Below are positions 1 to 64,000 of a stretch of 64,000 bases of DNA, piece by piece. The position numbers and the translations under genes are program-made. Below the pieces are notes generated by a model. The model was not told the DNA's origin and made no database searches. It was given only the letters and a program-made list of their open reading frames with translations. The stretch's first letter is position 1. The number at the start of each line of letters is the position of its first letter. The stretch comes from Nitrospinaceae bacterium (GTDB lineage: Bacteria > Nitrospinota > Nitrospinia > Nitrospinales > VA-1), in assembly GCA_029261655.1 (NCBI GenBank), contig JAJDAY010000030.1, positions 4,068 through 68,067 on the forward strand, given 5' to 3'.

Positions 1-2
1 GG

Positions 3-65
3 AAACCAGAAAAAAAAGAGGTTGAGTTAAAACCCGAAAAACCGTCCACGTCCGCACAAAAATAG
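3..65 (+). CDS. Possible 3' end of an upstream gene (partial, ...KPEKKEVELKPEKPSTSAQK*)
   Basis: Frame is open from the window edge to TAG at 63-65 and co-oriented with the next gene. No family recognisable. Confidence 0.3.
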   Translation, partial: KPEKKEVELKPEKPSTSAQK

Positions 66-143
66 GTTGACCTCCTGCCCTGTTTGACGATAGCCTTACC
101 AAACCAGTTCCCCAATTTAATAGCTCAGGAAGTGACCTATAAT

Positions 144-683
144 ATGACACCAGAAAAAAATAAATTTTCAGGTTTGGGAAAGCTTTTGCAGATCGCTCTT
201 TTCCTGCTGATCGTGTTGGGTTTTGCAAACGCAGGCTTGGCAGAGACCTTGTACGTAAAAAAATCCGACACCAAACTACAGGCTACGGATTCTGCGAAAT
301 CGGAGGTGATCGCAAAACTGGATGAGGGAACCCCGGTCACCGTGATCAAAAAACTGAAACGGTTTTATCAGGTGTCAGAGCCAGGCGGTAAAAAGGGGTG
401 GGTTTTCAAATTCAAACTCACCTCAAAAGCCCCGGAAAAATCCTCCGGCGGTTCCGGCGAATTATTGGGCGCCTTGGGGGGGAAACAGAAAATCGCCGCC
501 AGAGAATCTTCTTCAGGGTCCAGCATCCGCGGATTGACTCCTGTTTCCGAGAATCACGCAAAAAAGAAAGGTATCTCAGCAGAAGATATTAAGGCTGTGA
601 AAGAGATGGAAACCTTTCAAGTCAGCCCGGAAGAAATGGAACTTTTCCTTAAAGAGGGGCGATTGGGTGAGTATGGGCAATAG
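144..683 (+). CDS. Secreted SH3b-domain protein
   Basis: Likely start ATG 144 (ORF track starts at 84). Signal peptide ending AGLA|ET, then an SH3b-like segment (TLYVKK...VIAKLDEGTPVTVI...FYQV...GWV) and a C-terminal SSIRGL segment. Confidence 0.75.
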   Translation: MTPEKNKFSGLGKLLQIALFLLIVLGFANAGLAETLYVKKSDTKLQATDSAKSEVIAKLDEGTPVTVIKKLKRFYQVSEPGGKKGWVFKFKLTSKAPEKSSGGSGELLGALGGKQKIAARESSSGSSIRGLTPVSENHAKKKGISAEDIKAVKEMETFQVSPEEMELFLKEGRLGEYGQ

Positions 684-734
684 TCTTTAAACCGTATTTT
701 TACTTTCGCGATACGTTTTCAGGTCCAGCATAAA

Positions 735-1784
735 ATGAAAAAAAATTTCACAATTCTCGCCCTGGCCGTCACGAGTCTGATCTGGGTTCAATCGTGTCGT
801 ACCGTAGACTCCAAGAGTGTCGGTGATTTCGTGGACAGCGTGTCGAAAAATTTTAATGATGTCGTGGATGACATGCAGGGCAGGGGAGAGCAATCGCGGC
901 AGGCCCATGCGGAAAAGAATGCCCCCCAGAAAAAAGAATCTCTCGGTCAGGAGGCTGGCGGTGGCGGATTGATCGGCGTCGCGGAGTCTTTGGGAATTGA
1001 CAGGCAAACGGCGAAAATTGCGAAAAGTGCCGTCGGTTTGGCGCAGGCGCTTCAACCGATTGGGCTGGAAGAAGAGTTGACTCTCGGCGGTTCGCTTGCC
1101 TTGGAAGTGGTGCACAAATTTGGCGGATTGTATAAGAACCCCGCTCTGCAAAACTATGTCAATCTCGTGGGAAAATCATTGGCCGATGTGTCCGACCGTC
1201 CCGAAATCGACTACCATTTTGCGGTTTTGAATACCGATCACCCCAACGGCTTTGCCACTCCCGGCGGGTATGTTTTCGTCAGTATCGGCTTGCTCAGGCT
1301 TCTCGAAAGTGAAGCTCAATTGGCCGGAGTGTTAGGACACGAAATCGCTCACATCACCCAAAAGCACGCCCTGGAAACCCTCAAGCGCAGTAAAATTCTC
1401 TCAGGAATGAGTAGCCTGACCATGTCCGCTATGAATAAAAACGAGGGTATGTTTAATAAGGTCATTCTTGAAGCGTCCAACACGCTTTTTACCCACGGGC
1501 TGGACAAGGATCTGGAGTATGAAGCGGATAAACTGGGCATGGAATACGCTTACAGGATGGGCTACAAACCATCCGGCTTGCAAGAGTTCATAGAAATTCT
1601 GGACAAATCCAGCCTGGGGAAAACATCCATTTACTTCAGCACGCATCCTAGCTTCCCGGACCGGTTGCTGGGGCTTGGCCAGCTTTTACCCCAATATAAA
1701 GGAGGGGATCATTACCCCGTCCTCGCCGCGCGGTATCAGTCCAGAGTTAAAGAGCAACTATCTAAAGTGAATGGGCAACTTTGA
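735..1784 (+). CDS. M48 family Zn metallopeptidase (BepA/YfgC-like catalytic domain), possible lipoprotein
   Basis: Motifs PNGFATPGG, LAGVLGHEIAH (HExxH), EYEAD and STHP. N-terminal hydrophobic stretch ends in VQSC. Confidence 0.9.
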   Translation: MKKNFTILALAVTSLIWVQSCRTVDSKSVGDFVDSVSKNFNDVVDDMQGRGEQSRQAHAEKNAPQKKESLGQEAGGGGLIGVAESLGIDRQTAKIAKSAVGLAQALQPIGLEEELTLGGSLALEVVHKFGGLYKNPALQNYVNLVGKSLADVSDRPEIDYHFAVLNTDHPNGFATPGGYVFVSIGLLRLLESEAQLAGVLGHEIAHITQKHALETLKRSKILSGMSSLTMSAMNKNEGMFNKVILEASNTLFTHGLDKDLEYEADKLGMEYAYRMGYKPSGLQEFIEILDKSSLGKTSIYFSTHPSFPDRLLGLGQLLPQYKGGDHYPVLAARYQSRVKEQLSKVNGQL

Positions 1785-2349
1785 AATAGGAAGAAATTTT
1801 TTGGACCACCCTGATGTTCTGTTCTTTATCCTGAACCCGGTAGAAAACTAAATGAAAAAAATATTTGCATTCCTGATACTGGCCGGCGTGAGCCTGATTC
1901 TTACTCAAATGTCGCATTCATTCGACTTTGGTGGATTGCTGGAAGACTTGACGACAAAGCCGCAACCCAAATCCCCACCCGCGAAACAACCGTCTTCCAA
2001 GGAACCACCCCCTGAACAAGGGGAGGGAGGGTTGCTCGGCCTGGGCGAAGCCCTGGGGGTTTTCGATAAAAAAACATCGCGGATTTTGCAAAAGAGCGTG
2101 GGTGCCGTGCAGTCGTTTCAACCGATCGGGCTGGAAGAAGAATTGACTCTCGGTGGTTCGCTTGCCTTGGAAGTGGTGCACAAATTTGGTGGATTGTATA
2201 AGAACCCCGCTCTGCAAAACTATGTCAATCTCGTGGGCAAATCCTTGGCCGACGTATCCGACCGTCCCGAAATCGACTATCACTTTGCGGTTTTAAATAC
2301 CGACCATCCCAACGCGTTTGCCACTCCGGGCGGGTATGTGTTTGTCAGC
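1051..2349 (+). repeat. Direct repeat of about 230 bp (1051-1283 vs 2117-2349) shared by the two M48 genes
   Basis: Both copies encode the identical peptide QPIGLEEELTLGGSLALEVVHKFGGLYKNPALQNYVNLVGKSLADVSDRPEIDYHFAVLNTDHPN. DNA differences are mostly synonymous. Confidence 0.9.
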
Positions 2350-2829
2350 GTGGGTTTGCTCAGGCTGTTACAAAACGAAGCCCAGCTGGCGGGAGTGCTG
2401 GGCCATGAAGTCGCTCATATCACCAAGAAGCACGCCCTGCAAACCTTGAAACGCAGTAAAATGCTCTCAGGCGTGAGCGGCTTGACCATGGCCGCCCTGG
2501 ACAAAGACGAAGGTTTGTTCGGTCAGCTCATCAACGAGATGTCGAATATTCTCTTCACGCATGGGTTGGACAAGGACCTGGAGTTTGAAGCCGATAAATT
2601 CGGCATGGAATACGCCTACAGAATGGGTTATCACCCGGCGGGATTGAAAGAGTTTATTCAAATCCTGGGCCAGTCCAGTTCGAGTAAATCTTCTATCTTT
2701 CTCAGCACGCATCCGGGACCAGCGGAACGATTTCAGGGACTCAGTCGGCTTTTACCGCAATATAAAGGAGTGGGGCTCTACCCGGTTCTCGCCAGGCGGT
2801 ATCAATCGACCGTTAAAGGACAGCTGTGA
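1852..2829 (+). CDS. M48 family Zn metallopeptidase, second paralog
   Basis: Motifs PNAFATPGG, GHEVAH, EFEAD and STHP. Sec-type signal peptide followed by a Pro/Lys-rich linker. Confidence 0.9.
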   Translation: MKKIFAFLILAGVSLILTQMSHSFDFGGLLEDLTTKPQPKSPPAKQPSSKEPPPEQGEGGLLGLGEALGVFDKKTSRILQKSVGAVQSFQPIGLEEELTLGGSLALEVVHKFGGLYKNPALQNYVNLVGKSLADVSDRPEIDYHFAVLNTDHPNAFATPGGYVFVSVGLLRLLQNEAQLAGVLGHEVAHITKKHALQTLKRSKMLSGVSGLTMAALDKDEGLFGQLINEMSNILFTHGLDKDLEFEADKFGMEYAYRMGYHPAGLKEFIQILGQSSSSKSSIFLSTHPGPAERFQGLSRLLPQYKGVGLYPVLARRYQSTVKGQL

Positions 2830-3323
2830 AGCCGGCAGGAATTTTTCGGGAAGAGCTTCCTGGAGAAAAAAAGAGCATCGTCAATTTATTAATGACGGGG
2901 TATATCGTCGTTATTTCCTGTTTGGGCTATGCCGCGTTTTATATTTTTATCCAGATGGTGCAGTTGGAACGCATTGTCGCCACCATCAATGTCCAAACCC
3001 AAACCCCGGAACAAGTTCAATTACTGCGAGATCGGATGACCCGGACCACCGATCAGTTGCGCAATGAAATCGTGGGCCTCGCTATTTTTGGAAGTGTGAT
3101 TTGCCTGATTGGCGGAGGTTACACGATCAACATGGTGGTCAGGCCTCTGCGCAGACTCGTCGAGTTTGCTGAAAGTAATGGCAGAACCCCGCTTCCCGAA
3201 TTTAAATCCAACACAGAGCTTAAGCAGTTGGCCACAGCCTTGGGCGAGAAGTTTACGGAAAGCGATGTCCCCGAGGCAAAAGCCGAGGCACAAAAAAATC
3301 CTCCCACAAACGGTAAGGGCTGA
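2826..3323 (+). CDS. Two-TM membrane protein with a HAMP-like C-terminus and no output domain
   Basis: Two hydrophobic helices flank a short helical loop, followed by VVRPLRRLVEFAE...ELKQLATAL (HAMP-like). The GTG start overlaps the upstream TGA. Confidence 0.65.
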   Translation: MKPAGIFREELPGEKKSIVNLLMTGYIVVISCLGYAAFYIFIQMVQLERIVATINVQTQTPEQVQLLRDRMTRTTDQLRNEIVGLAIFGSVICLIGGGYTINMVVRPLRRLVEFAESNGRTPLPEFKSNTELKQLATALGEKFTESDVPEAKAEAQKNPPTNGKG

Positions 3324-3370
3324 TTCCTGAAGCCCAATCAGACTCCTTTAATCAGCAACAAAATGATTTG

Positions 3371-4123
3371 TCAGGAACCGGCATAACCATTGGTCATACG
3401 GTCCAGTTGCGAGGGGAAGGAAAAAACTTCCTGGCGGGGAACCCCGATTTCATCCAGCAATTGCACAAAGAAAAAATAGTCCATATTATTTTTCAACGTA
3501 TCCAAAGCGGTGGCCACCTTCATTTCGTCGTGGGAGATGGGAACAAACTCTTCGCATATTTCGGGAACGGTCAACGAGAGTTCCCGTGGCCTGTCCAACA
3601 GAGGGGCTATCCGGGGAAGCTTATGAATTTTTTTTATGCCCCGATGGGCGGACTTTTCCATTTCCAGATATTTATTGCATTTCTCACGCAACAGCAATCC
3701 TTTTTCCCAGGCGCCCGATTGACTCCAACCCGTTTTAAGCGCCTTTCCCGGTTTTTTTTCAGCCAATAGAGTCAAATCCCGCATCTCTTGTTGGCGCGTC
3801 TCTTTTTTCGATTCCCTGGTTTCCTCCCGCGCTTCAAATTCTTCCTCCCGTTGCCCCAATCTAAAATCATCGTTTTCCTGAACTTTCTTTTTCCTGGAAA
3901 GGTAGCGAACGGTGAGGACTTGTTCATAAGTCATTCGGTCAAGCTCCGTGTAACTTTTCAGGGCTTTCTTAAATTCAAATGATTTGGCATGAACCAGCAT
4001 CGCTTCATAATTCGCAGGGTCTTTCTCTTTCAATGCTGCCATTACCGGAGTTATTTTTTTCCAGGCCAGCACGCCGCCCCCTGCCAGGGCGAGAACCAGA
4101 ATAAATATGATCGCTTTTTTCAT
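3371..4123 (-). CDS. Hypothetical membrane-anchored protein
   Basis: 250-aa ORF with an N-terminal signal/anchor (MKKAIIFILVLALAGGGVLAW) and a charged helical body. Confidence 0.7.
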   Translation of the reverse strand: MKKAIIFILVLALAGGGVLAWKKITPVMAALKEKDPANYEAMLVHAKSFEFKKALKSYTELDRMTYEQVLTVRYLSRKKKVQENDDFRLGQREEEFEAREETRESKKETRQQEMRDLTLLAEKKPGKALKTGWSQSGAWEKGLLLREKCNKYLEMEKSAHRGIKKIHKLPRIAPLLDRPRELSLTVPEICEEFVPISHDEMKVATALDTLKNNMDYFFFVQLLDEIGVPRQEVFSFPSQLDRMTNGYAGS

Positions 4124-4413
4124 AGAACCCGTTTTTTAATCATCCAGATTATTGCCCATCTAAGCCTTGTTACCTGATCGGCATTTAACAGGAAAAACAA
4201 AACATCTATGGCCTGCGTGACACCGAAACCTTCGTGGAAGAAGACCTGAAAAACCCGGTGCTCTGCTTCTTGACTAAATGATAGCGATATAAAATTTAAC
4301 GTTCTTTGAGATCAGGGCAGAGAGAGCCTGTTTCGTGCAGAAGATTTTAGCTCAGCGTTGTGGGGGCTGTTGTTGGATCGAAGGGGAAAGCTGGCAGGAG
4401 GATTAGAGATACT

Positions 4414-5970
4414 CTAATGTTTGAAATGGCGGATGCCGGTAAAGACCATCGCGATCTTATGCTCGTTTGCGGCCTGGATCACTTCCTCATCCCGGATGGA
4501 CCCTCCGGGTTGGATGATCGCCGAAACACCGCTTTTGGCCGCGGCATCGACCGAGTCCCTGAACGGGAAAAACGCGTCCGAAGCCATGACGCTTCCCGGT
4601 AACGGTTTTTGCGCTTTGTCAACCGCAAGCCTGGCGGAGTCCACCCGGCTCATCTGGCCCGCGCCCATCCCGATGGTTTCCTGATTTCGGGCATAAATGA
4701 TGGCATTGGATTTGACATGTTTGGCAATCACCCAGGCGAATTTCAAATCCTTCATTTCCTGTTCAGAGGGTTGCTTTTCTGTCACCACTTTCAGTTTGTC
4801 GGGATCGTAAGTCACGGTGTCCAGGTCCTGAAGCAAAAGACCACCGCCGATGCGTTTGAAATCTTTCCTTGCCCCTGACCGGGAAGAATCTGTTGCGGGC
4901 ATCTCAAGCAAGCGGATATTTTTTTTAGAGGCGAGCAGTTCAAGGGCTTTTTTGTCGAATCCCGGAGCCACGACCGCTTCCACAAAGTTTTTAAGAATTT
5001 CCTTTGCGACCTCTTCTCTTAATGGACGGTTGAAACTCAGAATGCCTCCGAACGCCGAAGTTGGGTCGGTTTCTCTCGCCTGGATAAATGCCTGCAATTG
5101 ATCTTCGTTCAAGGCCACGCCCGATGGGTTGGTGTGCTTGATGATGACTGCGGCGCTGGATTCAAATTCGGTTACCAGTTCCCAGGCGGCGTTCAAATCA
5201 AGGAGGTTGTTGAACGAAAGTTCTTTCCCCTGAAGCTTACGGGCCGAGACGATGTCAGAGGGTGCGGCGGAAGAATGTCTGTACAAGGCGGCTGATTGAT
5301 GCGGGTTTTCACCGTAGCGCAAGTCCTGTACTTTTTCGTAAGCCTCTTGAAACACCGGTGGAAAGGGCGACTCCTCCCCGGCCTGATTCGATAGGTATTT
5401 TGAAATCATGGCATCGTATCGGGCGGTATGGGTGAAGGCATCCCGGCTCAGGCGTTTCCGGGTTGTTAACGTGACCCCGCCTTCATTTGCCTGCATTTCC
5501 TTTAGAACGGTTGCATAATCTTTTGGGTCAACGACCACGGCGACATCGTTAAAATTTTTTGCCGCGGAGCGCACCATCGCAGGACCGCCGATGTCTATAT
5601 TTTCCACCGCTTCGTCGAAGGTGCAGTCTTTTTTGGCGATGGTTTTTTCAAATGGATAGAGGTTGACGGCGACCAGATCAATGGTGTCGATGCCGTGCTC
5701 CTTCATGGCCTGCATGTGTTCGGTCATGTCCCGGCGTCCGAGGATGCCGCCATGCACTTTCGGGTGCAGGGTTTTAACGCGGCCATCCATCATTTCAGGA
5801 AAGCCCGTGTAGTCGGACACCAGACGGACCGGGACGCCGTTTTTCTTCAGCAGTTCGGAGGTGCCGCCGGTGGAAAGGATCTGGACGCCAAGCGCATTCA
5901 GTTTTTGCGCAAATTCCAGAACTCCCGTCTTGTCGGAAACACTGATCAATGCATTTTTAATGGATCTCAT
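4414..5970 (-). CDS. purH: Bifunctional AICAR transformylase / IMP cyclohydrolase
   Basis: Motifs ALISVSDKTG, GRVKTLHPKVHGGIL, ENIDIGGP, LRYGENPHQ, SDAFFPF and FTGIRHFKH. Confidence 0.98.
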   Translation of the reverse strand: MRSIKNALISVSDKTGVLEFAQKLNALGVQILSTGGTSELLKKNGVPVRLVSDYTGFPEMMDGRVKTLHPKVHGGILGRRDMTEHMQAMKEHGIDTIDLVAVNLYPFEKTIAKKDCTFDEAVENIDIGGPAMVRSAAKNFNDVAVVVDPKDYATVLKEMQANEGGVTLTTRKRLSRDAFTHTARYDAMISKYLSNQAGEESPFPPVFQEAYEKVQDLRYGENPHQSAALYRHSSAAPSDIVSARKLQGKELSFNNLLDLNAAWELVTEFESSAAVIIKHTNPSGVALNEDQLQAFIQARETDPTSAFGGILSFNRPLREEVAKEILKNFVEAVVAPGFDKKALELLASKKNIRLLEMPATDSSRSGARKDFKRIGGGLLLQDLDTVTYDPDKLKVVTEKQPSEQEMKDLKFAWVIAKHVKSNAIIYARNQETIGMGAGQMSRVDSARLAVDKAQKPLPGSVMASDAFFPFRDSVDAAAKSGVSAIIQPGGSIRDEEVIQAANEHKIAMVFTGIRHFKH

Positions 5971-5976
5971 CAAATA

Positions 5977-6156
5977 TCAGATTCTAACGTTTTTCTTTTT
6001 AGGTGGGGTTTTACTGATTAAGGAATCGGGGGTGAGCGCCTGGATAATGCGGATCAACCAGACGGGAAACGATCCGATGGTCTCAAACAGTCCGGGTTCC
6101 TTGTGTCGTTGTACCGGTGTGGCGGCCTTTTTCAGGGGTTGGTTTTCTTCGCTCAT
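5977..6156 (-). CDS. Small hypothetical protein (59 aa) immediately upstream of purH
   Basis: ATG 6156 preceded by GAGG. Its stop codon lies 6 nt before the purH ATG. Confidence 0.45.
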   Translation of the reverse strand: MSEENQPLKKAATPVQRHKEPGLFETIGSFPVWLIRIIQALTPDSLISKTPPKKKNVRI

Positions 6157-6373
6157 GGATTGCCTCAAAGGTAAACATAAAGGTCTGGTATTCCACCCGC
6201 TCCAAACCCGATTCATTCTATAAGAGTTGCGGAATGATACTCTTTTTCGCCCCTATTTAAAATAAAAAAATTGAGCGGCTAAAACTGAGTAATTCGTAAA
6301 TTCCCAGTTGTTTTGGGTTGGCCTTTTGCAAAAAATCCGCGCACCGAACCTCTTTCCATTCCCAGAGAGCGAT

Positions 6374-8152
6374 CTATAATTTAATGCAAAGTCCGTGGGT
6401 GTATTTCCACTCCACGACCCCCTTGGGATCTATCCGGCCAAACTGGATTTTCAGGTTTTCTACACATTGGCCAATCGCTTCCTGGAGAAATTTTTTGTCC
6501 GCGTCCGTCCAGGCCATGGGGTTGAGCAACAGCTGGTCGTGGAAGGATTGGACGATATCCTCGTTGCAGACCTTGTCGTCTTCATTGAAAACTTTTGGAA
6601 GAAAGATGAGCTCCAGAAAACTTCTGGCCGCCACCTCAAGCAAGGGTTGGCAGGAGATCTCCTTAAAGAGAGAAAACCTTGCAAGCGCGGTTGTCGTCCA
6701 GAAAATGAAATCCATTTCGGCTTTATCTTCAGGAATGTCGCAATCCTCTAAAATCTGTCTCATTGATCTTTCAGTGAGGTTCAGACAATGTTTGGAAAAC
6801 CGGACCCAGAAAGTCCATCGGAGCAAAAGATTTTCCGTGTTCTGAATATCCTCAAGAGTTCCAAAATCTCTCGCTTTCAGGGGTTCCCTGGGGTCATTGA
6901 TTTGTGGAAACCGGTAGACCAGAGCCGCCATCTGTTCTTTTTCGGCGACCGTAAACAGCAGGTCTAAAAAGGCGCCCTGCTCCTTTAACAAGGCTTCCGC
7001 TTTCCACTTCAAACCCAACAGCCGGTGATGCCCGGCCTGAAAAAGAAACTGCATCCAGGTGCGTTCCAGAAGTCTTTTGCCTTTTTGGGAGTCGCCCTGG
7101 GCGGCAATTTCCAGCCCGATGTTAATGTAACCCAAAATTTTTCCGATAATTTTCTTCCGGTTTTCAAGGTTTGCGGGGTCTTCCCGGTCGGCGACCATGA
7201 CTTTATTTGCCAGGCACGTGAGCTCCCAGTGAATCGCGTCCAGGCGATTCTGGTCCTCTAACATGGCTATAGATTGTCCTAAAAAACTTGCAGAGTCCGC
7301 ATGGGCTAATAAATACTGGGGCGGGAGCTGATAAACTTCCGCGTCATTAAAGTTCACAGGATCGGGAACTTTCAGATTCAGAGATTCAGGGTCGAGCTGG
7401 CTGTAGATCCCCATCGCTTCTTCCAGGTCTGGAATGCCCCGCTCGGAAATACGCGAGTTTCTCCACTGGTAGGCTTTTTCAACCGTGGGAGTCAACGGAT
7501 ACCAAATGACCGCTTCCATGAGGGAATAAAACACCGATGGATGGGCGGCCACAAGAAGAGTGAGGAGCTTTTTAACAGGTTCAAAGTTCTGGGTTGTAAA
7601 AAAAATATCGTAAATCCCATCGGGCGAATAATGGGGCAACCCCTCGGTTCCTGCATAGGAATCTGTCATTTCATCCTGTTTGAAAACCTTGATGAGAGCC
7701 TGCAACAGCATCACCTTTTGGTCGAACTCTTCGGTCATGAACCAGTCAAGAATCTTGGGTTCATCACATTTATCCAGAAGATCCACCCAGTCTAAAGCCC
7801 GTTTGGGTTGAAACTTGTCGCCAATCCACCATTCAAGATCAAATATATATTGCAACTGATCTTCGTTTGCCAGAGATAAAAGGGTCATGGCATCTTCTTC
7901 TCCTATGACTTTTATCATCTGATAAATCTCTTCAGGGGGAATCAGGTTGACCACTTCCAGCGCCTGCTCAGAAAGAAGCAGGAGGTTTTGTTTTTGCTCT
8001 TCCGGGCATTGCATGACGCAACGTGCCTGTTCCTCCACAGGCATGGCGGATAATAACTTTTCCACTTCCCTGGGTTTTTGGGAAATCCAGCCCACAGGAA
8101 AAGGCAATTGATTGAAGGATATATTTTCGACGGGTTTATTCGTTGCAGGCAT
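6374..8152 (-). CDS. Conserved hypothetical protein, DUF6178-like
   Basis: 592 aa with IGEEDA...QLQYIFDLEWW, YQWRNSRISERG and ELTCLANKVMVAD...GYINIGLE segments typical of this family. Recognised from memory, not by search. Confidence 0.7.
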   Translation of the reverse strand: MPATNKPVENISFNQLPFPVGWISQKPREVEKLLSAMPVEEQARCVMQCPEEQKQNLLLLSEQALEVVNLIPPEEIYQMIKVIGEEDAMTLLSLANEDQLQYIFDLEWWIGDKFQPKRALDWVDLLDKCDEPKILDWFMTEEFDQKVMLLQALIKVFKQDEMTDSYAGTEGLPHYSPDGIYDIFFTTQNFEPVKKLLTLLVAAHPSVFYSLMEAVIWYPLTPTVEKAYQWRNSRISERGIPDLEEAMGIYSQLDPESLNLKVPDPVNFNDAEVYQLPPQYLLAHADSASFLGQSIAMLEDQNRLDAIHWELTCLANKVMVADREDPANLENRKKIIGKILGYINIGLEIAAQGDSQKGKRLLERTWMQFLFQAGHHRLLGLKWKAEALLKEQGAFLDLLFTVAEKEQMAALVYRFPQINDPREPLKARDFGTLEDIQNTENLLLRWTFWVRFSKHCLNLTERSMRQILEDCDIPEDKAEMDFIFWTTTALARFSLFKEISCQPLLEVAARSFLELIFLPKVFNEDDKVCNEDIVQSFHDQLLLNPMAWTDADKKFLQEAIGQCVENLKIQFGRIDPKGVVEWKYTHGLCIKL

Positions 8153-8303
8153 TTAAGCTCATACTTTCATTTTCAACAGATAGCACGGTTGATCGGCCGC
8201 AATCGCAAGATGCGCCGACCGCTAAAAACCGGATCAGGTATAAAGATTGAAAAAGATTATAGACCCAATAGCCCGTGCATACAACTTTGGGGGAAAAACG
8301 GGG

Positions 8304-9080
8304 TCATCGGGGGGAAAGCATGGCCACCGTCAACATTCGGCCTGTTGTTCCCTCGCGGCGGTAGGAGAAAAAACGTTCCACCTCGCAGAAAGTGCAAACC
8401 CCGGTTTTTGAAATGTTTTCAGGTTCAATTCCGGCCGTTATGGCATCCTCCCGGTTGGCAGAAAATAAATCGAGCATGAATTTTCCCGACGGCAACGGCT
8501 TTATAAGTCCCGCCCGATCGGGATAAAGTTTTTTGAAGGGTTCAATGCAGTCCGCACCCACCTCATAACAGCACACATCTATGCCCGGCCCCATTTCCGC
8601 CAGTATATCCCTGGGGTCGCATCCATAAAGATTTTGCATGGCCAGGATGGTTTTGGAAATTACTTTCAGCGCCGTGCCTTTTCTTCCCGCATGAATCACT
8701 CCGGTCACATGCAGGCGGGGGTCATAAACAACAATGGGGATGCAGTCAGCCGTCAAGACCCCGATGGGCCTGCCTGCCAGCCGGGTGACGATCGCATCGG
8801 CGGGAGTATCAGCAATCCGGGCTGAGGATGCGGAAGCGCTTTTCAAATCATAAACCGCGTCTCCGTGAACTTGCCGGACCAGAAATACCTCTTCTTTGTT
8901 CATCCCGATGGACTGCAAAAACCATTTTATGTTTGAACGTGTGGAAGGGTTCCCGGTGGAAAAATCCAATACGCCCGTTGTGCCATCTTTTAGTTCATGG
9001 CTTCTGGGACTGAAAGCGTGGGCCAGGCCAGGTTGGCTTTTTAATGGACTTATTGGGTGCAAATGGGGGGGTGGTTTCAT
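8304..9080 (-). CDS. pgeF: Peptidoglycan editing factor / YfiH-type laccase-domain protein
   Basis: Motifs QVHG, ADAIVT, TADCIP, IHAGRKG, GPGI..CCYEVG, CTFC and FFSYRR. Confidence 0.92.
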   Translation of the reverse strand: MKPPPHLHPISPLKSQPGLAHAFSPRSHELKDGTTGVLDFSTGNPSTRSNIKWFLQSIGMNKEEVFLVRQVHGDAVYDLKSASASSARIADTPADAIVTRLAGRPIGVLTADCIPIVVYDPRLHVTGVIHAGRKGTALKVISKTILAMQNLYGCDPRDILAEMGPGIDVCCYEVGADCIEPFKKLYPDRAGLIKPLPSGKFMLDLFSANREDAITAGIEPENISKTGVCTFCEVERFFSYRREGTTGRMLTVAMLSPR

Positions 9081-9300
9081 GGAAAAGGGTGTTTTTTTTA
9101 AATTTTTATTTTATTGTGAAAAAATGGGCATCCGCCGTTTTCCCGGCCCGTTTTTTTTGAAAATTTGTCAGCGTGCCGACCAGCCAGTATACACGCGGGT
9201 TTCAGGAGGGTATGAAAAATCCATAAGAACGGTAAACGGTTGACCGCCGGGACCGCGCACTGGTTTCATACCGGGGTAGCGTTTTAATGTCAATATTTTC

Positions 9301-9328
9301 TTGACTTTAGCCCCCTATGGAATAAAAT
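9301..9328 (+). promoter_or_regulatory. Predicted sigma70 promoter of the histone-like gene
   Basis: TTGACT (9301-9306), 16-nt spacer, TAAAAT (9323-9328). The -35 is half of the palindrome GTCAA-N7-TTGAC (9289-9305). Confidence 0.6.
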
Positions 9329-9397
9329 ATTTATATTATCCTTTGAGCGCTGAAGCAAATGTCTTTTTGGGATTATCAAGGCTAAAAGGAGATCTTG

Positions 9398-9646
9398 ATG
9401 GCAACCAAGAAAAAAGCAGCAAAGAAAAAAGTAGCAAAAAGAAAAGTAGCTAAGAAAAAAGTAACGAAGAAAAAAGTGGCTAAGAGAAAACCAGCAAAGA
9501 AAAAAGTGGCTAAGAAAAAAGTAGCCAAGAAAAAAACAGCAAAGAAAAAAGTGGCTAAGAAAAAAGTAGCCAAGAAAAAAACAGCAAAAAGAAAAGTAGC
9601 AAAAAAGAAAACCAAGGCGAAAGCAAAAAAAAGAGCACGCAAATAA
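9398..9646 (+). CDS. Histone H1-like lysine-rich nucleoid protein (HC2/AlgP-tail type)
   Basis: RBS AAGGAG then ATG 9398. 82 aa of K(K/R)K(V/T/P)A pentapeptide repeats with no acidic residues. Confidence 0.85.
   Translation: MATKKKAAKKKVAKRKVAKKKVTKKKVAKRKPAKKKVAKKKVAKKKTAKKKVAKKKVAKKKTAKRKVAKKKTKAKAKKRARK
9492..9588 (+). repeat. Perfect 45-bp tandem duplication within the 15-bp repeat array of the histone-like gene
   Basis: cagcaaagaaaaaagtggctaagaaaaaagtagccaagaaaaaaa occurs at 9492-9536 and 9537-9581, with a partial third copy. Confidence 0.85.
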
Positions 9647-9741
9647 CCGAAAGTTTTCTGTTCAATCACTTAAATTTTAGTAACCAATCACAATCCCGAA
9701 AATTGGTTTTTTTTGTTTCAGCGCTCAAAAAACCTTTACCT

Positions 9742-10968
9742 TCAATGTGTTTCTTTTCCTCCCTCTGAAATAATCAAATAGATCCCTTTCAAATATTCAG
9801 CCTCTTTAAATGTGACCGGATGGTCCATCGCATGGCCTGTTTTGTCGGTTTCCTTATAATATTTTCCAGCCGATCGTATTCCTGAAAACACTGCGCGGAA
9901 AAACTCTTCTGCCGATACCTGTCTTGAACAGGATGCCGCAAAAAGGAGTCCGCCTGGGCGTGTCAGTTTCGCTCCAGATTCGGCCAGCCTCTGGTAAGTT
10001 GCAAGTGCCTTTGCCTTTTGTTTCTTTTTTACCGCAAAAGCCGGGGGATCGAGAATGACAATATCAAAGGAAGCTTTTCGATCCCGCAATTGTCTTAAAG
10101 CGTGGAAGGCGTCTCCTTCGATCTGTTGAAATTCGTTTTGCCCCGGTTTAATTGCGGGAAAATTCAATGAAAGATTGTCCCGCGAAGTTTTAAGAGCAAG
10201 CGGGCTGGAATCGATTTCCAATACGGATTGGCATTTACCTGCCAACGCATACACGGAAAATCCGCCCGTGTAGCTGAAAACATTCAAGACGGATTTATCC
10301 CTGGCCAGTGGTCGAATGCGCTGCCGATTTTCCCTTTGATCTAAAAAAAATCCCGTTTTTTGTCCCTCCAATACATCGACCTCGAAGAACAATCCATTCT
10401 CTCTGAAACATACAGCGGAATTGAGCCGGGGACCGAACAGGATCTGGCCTTCTCTAAAAGAACTGATCTTCTCGATAGCCGTCCGGCAGTTTCTGCTGAG
10501 CCGCAGGACGCATCGCTGGACAGGCAGAGTGCTCGCCAGCGAATCAAGAAAGTCGGCAAGGTAGGGAACCCACGCCGCCGTGTATAATTTTAATACAGCG
10601 GTGTCCTCATATCGGTCGAGAACCATTCCTGGAAAGCCGTCATTTTCACCATTGAGGACGCGGTAGCCGCTGGTTCCCTGATTATCCAGCGAACTTCTAA
10701 GCGTCAGGGCCTTTTGCAGTCGGTCTTCAAAAAACCGGGCGTCGATATTTAGAGGCGTTCCCCATTGCAGGATTCGCAACCGAATATCTGAAAATGGATC
10801 ATAAAATCCGATGGCCAGAAACTTGTTTTTAGAAGTGTAAATAATACCGAGATCGCCCGGATTCCCCTCTTTTGGAGTTTGTCCCAGTATCTGGTAATCA
10901 AACACCCAGGGATGACCTTTTTGTATTTTTGCCTGCAATGTTTTTGAAACCTGAAACTTGATCATCAT
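9742..10968 (-). CDS. RlmI-like class I SAM-dependent rRNA methyltransferase (PUA + MTase)
   Basis: Motifs GHPWVF, NGENDGFPG..LDRY, GQKTGFFLDQRENR, VLNVFSYTGGFS, ILDPPAF, ASCS and EAEYLK. Confidence 0.9.
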   Translation of the reverse strand: MMIKFQVSKTLQAKIQKGHPWVFDYQILGQTPKEGNPGDLGIIYTSKNKFLAIGFYDPFSDIRLRILQWGTPLNIDARFFEDRLQKALTLRSSLDNQGTSGYRVLNGENDGFPGMVLDRYEDTAVLKLYTAAWVPYLADFLDSLASTLPVQRCVLRLSRNCRTAIEKISSFREGQILFGPRLNSAVCFRENGLFFEVDVLEGQKTGFFLDQRENRQRIRPLARDKSVLNVFSYTGGFSVYALAGKCQSVLEIDSSPLALKTSRDNLSLNFPAIKPGQNEFQQIEGDAFHALRQLRDRKASFDIVILDPPAFAVKKKQKAKALATYQRLAESGAKLTRPGGLLFAASCSRQVSAEEFFRAVFSGIRSAGKYYKETDKTGHAMDHPVTFKEAEYLKGIYLIISEGGKETH

Positions 10969-11037
10969 CGGCTGTCTTCAATATCCGGGTGGGAGAAAAG
11001 AAATGTGAACTGAAGATGCCTTGTTTCTACAGAAAAA

Positions 11038-11763
11038 TCAACTGAGCCTGGGGATGCGGACATGGGTCATGCTGTTTAAGATCCTGGCATGCCGGTTCAC
11101 CACATGGTTTTGCGGGCGGCGAATGGACCACCGTCTGGGGCTGGGCAGGATAGCGGCCAGCCAGGCCGCCTCAACGGGAGAAAGGGTGGTGACCGAACGG
11201 TTGAAATAATAGCGGGATGCGGCTTCACAGCCATAGACTCCTTTGCCCCACTCGATGACGTTTAAATAAACTTCGAGAATCCGTTTTTTTGACCAGAGGT
11301 TTTCAATCAGAACGGTGAAATAGGATTCCAGGCCTTTTCTCAAAAAATTACGCCCCTGCCAAAGAAACACATTGCGCGAAGTTTGCATGGATATGGTACT
11401 GGCGCCGATGGTTCGTTTGGAGGTGAGGTTGACTTTGATGGCGGATTCAATCGCCTGCCAGTCGAATCCGTTGTGCTGGAAAAACTTTTGATCCTCGGCG
11501 GTGATGACGGCTTTAATCAGGTGGGGGGAAATGCGCTCTACGGGGACCCAGTTTTTTATAACTCGGGTGTAACGGTCACTCTTGTCATTTTCTGCCCAGC
11601 GAATCCATAAAAGGGGCGTGGTAGAGGGGTTCGTCACGGCGTAAATGAGGACGGGAACCACCGTGAGGGCCAGAAAAGCTAAACACACATCGAATAGGAT
11701 TTTGCCCAGCCGAACGCGGATGGTTTTCCTCTGGGCTTTGGGGGTTTTTTTAACAAACGACAT
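11038..11763 (-). CDS. mtgA: Monofunctional peptidoglycan transglycosylase
   Basis: Motifs AEDQKFFQH.GFD, GASTISMQ..RNVFLW, RKGLE and KRILEVYLN.IEWG.GVYG. Confidence 0.95.
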   Translation of the reverse strand: MSFVKKTPKAQRKTIRVRLGKILFDVCLAFLALTVVPVLIYAVTNPSTTPLLWIRWAENDKSDRYTRVIKNWVPVERISPHLIKAVITAEDQKFFQHNGFDWQAIESAIKVNLTSKRTIGASTISMQTSRNVFLWQGRNFLRKGLESYFTVLIENLWSKKRILEVYLNVIEWGKGVYGCEAASRYYFNRSVTTLSPVEAAWLAAILPSPRRWSIRRPQNHVVNRHARILNSMTHVRIPRLS

Positions 11764-11831
11764 TATAAAGATGTGTCCAGAGCCTGCGCCTTTCAGAGTG
11801 AAGAGAAAGACACGGTGAGGCTTATGGCAGG

Positions 11832-13019
11832 TCAGCTATTTTGCAAAACCGAATCGTAAAGATTCACCTTCTTTTGAAAGAGTTCCCGTTCTTCGAGGGC
11901 CACCGTATTATAATAAGATTTGATGTGCTTAAAGTTGAAAGGATTATATACAATTTTTTTCTGGTCGCGACTTTTAATTTCGTAATGCAAGTGCGGGGCG
12001 AAGGTCCTTCCGGTATTTCCCGTTTCCGCGATTTTATCCCCCTGCTTCACATACTGCCCCGGTTTTACCAACACCCGGCTCAGATGCAGGTACAGGGTTT
12101 TAACCCCTTCTCTGGGATGGTCCAGTTCCACGCAATACCCATTGGTACGGACGTTCCAGTTCGTGCGCAGAACTTTCGCCTCGAAACTGGCATGAACCGG
12201 AGTGCCGATGGGGGTTTTGAAATCGGTGCCTTTATGTCCCACCGGGCCTTTTCTGAAATCTCCAGGAAGGGAAGTGATCTCCTGATAGTTTTTTACCGGG
12301 GCAAACTTATCAACCACTCTTTTGGCAATTTCCCGGCCCTCAGCGTCGAAATAAGAACCCCATTTCGTATTCTCGCCATTGAAGTAATTTGCCTCATACA
12401 CTTCATTAAATAGTTGACTGTTGTACACTACTTTTAATATCCGAAACCGGGTTTTTCCGGGAACCATTTCATAGGCGATATCAAGGGAATCGCCCTTTCT
12501 CATGCTCTTATTGATATCAAATTTCCAGGAGAGCAATCGGCTCAAATAGGCGGACATCGTCAGGCATCCCTGCTCTTTGGTCATGGCGCGGCAGACGCTG
12601 TGAGTCAGGGAATTGCGAATTTTTAAATGCAGGGTCAACAATTCCTCGCCATTTTCAGCTGAGGGAACCGTATAGGAAACCGGGGTGGCCTGCAATTGGG
12701 AAGAAACGTCCTCGGTTATTTTTTCTGAATCTGTCTCAGTCGACGTGGCCTCGGAAATGGCGGTCACGGCCTGAACGGGCGTATCCTCCTGACCAGGGCT
12801 TTGGACGCTGTCGGTTTCCTGGGAAATTTCCGTCGCCTCGGCCTCCGCGACCTCGATGCTCCAGTTTTCAGGAGCCAGAGTCAGGTCGGGATTGAGCGGG
12901 GATTGCAGTAAATAGACATTGAGGCTCAAGGAAGCAATGAGAAGGAAATTGAATAGAACTTTTCCTTTAGACCGTTTTTTCGGGGACAGCTTGTCTTGCA
13001 GATAAGGCGGAATGGCCAT
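11832..13019 (-). CDS. M23 family metallopeptidase (MepM-like)
   Basis: N-terminal anchor, then HKGTDF, YLHLS and GNTGRT.APHLHYE. Confidence 0.9.
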   Translation of the reverse strand: MAIPPYLQDKLSPKKRSKGKVLFNFLLIASLSLNVYLLQSPLNPDLTLAPENWSIEVAEAEATEISQETDSVQSPGQEDTPVQAVTAISEATSTETDSEKITEDVSSQLQATPVSYTVPSAENGEELLTLHLKIRNSLTHSVCRAMTKEQGCLTMSAYLSRLLSWKFDINKSMRKGDSLDIAYEMVPGKTRFRILKVVYNSQLFNEVYEANYFNGENTKWGSYFDAEGREIAKRVVDKFAPVKNYQEITSLPGDFRKGPVGHKGTDFKTPIGTPVHASFEAKVLRTNWNVRTNGYCVELDHPREGVKTLYLHLSRVLVKPGQYVKQGDKIAETGNTGRTFAPHLHYEIKSRDQKKIVYNPFNFKHIKSYYNTVALEERELFQKKVNLYDSVLQNS

Positions 13020-13131
13020 TTTTTTGTCCTTTTCCTTGTTCAGTTCCGGTTTTCATACTAATATCCTATCCACTCATTATTGCAGATTCAGCCCGTCAGC
13101 ACAACCCGTTCTTTTTGATTTTGTGGGAGTT

Positions 13132-14226
13132 ATGATGATTTTTGAGCCGGAAACCATTTACGTCGAAGAGGGTGCGGAAGATTATCTTCTCACCCGGAAC
13201 GTCCTTTCGCGTTTTTCAAAAATTCCTGTGCGCTCGGTCAGGGAGAGCGTTTCTGTGACCGAGGAAATCAAGGCAACCTCCCTCGACGTGTTCGGAGCGG
13301 GTAAAAAACAATTGGTGCTCTCGCGGTTCAAAGGCTCCTTCCTCAAGAAATGTCCCGGCATCAGTCCGGGCATGGTGTGTTGCAACTATTATGTCGTCAA
13401 TCTCATGAAGAATTGTGTGTACGATTGCTCTTACTGCTTTCTGCAGGGGTTTCTCGAAAACAATCCGCTGATGGTGGCTTATGTCAATGTTGAGGATTTG
13501 ATCGAAGAACTCACCCAGGTGTTTCAGGAGCATCCCGACAGAATGTTCCGGGTGGGTACGGGCGAGTTGACCGACAGTCTGGCTTTGGAAGATGTCGTCC
13601 CCTATTCAGATCAATTGATTCCTTTTTTCAATCAACAAAAAAACGCGGTTTTAGAGCTTAAAACCAAATCCGATACCGTGGGTCTTTTGTTAAAGCAAGA
13701 GAGTGCCGAAAATGTGATCGTTTCCTGGTCGCTGAATCCCCCTAATATTGTTGAGCATGAAGAAAAGGGGACGCCGTCGCTTCACCAACGATTGGAAGCC
13801 GCCCGCTTGTGTCAGGAAAAAGGTTATAAGGTGGGGTTTCATTTTGACCCAATCATTCTTTTTCCCGGATGGGAACGGGCCTACGAGGATCTGGTCCGGC
13901 AATTATTCGCCGTTATTCCCGTTGACCGGATCGAATGGATCAGTCTTGGAAGTTTCAGGTATCGGTCGCGCTTAAAGCAGATCATCAAAGACCGCCACGA
14001 AGACACCCGCCTGTTTACGGGAGAGCATGTGCCAAGCAAGGATGGGAAGTTTCGTTATTTGCGGTCACAGAGAAATGACGCTTATGCAACCCTGCAAAGA
14101 TACATCAAACAGTATTCCGAAGATTTGAATGTCTATCTATGCATGGAAACAAAAGAGGTGTGGGAAGGCGTGACCGGTAAAATGCCCAGAAGCGATAAAA
14201 AACTGGATCAGTTTTTCGACCTGTGA
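13132..14226 (+). CDS. Spore photoproduct lyase (SplB)-like radical SAM protein
   Basis: NCVYDCSYCFL (CxxxCxxC), GTGELTDSLA, ELKTKS, SWSLNP, HFDPI and YLCME. Likely start ATG 13132 after GGGAG. Confidence 0.85.
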   Translation: MMIFEPETIYVEEGAEDYLLTRNVLSRFSKIPVRSVRESVSVTEEIKATSLDVFGAGKKQLVLSRFKGSFLKKCPGISPGMVCCNYYVVNLMKNCVYDCSYCFLQGFLENNPLMVAYVNVEDLIEELTQVFQEHPDRMFRVGTGELTDSLALEDVVPYSDQLIPFFNQQKNAVLELKTKSDTVGLLLKQESAENVIVSWSLNPPNIVEHEEKGTPSLHQRLEAARLCQEKGYKVGFHFDPIILFPGWERAYEDLVRQLFAVIPVDRIEWISLGSFRYRSRLKQIIKDRHEDTRLFTGEHVPSKDGKFRYLRSQRNDAYATLQRYIKQYSEDLNVYLCMETKEVWEGVTGKMPRSDKKLDQFFDL

Positions 14227-14238
14227 TTGATGAAACGA

Positions 14239-15348
14239 TTAGATCCGCATGGGCATGACAATGCCCAGATAATCGGAATCGTTTTCGACCGTTATCATAC
14301 AGGAATGGTTTTGGTCTTTCAGGTTCAGGATGACTTCCTGATCTTCCGTCACATTCAGAATGTCGAGAACGTATTTCGCGTTGAGACCGATAGAAACATC
14401 CTCGCCGTCATAGACAATGGGAAACTCCTCCCTGGCGGCGCCAAAATCGGAGTTGTCTGAAATCAAAGTCAAATTTCCCTTCTGAATATCAAACCGGACC
14501 ATTTTGGATTTTTCATCCGCCAGCAGGGAAACCCGCCTGAGCGCGTGGCTGAGAATGTCCCGGTCGATTTTAATTTTCAAATTGTTGTCTTTGGGGATGA
14601 CCTGCTGGTAGTTGGGAAATTTCCCGTCAATTTTTCTGGAAACGATCACCTGGGAGCCCTTGATAAATGCGAGATGATTTCCCAGAGTGGAAAAAGAAAA
14701 AGCGGAATCGGCGTCTTCCATTAATTTCAAAAGTTCGGCAATGGCTTTCTTGGGAAGTAGAATGCTTAATTTTTCACCTTCAGGGAGCGAAGATTTTGAA
14801 AGCGGCCTGGAGATGAAAGCCAGCCGATGACCGTCGGTGGCCACCAGATTGGCTTTGCCGTTTTCATTTTCCAGCAACAAACCATTCAAAGCCTGTCGGG
14901 ATTCATCCGGCGATACGGAAAAAAATGTTTTTCGGATCATCTCCTTTAACTGGCTGCAACTGAACTCCATCAGGCTTTCCTGACTGTATTCCGGGAAAGC
15001 GGGAAAGTCCGCTGCGGGCAGTCCGGGGAGGCGAAACTTGGAATTGCCGCATTTCAGGGTCACCCAGTCATTGTCCTCCCTGATGAGATGGATCTCCAGA
15101 TCCGGGAGTTCCTTGATAATGTCAAATAATTTGCGGGCGTTGAGTGTGACCGACCCTTCGGCAATCACATTGGCGGGATAGGAGTCACGGGTTCCGATTT
15201 CGAGATCCGTTGCTTCGATGGTGATCCCTTTTTTTTCGGCGCAGATGAGCAAATGCGATAGAATCGGCATCGCACCTTTGGTTTCAACGATTCCCTGGAC
15301 TTTTTGTACGCCGTCTAAAAACGTTTCCCTGCTGATTCTAACTTCCAT
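14239..15348 (-). CDS. dnaN: DNA polymerase III beta sliding clamp
   Basis: Motifs PILSH, ATDLEI, VATDGHRLA, GKFPNYQQVIP and the C-terminal VMPMRI. Confidence 0.97.
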   Translation of the reverse strand: MEVRISRETFLDGVQKVQGIVETKGAMPILSHLLICAEKKGITIEATDLEIGTRDSYPANVIAEGSVTLNARKLFDIIKELPDLEIHLIREDNDWVTLKCGNSKFRLPGLPAADFPAFPEYSQESLMEFSCSQLKEMIRKTFFSVSPDESRQALNGLLLENENGKANLVATDGHRLAFISRPLSKSSLPEGEKLSILLPKKAIAELLKLMEDADSAFSFSTLGNHLAFIKGSQVIVSRKIDGKFPNYQQVIPKDNNLKIKIDRDILSHALRRVSLLADEKSKMVRFDIQKGNLTLISDNSDFGAAREEFPIVYDGEDVSIGLNAKYVLDILNVTEDQEVILNLKDQNHSCMITVENDSDYLGIVMPMRI

Positions 15349-15634
15349 GCTCGCCCTTTCCGAATTTCAATACTTGATATTTAGGTGAGGTCTTGAAACT
15401 TGATATCGTCGCTTATCTTCGAGATCCCACAGGAGAATATTATGGAAAAAATAAAATTTTTCGAGGTGTCCGAAAATTTTAGTATTACAATACCCCAACC
15501 CTACAAAAAGTAAAAGCCTTGATGTAAAAAGAATCGCTCCCGGATTAAAAATTTTCCCTGGGATGGATAGGAGCGATTAAAAATTTAGTCTATACTGGGG
15601 AAAGACTTATTAAAATTTTTAAGAAAAAAATATT

Positions 15635-16654
15635 ATGGTTATTGTAATGAAAGCAGACGCGACCCCGGAACAGATTCAAGCGGTGGAAAACACCATCGTT
15701 GAACTGGGCTACAAGCCGCATGAAATCATTGGCGTTGAGCGCAAGGTCATCGGTGCGATCGGCGACGAACGCGGAAAAGACCGATTGCAAATGATCGAAT
15801 CCATGGGTGGGGTGGAGTCTGTATTCCCGATATTGAAACCCTATAAACTGGCCAGCCGTGAAACCCAACCGCATGATTCGGTGATCGATGTGGACGGTAT
15901 TCCCGTCGGCGGCAAACAAATCGCCATCATGGCCGGTCCCTGCTCGGTGGAGAGCATGGATCAGATCTGCACCACCGCCCGGATGGTCAAGGAGGCCGGA
16001 GCGAACATGATGCGTGGCGGAGCCTTCAAACCGCGCACCTCGCCCTACAGTTTTCAAGGGTTGGAAGAAGAAGGTTTGAAACTCATGTGGGAGGCCAAAA
16101 AGGCAACGGGATTGCCCATCGTCACCGAGGTGATGAATCCCCGCGAAGTGGACCTGGTTGCCAAATACGCCGATGTCATGCAGGTGGGAGCCAGAAACGT
16201 GCAGAATTTTTCCCTATTGAAAGACCTTGGCAAACTCGATAAACCGATTTTGCTCAAACGCGGCATGATGACCACGATCAAGGAATTCTTAATGTCCGCC
16301 GAATATATTCTGGCCGAGGGCAACCGCAACGTCATTCTTTGCGAACGCGGCATCCGCACCTTTGAGACCGCCACCCGCAACACTCTGGATTTGAGCTGTA
16401 TCCCCGTACTCAAACTGGAAACTCATTTGCCCATCATCGTCGATCCCAGTCACGGGACCGGTTACTGGCATCTGGTGGATTCCATGTCCCGGGCCGCCAT
16501 TGCCGCAGGAGCCGATGGCTTGATGATTGAGGTCCACCCCGATCCGATTCATGCTTTTTCCGATGGCCCGCAGTCGCTGAAACCGGATAAGTTCGCCAAA
16601 CTAATCAAAACCTTAAGACCTTTCATTGAATTGATGGGGCGCACCCTCGACTGA
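15635..16654 (+). CDS. aroF: DAHP synthase type I-beta with N-terminal regulatory domain
   Basis: Motifs [44 protein letters not shown] and SDGPQSL. Confidence 0.96.
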
Positions 16655-16814
16655 GCCTGTTTACAAGCTCCCCGGCACGAAACCTGGGTTCAATCCTTTC
16701 CGGCCCGCGTCCACCGTCTTTTCTTGAATCTCGCCTGGAATGGGTTTATCCTTTGAGGATAAAGCTAAAACCGTTCCATCCTCCTGTAAAGTTTGGCCCA
16801 ATGCGGATTTCTAA

Positions 16815-19529
16815 ATGAATGATTTCTATCAATCCAATAAAGTTATCAGCGTCCGCTATAAATCCGGGATGCAGGAAAAATTCCTTTCCGCCATTGCTCC
16901 TGAATCATTTTCAGATTCGGACCTGAAAGACCCGCAAAAATTTTATCTGGAATTCAAAAATAGAATTCAAAAAATCATCGCTCTGGAAACTCAATCGCTT
17001 CAGGAAGAAGTCTTAAAGTCGGACAACTGTCATCTGATTTTATTGAAACGGACGGCGCTGGTAGACTCCGCCGTTCAGGCCGGTTTTCAAGCCGCTGTCT
17101 GGTTCAACAACCGGATCATGAAAAAGCAACTGGACCCAAAAGAGGTATCGGTCGCCATCGTCGCCAAGGGAGGATATGGCCGGGAAGAGATGTATTTTTG
17201 TTCCGATGTGGATCTGCAGATCGTCACCAAGTCCACCTCGGGGAAAGACAGTCTGGAAGCGGTGGACGAAATAAAAAAGCACTTTGAATATCTGTTTGTT
17301 TTTCAGGATATTTTCCCCAGGACAAAGAGCCAATCCTGTCATTCCGAAGCGACGGGAATGGTGGAAGAATTCCATGTCGGCCAACTGCCCGATTTTTTTT
17401 CCATGATGGAGCATCGATTCGTCACCGGAAACCCACTGGTGTATGCCGAATTCACGAGTTCCATCAAGACCGCCAGCCTCCTGCATCAGGATGAAATTTT
17501 GCAGTATTGCTTCAAACACAAAAAATATTATACCGTTAAAAACACCCTTTTTCAGCAGGAACCCAACGTCAAGGAGGAACTCAAGCGTCTTTATTGGGCG
17601 CTGGCCCTGGTGCGTCTCCGCCAAAACCTGAAACAGGCGAACCAGTTTGAACTCCTAAACGAACTATTTCGAATCAAGTTGTTGAGCAAAATCGCATTTA
17701 AAAAAATGCAAACTGCGTTCAATTTTTTATCCAAAGTACGATTGCTTTTGCATAGCGCCCAAAAGGGCGCTCATCTGGAAGTGTTGAGTTTTGAAGTCCG
17801 GGAAATAGTAGCGAAAGCCATGGGCTACGAGATTAAAGAGTTTTATAGAAAATATTTTTATAATGCCTGCCTGCCGCTGAAACGTTACAGCCGCAATCTT
17901 TTCTGGGAAAGCATGTCTCTCGATACAAAGAAAGTCGGCGAGTTGACCGGAGATTTCGCGCTCGATGCGGATAACCAGATAATCTTCAATAAAGACCCGG
18001 AAAAATTATCTGCCGAAAACCCGCAATGGATTTTTGAAGTTTTTGCCTGGGTGGGAGAAAAAAATCATCGGCTGTCTTATCCCATCACGCGCGCAATCGA
18101 GAATCGTTTGAGCCAGGCGGCCCCCATTTCTTTAGTTCCCGATGATAAAACAAAAGCCGAAATACAAAACTATTTTAAAAGAGTCATTGGGGGGGATCAT
18201 TTCTCTCGAGCCTTGCGTTTACTGCATGAGTTCGGGTTGTTGAGCGATTATTACATCCCTGATTTTAAAAATATCTGCGGCCAGCTGCAGGACATCTATG
18301 TTCACCGATTCCCGACGGACATACACATTCTGTCAGCTCTTGACGCCCTCAACCTGCTGGAAAGGCGTCAGGAAGTCGACCCGTTTCTCATCGATCTTTA
18401 TCATTCCTTAAAAGACAAAACCACGTTGAAACTGGCCGTCCTGTTACACGATATCGGCAAAGGCGCCATAAAAAAAGGCGAAATCGAGGAAGTTGTTGGC
18501 GCGGCCATGATTCCACGGATTCTGGCTGGACTGGGTTATTCGGGGGATTCCAAAAGGGTGGAAGACGTGGCCTATCTGGTCGAGAAACATTTAACCATGT
18601 ACGATTTGATGCTCCTCGACCCTGAAGACGACGACACCTTTGAGATGGTGTGGGATCTGGTGAATCAGGATGCGGAAAGATTAAAAATGCTGGTCCTTCT
18701 CACCTATGCGGACCGGGCCGGGACCAAAATGAAAATGTCGGCCTTGCAGATCGACCAGTTGAAATTATTTTATCACTACACGCTTCATCATAAACGGCAT
18801 GAGAATGTTTCCGAAGCCGTTAAACTGGAGTTTTTGCGGATGGTCCGACTTCCCAAGGACCTGCTTTCGCAATTGGAAATTTACAATGATTTTATTTCGT
18901 CAAACAAACCTTATGCGGCTGACTTTATGTTCCAGCCGGGACAACCTGCAGATCTGATCGTGTGCGCAAAGGACAGGAAAGAATTGTTGTACAATATCTC
19001 GACGTTGCTGGCTTTCAACCAGTTGAGCATTGTAGAAGCCAATATCCAGACCATGAAGGACAATGCTTTTGATGTGTTCAAGGTGGTCACGTCTTCAGGA
19101 GATCCCATGGACCACTCCAATTTTTATTCTTTCCAGAAACAGGTCATGGAGGATATCAGAAGGATTTTTGTCGATAAGGAGCCGGTATCTTCTGTTTTCA
19201 AGGATCGGGACTGGGTCACCCGGCGGGAAAAAAATCCATACAAAGACGTGAAACTCAAAGTAAAAATCATTGGGCGGGCGGTTGTCTTGACCACTTATGA
19301 TCTGGTCGGAACTTTTATGGCTGAAACCAGGGTGTTTTCCGAGTTAAATATGATCATTGATCGCGCCGTCGTTAATACCAGCCAGGGCGCGTCGTCCACT
19401 ATCTTTTACGTTCGTCCGAAGGATGTGCAACAAATCGTTCGTGATAAAAACCAGTTTGCTCTGAAAGTCAAAAATGCTTTACTCCCGCTGGTTGAATCGG
19501 AATCAGTGTTAAACCAGGGTTCTGTTTAA
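16815..19529 (+). CDS. glnD: GlnD-like PII uridylyltransferase / uridylyl-removing enzyme (NT + HD + ACT-like)
   Basis: NT motif AKGGYGREEM...SDVDL, EPNVKE, HD domain (LLHDIGKG, HL.M, LTYAD) and a C-terminal ACT-like region (DRKELLY...IVEANIQT...AFDVF). Divergent from the canonical sequence. Confidence 0.75.
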   Translation: MNDFYQSNKVISVRYKSGMQEKFLSAIAPESFSDSDLKDPQKFYLEFKNRIQKIIALETQSLQEEVLKSDNCHLILLKRTALVDSAVQAGFQAAVWFNNRIMKKQLDPKEVSVAIVAKGGYGREEMYFCSDVDLQIVTKSTSGKDSLEAVDEIKKHFEYLFVFQDIFPRTKSQSCHSEATGMVEEFHVGQLPDFFSMMEHRFVTGNPLVYAEFTSSIKTASLLHQDEILQYCFKHKKYYTVKNTLFQQEPNVKEELKRLYWALALVRLRQNLKQANQFELLNELFRIKLLSKIAFKKMQTAFNFLSKVRLLLHSAQKGAHLEVLSFEVREIVAKAMGYEIKEFYRKYFYNACLPLKRYSRNLFWESMSLDTKKVGELTGDFALDADNQIIFNKDPEKLSAENPQWIFEVFAWVGEKNHRLSYPITRAIENRLSQAAPISLVPDDKTKAEIQNYFKRVIGGDHFSRALRLLHEFGLLSDYYIPDFKNICGQLQDIYVHRFPTDIHILSALDALNLLERRQEVDPFLIDLYHSLKDKTTLKLAVLLHDIGKGAIKKGEIEEVVGAAMIPRILAGLGYSGDSKRVEDVAYLVEKHLTMYDLMLLDPEDDDTFEMVWDLVNQDAERLKMLVLLTYADRAGTKMKMSALQIDQLKLFYHYTLHHKRHENVSEAVKLEFLRMVRLPKDLLSQLEIYNDFISSNKPYAADFMFQPGQPADLIVCAKDRKELLYNISTLLAFNQLSIVEANIQTMKDNAFDVFKVVTSSGDPMDHSNFYSFQKQVMEDIRRIFVDKEPVSSVFKDRDWVTRREKNPYKDVKLKVKIIGRAVVLTTYDLVGTFMAETRVFSELNMIIDRAVVNTSQGASSTIFYVRPKDVQQIVRDKNQFALKVKNALLPLVESESVLNQGSV

Positions 19530-19582
19530 CTGTTGTGGAAAAACTATTTTTTTAACATCAATTTTTTTGGATTCGATCGACC

Positions 19583-20242
19583 ATGAGACCTATATATTTG
19601 CTGACACTGACCCCGCTATGGATTATTTTTCTGACAGTGGCCGCAACCGGCCTTGAAACGGCGACGGCTCTTTATCAAAAAGCCGCCCAGCTTGACAAGG
19701 ATGGTTTTTTAGAGGAGGCCGCCCTGACCTGGGAACAAGCGCTTCAGGCAAAGCCGGAAAAAGACCTGGAGACGCTGACCAAACTCAGGCTTTCCAGTGC
19801 CTATATAAAAATGGCGGAAATGGTCAAAGCCGTGGAAATTGGAAAAAGCCTGGTTCTTTCCCAGCCCGATCATTTCGACGCGCAGTTTCATTTGGGCAAT
19901 GCACAGGCAAAATTAAAAAACTTTCCTGATGCCATAGCGGCTTACAAAAAAACCATACAACTTAGGCCAGATGAGGGTTTGGGGTACATTGCCCTGGCCC
20001 TCGCCTATTTTGGCAATAGGAACCCTGATGCCGCGGTCGAACAACTACAGGAGGCAAAGAAAATTTTTAAAAAGAAAAAAAATATTTCCTGGTATCGGGA
20101 CGCACGAATCATGGTTCAACAAATCAAAGGATTCGCCCCTTATCCGCCTAATTTTTCCGACCTTTGGCTGGCAAACAATCTGGACCTTGTACGCAATACG
20201 TATGAAAAAAATGTTTTTGATCCAGAAGGCTTAATAAAGTAA
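19583..20242 (+). CDS. Exported TPR-repeat protein
   Basis: Signal peptide followed by TPR consensus repeats (AQFHLGNA...AIAAYKKTIQLRP). Confidence 0.85.
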   Translation: MRPIYLLTLTPLWIIFLTVAATGLETATALYQKAAQLDKDGFLEEAALTWEQALQAKPEKDLETLTKLRLSSAYIKMAEMVKAVEIGKSLVLSQPDHFDAQFHLGNAQAKLKNFPDAIAAYKKTIQLRPDEGLGYIALALAYFGNRNPDAAVEQLQEAKKIFKKKKNISWYRDARIMVQQIKGFAPYPPNFSDLWLANNLDLVRNTYEKNVFDPEGLIK

Positions 20243-20292
20243 GTCACTCAAAGCCCTTGTTTTCAGTCAGAGTTGGGTCGCGCAGGGTCCCA

Positions 20293-20312
20293 AGATTAAT
20301 AAAAATTAATCT
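20293..20312. promoter_or_regulatory. Perfect AT-rich palindrome, putative regulator binding site
   Basis: AGATTAAT-AAAA-ATTAATCT, located about 30 bp upstream of a TATAAT at 20343-20348. Confidence 0.45.
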
Positions 20313-20375
20313 GAGGTTAACTTTCATTTAATTTGAAAATTTTATAATTCCTTTAATACTTTTTCTTCTCCTTTT

Positions 20376-20425
20376 GGGGGGGCAGGTTCGATGCCACGAT
20401 CGTCCTGCCCCCTCCTCCTTTTTTT
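20376..20425 (+). terminator. Rho-independent terminator
   Basis: Stem GGGGGGGCAGG...CCTGCCCCCTCC followed by a T7 tract. Confidence 0.7.
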
Positions 20426-20629
20426 AGCCCTAACCTACGAAAATTTAGCTTTTTGCCTCATCGTCAATCACCATCCCCCTTGGCTCTCAGGCTGGGTCGC
20501 CTGGAGGGTAAAACCCGCTTATGTGATTTAAGTTCATATTTCCAGGAAAATGGGTTAAAATTAGGTTTCATTTGACTGGAAAGCATTTTTCTAGAAAGAG
20601 TTCGCCGTTGACCCCCGGTTTTTCTGCCC

Positions 20630-21145
20630 ATGCCCTCAATTAGCAAAAATCAATTGCAAAGGAATCAAAAAATATTGGGGCTTCTGCTCCTTTTCTTTTT
20701 TATGGTTTCCCCTGCCTCGGCCAACACCCTGAATCGCTTTGAATTGATGGACGGCAGTGTCATCCAGGGGGAGATTCTGTCCTTTTCCAAGGGCGTGTAC
20801 CGAATTCATTCAGATGCACTGGGTGCCATTGACCTGCCGGAGGAAAAAATCAGTGCGGTAAAACCCGTGCACAATTCAGGCTCCCAGGCAAAAAACAGCC
20901 GTCAGGGCGCGGTCACGGGCACTCAAAAAATTGATCAGATGCAGGACTTGTTATTGAGCGATCCTGAAACGGTCCGATTGATTGGGGAACTGCAAAATAA
21001 TCCCTCAGTGCAACAAATACTTGAAGATAAAGAACTCATGAAAGCCATTGCCGAGGGAAACCTCAACCGTCTGGGTGAAGACCCAAAAATTAAAGCTTTG
21101 ATGAATAATAAAACCATCGGGGAAATCTTAGAAAAAACCCAATAA
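20630..21145 (+). CDS. Exported hypothetical protein (small beta domain + STI1-like helical tail)
   Basis: Signal peptide ending ASA|N, then LMDGSVIQGEI and C-terminal DP/NP helical repeats. Confidence 0.7.
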   Translation: MPSISKNQLQRNQKILGLLLLFFFMVSPASANTLNRFELMDGSVIQGEILSFSKGVYRIHSDALGAIDLPEEKISAVKPVHNSGSQAKNSRQGAVTGTQKIDQMQDLLLSDPETVRLIGELQNNPSVQQILEDKELMKAIAEGNLNRLGEDPKIKALMNNKTIGEILEKTQ

Positions 21146-21205
21146 AATATTTGCCGGTCGAACCATCAGAAATACCGTGAACCCCTCCCAAGTATCGGAA
21201 ATAAT

Positions 21206-21790
21206 ATGCGCAAAAAATCGTCGAACAATATGGTCTGGATGGATCTGGAAATGACCGGTCTGGATCCTGAAAAAGAATTGATCATTGAAATCGCCACTCT
21301 GGTCACAGACGGAGAATTGAATATTCTCGAAGAAGGACCTTGCCTGGCCATCAAACAAAGCAATGCGATTTTATCGCGGATGGATGCCTGGAACACCACC
21401 ACGCATCAAGCGTCGGGGTTGACGGAACGTGTGATGAGTTCGAAAATTTCCTGCCGGGAAGCGGAAGAAGCCACACTCGACTTCATCAAACAATACTGCG
21501 CGCCGGAGACCGTGCCCCTGTGCGGCAACTCCATTGGTCAGGATAGGCGGTTTCTGGTCAAATACATGACAGAACTTCACGATTTTCTTCATTACCGCAG
21601 TGTCGATGTCACGACCATCAAGGAACTGATCAAACGCTGGTATCCCAAAGGCCCTAAATTTCCAAAGAAAAGCGGGGTTCATCTGGCCAGTGTCGATGTC
21701 AGGGAATCCCTTGATGAACTGATTTTTTACCGCAAACATTATATTTCCAATGGCGTGCCCCTCCCAACCACAAACGAGAAAATTTCCTGA
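21206..21790 (+). CDS. orn: Oligoribonuclease (DEDDh)
   Basis: Motifs WMDLEMTGLD, IIEIAT.VTD, LCGNSIGQDRRFL, HYRSVDV and H-x4-D. Confidence 0.95.
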   Translation: MRKKSSNNMVWMDLEMTGLDPEKELIIEIATLVTDGELNILEEGPCLAIKQSNAILSRMDAWNTTTHQASGLTERVMSSKISCREAEEATLDFIKQYCAPETVPLCGNSIGQDRRFLVKYMTELHDFLHYRSVDVTTIKELIKRWYPKGPKFPKKSGVHLASVDVRESLDELIFYRKHYISNGVPLPTTNEKIS

Positions 21791-21796
21791 GATATC

Positions 21797-22066
21797 ATGA
21801 ACAAAGGCGCAATTTTAACCATCGGGTTTCTAGTATTTGTCAGCTACATTTCATTCACGCTCATCTGGACGGGCAATAAATTTCAGTGCCATGCGTGCAT
21901 CGTTTTTAAAGACAGGGAAGTCTGTCAGACCGTCAAAGGAATGGAGAAACAGGAAACCATGATGACGGCTATCAGCACCGCCTGTGCAGGAGCCGCCAAC
22001 GGCATGACAGAATCCCTGGAGTGTCAGGCCAAACCTCCGACCAAAATGGAATGCAAGACGCTGTAG
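21797..22066 (+). CDS. Small membrane-anchored Cys-rich protein
   Basis: 89 aa with an N-terminal TM and six Cys. Starts 6 nt after the orn stop. Confidence 0.7.
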   Translation: MNKGAILTIGFLVFVSYISFTLIWTGNKFQCHACIVFKDREVCQTVKGMEKQETMMTAISTACAGAANGMTESLECQAKPPTKMECKTL

Positions 22067-22079
22067 ATAGAGATAAAAA

Positions 22080-22664
22080 TTAACTCCCCATCCCCATTTC
22101 TTCCGACAGTTGGTATTCCCGACAGATGAGTTCAGTGTCCGCCTGGCTCAGGTTTTCCTGAGTCAGTTCGCAGAAGAATTTTCCTTCACTCTTTTTTCGG
22201 TTATAGCGGCAGGTCCGGCACAGGCCAAAGGGCTTCATTCCATTTAACCGTTGCATCGTCTTTAAAGTTTTCTGGAGTCCTTCGGTCAACTGAATTTGCT
22301 CTGCTTCCGCCAATTCTGACCAAACCCTGAGCACCGTTTTCGAGGGCAGGGTTTCCCTCAAAAGCTTCCTTCCAACCTTCGTTACATTTAAATGAACGAT
22401 CCTGCCGTCTTTTTTGTCGGGGCTTTTCTGAATCAATCCCTTCCGTTCCAGAGCCATGAGCGTTTGCGACACCGTCCCCTTTGTCAGACCCAGATATTCC
22501 GTCACACCCAGGGGCGTGTTTGAATACCGATTCGCCTGATTCAGGAAATGCAGGGCATCCAGCTGAATAGGCTGAAGGTCATAATCGGCCCCTGCCTGGC
22601 GGGTTTCGGTGCGGAGCAGGTGGGATATTCGCTCGATATATTCGTGTAACAGTAAAGCGCTCAT
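22080..22664 (-). CDS. MarR family regulator with a C-terminal 4-Cys domain
   Basis: wHTH YLGLTKGTVSQTLMALERKGLI...DKKDGR, and a tail CRTC-x12-C-x15-C. Confidence 0.9.
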   Translation of the reverse strand: MSALLLHEYIERISHLLRTETRQAGADYDLQPIQLDALHFLNQANRYSNTPLGVTEYLGLTKGTVSQTLMALERKGLIQKSPDKKDGRIVHLNVTKVGRKLLRETLPSKTVLRVWSELAEAEQIQLTEGLQKTLKTMQRLNGMKPFGLCRTCRYNRKKSEGKFFCELTQENLSQADTELICREYQLSEEMGMGS

Positions 22665-22675
22665 AATAAATTATT

Positions 22676-22746
22676 GTATCGAATCAAAACTAATTTGACA
22701 AAACAATTATCATGAGATATATTTCAAATAGGTATCGACTCGATAC
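22676..22746. promoter_or_regulatory. Two putative MarR operators in the divergent promoter
   Basis: Perfect palindrome GTATCG-ACT-CGATAC (22732-22746) and a degenerate copy GTATCG-AAT-CAAAAC (22676-22690), with TTGACA between them. Confidence 0.65.
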
Positions 22747-22782
22747 AAAAAATAACTGGAATTATCTTAGGAGATCAATCGA

Positions 22783-23265
22783 ATGAAGCTTTTTTCAACA
22801 GTTTTAGCGGCGGTCATTTTATTTGTTTCTGCGTCTCCGGGTTACGCGGAAAAAGAGAAGGTCGATTACCCGGAGGGTTACCGTCAATGGGCGCATATTA
22901 AATCAATGCTCATTGAGCCTGGTCATCCACTGGAGAACCCTTTTCAGGGATTGCACCATGTGTACGGAAACAAATTGGCACTGGAAGGGCTTAAAAAGGG
23001 AAGTTTTCAGGATGGTTCGGTTCTGGTTTTTGATCTTTTGCAATACAGCCGGGGCGACCATGCCATTCAGGAAGGGGAGAGAAAGTTCATAGGTGTCATG
23101 CAAAAGGAAAAAAAGGGTTTCAGTGCGACCGGAGGATGGGGGTTTGAGGTGTTTCCGAAGGATAGCAAAACGGATCGTCTCGTGGCAGATGGCGGAAAAA
23201 GCTGTTTTACCTGTCATACCTCCCAGACAGATCGCGATTATGTGTTTACCCGATGGAGGAAGTGA
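22783..23265 (+). CDS. Cytochrome P460-family protein, cytochrome c'-beta type
   Basis: Signal peptide, P.GYRQW, HHVYGN, DGSVLVFD, TGGWGFE and a C-terminal CFTCH followed by DYVFT. Phe occupies the position of the P460 cross-linking Lys. Confidence 0.85.
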   Translation: MKLFSTVLAAVILFVSASPGYAEKEKVDYPEGYRQWAHIKSMLIEPGHPLENPFQGLHHVYGNKLALEGLKKGSFQDGSVLVFDLLQYSRGDHAIQEGERKFIGVMQKEKKGFSATGGWGFEVFPKDSKTDRLVADGGKSCFTCHTSQTDRDYVFTRWRK

Positions 23266-23398
23266 GTGTTAGGCCCCTCAATATACATGCCTGGAAAGGG
23301 ATTCACCGTTGCACTTGATTTATTGAGGAGGCCGAATTTGTTCGTTGGAAAATTTTGTAAATAAATATTTCATACTAAAAAAGAAAGGAATAGAAACA

Positions 23399-23632
23399 AT
23401 GAATAAAGCTATCTTTTATCATGCCGGATGCCCGGTTTGCGTCGAAGCGGAACAACGGTTTGTAACTGCCCTGAACCCATCGGATTATCAGGTGGAGGAA
23501 GTCAATTTGGGCAATGAAAAAGGCCGAATCAGCGAAGCAGAAAAGCTGGGGGTGACCTCCGTTCCCGCTCTGGTGATCGGTGGAACGCCTTTTCACATCA
23601 ACTTTGGAGCTTCCATCAACGACTTGAAATAG
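23399..23632 (+). CDS. Small thioredoxin/glutaredoxin-like protein
   Basis: RBS AAGGA, ATG 23399, HAGCPVC motif and the cis-Pro motif SVPAL. Confidence 0.85.
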   Translation: MNKAIFYHAGCPVCVEAEQRFVTALNPSDYQVEEVNLGNEKGRISEAEKLGVTSVPALVIGGTPFHINFGASINDLK

Positions 23633-23639
23633 GTTCAGG

Positions 23640-23676
23640 TGCATGACCAGGCGGGGCCTCTTGGTCTGGTCATGCA
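23640..23676. terminator. Hairpin between convergent genes
   Basis: Inverted repeat TGCATGACCAG...CTGGTCATGCA. Confidence 0.6.
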
Positions 23677-24762
23677 TTATCGTCCGATCAATCGACCCAT
23701 TTTTTCGAGGAAGATTTTCTTATCGAAAAGCCCCGCTCGTTGTTCGCACGAGGCCCGCATGGAAAGAGCCCGTTTTGGGTTCAGTTCGTGGACGGCCTCA
23801 ATCAGGTCTTCGGGGGAAGGATCGGCCGGGATCAAAATTCCCGTTTCTCCATGCACCAGCGTTTCCATGACTCCCCCTTCCGCAACTCCCAGCACGGGTT
23901 TTCCTGCCGCCAGAGATTCGACGGACGACATGCCAAAATCTTCTTCTCTTGGGATGTAGATACTGGCGATGGACTTTCCCAACAGATCTTTTAATCGATG
24001 GTCATCGACCGGGCCGGTGAAAGAGATGTTCTTGCTTCCTTCGGCTATTTTTCTCAACCTTTCAATCTCAGGCCCGGTCGAAGCTATGACGAGGCGTTTG
24101 TCGGGCATTTGATTGAAGGCTTTGATGATGATGTCCACCCGTTTTAAAGAGTCCAAACGGGCGAATGAAAAATAATAATCCTCCTGCCCCAGCCAGTTAA
24201 AGTTTTGCGTGTCGCAAGGCGGGTTAATGACGATGGAGTCTTTGTGTAAATATTGTTTGATTCTTTTTTGAATATTGCAAGAGTTGGCGACAACAACGTC
24301 CATCTTGTTGATCGCGGATTCGAACAACGGTTGAAAGCACAGGTTGAAGGCATGATGTTCCAGCCTCTGTAGGAAAGACAGGGAAGCCAGCCGGTAGTCC
24401 TTGAGGTCGTATAAGGAACGCGGAGGCGTGTGGCAATAATAGATATTTTTGCCGTCAGGATGGTTGTGTACGGCGAGCGGTGAATTCTGACCGCTGTATA
24501 TGACCGTTTGGTAATTTTTTAAAAATTTTGTTTTAAAACCGAAACTGGTAAGTCGTTTGACTGTCCGCCACCCCCACAAATGGGAGCGGATTTTAAGGTC
24601 AAAGAGTTTCCCCGTTAAGGTGCCAAGATCAAACCCCTGATCCGATTTTTCGCCAAAGGCCAGATCCAGGTCCAACCCCTGACAAAGGGTGTGGACCAGT
24701 CGCTCTCCGCCGCCTTTAAAGGCAAATGAATCATGGAGCACGATTGTTTTACCGCGATTCAT
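23677..24762 (-). CDS. GT4 glycosyltransferase (WbaZ/mannosyltransferase-like)
   Basis: Motifs GGGER, YCHTPPR, NS, KRVD and EDFGMSSVESLAAGKPV. Confidence 0.9.
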   Translation of the reverse strand: MNRGKTIVLHDSFAFKGGGERLVHTLCQGLDLDLAFGEKSDQGFDLGTLTGKLFDLKIRSHLWGWRTVKRLTSFGFKTKFLKNYQTVIYSGQNSPLAVHNHPDGKNIYYCHTPPRSLYDLKDYRLASLSFLQRLEHHAFNLCFQPLFESAINKMDVVVANSCNIQKRIKQYLHKDSIVINPPCDTQNFNWLGQEDYYFSFARLDSLKRVDIIIKAFNQMPDKRLVIASTGPEIERLRKIAEGSKNISFTGPVDDHRLKDLLGKSIASIYIPREEDFGMSSVESLAAGKPVLGVAEGGVMETLVHGETGILIPADPSPEDLIEAVHELNPKRALSMRASCEQRAGLFDKKIFLEKMGRLIGR

Positions 24763-25966
24763 CTTTTATTTTCCTTTCCTTCCAATACCAGGAAGCAATG
24801 CCCGACCCTAAAAAGACCAGCAAAAATGCTTCTGTGAATAGCGTTCCAATGGCCGCGCCCTTGGGGCCGTAAACGGGTATCAGCCAAAAGTTCAATGCCA
24901 TGTTCAACAGGGCGGCACTGACGGCGCAAAAAGCATAGTGGTTTTCCCGGTTGATGGCCAGGGCGGCCTGAGTCAGGACGATATTTGGGATCATAAAAAA
25001 TAAAGAAACCAACAACCAGAGGATCACCTGAGAACCGGGTTGGTAGTCCGAACCAAAACATAACCTGATGATGTCATCACCAAAAAGAATTCCTAGAGGA
25101 ACGATAATAAGGGTGAGGCCGCCCGCATAACAACTCAGTTTGACCGTCAGCTGAACAAAATTTTCAGGATCATTCGCGCGCAGACGAAGTTCCCGAAAAA
25201 AAACATTGGCAATGGGGAGCAGAATAAAAATCACGCCTTCCAGGGTTCTGGAGGCGGCGGCATAAAACCCGACTTCGCTTAAAGATTCGCCCAGGTGTCT
25301 CAACATGACGATGTCGATTTTGAAATAAATTAATGTCGCGATTTCGATGGTCAATAAGGCGGCAATGGAACGGTAGATTTTGGTGGCGGGTTTGATGATG
25401 AGAATTTTAAGAGAAACCAGACGTTGAAAAATAATGGCGATGATAAAACCCGTGATCCATCCGATGAATATCCATTCCAGCTGGAAGGACAAGAGAAAAA
25501 GAAAACTCACGACCCCAACAGCGGTCAAAGAACGAACGATGACCCGCCACCAGGCTTCCCGGTCAAAGTCTCCTTTTCCTTTCAGGACGGACGAAATAAA
25601 ATTGGCCGCAGTTCCAAGTCCGAATGCGAACATGGCAAGGGCCAGATAGGCATTGTCCTGAACAGGCAATAGAAAGATGACGAAAATTCCAAGTCCTGTG
25701 ACCATCAGGAGATGACCGAGAGCCGAGGGAAAAAGTTTCTCCGCTTTTAATGGCAGGGAAGAGGCGGTGAATTCGCGAAATATAAGGGTCCTGAAACCCC
25801 CGTCCTGGAGAATGGCGAAGAGAGCGGCCAGGGTGATGATATAGCTGTACCTGCCAAAAGTTTCCGGGCCGAACGATCGGGCCAGAAAAAATGTTATCAG
25901 CATGGAGATCGCGGCGACATAGACGGTGGCCAGCCATTGAACGCTTAACGACCGGGCCAATGTCAT
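24749..25966 (-). CDS. Polysaccharide flippase (Wzx-like)
   Basis: About 12 TM helices with ARSFGPETFG, KIDIVML, VGFYAAA and LIPVYG..GAAI. Confidence 0.88.
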   Translation of the reverse strand: MTLARSLSVQWLATVYVAAISMLITFFLARSFGPETFGRYSYIITLAALFAILQDGGFRTLIFREFTASSLPLKAEKLFPSALGHLLMVTGLGIFVIFLLPVQDNAYLALAMFAFGLGTAANFISSVLKGKGDFDREAWWRVIVRSLTAVGVVSFLFLLSFQLEWIFIGWITGFIIAIIFQRLVSLKILIIKPATKIYRSIAALLTIEIATLIYFKIDIVMLRHLGESLSEVGFYAAASRTLEGVIFILLPIANVFFRELRLRANDPENFVQLTVKLSCYAGGLTLIIVPLGILFGDDIIRLCFGSDYQPGSQVILWLLVSLFFMIPNIVLTQAALAINRENHYAFCAVSAALLNMALNFWLIPVYGPKGAAIGTLFTEAFLLVFLGSGIASWYWKERKIKDESR

Positions 25967-27207
25967 GGCGAGGGGAGGCGACGTCTGGAGGACAGGAAAT
26001 ACCAGGCCAGCGTTCCGGCAAGAATTAATCCGATGGAATATAAAACCATTTTTGCGATGGTGAGAGCGGAGTCGTGAAAGTTGAAAATAAGAAGCAACAT
26101 CATTCCCACTCCCATAGCCAGAGGCCAGAGGAATTGGAATTGGGACCGGGCCAGACTGTAGATAAAAATAACGTTCGCAACCGCGAGCATGGCCATTGCC
26201 AGACTGATGACTTTCAGCAATTCAGCCCCTGCCTGGTATTTGGCCCCGAACAGCAGGACGATGATTTGTTCCGGCCAAACCGCGCAGACCAGAGCAACGC
26301 ATCCCCCCAGAAATGCGGTCATTGCCAGACTGACCCAAAGGATACGGGAGTCTTCCTTCCCTGTAGCCTGCGCTTTCGACGCCTCCGGGAAAAGCACGAC
26401 GATGAGAACACCCGGAAGGAACAAGGCGATCCTGCCCAGAATCGCGGCGATGGAGTAGAGACCGGCCTCCTCCGGGGAACAATAGTGCTTTACCAAAACA
26501 ATATCCAGATTGCCAAGAGCCATCACCATGGTCGTGGAAAGGAAAACCGGAAACGAATACTTTCGCATCTCAGAAAAAAGGTCATGGGGCAGGGGTTCGC
26601 CAGGCACTTTTAATATATCCCTGACAGCCCACAAACCGATTCCCATGGCGAGGAGCGTGCCGATGGTTCCCGACAGGAGGGCGCCATTGATCCCCCATCC
26701 AAGCGCGAAGACGAGAAGCAAACCCGATAAAAACCGACCGAGCGCAATACTGCTGCCGCAAATTCCAAAGGCGGTGAAGCGGTGCAAGCCCTGAATCACT
26801 CCCATAAAAACCGGGAGCACAAGAGAAAACGCCAATTGGACCAGCATGATCACGATAGGTGTTTTCGATTCCAGATAAAGAAAGCCCTGTAGCCAGGGAA
26901 TCACCGTCAACCCAATCAAAAACATTGCGCCCGCAATGAACACCATTCCGCGCAACCCATCCACCAGGAGTCTCTTGACCTGCTTCAAACCCGTTTCACC
27001 CAACTGAACCGTGTAACGGGAAAATACCAGCGGGAGGACCGCGACGGGAGCGGACAGGATGACAGCCATCGAATTTACGGCATTGAAACTGCCATAGTCT
27101 ATTGTGGACAGACCGCGTCCTGCGACCAGTTGGAACAGATAATTGAAAACATTGCTGGAGTTCAACAGAACCAGGATGAGCATGTTATTGCGCAAAAATC
27201 TACGCAT
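25963..27207 (-). CDS. Second oligosaccharide flippase-family protein
   Basis: About 12 TM helices with NYLFQ...GR.L...DYG and DIVLVKHY...EAGLYS. Confidence 0.85.
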   Translation of the reverse strand: MRRFLRNNMLILVLLNSSNVFNYLFQLVAGRGLSTIDYGSFNAVNSMAVILSAPVAVLPLVFSRYTVQLGETGLKQVKRLLVDGLRGMVFIAGAMFLIGLTVIPWLQGFLYLESKTPIVIMLVQLAFSLVLPVFMGVIQGLHRFTAFGICGSSIALGRFLSGLLLVFALGWGINGALLSGTIGTLLAMGIGLWAVRDILKVPGEPLPHDLFSEMRKYSFPVFLSTTMVMALGNLDIVLVKHYCSPEEAGLYSIAAILGRIALFLPGVLIVVLFPEASKAQATGKEDSRILWVSLAMTAFLGGCVALVCAVWPEQIIVLLFGAKYQAGAELLKVISLAMAMLAVANVIFIYSLARSQFQFLWPLAMGVGMMLLLIFNFHDSALTIAKMVLYSIGLILAGTLAWYFLSSRRRLPSP

Positions 27208-27366
27208 CCATCACCTCATTCATCGTGTTTGCCAATTCGTACTTCTCCGGTATTAAAACTTTAATCAGGGGGAATCATCCAGATAACGCTTGCGGGAATC
27301 AGAACCTTCAAAAGAAAAGAAACGTCATTGTAAATAACGGTGGGAATGAAATCAAAAATTGTTTTT

Positions 27367-27558
27367 TCACTTAAAGCCGTCAGCCACCCATACCACGATG
27401 GAATAAACTATCCACGCCAGAGCGATCAACCCGATGACTGAAGACACTCCGGAATTGAACGGGCTGAAATGGTGAATTTTCAGGGCGGGAATGAAAAAGC
27501 CGATGCTTAAAATCGACATCATTACGATTGCCAGTCGAATAAAACCCTTTCTCTTCAT
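27367..27558 (-). CDS. Small two-TM membrane protein
   Basis: 63 aa with RBS GGGAGA upstream and two hydrophobic helices. Confidence 0.55.
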   Translation of the reverse strand: MKRKGFIRLAIVMMSILSIGFFIPALKIHHFSPFNSGVSSVIGLIALAWIVYSIVVWVADGFK

Positions 27559-27688
27559 ACCAGAAATCTCCCAGTATGGGTATCAAAAAACCGAAGGACG
27601 AACCGGCGGCGCATTTCCGGTTGCGGGGAAAAAATAAAATTCCGGAATGAATCACGACCTTACCCGCAATCACCGGGAAGATTCTGAA

Positions 27689-29083
27689 TCAGATCAGTTT
27701 CGATCTAAATACGATCATTTTTTCTTCCGTCATTTCCAGCATGGTGTCAACGATTCCGCCAACCCCCAAGCCGGAAGCTTTACGGCCCGCAAAAGGCATC
27801 CAGTCAACGCGAAAGGCGGTGTGGTCGTTGACCATCACCGCAGATGCGTTGAGACGTTTGGCGGTGTCCAGCGCCGCGTCAATATTTTTGGTGAAAACCG
27901 CAGATTGAAATGAAAACGGAACCTGATTTGCCCGTTCAATGGCTTCTTGTCGATCTTTGAACGAATAGACATTGATGACCGGACCGAATATTTCTTCCGA
28001 AGATACCTTCGTGTGATCGGGTGGGTTTAAAATGACCGTCGGCGTGTAACAGGTGCTGCCGATTTTTTTACCCCCGGTCAGAATTTCAGCGCCAGCGGAT
28101 TTGGCTTCCTGCACCCATTCATCCACACGGTCAACTTCCTGTTCGGTGATGAGAGGTCCGACTTCCGTCTCTTCATAGATAGGGTCCCCCACCACGAGTT
28201 TTTTCGCCAGCTCGACCAGCGCCCTGGAAAACCTGTCGACGATTTTTTCATGGACGAATATTCTTTGCACGGAAACGCAAACCTGCCCGGCATGGTAAAA
28301 ACCGCCTTTTGCCAGCAAGGGCAGGGCGTCTTCGATATCAGCGTCTTCATCAAGGATGACCGGGGCCGCGCCGCCATGTTCAAGCGAACATCGTGTGCCG
28401 GGCGCCAGTTTGGAACGAAGCCCCCAGCCAACCCTGGCGGAACCTATGAAGGTGAGAAAAGACACTCTGGAGTCGGTCACCAGCTTTTCAGAAGTTGCCC
28501 GATCGGACAAGATGATCCGGCACCAGTCTCCCGGCAGTCCCGCCTCGTAGAGACAACCCACCAGATTGAAACAGGAAAGCGGCGTTGTCGAGGCTGGTTT
28601 TACAATGACCGGACAACCCACAGCGATCGCGGGAATCACCTGATGCACGATCAGGTTGAAGGGGTGATTGAAGGCGCTGACGGCCACGACCACTCCAATG
28701 GGCTCCCGGATGGTGAAGGCCATGCGGTTCGTCGAAGAGGGCGTCAAACCCATGGGGATCTCATGCCCTACCATTTGATTGATGGATCGTGCGGACTCCC
28801 TTATGCCCTGAACCGCGCGGTTGAGTTCGACCCTTGAGTCGATCAGGGGTTTTCCCCCTTCCCGGGCCGCCTGCCGGGTAAATTCATCCATCCGTTCTTC
28901 CACCAGGTCGGCGGTTTTTTCCAGAATCCGGATGCGTTCATGAATCGGAATTGCTTCATCGGCATTGTTCGCCAACCGGTGGGCTTTTTGAAGAGCGTTT
29001 TCCACTTCCTCTTCGTTGTTGAGTTCCAATTCAGAGATCAATTGACCGTCAAACGGAGAAAACACTTTTAACTTTTTTTTCAT
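27689..29083 (-). CDS. Aldehyde dehydrogenase family protein
   Basis: Motifs REPIGVV..SAFNHP, KPAS.TP, FIGS, LEHGG, catalytic GQVCVS and EEIFGP. Confidence 0.95.
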   Translation of the reverse strand: MKKKLKVFSPFDGQLISELELNNEEEVENALQKAHRLANNADEAIPIHERIRILEKTADLVEERMDEFTRQAAREGGKPLIDSRVELNRAVQGIRESARSINQMVGHEIPMGLTPSSTNRMAFTIREPIGVVVAVSAFNHPFNLIVHQVIPAIAVGCPVIVKPASTTPLSCFNLVGCLYEAGLPGDWCRIILSDRATSEKLVTDSRVSFLTFIGSARVGWGLRSKLAPGTRCSLEHGGAAPVILDEDADIEDALPLLAKGGFYHAGQVCVSVQRIFVHEKIVDRFSRALVELAKKLVVGDPIYEETEVGPLITEQEVDRVDEWVQEAKSAGAEILTGGKKIGSTCYTPTVILNPPDHTKVSSEEIFGPVINVYSFKDRQEAIERANQVPFSFQSAVFTKNIDAALDTAKRLNASAVMVNDHTAFRVDWMPFAGRKASGLGVGGIVDTMLEMTEEKMIVFRSKLI

Positions 29084-29110
29084 TGATGGCTCCCCATATT
29101 TATTCGAACT

Positions 29111-30751
29111 TTATAAAACTTCTGTTTTCCTTTTGAGTTCTTCGATCAACACGCGCTCATTTTCGGAATAATCAACAGGAACCTCTACAAGATGGACGCC
29201 TGGTGAATTCAAACAACCTTTAAGGACTTGACCCAACTGATCGGTGCTACCTACTCGATGCCCATTGGCGCCGTAAGCCTCGGCATACTTGACAAAATCC
29301 GGGTTGCCATAGTCCAAACCAAAATTCTGAAAATTCATTGCCGCTTGTTTCCATTTGATCATTCCGTAAGCGTTGTCACGCAGAATGACAATGACGAGGT
29401 CCAGTTTCAAACGGACGGCGGTTTCCATTTCCTGAGAGTTCATCATGAAACCCCCGTCGCCGCAAATCGCCATCACTTTTCTTTTCGGGTGAACGATCTT
29501 AGCCGCCATGGCGGATGGGAATCCTGCGCCCATAGTGGCTAACGCGTTGTCCAGCAACACCGTGTTGGTGGAATACGCCTTATAGTTTCTGGCAAACCAG
29601 ATTTTGTAAATGCCGTTGTCCAGGGCAATGATCCCGTCATCGGGCATGACACTCCGAACCTCGGCCACCAGGTGTTGAGGAACGATGGGGAAGCGGCTGT
29701 CCTCACTTTTTTCATTGATATGAATTTCGACTTGTTCCCGGACCCGTTCAAAATAACTGAAGTCCCAATGGTCGCATTTTTTCAGACGAGCCGAAATGGC
29801 TTCTATGCTGCTGGCGATATCTCCCACGACATCCAGCTGGGGAAAATAAACCTCATCCAGGCGGGCCGTGAAATAATTGACGTGAATGACACGGGCTCCG
29901 CCTTTCTCCATGAAAAACGGTGGTTTTTCGATCACATCGTGGCCGACATTAATGATCAGGTCGGCTTTGTCGATAGCATAGTGCAGGTAATCATCGTTGG
30001 ATAACGCCGCTGTTCCCAGGAAATTGAGATGTCTTTCATCGACCACGCCTTTTCCCATCTGGGTGTTGAAAAAATATATTCCGCTTCGATCGATCAAGTC
30101 GCGCAAAGCCTCGCTGGTGCGGTTTCGATTGGCTCCTGCTCCAATCAAGAGGAGCGGCATTTTAGACTCCTGGATCATGCTCACGGCTTTTTCTACGGCC
30201 AGCGCATCCGGGTGCGGACGTCGGGGATGAAAAATTTCAAAAGGCCCGGTCGAACATTCCTCGGCGGCAATGTCTTCCGGTAACTCGATATGAACGGCAC
30301 CGGGGCGTTCTTCCTGAGAGAGCCTGACCGCCTCGCGGACGATCTGCGGGATGCTGTTTCCGTGCACCACCTGTTTGGTGTATTTTGTCAAAGGTCGCAT
30401 CATTTCGACAACGTCGATGATTTGAAAGCGGCCTTGTTTGCTTTTTTTGATGGGTTTTTGTCCGGAAATCATCAGGATCGGCATAGCGCCCAACTGGGCG
30501 TATGCGCTTGCGGTCACGAAATTTGTCACCCCCGGTCCGAGAGTGGACAGGCAAACGCCGACCTTCCCGGTCAGACGCCCGAAGGTGGCGGCCATGAACC
30601 CCGCCGCCTGCTCATGGCGGGTCAGAATGAGCTTGATGTTTGATTCTCTCAGGGATTCCAGAAAATCCAGGTTTTCTTCTCCAGGAATCCCAAAAATATA
30701 CTCCACGCCTTCATTTTCAAGTGATCGGACAAAAAGGTCGGACGCTTTCAT
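29111..30751 (-). CDS. ThDP-dependent acetolactate synthase-like enzyme (possible 2-oxoacid decarboxylase)
   Basis: Motifs ENEGVEYIFGIPGEEN, RHEQAAGFMA, STLGPG and GDGGF...N. No regulatory ilvN/ilvH subunit nearby. Confidence 0.9.
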   Translation of the reverse strand: MKASDLFVRSLENEGVEYIFGIPGEENLDFLESLRESNIKLILTRHEQAAGFMAATFGRLTGKVGVCLSTLGPGVTNFVTASAYAQLGAMPILMISGQKPIKKSKQGRFQIIDVVEMMRPLTKYTKQVVHGNSIPQIVREAVRLSQEERPGAVHIELPEDIAAEECSTGPFEIFHPRRPHPDALAVEKAVSMIQESKMPLLLIGAGANRNRTSEALRDLIDRSGIYFFNTQMGKGVVDERHLNFLGTAALSNDDYLHYAIDKADLIINVGHDVIEKPPFFMEKGGARVIHVNYFTARLDEVYFPQLDVVGDIASSIEAISARLKKCDHWDFSYFERVREQVEIHINEKSEDSRFPIVPQHLVAEVRSVMPDDGIIALDNGIYKIWFARNYKAYSTNTVLLDNALATMGAGFPSAMAAKIVHPKRKVMAICGDGGFMMNSQEMETAVRLKLDLVIVILRDNAYGMIKWKQAAMNFQNFGLDYGNPDFVKYAEAYGANGHRVGSTDQLGQVLKGCLNSPGVHLVEVPVDYSENERVLIEELKRKTEVL

Positions 30752-30873
30752 GAATCACACCTCTACAATTCTAGCAATGGTTTTTGGGGCAAACGGGAAC
30801 TGGGGAAACGCCCGTTTTAAGTTTGTCGAACACACCCCCAAGTTCTTACACGTCCCTTTCTATCGAGGTCTTT

Positions 30874-31272
30874 TTAGCTCGGCCTTTTTAAGCCCATCTT
30901 CTTGATTTTTGGGTTGAGGGTGGTGGGTTTTAATCCCAACAGTTCCGTCACTCCGTCAGACCCGAGATTTTCCAGTCCCACTGATTCAAGGCATTTATTA
31001 TATTCTCCTGATAATATAATTCCATTTCCTTTTCAGTGAAGATACGGGTTTCGGCAACTCTTTTTTTTGAACCCTCGCTGGAACTGTTTTTCGGGTGTTT
31101 TTCCCGTCATTCGACAGATTAAACGAAAGTTTACCGGATCGGGATATTATAACCGCTCGCTCAATCACGTTTTGCAGTTCCCGGACATTGCCCGGCCAAT
31201 CGTAGCCTTGCAGTTCAATGATATTGGCCTGAGTCAGCCTGGGAAGGGGCGCGCTTAATTTTTTAGCCGCCC
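30874..31272 (-). pseudogene. Remnant of a sigma54-dependent (FhlA/NtrC-type) activator: end of the AAA+ domain plus Fis HTH, frameshifted
   Basis: Minus strand reads [22 protein letters not shown]. It shifts frame, probably at an A8 run, to [17 protein letters not shown] and shifts again to DGVTELLGLKPTTL..KIKKMGL*. The N-terminal part is absent. Confidence 0.85.
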
Positions 31273-31312
31273 ATGAATGTGTCTTTTACGTGCCTGGGGA
31301 GAATGGAAAATA

Positions 31313-31348
31313 CTGTTGTTTGCGCTCAGTTGCCGTGAGGTGCAACAG
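31313..31348 (-). terminator. Possible terminator downstream of the recombinase gene
   Basis: Minus strand CTGTTG...CTCA...TGAG...CAACAG followed by TATTTT. Confidence 0.35.
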
Positions 31349-31498
31349 GTTTTTTAAGACGCCGCCGAAATCATTCATGAATTGTCAGGGGGGAAACGAT
31401 CCAGAGACAACATCAACGTTGTTCACACAGTGGACAGCACCTGAAATCTCGCCGGTCAATAGATGACCCAAACCGATTGGCGGTGCGATTGCCAGGGG

Positions 31499-32308
31499 CT
31501 AACCCATCAGCTTGACGGGCTTGGCCCGACGAAGCCCCAGCAGGTTTTGCACAACGCTTGGGTCGGTCCCGGCTTTCACCATGAACGCTCCAAAGGAATG
31601 TCTGAGAGAATGGGGCGTGGCCAGTTTCTGCACTCCGGAAATCGCCAATGCGGATTTGAAAAATTTTGCCACCGCGCGGGTTGTCAGCGGTCCCCCCCGT
31701 TCACTGGGGAAAAGCAGGCTTTCCGGGTCTTTATTCCCTATCTGCCTGGCCAAAGCGTCCTTGAGACTGCCTGAAAAAATCGTCGTGCGTCCTTCGCTTT
31801 TGACATCCTGGGCGGGAACAAATAATTTGAGATTCGCAATGTCCAGATGTTTGACACGCACATTGACGACTTCGGAAACCCGCAGGCCCGCCGTATAACC
31901 AAGCTCAATCATGAGCCGATGCTTCGGGTTCTCGGCTGAGATGGCGATGCGTTTCACCTCGTCCAGAGTCAGGAGAACGGGGGCGGGTTTTTTCTTGGGT
32001 GGCCTGTGAAACCCGTCTAAGTCCAGGGATTGATTGAGGAGGAATTTGCAAAAAAAGCTCAAGGCGTTCACCGCCTGGTCAATCGTGGAACGGGACAGGT
32101 CGCTGACGGCCAGCTGATCGAGGTAAGTCCGTATATCTTCCTGGGTGATTGAATGGAGTTCCCCCGGTTGAATCTGGCGCATGAAAATATTCAATTGGCC
32201 TAAATAGGCCTTTATCGTCTGGGGACTGTAATTTTCCGCGTCCAGTTCAGCGCGTACGCGGGTCAGAAGGTTGCTGATTGGCAGGGGATGTGAAATCACT
32301 TGGCTCAT
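31499..32308 (-). CDS. Tyrosine recombinase/integrase-family protein lacking the C-terminal catalytic His/Tyr
   Basis: RBS AAGGAG before ATG 32308. N-terminal SAM-like domain (NYSPQTIKAY), GYTAGLRVSE and TPHSLRHSF. Ends LLGLRRAKPVKLMG*, so there is no LLGH...Y motif. Confidence 0.85.
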   Translation of the reverse strand: MSQVISHPLPISNLLTRVRAELDAENYSPQTIKAYLGQLNIFMRQIQPGELHSITQEDIRTYLDQLAVSDLSRSTIDQAVNALSFFCKFLLNQSLDLDGFHRPPKKKPAPVLLTLDEVKRIAISAENPKHRLMIELGYTAGLRVSEVVNVRVKHLDIANLKLFVPAQDVKSEGRTTIFSGSLKDALARQIGNKDPESLLFPSERGGPLTTRAVAKFFKSALAISGVQKLATPHSLRHSFGAFMVKAGTDPSVVQNLLGLRRAKPVKLMG

Positions 32309-32537
32309 GATGGTCTCCTTCAAAGGGGGACGGGAGTGCCCTCTTCGGTTGTGTGGGGAAGTCTGGAAAGACCCCGGATCTGATTCAGGCGTTATAAAAA
32401 TGACGGATCAATCCGGATACGACCGCCAGTTCATTCTGCGGCCTCATCTTTGAAGTAAATATAGAAAATTAAGACGGGCCGGTCAAGCAAAATCATGACC
32501 GCAAAAGGATGTTATCTGTTTGAAATCAAATTAGCTA

Positions 32538-33620
32538 CTAGCTTCGAGGGGGGGCGCTGAACAAATCCGAATCCTTATATTTAAGCACCCCGCGGCGCAT
32601 CAGCACATTGAGCACGGCGACGGTGGGAACCCCCAGGATGATTCCCGTCAGTCCAAACAACTCCCCCCCCAAAAGAACCGCGAATATGACGGCGACCGGA
32701 TGCAGACCGATATTTTCACCCAATATGCGCGGGGTGATGATCACGCCTTCCAGGATTTGCACCACGCCAAACACCCCCAGCACTGCAAAAACGGGCGCCC
32801 ATTCCTGAACCTGCAGGTAGGTCAAAACCGCGGCGGGAACAAAACCCACGACGAACCCAAGGTAGGGAACCAGACTCGCGAAACCCGCGAGGAACCCAAT
32901 GAAAAGACTCATGGGAGTGCCAACCATGTAAAGACCTATTGAATACAGACCGCCCATTAAAACCGCCACCATCAACTGACCGCGAACAAAACTTGCGAGC
33001 ACAAGATCGACCTCTGAAACCGTGTCCACGACTGTGTCTTTGAGCCGTGGTGGAATCAGGTTCAGACTTTTTTCCTGGATCTTGTCGTAATCCCGCAATA
33101 GATAAAACATGACGACTGGAATGATCACCAGATTCGCCGTCATCAAAATAATGTCAAACAGGTTTGAAAGGGAACTCCAGAGGAAAGAAGAAGCGAACGT
33201 CAGAATTTTCAGGGGAAGCTCGCCAAATTGGGCCATGCCTTCGTTTAGCAACTCCTTGATTTTAGCCTGATCGAGGCCCGCGACCTTCTCCAGAACCGGG
33301 CGGATCCAGTTTTGCACCACCGCGATATATTTTGGCAGGTTTTTCGCCAGATTTTCCGCCTGGACCCTTAACAGCGGAAAAACCAACAGGCCGGCTCCCA
33401 GAATCGAGGTGAAGAAAACGGTCATCAGGGAAAGGACGGACAGGGTCCGCGACAGTTTCCATTTTTCCATGCGGTCGACCACAGGGTCCAACAGATAGGC
33501 CAGGGCAAACGCCACAAAAAACGGGATGATCACGCGCCGTGAATAATACAAAAAAATCGCCGTTAGGCCCAGGATGGCAAGGGCTAGGAAAATGGCCTGA
33601 TAATTTGTTTTCCGTTCCAT
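32538..33620 (-). CDS. AI-2E family transporter
   Basis: Motifs PFFVAFALAYLLDPVV, FVRGQL, VPYLG, EG.IITPRILG and GLHPV. Confidence 0.92.
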   Translation of the reverse strand: MERKTNYQAIFLALAILGLTAIFLYYSRRVIIPFFVAFALAYLLDPVVDRMEKWKLSRTLSVLSLMTVFFTSILGAGLLVFPLLRVQAENLAKNLPKYIAVVQNWIRPVLEKVAGLDQAKIKELLNEGMAQFGELPLKILTFASSFLWSSLSNLFDIILMTANLVIIPVVMFYLLRDYDKIQEKSLNLIPPRLKDTVVDTVSEVDLVLASFVRGQLMVAVLMGGLYSIGLYMVGTPMSLFIGFLAGFASLVPYLGFVVGFVPAAVLTYLQVQEWAPVFAVLGVFGVVQILEGVIITPRILGENIGLHPVAVIFAVLLGGELFGLTGIILGVPTVAVLNVLMRRGVLKYKDSDLFSAPPRS

Positions 33621-33623
33621 GCG

Positions 33624-34622
33624 TTAGAGATCTTCCATGGATGAAGGCGGCAGGACTGGTGACGGCAGATTGGGCTGGCTGCCTTGAACATCCCGAGAGG
33701 CGGATGGGGCATTCCAGTAGCGGTCAAGCGAACGCAATAAAAATTCAGAAAGCTTCCGGCTGGCGTCCCCAAAGGCTTCCAGCTCGCCCGCAAGCAGTTC
33801 TTCATTGCGCGCGGTCGCGAACTCGCTTTTTGCCGCGATGACGGTCGATGTCAGAGCCGAAATCATGCGCACGCTGATCGTGGTTTGAATCGCGGAATCC
33901 GTCGATTCAATCTGGCTCTCCACCCGGTTGGACACCGAGTTGCCCAAAATAACGATATCAGCCCCGACTTTCAAGCCAATCTGGACAGCAGAATTCACAT
34001 CTCCCTTAACGGCGCTCAATACATTTTCTTCAGACACGGCGTCTTTAATCAGGTCGCGGGGAATCAGGGTCACACCTCTTTCGGCAAAGTTTTGCGCCAG
34101 AGCCGCTTCCGAAATTGGCAGGGTATCCCAGAAGGAAATCGATTCCTCGGAGGTGAGGCTTTTTTCGGATATCAATATGACCACCTTTTTAGAACTCACG
34201 CTTCCCACCGCGATCCCGGTATTGCTCAAAGAACTGCCGAGGGCATTGGGGAAAAGAGTCACCTGCATGACCACCTGGCTGGTTTTCCCGATCGGATCGT
34301 CCTCAGCCTCGATGAACCGGTAACTCTGCACATAGCGCTCGGCATGTTTCAGGGTGTCGCGGAAGTTTTTTTGGTTGGCATCAAATTTTTCATTTCCTAA
34401 AAAATCTCTGAGAGCCTTTTCCAGAGCCGATTTGAACCCCTGAGACACGGCCAGTTCTCTCGCTTTGCCAAAGTCATTGCCGAGAACAGAAATCCGGGCG
34501 TCGACCTGATACGTCAACTTGACCGGCCCCTGAGCGAGACTCTGGGTCGGGGAAAATAAGAACCCGCCGAAAAGGAGCATTGCCAGCACAAGAAATGTCT
34601 TTTTTATATGCAAGGAATTCAA
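33624..34622 (-). CDS. Exported hypothetical protein (FlgT-N/CsgG-like alpha/beta domains)
   Basis: Signal peptide ending SLA|Q, ARELAVSQG..SALE and AVQIGLKVGADIVILG. Family assignment is tentative. Confidence 0.6.
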   Translation of the reverse strand: MNSLHIKKTFLVLAMLLFGGFLFSPTQSLAQGPVKLTYQVDARISVLGNDFGKARELAVSQGFKSALEKALRDFLGNEKFDANQKNFRDTLKHAERYVQSYRFIEAEDDPIGKTSQVVMQVTLFPNALGSSLSNTGIAVGSVSSKKVVILISEKSLTSEESISFWDTLPISEAALAQNFAERGVTLIPRDLIKDAVSEENVLSAVKGDVNSAVQIGLKVGADIVILGNSVSNRVESQIESTDSAIQTTISVRMISALTSTVIAAKSEFATARNEELLAGELEAFGDASRKLSEFLLRSLDRYWNAPSASRDVQGSQPNLPSPVLPPSSMEDL

Positions 34623-34703
34623 TTGATTTTTTCGGTGTTCTTAAAATTACGAAAATAAAAAATGGATGGCGTGCCATCGACCCTGCTCAACCTGGGGAAA
34701 TTT

Positions 34704-35435
34704 TCAGACACTTTGGCTGACGGCTTTATAAAGTGATTTGATTTCCCTGGGTGAAAGAAAACGGCAACTTCCCAGAGGCAAGCCGGTCAGGTTTAATTTG
34801 CAAAAATGAGTTCTCTTCAACTTTATGACCGGATGCCCGATCATTTCACAGACCCGTTTTATGTGGCGGTTTTTTCCTTCCGTCAGGGTCATGGTCAAAA
34901 TACAATTTTTCCCCGTGGTTCGGAATACTTTTATTTTAATGGGCGCCGTTGGAATTTTATCCAATCGAATTCCCTTGCCGACCCGTTTCAGTTTTTTTTC
35001 ATCAGGAATTCCCTTGACCTTGACCTGATAGACGCGCTCCATCTGATATTTGGGTTCGAGTAATTTCCGGGCAAGATGACCGTCGTTGGTGAACAACAAA
35101 ATCCCCTGCGTGTTGTAGTCCAGGCGTCCGACAGGAAAAACCCGCACCGGTACTTTTTCAACGAAGTCCATCACCGTTCGCCGACCGCGCGCGTCTTTTT
35201 TGGTGGTGGTCAGGCAACTGGGGGGTTTGTTGAGAATGACAAAAGATTTTTCCTCGGGCGGAGGAACCAGCTTCCCCCTGACTTTGATTTTATCCACGGC
35301 AGGGTCCGCAAGGGAACCCAATAAGGTGACGGTTTTGCCGTTCACCTGAACCAGGCCCTGGGCGATCCATTGTTCCGCTTCCCGGCGTGAAGCAAACCCC
35401 GCCTCGGCAATGATTTTCTGCAGGCGCGTTTTCAT
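34704..35435 (-). CDS. rluB: rRNA pseudouridine synthase (RluB/RsuA family)
   Basis: S4 domain RLQKIIAEAGFASRR, NKP, PVGRLD and EGKNR. Lies downstream of scpB. Confidence 0.9.
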   Translation of the reverse strand: MKTRLQKIIAEAGFASRREAEQWIAQGLVQVNGKTVTLLGSLADPAVDKIKVRGKLVPPPEEKSFVILNKPPSCLTTTKKDARGRRTVMDFVEKVPVRVFPVGRLDYNTQGILLFTNDGHLARKLLEPKYQMERVYQVKVKGIPDEKKLKRVGKGIRLDKIPTAPIKIKVFRTTGKNCILTMTLTEGKNRHIKRVCEMIGHPVIKLKRTHFCKLNLTGLPLGSCRFLSPREIKSLYKAVSQSV

Positions 35436-35458
35436 TTAATATTGATCCTTTGAGCGCC

Positions 35459-36181
35459 TCAAACCTCTGAGTCCAAATCATGACTGGAAGAAGAGGAAGA
35501 AACGGCATCTTCTTCATTATTAGGAAAAGAGGATTTCTTTTCAGGGACCACCAGTTGCGGCGGATCTTCATCCCCGTCTTCATCTTCAAGGGAGGCATTC
35601 TGAACAGGCGGAGTGTTAAAATCCATTTCCTCTTGAGCATTGTTTTCCAGGTCGCCTGAGAGTTCTTCCTGCAGGTCTTCCAGCGTCGGCAGGTCGACCA
35701 GATCTTTCAAACCGAAATACTCAAGAAACTTACGGGTGGTGCGATACATGATGGGTCTGCCGGGGACCTTTTTTCTGCCTGCCGGTCCGACAATTTTTTT
35801 GTCCAGCAAGGTTCGTATCACCCCGCCGCAGTCAACACCGCGTATTTCTTCGACCTCCTGTTTGGTGAGAGGCTGTTTGTAGGCGATGATCGAAAGGGTG
35901 TCGAGGCTCGGTTGCGAGAGTTTCGTGGTTTTATCGAGTTTGAGAAATTTTCGCACCCACTCTGAATATTCGGGGCGCGTGCACAACTGATACCCACCGG
36001 CAATTTCTTCAATCTTGAGGTTGCGGGACTGATACTCTTCCTGCAGCTCCTTGAGCAGGGATTGCAATTCCGATTTTTCCGTGCCGTTCATCAGAGTCGA
36101 TTGCAGGTCGTCCGGCGTGACCGGTTGATCCGACGCCAGTAGAATATTCTCGACAATGGACTTTAATTCTTCCCGTTCCAA
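35459..36181 (-). CDS. scpB: SMC-Scp complex subunit ScpB
   Basis: Motifs IAGGYQL.T, TLSIIAYKQP.T..EVEEIRGV and PGRP..Y.TT..FLEYFGL, with an acidic tail. Confidence 0.95.
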   Translation of the reverse strand: MEREELKSIVENILLASDQPVTPDDLQSTLMNGTEKSELQSLLKELQEEYQSRNLKIEEIAGGYQLCTRPEYSEWVRKFLKLDKTTKLSQPSLDTLSIIAYKQPLTKQEVEEIRGVDCGGVIRTLLDKKIVGPAGRKKVPGRPIMYRTTRKFLEYFGLKDLVDLPTLEDLQEELSGDLENNAQEEMDFNTPPVQNASLEDEDGDEDPPQLVVPEKKSSFPNNEEDAVSSSSSSHDLDSEV

Positions 36182-36309
36182 TTCTTCTTCCCCAGTAAGT
36201 TCAGGTTTATTCTATTACAGAAACACAATGCGGCAAAAAACAATCCAGCCCTTATTTTAATAAATTCCGTTCAAAGCCGATCCCGGAGAAAAAACCATCG
36301 TGCCAAATT

Positions 36310-37506
36310 TTATTTTCCCGCACTTTTAGTATTCTTGAAATACTTGCTCAAGGCCAGTCCCTGGGAATGATAATTGGACATGATTTCTTTTCCGTACACG
36401 ATGGTCGGCGTTTCAATGATCTTTTCAAATTTCAACCTGCAAAACGTTTGCCCGTCTTCCACCATGAAGGGGACATCGTGCGGACGGACCTCCATGACCG
36501 CGCGTGTTCCAAGATTGAGGCTCGACTCCCCTTCGACCCAACCGAAGCCGGGATCGAAAAAACCGGCGTAGTGCGTGCGCAGTTCGCCGCTGTTGGGTTC
36601 ATACGCCACCATTTCCGCGAGCAGGTGCGGGGCGACGCAAATCTTTTCCTTCGACATCATGATGTAAAAACATTCCGGCTCCAGAATCAGCCGGTTGTTT
36701 CTGGCCCGGTGAACAGGTTCCCAGAAATCTTCCGCCTCGTAATGATTGATTTTTGCAAGGTCGATGACGTTGGAATTGGTTTTTGCCTTATAGGCGATGA
36801 CATCGTCCTCGTTTTTTCCAACCAGATCGACGCCGATGTAGATGCCCTCCTTGACCCGGATGGAGCTGTAGGGAATTTCGAAACCGTTATCATCGAACAG
36901 AATGGGGTTTTTTTTATACTCTGGCTCCAGCCCCTGATTGCCCAGTGTTTCAGAGGTGACGTATCCGATCCGCAATTGATTGAGCGACTGCCCCGCGGTG
37001 ACTTTTACGGGAAACGATCTGGGAATAATTTCCAGATACATTTTACCCTGATATTCCTTCTGAATTTCATCGAATCGATGGCCACGGTCTATGATCACGC
37101 GGGTGAACATGTCCAGTCGACCGGTAGAACTTTTCGGATTGGCCAGCCCAAACATGGCAGGCGGGAAATTCAATTCCTCCATGAGCGGGATCAAATAAAT
37201 CGCGCCTTTTTCAAGGATGCCCCCGCCCTTCGATAGATCGAACTCATAAAGCGTGACCTGCTTGAGTTTGTCCTCAACCGTTTCGTTTTCCGGTAAAAAA
37301 CTGCACTGAATGCGGTAGGCTTTCGGCCCCAGTCTCAGGTCCAGACTGACCGGTTGAAACTGGGAAGGCTGGATGGGAAACTCCGAATGGATGAACCCCT
37401 GCCGGCAGGCCGACTGGATCATCTGGTAGGGCAAATACCCGCGTTTTCCCTTCAAATCCTCCAAAAGGTTGTGGTTGACGGTGGATTGGGCTTTCAAAGA
37501 CGGCAT
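36310..37506 (-). CDS. dcd: dCTP deaminase, long duplicated-domain type
   Basis: Motifs QPVSLDLRLG, ANPKSSTGRLD.FTRVI, HYAGFFDPGFG, EVRPHDVPF and SNY.SQGLALSK. Confidence 0.88.
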   Translation of the reverse strand: MPSLKAQSTVNHNLLEDLKGKRGYLPYQMIQSACRQGFIHSEFPIQPSQFQPVSLDLRLGPKAYRIQCSFLPENETVEDKLKQVTLYEFDLSKGGGILEKGAIYLIPLMEELNFPPAMFGLANPKSSTGRLDMFTRVIIDRGHRFDEIQKEYQGKMYLEIIPRSFPVKVTAGQSLNQLRIGYVTSETLGNQGLEPEYKKNPILFDDNGFEIPYSSIRVKEGIYIGVDLVGKNEDDVIAYKAKTNSNVIDLAKINHYEAEDFWEPVHRARNNRLILEPECFYIMMSKEKICVAPHLLAEMVAYEPNSGELRTHYAGFFDPGFGWVEGESSLNLGTRAVMEVRPHDVPFMVEDGQTFCRLKFEKIIETPTIVYGKEIMSNYHSQGLALSKYFKNTKSAGK

Positions 37507-37663
37507 CTTTTTATCCTGGGAACAAAAAATATTTCTATGGCGATAGGACAGGCTGGGAGAAAGTCTAAAGACTGCGAATACAATTGACAGGTCGTTTACG
37601 GTTTGATTTAATCCTAATATCCGCTAATTTTCAACTGGATAATTGATTGAGGTCAAAGAATCT

Positions 37664-37915
37664 ATGCCCCTGTACGAGTATTTTTGTGGCGATTGCTCAA
37701 AAGAGTTCACGCTATTGCAACCCGCCAGCGTCAACAAAGAGGAAACTACCTGCGCCGAATGCGGGTCCGACAAGGTGACCCACAAATTTTCCACCTTTAC
37801 ATCCAAAGTCCAGGGAGTCACGGCTTCCAGCAAAAAACGACCGGTCACGGAAGATGATTACCCCAATAAGGATGTTTTCAAACTACCCATTCCCCGACTG
37901 AGATCCGATTTATAG
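37664..37915 (+). CDS. FmdB family zinc-ribbon protein
   Basis: MPLYEYFCGDC...CAECGS signature. Confidence 0.9.
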   Translation: MPLYEYFCGDCSKEFTLLQPASVNKEETTCAECGSDKVTHKFSTFTSKVQGVTASSKKRPVTEDDYPNKDVFKLPIPRLRSDL

Positions 37916-38009
37916 TTTTTTTTCAATATTTTGGAATAATCTCGATGTCAGGGTATCTAACAACCTTATCATTCATAATTAAATAGCTTTTAAGCAAAAT
38001 TCTTATCCT

Positions 38010-39989
38010 ATGAGCCCGAAAAAAATTAAAAGAAATAAGTCCTCCCTGGAAAGAGACCCTGCTCCGTCAAATTCAGCCGGAGCTTTAAAACGTGTCGGCC
38101 TGACGGTTTTCTGGGGAGCTGTCATCGCAGTCGGGCTTTGGGCTTTAATGGATTTATCGACTCCTGAGAGCGAGCTTGTTCCTTACAAACAAGTCAAGCA
38201 GGCTTTGGAGGAGCAAGCCAAAGAGCCTGATACAGAGCCATTGCCGGACTTTGACCCGGCACCCGATGACCTCGACCTGGACTCTTCAGACCTCGTTAAA
38301 AAAGCATCCAACGACCCGGCGCCCAAAACCGACCTGCCCAAAGAAACCCTGGAGCATATTTCCAAAGGGATGGAATTGACGGAGCAGGGAAAACACAATC
38401 AGGCGAATATGGAATTTGAAAAAGCCGCTGAAATCAGCCCCGATTCAAACATCGTGTATTCCATCTGGGGCGCCGCTTTGAAGATGCAAAAAAAGTACAA
38501 GGGAGCCAATAAAAAATTTGCAAAGGCGCATGAACTGGCCCCGGATGATAAAGAGATCGTCTTCAACTGGGCCTTGTCAGCTCTTGAGGAACGGGACTCG
38601 GACGAAGCCATCCGGCTGTTTGAAAAGTCAGTGGAAATGGAGCCCAAAAACTATCTGGCCTACAATTTTCTCGGTAAAGCTTACGGCCAGAAAAAATTCT
38701 ATGACCAGGAAATCGCCAGTTACCGCAAGGCCATCGCCTTAAAACCGGACTTTGGAGCGGCCCATTTCAACCTGGGAATCATACTTGGAATAAAAAAGAA
38801 ATTTGAGGAAGCCGCGCCGCATTTTGAGAAGGCGATCGCCATCGACAAAAGTTTTGAAAAACCGTTTGTCGTGCAGATGCTGACGGCCATGGGGCTCAGA
38901 AAGGCCAAGGCCGGCGATGACGACCCTTCTGAAAAAGCAGGACCTCTGAAAGAAGCTAAACCCGATATTGAAGCGGAAATAAAAAAATCATTGGGCGGGA
39001 AATCCGAAGGGTCCGGGTCCGATCACAAAATGGAAGAGGGGTCCAAGAACGTCAAGGACACCACCAATGTCAAAGGCAAGGTTCTGGTCAACGGAAAAGC
39101 CATTGCGGCCAACGCGGTTGTGTTTCTGGAAACACAAAACAAGCTGAGGGTTCCGGATCAAAAAACCCAGGATATGACCATCCGGCAAAGCAACCTCAGT
39201 TTCTTCCCGCAACACACAACCGTTCCCGTGGGTTCCACCGTCACGTTTGCCAATGAAGACAAGGAAGTGCACAACATATTTTCCAAATCCCAGAACAACC
39301 AGTTCAATCTGGGAGCCATGGCGGCGGGTTCGTCGAGGTCACTGAAGCTGGACCAGGCGGGTCCCATCGTGCTTCGGTGTAATCTGCACAAGGACATGAT
39401 AGGCACCATTTTCGTCGTTCCCAACGGTTATTTCACGCATCCTGATGCAGAGGGAGAATTTAGTTTTGAGGGGGTTAAAAGTCAGGGGTATCTTCTGCAG
39501 GTCTGGCACCCCAGGTTGAATCCTGAGGAAGTGGCGGCCAACCTGAAACCCGTTGACATGAAAGGGGTGGATCAAACCTTCGACATGGATATTAAATCGA
39601 CCTCGCAAGCGGGAGAAATTCACGACATGGTCGATCCCACCGATTACAACGCCATCGTGGATAATATAGAAAAAGAAATGCTTCAGGCCATTCAGGACTG
39701 GAAAAACGGCAAAAAGTCCATCCCCAGAAAGCGCATGCTGATGGTCATCACCAAACATTATGACGGTGAAGGTTTGAAGGGCGCCATCGCGAAAAGTTTT
39801 AGCCAGAAGCGCAGTATCCAACTGGAAAAGAAACTCGATGAAATCCGCAAACTGATCTCTGGAATCGGCGTGAAAAAGGAAGATGTGACGGAAGAATTGC
39901 TCACCAGCCGTGCCAGGTTTGCCGTCAGCCAACTGCGTAACAACGTGCAGGAACTGGAAGCCCGGCTGAACCCGGAAAATAAAAAATAG
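38010..39989 (+). CDS. Membrane-anchored TPR + cupredoxin-like + helical-domain protein
   Basis: Single TM, acidic linker and about 5 TPRs. These are followed by F.P...VPVGSTVTF.N.D...HNIFS...CNLHKDM (type-1 Cu ligand pattern) within a carboxypeptidase-regulatory-like frame, then a helical C-terminus. Confidence 0.8.
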   Translation: MSPKKIKRNKSSLERDPAPSNSAGALKRVGLTVFWGAVIAVGLWALMDLSTPESELVPYKQVKQALEEQAKEPDTEPLPDFDPAPDDLDLDSSDLVKKASNDPAPKTDLPKETLEHISKGMELTEQGKHNQANMEFEKAAEISPDSNIVYSIWGAALKMQKKYKGANKKFAKAHELAPDDKEIVFNWALSALEERDSDEAIRLFEKSVEMEPKNYLAYNFLGKAYGQKKFYDQEIASYRKAIALKPDFGAAHFNLGIILGIKKKFEEAAPHFEKAIAIDKSFEKPFVVQMLTAMGLRKAKAGDDDPSEKAGPLKEAKPDIEAEIKKSLGGKSEGSGSDHKMEEGSKNVKDTTNVKGKVLVNGKAIAANAVVFLETQNKLRVPDQKTQDMTIRQSNLSFFPQHTTVPVGSTVTFANEDKEVHNIFSKSQNNQFNLGAMAAGSSRSLKLDQAGPIVLRCNLHKDMIGTIFVVPNGYFTHPDAEGEFSFEGVKSQGYLLQVWHPRLNPEEVAANLKPVDMKGVDQTFDMDIKSTSQAGEIHDMVDPTDYNAIVDNIEKEMLQAIQDWKNGKKSIPRKRMLMVITKHYDGEGLKGAIAKSFSQKRSIQLEKKLDEIRKLISGIGVKKEDVTEELLTSRARFAVSQLRNNVQELEARLNPENKK

Positions 39990-39998
39990 CCATGACCT

Positions 39999-40024
39999 CG
40001 GTTGCGGGTCTTTGTCCGCAACCG
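39999..40024. terminator. Stem-loop after the TPR-cupredoxin gene
   Basis: CGGTTGCGG-N8-CCGCAACCG with no U tract. Confidence 0.45.
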
Positions 40025-40077
40025 CTCCCACCCGCCATATTTGACTTTGCCGCCATCTGGATGATAATTTGACTGTC

Positions 40078-41523
40078 ATGAAACTGCGTCTCTACAATTC
40101 ACTGACCCGCAAAAAAGAAGATTTCATTCCCTTGCAGGAAAACCGGGTGGGGATGTACGTTTGCGGCGTGACGGTTTATGATTATTGCCATGTCGGGCAT
40201 GCCCGTGCGGGAGCGGTTTTCGATACCATTTACCGATACCTGAAACATCTGGGCTATGAAGTGAACTACGCCCGCAATTTCACCGATATCGACGACAAAA
40301 TCATCAACCGGGCCAAAGAACAAGGCATCCCCTGGCAGGAAGTGACTGAAAAATACATTCAGGCTTTCTACGAAGACATGGGAAAACTGAACATCGATCT
40401 CCCGACCGTGGAACCCAAAGCCACGGGGCATATCCCGGAGATGATCGCCATGATCCAGGCTCTCATTGAACAGGGAAAAGCCTACGACAAGGACGGAGAC
40501 GTTTTTTATTCTGTTCTGTCATTTCCCGGTTATGGAAAACTTTCCGGAAAAAACACCGACGATCTTTTGACCGGCGCCCGTGTCGAAGTTAACGAAGCCA
40601 AACGCAATCCCCTGGATTTCGCGTTGTGGAAAAAAAGTAAACAAGGTGAGCCCGCATGGGACAGCCCCTGGGGGCCGGGTCGCCCAGGTTGGCATATCGA
40701 ATGTTCGGCGATGGGAAAAAAATATCTCGGAGAAACCTTTGACATTCACGGCGGCGGAAAGGACCTGATCTTTCCGCACCACGAAAACGAAATCGCCCAA
40801 TCCTGCGGCGCATCGGGGAAACCTCCGGTCAAATACTGGATACACAACGGATTCGTCAATATTGACAAGGAGAAAATGTCCAAGTCCCTTGGCAATTTCT
40901 TCACCATCCGCGAAATTTACAAACGTCATCACCCGGAAGTGCTGCGGCTTTTTTTAATCAGCAGTCATTACCGCAACCCCATTGATTTTTCCGAAAAAAA
41001 TATCGAGGATGCGGCCAAAGTGCTGACCCGGTTTTACGAAGGCATTGAAGCGGCGAAAGATTTTCTGCAAGAAAAAAAGAGCGCAGGAAGTTCTTCTTTA
41101 GACGACAAGATACAATCTTCTGTTTTCATGCAGAAATTTGAGGAAGCCATGAACGATGACTTCAACACCGCCGTCGCTCTGGCCCATTTGAACGAAGAAC
41201 TACGCAAAATGAACACTCTCATGCAGGCCCCCAACACCGGTCAGGATGCAGACCTTGAAATCAGCCTCGCTGGTTTAATAAAAGCCGGCCATGTGCTGGG
41301 CCTGTTTTTTAGGAGTCCGAAAGAATTTCAATCCGAAATGTTTCAATTGAAGAATCAGGAGTTGGACCTCGACACTGAAAAAATTGAGAGCCTCATCGCG
41401 GAAAGAAATTCAGCCCGCACCGCAAAAGACTGGAGCAGGGCCGATCAATGCAGGGACGACCTGACCGCGATGGGAGTGGTGCTGGAAGACACTCCCAACG
41501 GCACGGAATGGAAAATCAAATGA
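40078..41523 (+). CDS. cysS: Cysteine--tRNA ligase
   Basis: Motifs MYVCG.TVYD..HVGH, NFTDIDDKII, DFALWK, GRPGWHIECS, HHENE and KMSKS. Confidence 0.98.
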   Translation: MKLRLYNSLTRKKEDFIPLQENRVGMYVCGVTVYDYCHVGHARAGAVFDTIYRYLKHLGYEVNYARNFTDIDDKIINRAKEQGIPWQEVTEKYIQAFYEDMGKLNIDLPTVEPKATGHIPEMIAMIQALIEQGKAYDKDGDVFYSVLSFPGYGKLSGKNTDDLLTGARVEVNEAKRNPLDFALWKKSKQGEPAWDSPWGPGRPGWHIECSAMGKKYLGETFDIHGGGKDLIFPHHENEIAQSCGASGKPPVKYWIHNGFVNIDKEKMSKSLGNFFTIREIYKRHHPEVLRLFLISSHYRNPIDFSEKNIEDAAKVLTRFYEGIEAAKDFLQEKKSAGSSSLDDKIQSSVFMQKFEEAMNDDFNTAVALAHLNEELRKMNTLMQAPNTGQDADLEISLAGLIKAGHVLGLFFRSPKEFQSEMFQLKNQELDLDTEKIESLIAERNSARTAKDWSRADQCRDDLTAMGVVLEDTPNGTEWKIK

Positions 41524-43040
41524 CCTCCATGCAAACTTTGTTCACGGATTCTTATTCCAGATTCACCCGCTGGGTTTCAAGGGTTCAGGTGAATGAAAAG
41601 GAATCGAAGATCGAGGTTCCGGAAAAAACCATCCGCTGTGTCTGGAACGATCAGCTGTTCAAAACCGATTCGCTGCGCACCACCGATCAACGTGAGCTGG
41701 AAATTATTTTTCGAGGCTATTGGAATTTTGGTCCGGGACCGGATTTTAAAAACGCCGTCATAAAAGTAAACGGAAAAACTCTGGAAGGAGATGTCGAGAT
41801 CCACGTTTATTCATCGGACCGGGAGGCGCACGGCCCGGTGACAGATTCGGAATACGGCAATGTGATCCTGCATGTTTTTTTGTGGAGCGGGGAATCTGAT
41901 GTCCGATCCAGAACCGGTATTTACCAGCTGGAATTAAAAAAACATCTGACCCGGGGAATCCTTGATCTCAACGACGAACTGGATTTTGATAATTATCCAG
42001 AACAAAACCAATTGGATTTTGGTCGATGCCACCAGCCTCTGGAACAGCTTTCCAAAGAAAAACTGACCCATCTTTTAAACGCCGCCGGGGATGCCCGTGT
42101 ATTCACCAAGATGGAACGATTTCACGACCGGGTCATTATCAACGGTTACGAACAAACATTTTACGAAGGCGTCGCGGAAGCCCTTGGTTACCCCAACAAC
42201 AAAGAGCCGTTTCAAAAACTGACGGGAGCCATTCGGTTGAACACTCTGCAAGAACTCCTGCCCAGGAGAATCAGCAAGGCGGAAAAAGTTCTGCACATTC
42301 AGTCCATGATGTTTGGCGTGGCCGGGCTGATCGGATTCAAACAACTGGACACATCCGGTTTGATTGCCGACGACCGTGCATATTTTGAAAAACTGCAGAA
42401 CCTGTGGGAGAAAAAATATCGTTCCCGCGCGCCATCCACTTCGCTGACCGAAGCCTCGTGGAAATTCGGCGGCATCCGCCCGGCAAATTTTCCTTATCGA
42501 CGCATTGCGGGTCTCGCTCATCTGATCGTCCGCCACGAGGAAACGGGAATGTTCGCGGACTACATGAAAATTTTTCAGGAAAACATGACCGGTGACGATG
42601 GCGGCAAGAACCCGGTTCCCGGTAAGCTCACCGATTTTTTCTGTGTCGAGGCCAACGACGACTACTGGGGCAATCATTATTCTCCCGGCGGCAAACTGCT
42701 GGAGAAGCCGCAGGTGTTGGTCGGCGCCACGAGGTCCAGGGAAATCACCATCAATATCGCGATTCCTGTCGGATTGATTTTTGCCCGCGCCAGTAAATCG
42801 GAGAAACTGGAAACCGGCTTCAATGTTTTGTTTCAGTCCGGTAAGAAACCCGGCGACAATAAGTTATTGCGCTTCATGAAGCATTACATCTTTGGAAACA
42901 AGAAGGAAATGCTCAAAGTGCTAAAAAACGACAAACAGGCCCAGGGGTTGATGCAGGTTTATCAGGATTTCTGCACCCAAAACGACAATAATTGCGAACA
43001 CTGCCAATTCCCCGATATCGTCAAAAAATATTTTTCATGA
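41520..43040 (+). CDS. DUF2851 family protein
   Basis: ATGA overlap with cysS. Motifs GYWN.GPGPDF, GDVEIH, NVILHV, LGY..NK.PF, RPAN.P.RR and a C-terminal C-x6-CxxC. Confidence 0.8.
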   Translation: MTSMQTLFTDSYSRFTRWVSRVQVNEKESKIEVPEKTIRCVWNDQLFKTDSLRTTDQRELEIIFRGYWNFGPGPDFKNAVIKVNGKTLEGDVEIHVYSSDREAHGPVTDSEYGNVILHVFLWSGESDVRSRTGIYQLELKKHLTRGILDLNDELDFDNYPEQNQLDFGRCHQPLEQLSKEKLTHLLNAAGDARVFTKMERFHDRVIINGYEQTFYEGVAEALGYPNNKEPFQKLTGAIRLNTLQELLPRRISKAEKVLHIQSMMFGVAGLIGFKQLDTSGLIADDRAYFEKLQNLWEKKYRSRAPSTSLTEASWKFGGIRPANFPYRRIAGLAHLIVRHEETGMFADYMKIFQENMTGDDGGKNPVPGKLTDFFCVEANDDYWGNHYSPGGKLLEKPQVLVGATRSREITINIAIPVGLIFARASKSEKLETGFNVLFQSGKKPGDNKLLRFMKHYIFGNKKEMLKVLKNDKQAQGLMQVYQDFCTQNDNNCEHCQFPDIVKKYFS

Positions 43041-43092
43041 AGGTTGCAACACCCACCCGTATTTACCTGAAAAAACTACTTTTAATTCGACC

Positions 43093-43234
43093 TGGGCCCG
43101 CCATCAAAAAAAGGGCTTTCGAGGTGAGTGTTCCCTTGCTACCCTTTCTACCCCTTCGGGGCATGAAAGCTGATGAAGGAAATATCACAAGCGAAGCGAG
43201 GGCGGCCCAATCTTCCTCCCAAAGTTCGTGGAGG
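43093..43234 (+). ncRNA. Putative structured RNA element upstream of cysD (family unidentified)
   Basis: Rod-like fold: 43093-43102 pairs with 43201-43209, inner helix GTGA.TGTT.CCTT/AAGG.AATATCAC and an apical cUUCGg loop (43152-43161). A second hairpin CCTCC/GGAGG lies at 43215-43234. Confidence 0.4.
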
Positions 43235-43323
43235 TGCTTAACGCTTGCTTCCATTGCGCTAACAGGATAAAGTGTGAGCAACCCCGTTGGTTTTTAATCT
43301 TTTATTAGGATATCCGAACGATT

Positions 43324-44130
43324 TTGGATCATTTGGACGATCTTGAAAATCAAAGCATCTTCATACTCCGCGAGGCGTATAAAAACTTCAAAAACCTGGC
43401 CATGCTGTGGTCTATCGGAAAAGACTCCACGGTCATGGCTTGGCTGGCGCGTAAGGCGTTTTTTGGGTATTGCCCCATGCCCCTGGTACACATAGACACC
43501 AGTTATAAAATCCCCTCTATGATCGAATACCGCGACAAAATGGCCAAAGAATGGGGGCTGAACCTGGTGGTCGGGCAGAATAAAAAAGCCCTTGACGAAG
43601 GCATGAACCACGAAATGGGTCGGCTGGTGTGCTGTGAAGCCTTAAAGACTCAGGGTTTGCAAAATGTCATGGAAGAAAAGGGTTACACCGGCCTGATCCT
43701 GGGCATCCGGCGGGATGAGGAAGGAACCCGCGCCAAGGAGCGTTATTTTTCGCCGCGCGACAAAAATTTTGAATGGGATTTCAAAGATCAGCCGCCGGAA
43801 TTGTGGGACCAGTTCAAAACCACATTTAAAGAGGGAACCCACATCCGCATCCATCCCATTCTGCATTGGACGGAACTCAATGTCTGGGAATACATTCAGC
43901 GCGAGAAAATCCCCATCATCGACCTCTACTTTGCCAACGAGGAAGGCAAGCGCTACCGGTCCCTCGGTTGCGCTCCCTGTACGGGCGCCATTGATTCCAA
44001 GGCCAAAAATGTGGATGAGATCGTGGACGAGTTAAAAAATAATACAACAACTTCGGAACGGTCTGGCCGGGCACAGGATCAGGAAGACACCTACGCCATG
44101 CAGAAACTCCGCGCCAAAGGATATATGTAA
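43324..44130 (+). CDS. cysD: Sulfate adenylyltransferase subunit 2
   Basis: Motifs [44 protein letters not shown] and terminal GYM. TTG start. Confidence 0.96.
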
Positions 44131-45963
44131 ATGAACGATAACGGAAACGTCCCAACTCTCTCCAGCCGACAAATGAAGCTGGTGATCGTGGGACATGTGG
44201 ATCACGGTAAATCCACCCTGGTGGGAAGGTTGCTGTCCGACACGGGCAGTTTGCCGGAAGGTAAAATAGACTTCATCAAAGACATATGCGAACGGCAGGG
44301 CAAGGTATTCGAGTTCGCGTTCCTGCTCGACGCCCTGGAAGAAGAACAGGACCAGGGCATCACCATCGACACCTCGCAAATATTTTTCAAGACCCGGAAA
44401 CGTCATTACGTCATCATCGATGCGCCTGGTCATAAAGAATTTTTGAAAAATATGGTAACGGGCGCCGCCAATGCCGAATCGGCCCTCTTGCTGATCGACG
44501 CTCACGAAGGCGTGCAGGAACAATCGCGCCGCCACGGTTACATCCTGAAACTTTTGGGGCTCAATCAAGTGGCGGTGGTGGTCAATAAAATGGATCTCGT
44601 CGGTTACGACGCCGAAGTGTTTTCCAAAATCAAATCCGAATACACCGCTTTTCTGGAATCGATTGGTGTTCAGGCGGAGGATTTTATTCCCGTTTCCGCC
44701 AAGCTCGGAACCAATATCGCCAAACGGGAAGATGAAATGCCCTGGTACAAAGGACCTACTGTTTTGGAAATGCTGGACCGGTTCGAGGAAAAAGTGCCTC
44801 CCAGTCATCTGCCTTTCCGCATGCCTGTGCAGGATGTCTATAAATTCGACGAACGCAGAATCATCGCCGGGCGGGTCGAATCGGGCCGTCTCAAGGTGGG
44901 GGACCGCCTCACGTTTTCGCCTTCCAACAAAAAAGGCGTCGTCAAAACCATTGAAGCCTGGAGCGTCGCCGAGCAACCGACAGAAGCTTCCGCGTCTCAA
45001 TCCATCGGGTTCACTCTGGACGAACAGATTTTTACAGAACGGGGAGAAGTCGCCACCCGTGTGGATGAGTTGCCCATCGTATCCTCGACTTTTGACGTCA
45101 ACCTGTTCTGGATGGGAAAACGCCATCTGGAAAAAGGCCGAACTTACACCCTGAAGCTCACCACTCAGGAAGTGGCGTGCGAGGTGGTGGAATTCAAAAA
45201 AGTGATCGACGCCTCCACGTTGGAAACTTTGGCCGATCAAAATTTCCTTGCCAAGAATGATGTGGCCGAATTGACCTTGAAAACCAAGAGACCGGTCGCC
45301 TTCGACCTTTTCGGAACCAGCGCCACGACCGGGCGATTCGTTCTGGTGGATGAATTCGACGTTTGCGGAGGCGGCATCATCACCACCTACACACCGTCGA
45401 GTAAAGAAGATAAATTACGCGATGAAGTTCGTTTCCGCGACTTCAACTGGGTGAAGAGCGGTGTCAAAGCAGAAGAACGATCCTATCGCAACGGGCATCG
45501 GGCGGCGCTCATTCTCATTTCCGGCGACAGCGGGGTGGGCAAGGCCAACCTCGCCCGGCATCTCGAAGAAAAACTGTTCAAATTGAATTTCCAGAGCTAC
45601 CTGCTGGACCGCCGAAATGTCCGCCTGGGAGTCTCTGTGGATATCACCGAGGGTGATCCAGAGTTCTATGACGGAGAAACGGTGAGGCGGTTCGGCGAAG
45701 TCACGAAACTATTCCTCGATGCCGGTCACGTGGTCATTTCCACCTCCAACGCGTTCAATCAGGATCAGGACGGGGATATTCGCCTGCTGGCGGAGCCGCA
45801 TCCGGTCATTGACATTGCAATCACCGACCAGCCTCAAACCTCAGGCGCGGTCGATGTGACCCTGTCCCTACCGGAAGCCAAAAACGAGGTCGAAGCCGCG
45901 AACAAAATTTACCATTATCTGAAAGATCAGAAAATTCTGACCGGACACAATTATTCCATATAA
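44131..45963 (+). CDS. cysN: Sulfate adenylyltransferase GTPase subunit fused to a degenerate APS-kinase domain
   Basis: Motifs [21 protein letters not shown] and NKMD. The C-terminal CysC-like domain has altered motifs ([16 protein letters not shown]). Confidence 0.92.
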
Positions 45964-46052
45964 ATATTGACTTTTCCGTGTTCTGATGGAAAATAAGCGG
46001 CTTGATATCCGCTGGACGTTTAACCGTAGTTTGACACAGGACTGTATCCGCC

Positions 46053-46361
46053 ATGCCCAAAATCACCATCGTCAACGCCGAGACCAACGAGACTAAAACC
46101 ATCAAGGTGGGGTATGGGGCAAACATGCGCCAAGCCGCCGCCTATAAGGATGTCGAAATTTATAAGGGCATGTCCAGGATGTTGAATTGCCGGGGAATGG
46201 GAATCTGCGGCACCTGTCTGATTGAAGTCGAACCCATGGAAAATGTCGACCCCCAGACGTTTATCGAACGCCTTCACAAACTGGAACCTAACCAGAAATT
46301 AGGATGCCGGGCGAAAGTCTACGGCGACATCACCATCAAAGCCGCCATCAAAGATTTATAA
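46053..46361 (+). CDS. 2Fe-2S ferredoxin
   Basis: NCRGMGICGTC...LGC (C-x4-C-x2-C...C). TTGACT promoter-like sequence upstream. Confidence 0.9.
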   Translation: MPKITIVNAETNETKTIKVGYGANMRQAAAYKDVEIYKGMSRMLNCRGMGICGTCLIEVEPMENVDPQTFIERLHKLEPNQKLGCRAKVYGDITIKAAIKDL

Positions 46362-46446
46362 GTCATCAACCGGAACTCGACATTGTAATTTCCCAAACGT
46401 CAGCCCAATTGTTTCCTTCCGTATAGTGGCTCCCTCGTGCCGCCAG

Positions 46447-47211
46447 TCAGAAACCCAGTTGATACGCCAGAGTAGCCTTGAAATCGACCGCTTCGGGAGC
46501 GCCGAAGCCTCCGCCCAGGCCGAAGGCCAGAACCGACCAGGGGTTCAACTGCTTTCTCAACCCAAGGGTGTAGCTGAACAAGGGGTCGATGGCTTTCTTG
46601 GGTGCCTGATCCACAAATAATTCCGCGACAAACAGATGATCGAGATCAATGGGGCGGTCGAATCCGATCCCGAAGGTGTATAAATCCGCCCGCTCTCCCG
46701 ATTCTCTGCCATTGTTTCTTGTGTATCCGCCATTAAAATGCAGCCTGTTTTGCCCCCAGCCTCTGGTGAGGATGCCCAGTAACTGGAAATCCACGCCCCT
46801 GGAATCCACGCCGCTTGGGGCGGTCACGCTGGTTTTCAGCGCGAAAGCAGGTAGAGATTGCGTCTCTACATTGAAATTATAAAACCCTTCAATCTCGATA
46901 TCGCCGTTATTGGTGTGGTCCCCGTTTTCGCGCCAGGTCAGCGGAGTTCCCAGCCCGAGGTGCGCGTTCTTCATGAAACCCCATTTAAGCTCCGGCTCGA
47001 ATTCGCCAACGTGGGTCTTGTCATCTCCTTCGTACTCATACGAAGCCCCGGCTTGAAACTCCAGAGCTTTAAAGGCAATGGGGTAGGCGTCTTCGGTTCG
47101 GGTCGGAAACCCTTCCTCCAGATTGCGATGATCCGCGGCAAAGGATGTTGAAAAGAATCCTATGGACAACAAAACCAGAACGGCGATCGGTCGATTTAAG
47201 TGTTTGAACAA
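46447..47211 (-). CDS. Outer-membrane beta-barrel protein (MetA/phenol-pathway transporter-like)
   Basis: Signal peptide ending SFA|A, TEDAYP motif, alternating beta-strand pattern and a C-terminal YQLGF BAM-type signature. Confidence 0.75.
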   Translation of the reverse strand: MFKHLNRPIAVLVLLSIGFFSTSFAADHRNLEEGFPTRTEDAYPIAFKALEFQAGASYEYEGDDKTHVGEFEPELKWGFMKNAHLGLGTPLTWRENGDHTNNGDIEIEGFYNFNVETQSLPAFALKTSVTAPSGVDSRGVDFQLLGILTRGWGQNRLHFNGGYTRNNGRESGERADLYTFGIGFDRPIDLDHLFVAELFVDQAPKKAIDPLFSYTLGLRKQLNPWSVLAFGLGGGFGAPEAVDFKATLAYQLGF

Positions 47212-47214
47212 GGA

Positions 47215-48240
47215 TTATCCTTTCATGCGGTGGTGCATGGAGTGCCCCATGATCCGGCCCATTTCCCCGCCGCCTTTCCACATAACCTCCGGGTAAACCA
47301 GAGGGTCCAGGTCCGGGTTAGGGGTGGGGAAGTTTTTGGCCATCGTCCGGTCGCCGGGTTTTACGGTCATGCGATCGATCATCCTGTAAATTTCCCGGCG
47401 CTTATCTTTCACATCCGGGGACTGGAGGATATCGTAAATGATCCCATGAAACATATGCAGGTTGTCAAAAATATTGGCCGCCTCCGGGGCCAATTGACTG
47501 AACCTCGGCATCACTTCTCTTGAAAGTAACATGCGGTTGGGAGGATTTGGGATCACCTTTTCTATGAAAAGCTCGTCGATTTTGAGCACCGCTTCCTGTT
47601 GCCGGTTAAGATCGGGATAGAGCAATTGCGCTTCGTAAACCACCGGGTGCCACCAGTGAAACGCCCAGAAAATATTAGTCGTTTTAGGCCAATTTTTGCG
47701 AAACGACTTGAACCAGGGTTGTTGCATCAACCCGACGCGTTTCATGATGACCTCTTCAAACGGGGCCGGGCTGAATGCGACTTCAGGTTCGCTCAAATAA
47801 TAATCCACTGCACGATTGATCCAGGTTATCTTTTCTGAACTGGGGATTCTCGAATCCGTCATGATATCGTAGAGCTGTTCGTGCAGTTGATGAGTCCAGT
47901 CGATCGCATGGACGGCGCGCCAGGCCAGACGGGCGAATTCAGGCCCTACATAGGTCTGATGGGGTTCCGTTTTGGCGGGATGTTTGAGAAACCACTTACT
48001 TTTGTCATAAAACTCCCGGTCCGCCTGCACCGTGTCGACGGGTTGCGATAGGAGAACGTCGCTGATCCTGCCGTGCGCCCAATGAGCGACGGTGGTCAGT
48101 TGGAAATCCTTGAAATGGCGCTTGTAGAATTCGTTGTTGTAAGCGCCGCGTAAATGGAAGACTTCGTTCTTCGATTCCCAGTTCTGGCAACTGGACAGAA
48201 AGATCAACGCGGTCAGGAGTATCGGCAGGAAACGCCACAT
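47215..48240 (-). CDS. His-motif repeat lipoprotein, putative metalloprotein
   Basis: Lipobox LSSC, four HxxHxxx(Y/S)(D/E) motifs and a Met/His-rich tail. Confidence 0.75.
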   Translation of the reverse strand: MWRFLPILLTALIFLSSCQNWESKNEVFHLRGAYNNEFYKRHFKDFQLTTVAHWAHGRISDVLLSQPVDTVQADREFYDKSKWFLKHPAKTEPHQTYVGPEFARLAWRAVHAIDWTHQLHEQLYDIMTDSRIPSSEKITWINRAVDYYLSEPEVAFSPAPFEEVIMKRVGLMQQPWFKSFRKNWPKTTNIFWAFHWWHPVVYEAQLLYPDLNRQQEAVLKIDELFIEKVIPNPPNRMLLSREVMPRFSQLAPEAANIFDNLHMFHGIIYDILQSPDVKDKRREIYRMIDRMTVKPGDRTMAKNFPTPNPDLDPLVYPEVMWKGGGEMGRIMGHSMHHRMKG

Positions 48241-48266
48241 AAGTCATTGCTCCAGAGGAGGGTCGA

Positions 48267-49334
48267 TCAAACGAATTCGTAACGCATATTGCGTTTCTGA
48301 GGGGTGAAGCCGCCATCGGTGATCAGCCGGCGGATATCTTTTTCATCGAGACAAAATACCGTTCCCGCCGCGCGGACGACGTTTTCTTCCAGCATGGTGC
48401 TTCCCATGTCGTTGGCCCCATAGTACAAGGCCACCTGCCCGACCTTAGGCCCCTGAGTCACCCATGAAGACTGGATATTGTCGAAGTTGTCCAGAACGAT
48501 TCTGCTGATGGCCAAAGTTTTCAGGTAATCCAGACCGCTCACCGCTTTTTGCCCTTTTAAGTCGCGGCCAAGTTTTGTGTTGCCCGGTTGCCAGGGCCAG
48601 GGGATGAACGCCGTGAAACCGCCCGTTTGGTCTTGTTGCAAACGAAGGCGCAGAAGGTGTTCGACACGGTCTTTGAGAGATTCGACATGACCGAACATCA
48701 TGGTCGCGGTGGTGGGGATTCCCATGCCGTGGGCTTTTTCCATCACTTCAAGCCACTGATCGGTCGTGCATTTTTTGGGTCCGATTTGATTTCGCACCTT
48801 GTCCACCAGAATCTCGGCACCCCCGCCGGGAATGGAATCCAGCCCCGCCCTGTGCAAACGCTTTAAAGTCTCCTCAAGGGAAAGCTTCGATACCTGACTG
48901 ATGTGAATGATTTCCGAGGGCGACAGGGCGTGCAGGTGGATGCCGTATTTTTCCTTGATCTTTTGAAACAGGTCTTCAAAATATTCGATTCCGAGATGGA
49001 CATTATGACCGCCCTGCAGGAGAATCTGCCGTCCCCCCAGCGCCATTGTTTCCTCGATTTTTCCCCCAATGGTTTCAAAAGGAAGAACGTAGGCGTCGTC
49101 GTCTTTTTCTTTACGATAGAAGGCGCAAAAATCGCAATCGGTGACGCAGATATTCGTGTAGTTGATGTTGCGGTCGACGATGTAGGTGACGACCCGGTTG
49201 TCGCGTTTTCTGCGGGCGATGCGCGAAGCCACATTGCCGAGAAGAAGCATGTCGTTGGTGGAAAACAATGCCAACGCATCCTCACCGCTGATTCTTTCCC
49301 CGTCGAGGGCCTTTTTCAGGATCGCTTCTATCAT
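48267..49334 (-). CDS. mqnC: Cyclic dehypoxanthinyl futalosine synthase (radical SAM)
   Basis: Motifs TYIVDRNINYTNIC...C.FCAFY, PGGGAEIL, ATMMFGHVE, FIPW, QSSWVTQG and GANDMGSTMLEENVV. Confidence 0.93.
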   Translation of the reverse strand: MIEAILKKALDGERISGEDALALFSTNDMLLLGNVASRIARRKRDNRVVTYIVDRNINYTNICVTDCDFCAFYRKEKDDDAYVLPFETIGGKIEETMALGGRQILLQGGHNVHLGIEYFEDLFQKIKEKYGIHLHALSPSEIIHISQVSKLSLEETLKRLHRAGLDSIPGGGAEILVDKVRNQIGPKKCTTDQWLEVMEKAHGMGIPTTATMMFGHVESLKDRVEHLLRLRLQQDQTGGFTAFIPWPWQPGNTKLGRDLKGQKAVSGLDYLKTLAISRIVLDNFDNIQSSWVTQGPKVGQVALYYGANDMGSTMLEENVVRAAGTVFCLDEKDIRRLITDGGFTPQKRNMRYEFV

Positions 49335-49337
49335 AGG

Positions 49338-49724
49338 TCAGTGATCGCAGTGAATTTCCAGGCGGTTGTGATCCGGGTCGTTGAAATAGATGGATTCGCC
49401 ATCGCCGCGTTTGACCGGGCCGCCGGCGATTTTGACATTGTGTTTTTTCAGTTCGTCAACGACTGCGGGAAATCGGTCGCGGTGGATTTTGAATGCCAGA
49501 TGCAGGTATCCCGTTTCGCTCAACAGATCCATCGCGTCTTTCACTTCCAGGTCGGGCGCTTCAAACAGGGCGATCGCGGAGTTTCCCGTGTCCAGCATCA
49601 GGTGATTCAACCCTTTGGTGAACCGGTGGGTGACTTTGAACCCCAGCACCTCGGTATAAAACCGTTCCGCCCGGTCCAGATCTTTAACGTTCAGCGCGAT
49701 ATGATGTATTCCATCTAGTTTCAT
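49338..49724 (-). CDS. VOC/glyoxalase family protein
   Basis: Motifs IHHIALNV.DL..AERFY..VLG, HLAF and YF.DPD.NRLE. Confidence 0.92.
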   Translation of the reverse strand: MKLDGIHHIALNVKDLDRAERFYTEVLGFKVTHRFTKGLNHLMLDTGNSAIALFEAPDLEVKDAMDLLSETGYLHLAFKIHRDRFPAVVDELKKHNVKIAGGPVKRGDGESIYFNDPDHNRLEIHCDH

Positions 49725-49755
49725 GGCGGGTCGGAGTGATGAGAGTTAATATGCG

Positions 49756-50133
49756 TCAGAGCGTGCCGTCGCCTGCACCCATCCCGGGTTGGTTGATCCC
49801 GTCGATTCCGGTATCTCCCAAAGGCTCCTCGTCCGTCAGGACGAAGATGTGATGACCGAACTTGGTTTTTACCGGACCCTGGACTTCGCGCACCGGCGCT
49901 TTCATTGCGGCCTCGTATAACTCGGGAGCGCTGGTATGAACCTCCAGCGGACCCAGGTCGCCGCCTTTATATCGGGACGAGCAGGCGCTGTATTTTTTCG
50001 CCATTTTCTGAAAGGCTTTGATCATGGGTTCGTACTCGTCGTAGGACTTCAGGTGCTCAAAAAGAACGTCGGCAATGTCCTTGGTGGTCAATACAATATG
50101 GCTGATCTGGACAAAACGTATGGGTGTGGACAT
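49756..50133 (-). CDS. Parvulin-type peptidyl-prolyl isomerase
   Basis: Motifs SHIV, AKKYSACSS..KGGDLG and GPVKTKFGHHI. Likely start ATG 50133. Confidence 0.85.
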   Translation of the reverse strand: MSTPIRFVQISHIVLTTKDIADVLFEHLKSYDEYEPMIKAFQKMAKKYSACSSRYKGGDLGPLEVHTSAPELYEAAMKAPVREVQGPVKTKFGHHIFVLTDEEPLGDTGIDGINQPGMGAGDGTL

Positions 50134-50338
50134 GAGAAAATTAAAGAATATGCCAATTTTCCCGCCCAACGCTGAGGCCGAAAAATCAGGTTTATATCGT
50201 TTGCCGTGAGATAAAATTGTAGCGGTTTCCCAGAAATATACAAGGAATAATGAATTGCCCGGTGGAAAACCCTTCAGAGCAGAAAACGGACGTTGCTCTT
50301 AAAGCCGAGTACGAACAGGCCCAGAAATTTCAAACACC

Positions 50339-51877
50339 TCAGGCTTTATCGGAATAGTGATCCTCAATCGCCGTGACCAGAGCGTCTACCGTGTACTCCT
50401 CTGGGACGATCGTGACCTTCAAGCCATTCTCTCTGGCCGTGTCTGCGGTGATCGGACCGATGCAGGCGAAGGTGACGCGATCCAGATGGGGACGCAATTC
50501 AGGGCCGGTCAGTTCAAGAAAATGAGTCACTGTGGAGGAGGAGGTGAACGTGACGACATCAATGACCCCGTCTTGCAACCGGCGGGCCAGATCTTCGTTC
50601 GTCCGGGTGGGATGAATCGTCTGGTAAGCGGGGACAACATCCACCTGAGCGCCCATTTCACGCAGTCGGTCGGGCAGAATTTCTCTCGCTTTCAGGGCGC
50701 GAGGAATCAGAAAGCGTTTTCCCTGCACACTTTCCCCGCCCAGGCTTTCGATCAGTGATTCCGCTACAAAATTTTCAGGCACGCAATCCACCTGCATGCC
50801 AAATTCCAGGATGGCTTTTCCGGTTTTAGGACCGATGGCGTAAACACGCACTCCTTTCAATTCGCGGATGTCCTGACCGGTTTCTTTCAGCCGCCGCATG
50901 AAAAAATGGACGCCGTTGGCACTGGTGAAAATCAGGCCGTGGTATTTCGACAGACGGGTGAGGGCCTGATCGAGAGACGCCCAATCGGGCGGTGGAACGG
51001 TTTGAATGACCGGGAAGGAGACAGGCTCCGCGCCTTTATCCTGCAATAGATGAATCATGGAATCCGCTTGGCTTTCCTGGCGGGTGATCACCACCGTTTT
51101 GCCAAACAGAGGCAGGGTTTCAACCCATTCGATGAGCGGTTTCATGTTGACCACCTCCCCGATAATGGTCAACGCGGGAGGGGCGATATTTTCTTTCATC
51201 GCGATGTCAACGATGGTTTTTAGAGTTCCCGTCCAGGTTTTTTGCCGGGCCGTGGTCCCCCACTGGGTCACTGCGATGGGTGTGTCAGGGGCCTTGCCGA
51301 AGTGTATTAATTTTTCGCAAATTTTGGGGAGCTTGCGCGCCCCCATCAGAAAGACCAGCGTTCCCGAACGGCTGGCGATTTTTTCCCAATCGATATGAAT
51401 GTCCTCCTGATTTTTTTCATTGCTCCCGGTGATGATAGTAACGGTGGAAGAAATATCCCGGTGGGTCAGGGGGATGCCGGCATAAGCCGCTACCCCGACC
51501 GGGGAGGTCACGCCGGGAACCACGGAAATGGGAAGTCCGGCTTTTTTCACAGCGATGGCTTCTTCACCGCCGCGACCAAAAATAAAAGGATCGCCGCCCT
51601 TAAGGCGGACCACAATTTTTCCCTGTCTGGCTTTGCTGATAAGAATCTCGTTGATTTCATCCTGCGGGATGCTGGCGTGTCCTGCTTTTTTACCGGCATA
51701 AATGGTTTCGGCATTCGGATCGGCAAAGCGCATCATGTTCCAGTTGACCAAATGGTCATAGACGATGACATCGGCCCTCTCAAGCCATTCTTTGCCTCTC
51801 AGTGTCAGCAGGCCTTCATCGCCGGGGCCCGCGCCTACTAAAATGACCCGGCCTTGTTTGGGGGAGGAATCAGTCAT
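50339..51877 (-). CDS. cobA-hemD: Uroporphyrinogen-III C-methyltransferase / uroporphyrinogen-III synthase fusion
   Basis: LVGAGPGD, VRLKGGDPFIFGRGGEE and GIPLTHR, followed by a HemD domain (FTSANGV, AIGPKT, FTSSSTV, CIGPITA). Confidence 0.93.
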   Translation of the reverse strand: MTDSSPKQGRVILVGAGPGDEGLLTLRGKEWLERADVIVYDHLVNWNMMRFADPNAETIYAGKKAGHASIPQDEINEILISKARQGKIVVRLKGGDPFIFGRGGEEAIAVKKAGLPISVVPGVTSPVGVAAYAGIPLTHRDISSTVTIITGSNEKNQEDIHIDWEKIASRSGTLVFLMGARKLPKICEKLIHFGKAPDTPIAVTQWGTTARQKTWTGTLKTIVDIAMKENIAPPALTIIGEVVNMKPLIEWVETLPLFGKTVVITRQESQADSMIHLLQDKGAEPVSFPVIQTVPPPDWASLDQALTRLSKYHGLIFTSANGVHFFMRRLKETGQDIRELKGVRVYAIGPKTGKAILEFGMQVDCVPENFVAESLIESLGGESVQGKRFLIPRALKAREILPDRLREMGAQVDVVPAYQTIHPTRTNEDLARRLQDGVIDVVTFTSSSTVTHFLELTGPELRPHLDRVTFACIGPITADTARENGLKVTIVPEEYTVDALVTAIEDHYSDKA

Positions 51878-52655
51878 GGTGAGTGTGGATGAAGTTTGAA
51901 AGGGTCGCAAAATCTTCCAGAGACAACGTTTCTCCACGGCGGGAAAGGTCGATCCCCGCCAGGTGGACAGGATCGCTTTCCAGCTGAAACTGATCCTGCC
52001 AGTCTTTTAAATTATTTTTCAACATTTTTCGTTTATGCAAAAACGCCGCGTTGACGACTTTAAAAAAAGTTTTCTGATCGTTCACCTGGACCTGCGGGCT
52101 TGTTAAAGGGGTCAGTTTGACCAGAGAGGAGTCGATTTTAGGCGGTGGTGAAAACGCCGTTTTGTCGATTTCCAGCAGTCGTTCCACCTGACAGTGGAAT
52201 TGGATAAAAACAGTGAGCGATCCGTATTCTTTTTGGCCCGGACGGGCGACCAGCCGGTCCACCACTTCTTTTTGCATCATCACCGTCATGTCAATGACGT
52301 GAGCCCGAAAATCGATCAACCGTTTGACGATGTGGGTCGCGGCGTAATACGGCAGGTTGGACACCACTTTGAACTTGGGCCCGACACAACCATAGTCGAA
52401 CTTTGTAGCATCGGCTTCAATCAGTCGGAAATGGTCCTTCCCGTTGAATTTTTGTCGCAGTTCATCACACAGCTTGCCGTCGATTTCAAGAGCCGTCAAT
52501 GGATTAGGCGAGTCCAGCAGGTACTGGGTGAGTATCCCCTTGCCGGGGCCGATCTCCAGAATCGTCTCTTCCGGGGAAATTTGAGCCAGCCGGACGATTT
52601 CCTCGGCGATGGACGTGTCTTTTAAAAAATTTTGTCCAAAAGGGCGTTTTTTCAT
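51870..52655 (-). CDS. rsmA: 16S rRNA m6,2A dimethyltransferase
   Basis: Motifs GQNFL, LEIGPG.G, NLPY, QKEV, F.PPPKIDS and RGETLS. Confidence 0.96.
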   Translation of the reverse strand: MKKRPFGQNFLKDTSIAEEIVRLAQISPEETILEIGPGKGILTQYLLDSPNPLTALEIDGKLCDELRQKFNGKDHFRLIEADATKFDYGCVGPKFKVVSNLPYYAATHIVKRLIDFRAHVIDMTVMMQKEVVDRLVARPGQKEYGSLTVFIQFHCQVERLLEIDKTAFSPPPKIDSSLVKLTPLTSPQVQVNDQKTFFKVVNAAFLHKRKMLKNNLKDWQDQFQLESDPVHLAGIDLSRRGETLSLEDFATLSNFIHTHHD

Positions 52656-52657
52656 TA

Positions 52658-53653
52658 TCAGGAGACGACGCTGGCTTGGGAAAGTTCTGCCGCCTTTTTA
52701 AGAGCAACGATCAGGCTGTCTGGGGAGGCGGTTCCAGACCCCACAATATCGTAAGCTGTTCCGTGGTCCACCGATGTTCTCAGAATCGGCAGGCCGAGGG
52801 TGATGTTCACCGCCGTTCCTGCGGAATCCATTTTAATCGGGATCATGCCTTGATCGTGATACATGGTGATGACGGCGTCATAGGCTTCGAACTGATTGCG
52901 GATGAACAGGGCATCGGCGGAGAAGGGGCCATCGACCTGAATGTCCTCTTTTCGCGCCCCCTCCAGAGCGGGGATGATGGCGGTTTGTTCTTCGCCGCCA
53001 AAAATTCCGCCGTCGCCGCAATGCGGGTTCAACCCGGTGACCGCGATCTTCGGCGTCAAAGTTACATGACGGTGCAGCCACTGATGGGTCAATCGGATCG
53101 TCGTGAGTACGCGGTCCACCGTGATTTTCCCGGAGACCTGGTTCAAGGGGAGGTGCGTGGTTGTCAAGACAACACGCAGGTTTTTGCCGGCCAGCATTAA
53201 GGCGACGTCTTTTGTTCCGGTGAGCTTCGCCAGAAGTTCCGTGTGGCCGGGATAGAAAAATCCGGCTTTATGAATACTCTCCTTGTTGATGGGAGCGGTG
53301 GTGATGGCGGAGACTCGATGGTCCAGCGCAAGTTTTACCGCGACCTCAATGTATTGCACGGAAGCCTGGCCGCCCTCGGCTGAGGCGGCCCCTCGTATCA
53401 GATCCGGGGAAACATTGTCCAGGTCGAGAACATCGAGGGCGCCCGATTGAAACCGTGCCTGATCGGGAGATGAGACCGGATGAACGGTGATGGGCGTAGC
53501 CATTTGACGGGCAATGGATTCCAGAAAGCGGGCTGAGCCTATGACAATGGGCTGGCAGAAAAATATTTGTTCCTGAAAAGCTTTGACGATGATTTCAGGC
53601 CCAATACCAGCCGGGTCTCCCATCGTTATGGCAATGCGCGCTGTGTGTTTCAA
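52658..53653 (-). CDS. pdxA: 4-hydroxythreonine-4-phosphate dehydrogenase
   Basis: Motifs TMGDPAGIGPE, TAPINK, GHTE, GLNPH, MYHDQG and RTSVDHGTA. Confidence 0.96.
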   Translation of the reverse strand: MKHTARIAITMGDPAGIGPEIIVKAFQEQIFFCQPIVIGSARFLESIARQMATPITVHPVSSPDQARFQSGALDVLDLDNVSPDLIRGAASAEGGQASVQYIEVAVKLALDHRVSAITTAPINKESIHKAGFFYPGHTELLAKLTGTKDVALMLAGKNLRVVLTTTHLPLNQVSGKITVDRVLTTIRLTHQWLHRHVTLTPKIAVTGLNPHCGDGGIFGGEEQTAIIPALEGARKEDIQVDGPFSADALFIRNQFEAYDAVITMYHDQGMIPIKMDSAGTAVNITLGLPILRTSVDHGTAYDIVGSGTASPDSLIVALKKAAELSQASVVS

Positions 53654-53722
53654 AGCTCAGAATCCCTTATATGAGAGGATTGTCTTCAGGATTCCCGGAG
53701 GTGGTGCAGGGTTGAGGAAGAT

Positions 53723-53764
53723 TCTCTCCCGATTCTCCTCGTCAAAAAGGAGAACCGGGAGAGA
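53723..53764 (-). terminator. Hairpin downstream of pckA
   Basis: Inverted repeat TCTCTCCCGATTCTCCT...AGGAGAACCGGGAGAGA just after the pckA stop. Confidence 0.6.
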
Positions 53765-53773
53765 TAAAAAATA

Positions 53774-55426
53774 TTACTTTCTCAATTTGGTAATTTTTCC
53801 GGCGCTTTTCCCCGCCCCGGAAGGACGAGGGCTTGCCGCCAGAATTTCCTTGCTCACGGTCTTTTCGTATTCCTTGAAGTTTTCAACGAACTGATTTGCC
53901 AGCTCCTTGGCTTTCTTGTCGTAATCTTCCGGTCGTTTCCAGGTATTCCGCGGATTGAGGACTTCACTGGGCACACCTTCCACCTTTTCCGGAATATGCA
54001 ATCCAAAAACCGGATCTACGAAGGTGGTCACTTTGTCGAGTTGTCCTTCAAGAATGGCTTTTATCATGGCCCGCGTGTGGACGATTTCCATCCTGGTTCC
54101 AACGCCGTAAGGCCCCCCGGTCCAGCCGGTATTGACCAGCCAGCAAGAGACATTGTGCTTGGCGATTTTTTCGCCCAGCATATTGGCGTAAACGGAAGGG
54201 TGCAGGGTCATGAATGGAGCGCCGAAGCAGGTGCTGAATATCGCCGAGGGTTCGCGGCTCAAGCCTTTTTCGGTTCCCGCGATTTTGGCGGTGTAGCCTG
54301 AGATAAAATGGTACATCGCCTGCTCGGGAGTCAGTTTGGCCACCGGCGGCATGATGCCGTAAGCGTCGCAAGTCAGCATGATGACATTTTTCGGATGACC
54401 TCCCGCCCCGGACAGAGTGGCGTTCGGAATATGCGATATGGGGTAGCTCGCCCGGGTATTTTCGGTGAGGCTGGAATCGTCGAGATCCAGACGGCGCGTG
54501 AAGTCATCGACCCGAACATTTTCCAAAATAGTCCCGAACCTGCGGGTGCACTCGTAAATGTCTGGTTCCGCCTCTTTTGACAGGCGAATGACCTTGGCGT
54601 AACAACCGCCCTCAAAATTGAAAACACCGTCGTCGCTCCAGCCGTGTTCATCGTCACCGATCAGAACCCGGTCTTTATCGGCGGAAAGCGTGGTTTTTCC
54701 GGTTCCAGACAGACCAAAGAAAATGGCGCTGTCGCCGTCTTTCCCAATATTGGCGGAACAATGCATGGACAATACGTTGTCTTTATGCGGAAGAATGTAA
54801 TTGAGCACGGAGAATATGGACTTTTTGATTTCTCCGGCGTAGCTGGTCCCGCCGATCAAAACAAGTTGTTTGCCGTAATCGACGATCACGAATACTTCGG
54901 AATTGGTTCCGTCGATGGCGGGAATCGCCTGGAACCCTGGAACGTGAATGACGGTGAACCCTGGGTCATGGGATTCCAGCTTTTCGGTCTCGGTGATCTT
55001 GATAAACATGTTTCTGGCGAACAGGCTGTGCCACGCTGTTTCCGTTATGACGCGGATATGGAGTTGATGATTAGGATCGGCTCCGGCGCAACAATCCTGA
55101 ACGAAAATCTCCCGGCCCTGAAGATAGGCTAAAATTCGTGAATGCAAGGCGTCAAACTGTTCAACGGTGAAAGGCCGGTTGATTTTCCCCCACCAGATAT
55201 TTTCCTGGCTGGAAGACTCCTGAACGATAAATTTGTCGTTGGGGGCTCGTCCGGTATATTCTCCTGTTTGGACGCAAATAGGACCCAGGTGAGAAAGAAT
55301 ACCCTCGGATTTGCGTATAATATTTTCGTAGAGGTCCGGGGTTGAAAGATTCCAGTGAACTTGCTTGAAATTTTTTATTCCATGTTGCTCTAAACCAACC
55401 TGATGCTTGAGGCCTTTCTCGGGCAT
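53774..55426 (-). CDS. pckA: Phosphoenolpyruvate carboxykinase (ATP)
   Basis: Motifs TGR.P.DKFIV, YAGEIKK, MHCSAN, GLSGTGKTTLS, IGDDEHGW, FNFEGGCYAK and TENTR. Confidence 0.98.
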   Translation of the reverse strand: MPEKGLKHQVGLEQHGIKNFKQVHWNLSTPDLYENIIRKSEGILSHLGPICVQTGEYTGRAPNDKFIVQESSSQENIWWGKINRPFTVEQFDALHSRILAYLQGREIFVQDCCAGADPNHQLHIRVITETAWHSLFARNMFIKITETEKLESHDPGFTVIHVPGFQAIPAIDGTNSEVFVIVDYGKQLVLIGGTSYAGEIKKSIFSVLNYILPHKDNVLSMHCSANIGKDGDSAIFFGLSGTGKTTLSADKDRVLIGDDEHGWSDDGVFNFEGGCYAKVIRLSKEAEPDIYECTRRFGTILENVRVDDFTRRLDLDDSSLTENTRASYPISHIPNATLSGAGGHPKNVIMLTCDAYGIMPPVAKLTPEQAMYHFISGYTAKIAGTEKGLSREPSAIFSTCFGAPFMTLHPSVYANMLGEKIAKHNVSCWLVNTGWTGGPYGVGTRMEIVHTRAMIKAILEGQLDKVTTFVDPVFGLHIPEKVEGVPSEVLNPRNTWKRPEDYDKKAKELANQFVENFKEYEKTVSKEILAASPRPSGAGKSAGKITKLRK

Positions 55427-55639
55427 TTAATTTTCTCCTTTATCCAGGACAATGTATAAAATATTGAAAAAACGGCAATTCCCCCTCTAAGGGCTGTGCA
55501 ATTAAAATATAATAACCATTTGATATCATTAATTTTAACATATAATTCGCAGAGGAGAAGGTATAATTGGCCTCCCGCCGGTTATTTTCCCTTTTTATGG
55601 GAAATATTCATAGCAAAAACCATAAACTTTTGGTAAAAA

Positions 55640-56560
55640 ATGGAAATTTCTGCAAATGACAATTCCTCCGACACAGATACATTCGAAATTCTTGCCAAAG
55701 CCCGGAGCCGGTTCAATGAAATTTATGTGATTCAAAATGGACTCAGGCGCGAAATGTGGTTCAAAGGCGGGGGCAGTTTTTTTCTGCAAAGCCGGATGGA
55801 CACCGGGACCCGGAAACTCCCCATTTTGGTTTATTCCAGAATGATGTTGTCTTCTTTGTTGTTTCAGCAGTCACCCAAACGGATTTTGATGTTGGGTCTT
55901 GGGGGAGGGTCCATTTCAAACTTCCTGCATCACCGCTATCCCGAGGCGTGCATCGACGTGGTCGAGGTGGACTCAAAAGTCATCAATTTATGTAAAAAAT
56001 TTTTCTATTTGAAAGAAACCGAAAATTATCGCTTGCACGCGATGGACGCCCGAGTGTTTGTGCAAAACCAGATCGGCAGAATTTCATATGACCTGATCCT
56101 GCTGGATGTCTTTAAAAGCAGTTCCGTTCCTTATCATCTGAAGACCAAAGAATTTTACCGGCAAATTCGGGATATTCTGAATCCTCAGGGCGTGGTCGCA
56201 TCAAATCTCTATGGGAAAAGCAATTTACTCAAGCCCGAGGACCGGGTGACTTTCGCCAGTGTTTTTCGCAGTCTTTATTTCTTTGAAGACCCGGATCGAG
56301 TCGCCACGGTCTTGATTGCGGCTGACCATGAGCCATCCTGGTCGCAAAAGGAAGTGCAATCCGCGGCAAGAAAATTTATCGGGGGCATGCCATTTTCCAT
56401 GCCCGAACTGGCAAACATGTACAAGCCGGATTTATTGGAAAACGCCGAAGCAAAAGTCTTCTCGGATGATTTTTCAAAGCAGGATTTTTCCAAGGCGGTG
56501 GAAGATAACAACACCCGTCAGGGAATCGATTTTCCCTATCCCATCAAGAGCCACGCCTGA
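55640..56560 (+). CDS. Spermidine synthase-like SAM-dependent transferase
   Basis: Motifs LMLGLGGGS, VVEVD, DAR, YDLILLDVF, PYHL.T.EFY and DD. Confidence 0.82.
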   Translation: MEISANDNSSDTDTFEILAKARSRFNEIYVIQNGLRREMWFKGGGSFFLQSRMDTGTRKLPILVYSRMMLSSLLFQQSPKRILMLGLGGGSISNFLHHRYPEACIDVVEVDSKVINLCKKFFYLKETENYRLHAMDARVFVQNQIGRISYDLILLDVFKSSSVPYHLKTKEFYRQIRDILNPQGVVASNLYGKSNLLKPEDRVTFASVFRSLYFFEDPDRVATVLIAADHEPSWSQKEVQSAARKFIGGMPFSMPELANMYKPDLLENAEAKVFSDDFSKQDFSKAVEDNNTRQGIDFPYPIKSHA

Positions 56561-59500
56561 GATCAAGAACCTGAACGCGGAAATTTTCGAAGTCCGCTAC
56601 GATCAATTGCTGGCTCAGGATGGCAAGCCCGGCTACTTTGCCGAATTGTCCCAGGCGCTGTCCCGGATTATTTATTACGGAAATAATTTCCAACCGGTCA
56701 TTTAACTGGAGAATCCGGTTGCTCCAGTAATCCGTGGCGAAGAACCCGTGTTCGGGATGGCTGGCGATAAAATAAATCTCTCCAAAACCAAGGCCTTCCT
56801 TTTTGAGTCCGCAAATAAACTTTCCGTCTTTGTTGAAAAATTTTAGCAGATAAGAAGATTTGTCTCCGATCAGGTAGTCTCCATTTTCCAGACAGTGAAC
56901 GCTGACCGGCTCCGAAAGGTCGTGATCGAAGTTTTCCCTGATTATTGAGTCTCCATCGGGCGAGAAAACTTGAATTCGGTTGTGAGTGGGGTCGGCCACC
57001 CAAATCTGATTTAGAACGTCGATGGAAAGCGAAAATATAGGGCCCAGTCGCGGGTCGTCACTTTCCCGGTCTCCGAAAGACAAGAGGAATTCCCCTGCGG
57101 GGTTGAATTTTTGAATGCGGGTATTTTTTTCATCGGCCACATAAATAAACCCCTGGCGGTCAACTTTTATATCGGTCGGATAATTGAAAAATCCGGGAGA
57201 GTTGCCCATACCGCCGAATTGGTTTTTGTAAATGCCCCGACTGGAAAACCGTAGCACCTGATGGTTTTCATAATCTGTGACCATAATATCGTTTTCAGGA
57301 GTTGTGGCGATTCCATAAGGCTGGCGTAAGTTGCGGGTCATCGGACCGCTATTCGCAAAGGAAAACCAGTGGCCGGGAGAATTTGTTTCTTTTGGAATAT
57401 TATCCGGTGCACAAGTTTTTTCAAACTCGAGAATACGATTCACCTGATTCAGGATTTTGAAATTGCGGTTCAAGACGGCGTCCAGATTGTCCTGCCGAGG
57501 CTTCAGGGCGGCCAGACGGTCATTAACTTTGAGCGTCTGGTTCAATTCCTCGATCGTTTTATTTTCGTCGCCTGAATTCAGGATTCCGTTCAATCGGGAG
57601 GCTTCAAAGGAGAGTGTTTTTCTCTCCTGGATATCTCGGTTAATCGTTTCTTCCAGTCCCCGGTAATAAGAGTTTAGATCTGTGAGCAGTCGCGCACCCG
57701 CAGACCGGGTTTTGTCCGAGCAAATTAAAATGCCGGTTCCAAGGGCGAGGCGAAAGAGATTATTGGCCTCGTTTATTTCCATCGTCAAGGCCATGCGCTT
57801 TAAGACACTGATTTGAAAATGGACCACCGCAAGGTCGTTCTGCAGAGTGATGGGGGCCTGTTTGTCCTCAGGGTTGACCCGGTTCGCCTTGGTTTCCACC
57901 TCATGCTTTTGCCCGGACAGGGTTTCAAGCTGCTGGAGCGTTTCAAGGAATTTGGATTCGTAAGCCCGCTGGTTTTCCAATAGACCCCAGAGAGTTTTTA
58001 TGAGTTCGGCGTCCTCACTCAAAACAATGTCCACTGAAAAGTGCAAGTGACCCCAGGACAGTCCCGAATTTGTTTTTCGTAAGCGCATTCCCTCCGTCAG
58101 TAAAGGTTGCGCCATTTCTTTTAACGTCAGGTTTTCTTCATCGAAGGCAACGGGTTTGAGGTCCGCCAGGGTCAAGTTGCCGGGCTGAGTGTCTGTGTCG
58201 GCACGCCTTTGAACCGCCCCAAGGTCGATCAGGTCTTTGAGAAGGGTTTCAAGCGACCGGTGAAGATGACCTTCCTCCTGAAACCCCAGTAAAATTTTAA
58301 AAAACTTTTCCGAGTCCTGGGGTTCAAAGAATTGTCTTTTTAAGGTTTCTTTGATTTCATGATGCTGGGGAAATTTTAGGGCCGCACCTTTGATACCTGC
58401 CAGAAGACTGCGTGTCTCGAAATGGAATTGCCTGAGAACGTCCATTATCCTGGCGTTGGAGTTGGACCGGATGAGGAAAGTCTCCCACTTTCCTTCCTGC
58501 CCCTCCGATTGCGCAAAAGATTCCATCATGGTTTTTTCATTTTTCTCCCTGGCTTCCAGCAAGCGGATCACCTGTTTGCCCACACGGGCCAGGTGACTTT
58601 CCGCGAAGTCCACGCAGGTTTTTAAGCGGGACTCGCCGAGGGGGGCGTTGATGACATTGCCGAAGAACTCGGCTCCCTGTTCCACGACTTTTCGGTACAC
58701 ATAGAAAATGTGGCGCAATTCCCTGAAACGGGCTCTGTCCAGAGTTTCCGCCTGATATAGATTTTTATTGAAGACCGAGGGATCGTCGCATTGCTTGAGA
58801 ACTTGTTGCTGTTCGGCAAATAACAGCTGGTTGTGACTGACTGCGGCTTCTTCCCATTCGGCATGCGCGGTCAGCACATTTTCACGAACGGCATCCAGGT
58901 GGCGGGAGAAAATTTCGAACCCCTGTAACAGTAAACTTTCGTTTCCGATGTCCTCCGTTTCAACAGAAAGACGACTGAGTTTTAGCAGAAGGTCTAACGC
59001 AATATTATTTTCCGTATTGATATTTTTTTCAAGCAGTTGACGAACAGCGTTCTGGCAGGGGGCAAGGGCATTTTCATCGTCCTGATCATTTTGCGTCTCA
59101 GGGTGGGTTGTATGCGGAAGTTTAAATGCCGTCACTTCGGTGGCGAAAGTCAGTCCGACGTACAATGTTCCGTCGGAAGCAATGGCCGTGAGGCCCGGTG
59201 CCTTGAGCGGAACCGCGTTTTCGGATTCCCTCAATTCATACAGAAATTGTCCGTTGGACGAAAACACCTGAATCCGGTCGTTGTTCAGGTCGGCGACGTA
59301 TAAAAGACCGTCGGGACCCACGGAAACAGAAAGTGGATATTCAAATTGCCCCGTATTTTTTCCCCGTTCCCCAAAAGCGAGGACAAGATTCCAGCGATTG
59401 TCGAACTTTAAAATTCGGTGGTTGCCGCTGTCGGAAATAAAATAGTTTCCGTGACGGTCGGAGGCGATGGAAGTCGGAAACTCAAAAGCCGGGGGGGTGA

Positions 59501-60041
59501 ATAAACTCTTGGGAGTTTCATAACAGCAGGCCAGTTCTTCTTCCAGCTCCGTTCCCCGGCCTCCAATCCAGCCACGCGATTCTCCTTCATGACTGAAAAT
59601 TTGTATTCGGTGGTTGTAGCGTTCAACGACGAGAATGTCTGTGTTTGGGGCGATAAAAATATCGTAGGGTTCGTTGAGTTGGTCTTTATCTTCCCCACAG
59701 GAGCCGAAGCTGAATAGATGATTGCCCTCAGCGTTGAATTTTTGGACCCGATGGTTCCAGCTGTCCGCAATATAAATGTTTTTCTCCCGGTCTGAGGCGA
59801 TTCCTTTTGGGTAGTGAAATTCACCCGGCCCATTGCCTTTGCCGCCGAAACTTTTTACAAGGGTCTGGTTGGCATCGTAGATCTGGATGCGGTGGTTGAA
59901 GTCGTCCGCAAGGATGAGGTTTCCATTTAAGGTGCAATGAAAACCAGAGGGGGGAGATAGCTCTTCGCCGTTGGCTCCTGAAGAACGGAATGCAGAACTA
60001 AATTGAGCGGCGCAATTTTCTTTGGGTGCGGAGGGCTTCAT
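56544..60041 (-). CDS. Large protein with N- and C-terminal NHL beta-propellers and a central helical region
   Basis: NHL repeats (G.F.YP.GIA.D...IYIAD..NHRVQKF) at about aa 30-305 and aa 895-1160, with about 580 aa of helical/coiled sequence between. No signal peptide. Confidence 0.85.
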   Translation of the reverse strand: MKPSAPKENCAAQFSSAFRSSGANGEELSPPSGFHCTLNGNLILADDFNHRIQIYDANQTLVKSFGGKGNGPGEFHYPKGIASDREKNIYIADSWNHRVQKFNAEGNHLFSFGSCGEDKDQLNEPYDIFIAPNTDILVVERYNHRIQIFSHEGESRGWIGGRGTELEEELACCYETPKSLFTPPAFEFPTSIASDRHGNYFISDSGNHRILKFDNRWNLVLAFGERGKNTGQFEYPLSVSVGPDGLLYVADLNNDRIQVFSSNGQFLYELRESENAVPLKAPGLTAIASDGTLYVGLTFATEVTAFKLPHTTHPETQNDQDDENALAPCQNAVRQLLEKNINTENNIALDLLLKLSRLSVETEDIGNESLLLQGFEIFSRHLDAVRENVLTAHAEWEEAAVSHNQLLFAEQQQVLKQCDDPSVFNKNLYQAETLDRARFRELRHIFYVYRKVVEQGAEFFGNVINAPLGESRLKTCVDFAESHLARVGKQVIRLLEAREKNEKTMMESFAQSEGQEGKWETFLIRSNSNARIMDVLRQFHFETRSLLAGIKGAALKFPQHHEIKETLKRQFFEPQDSEKFFKILLGFQEEGHLHRSLETLLKDLIDLGAVQRRADTDTQPGNLTLADLKPVAFDEENLTLKEMAQPLLTEGMRLRKTNSGLSWGHLHFSVDIVLSEDAELIKTLWGLLENQRAYESKFLETLQQLETLSGQKHEVETKANRVNPEDKQAPITLQNDLAVVHFQISVLKRMALTMEINEANNLFRLALGTGILICSDKTRSAGARLLTDLNSYYRGLEETINRDIQERKTLSFEASRLNGILNSGDENKTIEELNQTLKVNDRLAALKPRQDNLDAVLNRNFKILNQVNRILEFEKTCAPDNIPKETNSPGHWFSFANSGPMTRNLRQPYGIATTPENDIMVTDYENHQVLRFSSRGIYKNQFGGMGNSPGFFNYPTDIKVDRQGFIYVADEKNTRIQKFNPAGEFLLSFGDRESDDPRLGPIFSLSIDVLNQIWVADPTHNRIQVFSPDGDSIIRENFDHDLSEPVSVHCLENGDYLIGDKSSYLLKFFNKDGKFICGLKKEGLGFGEIYFIASHPEHGFFATDYWSNRILQLNDRLEIISVINNPGQRLGQFGKVAGLAILSQQLIVADFENFRVQVLDLRRGS

Positions 60042-60142
60042 GGAAGGTGATTGAATGATTCTGGCGTGACCAGCATATCACTGGACGTTAGAAAAGCATT
60101 TAATCACACTTGAATCCCGAACACAATCCACGCCGATCCCCT

Positions 60143-61165
60143 TTATTCGGTGATGATGATTTTTTCTATGTCTGTATCCGGGATCGTCCTGGAGCATTGA
60201 ATACGGAACCTGCGCACCAGCATGGGAAAGAGCATCTTCAGGGCTTCCAATTTCGATTTTAGCAGGACGATTCCCTGCCCCCGGTAAGAAAAATATTTGA
60301 TGTCTTCCAGCTGGTGTTTGAGGATGGAGAGGAAATTTTTGCAGTACATTTTCAGCGAAAAGTTTTTAATGAGCACGAGCACGTCATTTCGTTTGCAGAG
60401 GAAAACGTAACGGTCGCTGTAAAGCCCCACCGTGGCGGTTCCGATGTGATAGACCTTGGCTTTCGGCAGATACACGGTTTGAAATCCCTGCAATTGACTG
60501 CGCATGTTCAAATCGACGTCTTCCGCGAAGATAAAAAAATCCTCATCGAAAACTCCAATCTGATCGAACAGTTCCCGGCGGTAAATTCCAGCACCCGCGC
60601 AGGCTCCAAAGACGAAATCCTCGTTTTCGTATTGTCCGATGTCCTTTTCACCCTGACCGCGACCGCCGCCTGCCGACCAGGCGTGGAACAAGTCCCCCGT
60701 GTTATAAAATACGTCGCGTTGATCGAGAAACATCATTTTAGTGGTTCCCATCCCGCATTCAGGATGGCGCTCCATCCCCTGATAAAGCTCGGTCAACCAG
60801 TCCGGCTCGACCTCAATGTCGTTGTTCAGCAGGCAGATGTATCGGCCCTTGGCCGCTTGGATGCCGCGATTGCAGGCGACGGCAAAACCCAGATTTTCCG
60901 GGAGTTTGAGCAGGCGTATCCAGGAATATTTTTCTTCCATCAATTCACGCGATCCGTCCACCGAACCATTGTCCACAACGATGACCTCAAAATCGTCGAA
61001 GGTCGAGCGTTTGAGGGAGTCCAGGCACATACCTATGAACCGCAGTCCGTTCCAATTGGGCACGATGACGCTGACCTGTGTGCCGCCGGCCTTTGGATTG
61101 GTGCCAATGCGGGCGTTCGTTTTATTGATGACCGATTGAATTCTGCCGGTTGCTGAGTTGTTCAT
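60143..61165 (-). CDS. GT2 glycosyltransferase
   Basis: Motifs VSVIVPNWNG, VVDNGSVDGS, NLGFA.ACNRG, LLNND, GACAGA and EDVDL. Confidence 0.93.
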   Translation of the reverse strand: MNNSATGRIQSVINKTNARIGTNPKAGGTQVSVIVPNWNGLRFIGMCLDSLKRSTFDDFEVIVVDNGSVDGSRELMEEKYSWIRLLKLPENLGFAVACNRGIQAAKGRYICLLNNDIEVEPDWLTELYQGMERHPECGMGTTKMMFLDQRDVFYNTGDLFHAWSAGGGRGQGEKDIGQYENEDFVFGACAGAGIYRRELFDQIGVFDEDFFIFAEDVDLNMRSQLQGFQTVYLPKAKVYHIGTATVGLYSDRYVFLCKRNDVLVLIKNFSLKMYCKNFLSILKHQLEDIKYFSYRGQGIVLLKSKLEALKMLFPMLVRRFRIQCSRTIPDTDIEKIIITE

Positions 61166-61185
61166 TTTGATAATTTCTCCCTGCG

Positions 61186-63585
61186 CTACGGTGTCAGGTG
61201 GGTGTGCGATTTCGAATTCAGTTCCACCAGTATTTTTCTGGCGCCCTCATGCCCAGGGTCCAGCTCAAGGCATTTTTGCGCGCACTGCTCCTTGTTTTCT
61301 CCCCGGGACAGCCGCGCCCGGCGAAACCACGCCCTGGCCTGAATGTGTGGATAGACTTTGGAGCAGGAGGTTAATTTTTTAAAAAGGCTGAAAGCATTTT
61401 CCGGCTCCCCTTCCCGTTCCAATGCCGAAGCCCTGGCATAAATGAGGAACGGGTTGTCCGGGTCTTGTCGCAAATAATAACTGAAGGTCTCGGATTCAGG
61501 GCGTGACTTTTTATTCATCCGGGCAATGGCGCCCGCCACGCTGGTTTTCATCCACTCGCGGTCCGGTTTGCTGGCGATGGTCTCAGCTTCCGCGTGCAGT
61601 CTTTGCAATTGTTCCCTGTCATTGAGATTTATCAGAGATTCCAGCAAGGCTTGCCAACAATCGTGGCGTTTGGGGAACAGGGTGCGGAACCGCTCGAATT
61701 CGTTCACAGCTTGCTGGTGCTTGTTTTGCTTTTGATGGATCAGTGCCTGAAGAAAAAGCGCTTCGTCGTTTTTGCCGAAGCGCAGGATTTCTTCAAAAAT
61801 CAAATCCACGGCCTCGTCCAACTGACCGAGCTTGATTTTTTGTCGGGCAAGCAGGAGGCGCACCGGTGAGTGCAGGGGCTCTTTCAACAGGCCGCCTGCA
61901 AATGCTGTGATGGAATTTTCAAGTTGCCCTAATTGGCTATAAATTTCTCCAAGATAAATGAGACCCCGTGAGTCGCCAGGGTTCAGCCGGGTCAGTTTGA
62001 GGCACTCCCTCAAAGCGGTGACGGTCCGGCCCTGCTCAAGGTCGGTCCGGTCGATGGCCGGGGCGTGCCAATCAGCCTCGGTCAAAGTCTGCATGCGGCG
62101 CATTTTTTCCTGCCAGGGCAAAGCGAGAGGGTCTTCGGCCACCGAGGAAAACCCGGTCAATCGGTAAACCGGAAACCTGGCCAGGACAACTTTGATCAGC
62201 TGATAGCGCAGACCCGTTATTTTCTCCAAATATTCCACGTCGAGATCGGTAAAGGTTTTGATCAGATAGACGGGCTTGTGACGAATCAACCCGCCGATCA
62301 CTCCGTCATGAAACCCTTCCAGCGCTTCGGTGTCCCAGGGCCCGATGCTATGATGCAGGTAATTGTCCGCCGCCGGCAGGCCGGTCAGATGATAGAGCTG
62401 GGAAAACGTCCCCCAAACGAAAATTCTGGCGCCCCGCTCGCCTCGCATTCGGGTGAGGCGTTTTAAAAGTTTGCCAAGATGAGGGAGATAAATGTATTGA
62501 TCGAATTTTTCGTACCGTGCCAGAGTTTTTTTATCAGTTGGGCGTAAATAGAAAGGCAGAAGGTTTTTAATGTTCCAGATGGCACAGGAGAGAAAAATCA
62601 GCCCGGAGACGATTTGGACTTTGGCTTCCTGCCTGGAAATAAAATCGACTAGAAGACCACACCCCAGCGCCAGCCAGGAAAGCCACGGCAGGTAATGGTA
62701 ACGCGAGAAAGCGCGCTGACAAACGATCATCGCCAGAGTGACGGCGGTGAACGCCCCTAGCCAGATGCCGTGGTCCCCGAAAAAAGACAGGAACAAACCG
62801 GGCAGGCCCGCGACCCAGAGCGGAAGGGTCTGGGCAATCAACTGGCGCACCTCCCTCAGCCTGTTGAAGTACATGGCCTTGGTCTGGCTCAGGCGCAACG
62901 TCGTGGCCATGCGGGTCTGCATTTGTTTGCGGGCCAGGTCATCCCAGAACCCCATTTTATATTCGATCAGGTTGGAGAGAATGATCGGCCCGGAGGTCGC
63001 GAGTATGAATAAGGTCAAGGCACCGAATCCGTATTGATAGGCGACTATAAGCGACAGGACAGCCGGGTAAAGGCCGGTGGTGAATTTGGGAATCGTCGCG
63101 AGACCAAAACACAGACCGGCGTAAATCACAAACTCCGGTCCTGCCGTCAAAAGGGAAAAGCCCAGCAAGGTGAAGGGAATGTAAAATTGTTCGTGGTTGA
63201 AGGAGCCCGCCGTGAGATCCGGGGAGGTTCCGTAAAACGCGTGCAGAAGACCGCCAACGAAAGCCGCCCAGGGGTCAGCGGTCACTAGTAGCACAGCGAA
63301 AAAAACCGCCATCGACCCGCCGACATGAAAAACCGTTTGCAGGTGGCGGATTCTTTCAATCCCTCCTTCGGGGTGCTTAAAGAGTTTGTCCATGAGAAGC
63401 ATCCGCCAGATGGGAATGCCGATGATTTGCAGATCCCTTTTCCATTGGAATCCTTTGCCAGCGAACCGGGCTCTGTAGGTATAGATGGAAAAATCGTCAT
63501 CCAGAGGAAAACGCAAAAAGGGGCGGCGGGACAGAATCCCCGTCAAGGCGATGAGGATAAGGAATGTGGTCGTTTGCAGGTCCAT
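61186..63585 (-). CDS. Multi-TM GT-C-like protein with C-terminal TPRs
   Basis: TM1 followed by an acidic DDDF..Y motif, about 11 TMs, a HYLPW motif, a soluble domain and then TPR repeats. Confidence 0.7.
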   Translation of the reverse strand: MDLQTTTFLILIALTGILSRRPFLRFPLDDDFSIYTYRARFAGKGFQWKRDLQIIGIPIWRMLLMDKLFKHPEGGIERIRHLQTVFHVGGSMAVFFAVLLVTADPWAAFVGGLLHAFYGTSPDLTAGSFNHEQFYIPFTLLGFSLLTAGPEFVIYAGLCFGLATIPKFTTGLYPAVLSLIVAYQYGFGALTLFILATSGPIILSNLIEYKMGFWDDLARKQMQTRMATTLRLSQTKAMYFNRLREVRQLIAQTLPLWVAGLPGLFLSFFGDHGIWLGAFTAVTLAMIVCQRAFSRYHYLPWLSWLALGCGLLVDFISRQEAKVQIVSGLIFLSCAIWNIKNLLPFYLRPTDKKTLARYEKFDQYIYLPHLGKLLKRLTRMRGERGARIFVWGTFSQLYHLTGLPAADNYLHHSIGPWDTEALEGFHDGVIGGLIRHKPVYLIKTFTDLDVEYLEKITGLRYQLIKVVLARFPVYRLTGFSSVAEDPLALPWQEKMRRMQTLTEADWHAPAIDRTDLEQGRTVTALRECLKLTRLNPGDSRGLIYLGEIYSQLGQLENSITAFAGGLLKEPLHSPVRLLLARQKIKLGQLDEAVDLIFEEILRFGKNDEALFLQALIHQKQNKHQQAVNEFERFRTLFPKRHDCWQALLESLINLNDREQLQRLHAEAETIASKPDREWMKTSVAGAIARMNKKSRPESETFSYYLRQDPDNPFLIYARASALEREGEPENAFSLFKKLTSCSKVYPHIQARAWFRRARLSRGENKEQCAQKCLELDPGHEGARKILVELNSKSHTHLTP

Positions 63586-63757
63586 TGGTATTTAAAATTA
63601 GCGACGAACTTTACTTAACAGAGCCTGAAAATTCCAGACTGGCGTGGCGCTGAATTCAAGCGCACTTCTGCATTTCTTATAGATCGGCAAAAATTGAATT
63701 TTGCTTGAGGAGAAAATTTTTTATATTTACCGGTTGTCCAGGAAATTTGCGGGAAAA

Positions 63758-64000
63758 TCAGTTGGTTTTCGGATTGGGAGAGTGATTTTCCCGAGTCGGA
63801 GTTTTCAAGAAAAAAAGTTTCAGCTTGAGGGAGATAGAGTCTTCAGCCGCCAGAGGCGCACGACCTTTCATTTTGATCCACAGGGACTGGAAAATGCCCG
63901 CTAAAAAAGTCAGACGGTAAAGGGACCGCAAAAGAAAATTCCAGGTGCGGGAATAATATTTGCGATAGAAATACAAATTGCTCTTGTAGGTTTCGAGAAT
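63758..64000 (-). CDS. 3' end of a probable GT2 glycosyltransferase (partial)
   Basis: Frame continues beyond the window. ...ETYKSNLYFYRKYY... is a typical GT2 (rhamnosyltransferase-like) C-terminal motif. Confidence 0.55.
   Translation of the reverse strand: MLETYKSNLYFYRKYYSRTWNFLLRSLYRLTFLAGIFQSLWIKMKGRAPLAAEDSISLKLKLFFLKTPTRENHSPNPKTN

Follow-up and report, generated by a model that had tools for sequence, protein, structure and literature searches.

Organization of the locus

The locus lies on the forward strand of a 64,000-nucleotide stretch of Nitrospinaceae DNA, the whole of which we call the window. It comprises a promoter, a leader, a gene for an 82-residue lysine/alanine-rich protein, and a 3′ untranslated region (UTR), followed by a convergent gene. 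The features to which we refer throughout are the following:

9301–9328, + strand: sigma-70-type promoter, TTGACT-16-TAAAAT, 10 of 12 matches; the sole promoter-like site found in 9000–10000 (promoter scan)
9342–9359, + strand: helix 1, 5′ arm (sequence, inverted-repeat list and fold; kept, with covariation, in 47 of 49 aligned loci)
9364–9374, + strand: helix 2, 5′ strand (by eye; a 6-pair helix is placed here by RNAalifold on ten relatives)
9381–9387, + strand: helix 3, 5′ strand (by eye; weakly supported in the genus of the window)
9386–9391, + strand: Shine–Dalgarno sequence AAGGAG, near-invariant across the phylum (alignment columns)
9386–9410 region, + strand: start-codon hairpin predicted by RNAalifold, 5 bp, 9393–9397 with 9406–9410, the ATG (9398) in its 8-nt loop
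9398–9646, + strand: coding sequence of the 82-residue protein (open reading frame; stop codon TAA, 9644–9646)
9675–9681, + strand: helix 3, 3′ strand (by eye)
9692–9702, + strand: helix 2, 3′ strand (by eye, RNAalifold and pair counts)
9712–9729, + strand: helix 1, 3′ arm (sequence, inverted-repeat list and pair counts), with a T8 run, 9707–9714, at its 5′ side
9742–10968, − strand: convergent gene for an RlmI-like SAM methyltransferase, whose stop codon lies 12 nt past the 3′ arm; syntenic in relatives, with a conserved 3′ flank seen in the alignment

The profile search assigned the neighboring genes to DUF6178, Cu-oxidase_4 (YfiH/PgeF-type), the RlmI-like methyltransferase and a transglycosylase. 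Transcription is predicted to start at about 9335–9337, 5–7 nt upstream of the 5′ arm of helix 1. The same promoter architecture was found in all three relatives scanned, and in the four loci scanned the end of the −10 box is 13–16 nt from the 5′ arm, which places the predicted 5′ end inside or adjoining the helix. Immediately before the −35 box, relatives of several families keep, as judged by eye, a block rich in A and T with TCAATATT (9286–9300), which may serve as an UP element or as the site of a regulator. The divergent intergenic region 5′ of the promoter also contains an inverted repeat (A6-TGGGC / GCCCG-T6, 9119–9156, 16 nt between the arms) that is terminator-like on both strands, yet no gene ends there.

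The coding sequence is made of 15-nt (five-residue) repeats, of which the repeat finder detected 13 copies at 15-nt spacing. With a GC content of 0.30–0.35 and an AT skew of about 0.8, it is approximately 60% A, as A-rich as had been noted in the original prediction. Its length differs widely among relatives, in whole 15-nt units, and runs of N occur within the repeat-rich coding sequence in several assemblies (L021, L032 and L086); the gene assembles poorly and changes rapidly in length. The same prediction described the product as histone H1-like. This designation stays below threshold, since neither Pfam HC2 (PF07382; 17.2 bits, cut-off 40) nor NCBIfam NF038053 (12.9 bits, cut-off 80) was reached by the protein, and the likeness is compositional only.

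The 23 bases from the Shine–Dalgarno sequence to codon 5 (9388–9410) are invariant or nearly so, synonymous positions included, in the 49 rows of the alignment described below. RNAalifold predicted the start-codon hairpin in all ten long-leader and all 21 short-leader sequences analyzed, with zero variation; because no position varies, this hairpin has no covariation evidence.

Complementarity between the leader and the 3′ UTR in the window

Three nested helices can be drawn between the leader and the 3′ UTR. Helix 1 pairs 9342–9359 with 9712–9729 (18 bp, one G-U); across an internal loop from it, helix 2 pairs 9364–9374 with 9692–9702 (11 bp, one U-G), and helix 3 pairs 9381–9387 with 9675–9681 (7 bp, one G-U). 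The promoter, the three helices and their G-U pairs had all been predicted previously, and the sequence, the repeat list and the promoter scan located every one of them at the positions proposed. Helix 1 is the longest inverted repeat of the list (18 nt, 94% complementary, 352 nt apart), and a search of the 3,136,073-base genome with its 18-mer matched only the two arms at zero or one mismatch, the eight further matches having three mismatches each. By eye, a local hairpin (9705–9712 with 9727–9734) that would hold the 3′ arm in its loop is also possible; it is kept within the genus only.

Folding of 9335–9735 had been proposed on both strands. The + strand gave a minimum free energy (MFE) of −79.4 kcal/mol (z = −3.98), a value that none of 100 shuffled sequences equaled, and the corresponding structure includes helix 1. 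This part of the proposal was sustained; nevertheless, helices 2 and 3 were absent, supplanted by local pairings, and the − strand folded almost as well (z = −3.63), so that the fold of a single sequence cannot name the strand. As far as these modeled structures go, the window sequence alone cannot say whether the inner helices are real.

Conservation and covariation of helix 1

When 41 genomes, that of the window and those of 40 relatives, were searched at the DNA level, 40 gave a match. We read 13 of these loci, and 12 showed both arms in the order promoter, 5′ arm, gene, 3′ arm and convergent RlmI-like gene, while the thirteenth ends in a run of N inside the coding sequence. Using the 23-base Shine–Dalgarno/start motif with one degenerate position, 67 loci were recovered from a species-level genome collection; 62 of them carry Nitrospinota-type labels, which identifies the window as Nitrospinaceae DNA, and the other five are labeled uncultured bacterium, Nitrospirota, Nitrospirae, Burkholderiales and Thermoproteota. 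The alignment was built from the window and 48 of the 67 loci (49 rows), leaving out 19 that were cut too near the motif or contained N. Both arms align cleanly over the 49 rows.

In this alignment, 89.5% of the 875 cells of helix 1 pair, in comparison with 83.4% when partners were shuffled (observed value reached in 0 of 500 shuffles), two-sided changes are present in 10 of the 18 pairs (44 cells versus 11.7 expected, 0 of 500 shuffles), and the covariation score is 0.172 versus 0.080 for shuffled partners, which reached it in 0 of 500 cases, and no more than 0.086 for slid ones, although these shuffle statistics overstate the support, given that related genomes are not independent. When the partners were slid by 1–3 columns, pairing fell to 30.1–47.4%. 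The double changes are spread over different clades and over columns 38/805, 40/803, 42/801, 47/796, 50/794 and 52/792. Compensatory examples include A-U to G-C at 38/805 and 50/794, A-U to U-A at 47/796, and C-G to U-A at 40/803 and 42/801 (one locus each).

The core pairs of helix 1 are present in 47 of the 49 rows, and its length, 18 bp in the window, ranges from 12 to 22 bp elsewhere. One of the two rows that lack the core is the Burkholderiales-labeled locus, where a lysine-rich gene bears the ribosome-site/start motif but has no arms and unrelated flanks. The other is the Thermoproteota-binned contig, in which a Nitrospina-type leader is joined to an unrelated 3′ side and which is probably mis-binned or chimeric. 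The covariation test on orthologous flanks that had been suggested thus returned both pairing and compensatory changes over 49 loci, with shuffled and slid partners as controls. The complementarity between leader and trailer is real and has been kept across Nitrospinota by compensatory changes, and we consider the structure itself very probable.

Strand on which the pairing is selected

An inverted repeat that brackets a gene, with a short palindromic core in each arm as seen in the window, could also be a DNA-level feature, such as two operators of one protein, a pair of repeats around an invertible segment, or the termini of a mobile cassette. A DNA-level repeat should accept both single transitions equally. 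The single-sided changes, in contrast, are strongly asymmetric: we counted 35 G-U or U-G cells and, by eye, only five A-C cells in the homologous rows, and four of the five A-C cells belong to terminal pair 52/792, at which pairing frequently stops. By our count, interior G-U pairs represent at least a dozen separate lineage events, as opposed to one interior A-C, and helix 1 in the ten-sequence set has ten G-U and two A-C cells. This excess of G-U over A-C points to selection on the + strand transcript, and we conclude that the pairing is selected as RNA on the coding strand. The original prediction had drawn the same conclusion from the G-U pairs of the window, and both the covariation and the 35 to 5 count bear it out.

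Other observations also argue against a DNA-level function. The arms are unique in the genome and belong to no repeat family, they keep one orientation relative to the promoter and the RlmI-like gene in the 12 loci read with both arms, and none of the four neighbor genes tested is a recombinase. The palindromic core is gone in most relatives, and the candidate of two palindromic operators was dropped for this reason. Taken together, we regard an explanation at the level of DNA as highly improbable.

Inner helices and the Shine–Dalgarno sequence

RNAalifold on the ten long-leader loci recovered helix 1 (18 pairs) together with helix 2 (6 pairs). In this set, 80% of the helix 2 cells pair and two-sided changes are found in four of its six pairs; for the structure as a whole, 93.8% of the cells pair versus 39–55% for slid partners. 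Between genera the sequence of helix 2 is quite unlike while its complementarity is kept, as judged by eye. The prediction that leader and trailer pair in nested fashion is therefore upheld by the covariation of helix 1 in the 49 loci and of helix 2 in the long-leader clade. Helix 3 was absent from the consensus of the ten long-leader sequences, and its 3′ partner is mismatched in the two nearest relatives of the window. In two relatives of other genera, all three nested helices were present in both the MFE and the centroid folds (z = −6.60 and −5.24), with a helix 3 analogue at the same place but of different sequence, ending 5 nt upstream of an unpaired Shine–Dalgarno sequence. A Nitrospina-type short-leader locus showed a long-range helix that starts from the first transcribed nucleotides (z = −5.31).

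The proposal that the innermost helix gates translation through the Shine–Dalgarno sequence was not supported by these data. In the window, helix 3 overlaps this sequence by no more than 2 nt; its partner is altered in the nearest relatives; and the Shine–Dalgarno sequence is unpaired in the folds of the two relatives. The 2-nt overlap and these two folds also speak against a 3′ UTR motif that pairs with it, as in icaR. An anti-Shine–Dalgarno role of 9339–9344 was considered and dropped, given that the motif is not kept in four of the seven close relatives read. In the predicted structures, the Shine–Dalgarno sequence and the A-rich coding region would stay a large open loop.

Ends of the transcript

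No U-run follows the 3′ arm, as would be seen if the long-range helix were an intrinsic terminator; an A-run follows instead, and no terminator-like site was found in the scan of 9000–10000. In two lineages (a congener and a Nitrospina-type locus), same-strand terminator-like sites are situated 26–30 nt past the 3′ arm, which is consistent with transcription through the arm. In two related genomes of one clade, a strong terminator-like hairpin separates the stop codon from the 3′ arm (scan, partly by eye), and in another clade a hairpin and a U-run follow the stop codon (by eye). In lineages with such a hairpin before the arm, many transcripts might lack the 3′ arm. In the window, the T8 run immediately before the arm likewise counts against its presence on the transcript. 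Selection for pairing on the + strand is itself evidence that both arms meet.

Among RNA contigs from relatives, one of 188 nt stops at 9715 and another of 160 nt reaches 9732, although contig ends prove nothing. The sequencing-run search gave shares of 0.05–0.07 in RNA libraries and of 0.22 in one run of unknown kind; the Logan contigs obtained from four runs were short and for the most part represented low-complexity matches of other organisms, and none spanned the stretch.

The terminator-like hairpins that follow the stop codon and precede the arm in some lineages raise the alternative that this arm is part of a small RNA of its own, encoded on the same strand just downstream of the gene terminator and acting on the leader in trans. 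A review describes IcaZ, encoded downstream of S. epidermidis icaR, which provides a precedent for this arrangement. However, no promoter-like site was found between terminator and arm in the relative that was scanned, and in the window helices 2 and 3 have their 3′ strands within the 65 nt from the stop codon to the arm, and no terminator was found past the arm (scan of 9000–10000). We regard a small RNA acting in trans as very unlikely.

A possible end-to-end clamp

Conserved structure clusters at both ends of the transcript, and the ribosome site stays open. The explanation that we prefer, and to which we give about an even chance, is that this structure forms an end-to-end clamp that protects or processes an unstructured, 60%-A mRNA. 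According to this model, approximately the first 50 nt of the mRNA would pair with the 3′ UTR through a long outer helix and one or two shorter nested helices; the duplex would bury the 5′ end, blocking 5′-end-dependent attack by RNase E/G or RNase Y, and would act as a stable stop for 3′ exonucleases. The clamp could thereby set the lifetime and the mature ends of a nuclease-prone mRNA, as does the 5′/3′ UTR interaction of Bacillus subtilis hbs.

The genome encodes RNase III (249.9 bits, above the cut-off), two RNase E/G homologues and RNase Y, whereas the profile search gave no match above the cut-off for RNase J. The RNase Y gene is split over two contig ends (C27:3–1121 and C31:149685–150236, covering model positions 4–376 and 331–514, respectively), and the two contigs probably abut.

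The duplex could instead be made for cutting by RNase III, either maturing the ends, as in the precursor stems of rRNA, or destroying the mRNA, as in icaR. Helix 1 (18 bp) and helix 2 (11 bp), placed across an internal loop, and the presence of an RNase III gene with the score given above are in agreement with this idea, but in many lineages the perfect stretch of helix 1 is just 12–15 bp, which is short for a substrate of this enzyme. We consider cleavage by RNase III an unlikely purpose of the duplex, even though the review reports that the 5′-3′ pairing of icaR creates such a substrate.

Comparison with known 5′ UTR–3′ UTR interactions

Long-range helices that join two transcript ends are familiar from the processing stems that flank rRNAs, which enclose a non-coding RNA and are removed by RNase III. 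At the locus described here, the coding strand of a single gene carries one complementary segment in its leader and the other past its stop codon, which is one of the marks of cis 5′ UTR–3′ UTR interactions. A 2021 review lists RNAIII, icaR and hbs as bacterial examples. The original prediction spoke of an undescribed cis system. This appears to hold for the element itself, as the Rfam scan (E up to 10) gave three hits, all under the gathering score (E = 0.63–6), and a search of titles and abstracts found no publication on the element for Nitrospina histone-like proteins or UTRs or for histone H1-like mRNA stability; it does not hold for the class, to which hbs, icaR and RNAIII already belong, along with hok and aapA. 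The element is apparently an undescribed case of a rare but known kind of interaction.

The closest resemblance is to hbs, which encodes HU in B. subtilis. In the account of Braun, Durand, and Condon (2017, PMC5737220), a 14-bp interaction between its 5′ and 3′ UTRs, proven by mutation, restrains endonuclease cleavage in the leader and slows a 3′ decay pathway while the ribosome site remains free. Each of the two mRNAs encodes a small and abundant protein that coats DNA, and in each the leader pairs with the 3′ UTR of the same mRNA and leaves the ribosome site free, but hbs has one 14-bp helix, located 3′ of two 5′ hairpins and just 5′ of the terminator, whereas the Nitrospinota element has two or three nested helices that start within a few nucleotides of the predicted 5′ end. 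There is no homology of sequence or of protein (HU versus a lysine-repeat protein), and a function that is proven for hbs is only proposed here. According to the 2021 review, functional 3′ UTRs, that of hbs among them, are not conserved in close relatives; the Nitrospinota element, in contrast, is kept across a phylum.

In Staphylococcus aureus icaR, as reported by Ruiz de los Mozos (2013, PMC3868564) and in the review, the 3′ UTR also pairs in cis with the leader, giving a duplex that, like the one proposed here, is a potential substrate of RNase III. In these sources the icaR 3′ UTR bears an anti-Shine–Dalgarno motif that blocks initiation, whereas the conserved Nitrospinota helices do not include the Shine–Dalgarno sequence. 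In S. aureus RNAIII/hld, a 7-bp helix between the 5′ and 3′ ends, whose role is described in the review as unproven, shares with our element, as do the rRNA stems, the joining of two transcript ends.

With only a handful of cis 5′ UTR–3′ UTR interactions known in bacteria, conservation throughout a phylum with compensatory changes would rank among the best comparative arguments that end-to-end pairing of an mRNA is a selected and durable device. Like the hbs interaction, it is found on an mRNA for an abundant protein that coats DNA, which may point to a solution that recurs in genes of this type. The element would also give a defined post-transcriptional element to the Nitrospinota, major marine nitrite oxidizers for which few genetic tools exist.

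A local hairpin at the 5′ end and a possible switch

In the type I toxins hok and aapA1, the full-length mRNA folds back so that its extreme 5′ end is paired with its 3′ end (fold-back inhibition), and an alternative 5′ hairpin forms when the 3′ partner is absent. The Nitrospinota element resembles them in its end-to-end pairing and may do so in an alternative hairpin: in 21 of 21 short-leader loci, inspection by eye revealed a local hairpin of 7–10 bp that begins at the predicted start and shares its 5′ strand in part with the outer portion of the 5′ arm. The invariant core of that arm lies in the hairpin loop, and the stem varies by lineage with complementarity kept (by eye). RNAalifold on the 21 short leaders returned the invariant start-codon hairpin only; the local hairpin was not recovered because the register of its 3′ strand differs between lineages. 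Unlike hok and aapA1, the locus has no toxin open reading frame and no evident antisense RNA gene: the product is an 82-residue basic repeat protein rich in lysine and alanine, and the sole promoter-like site in 9000–10000 is on the + strand, which does not correspond to a hok/Sok-type pair of toxin and overlapping antisense RNA.

Since the local hairpin and the clamp share nucleotides, they cannot both be complete, and protection by a static clamp may be too simple a view. The hairpin could be either a co-transcriptional intermediate that is invaded through its loop by the 3′ arm, or one state of a true two-state switch. In the latter case, the mRNA would alternate, as in hok, between the 5′-terminal hairpin and the clamp, depending on whether the 3′ arm is present as a result of read-through or 3′ trimming; the two forms would differ in translation or decay, and synthesis of the DNA-coating protein would be timed in this way. 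We consider this possible but doubtful. The local hairpin with the core of the 5′ arm in its loop in every short-leader locus and the terminator-like hairpins upstream of the 3′ arm in some lineages favor it, and in a relative of another genus (L023:1950–1990) a copy of the first 8 nt of the 5′ arm lies further downstream and offers an alternative partner to the distal half of the 3′ arm. The resulting hairpin, read by eye, is followed by T6 and is terminator-like; its 12-nt loop is longer than the scanner allows, so that the terminator scan does not list it. Against the switch, the local hairpin was missing from the RNAalifold result, the Shine–Dalgarno sequence is not obviously hidden by either conformer in the folds of three relatives, and in the long-leader clade, to which the window belongs, the local hairpin has no more than 4 bp (by eye).

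In its widest form, which we hold as tentatively, the switch would make a bistable mRNA of the whole phylum, in which the 3′ arm invades the loop of the hairpin and loss of the arm, by 3′ trimming or upstream termination, flips the mRNA back. If true, this mRNA would couple synthesis of a DNA-coating protein to transcript completion or growth state, and a logic like that of hok would serve a housekeeping chromatin protein rather than a toxin.

A separate small hairpin was observed by eye in the part of the Nitrospina-type 3′ UTRs that precedes the 3′ arm (alignment columns ~722–735). It has 5–6 bp and a 4-nt loop, no U-run comes after it, and its stem changes on both sides between loci.
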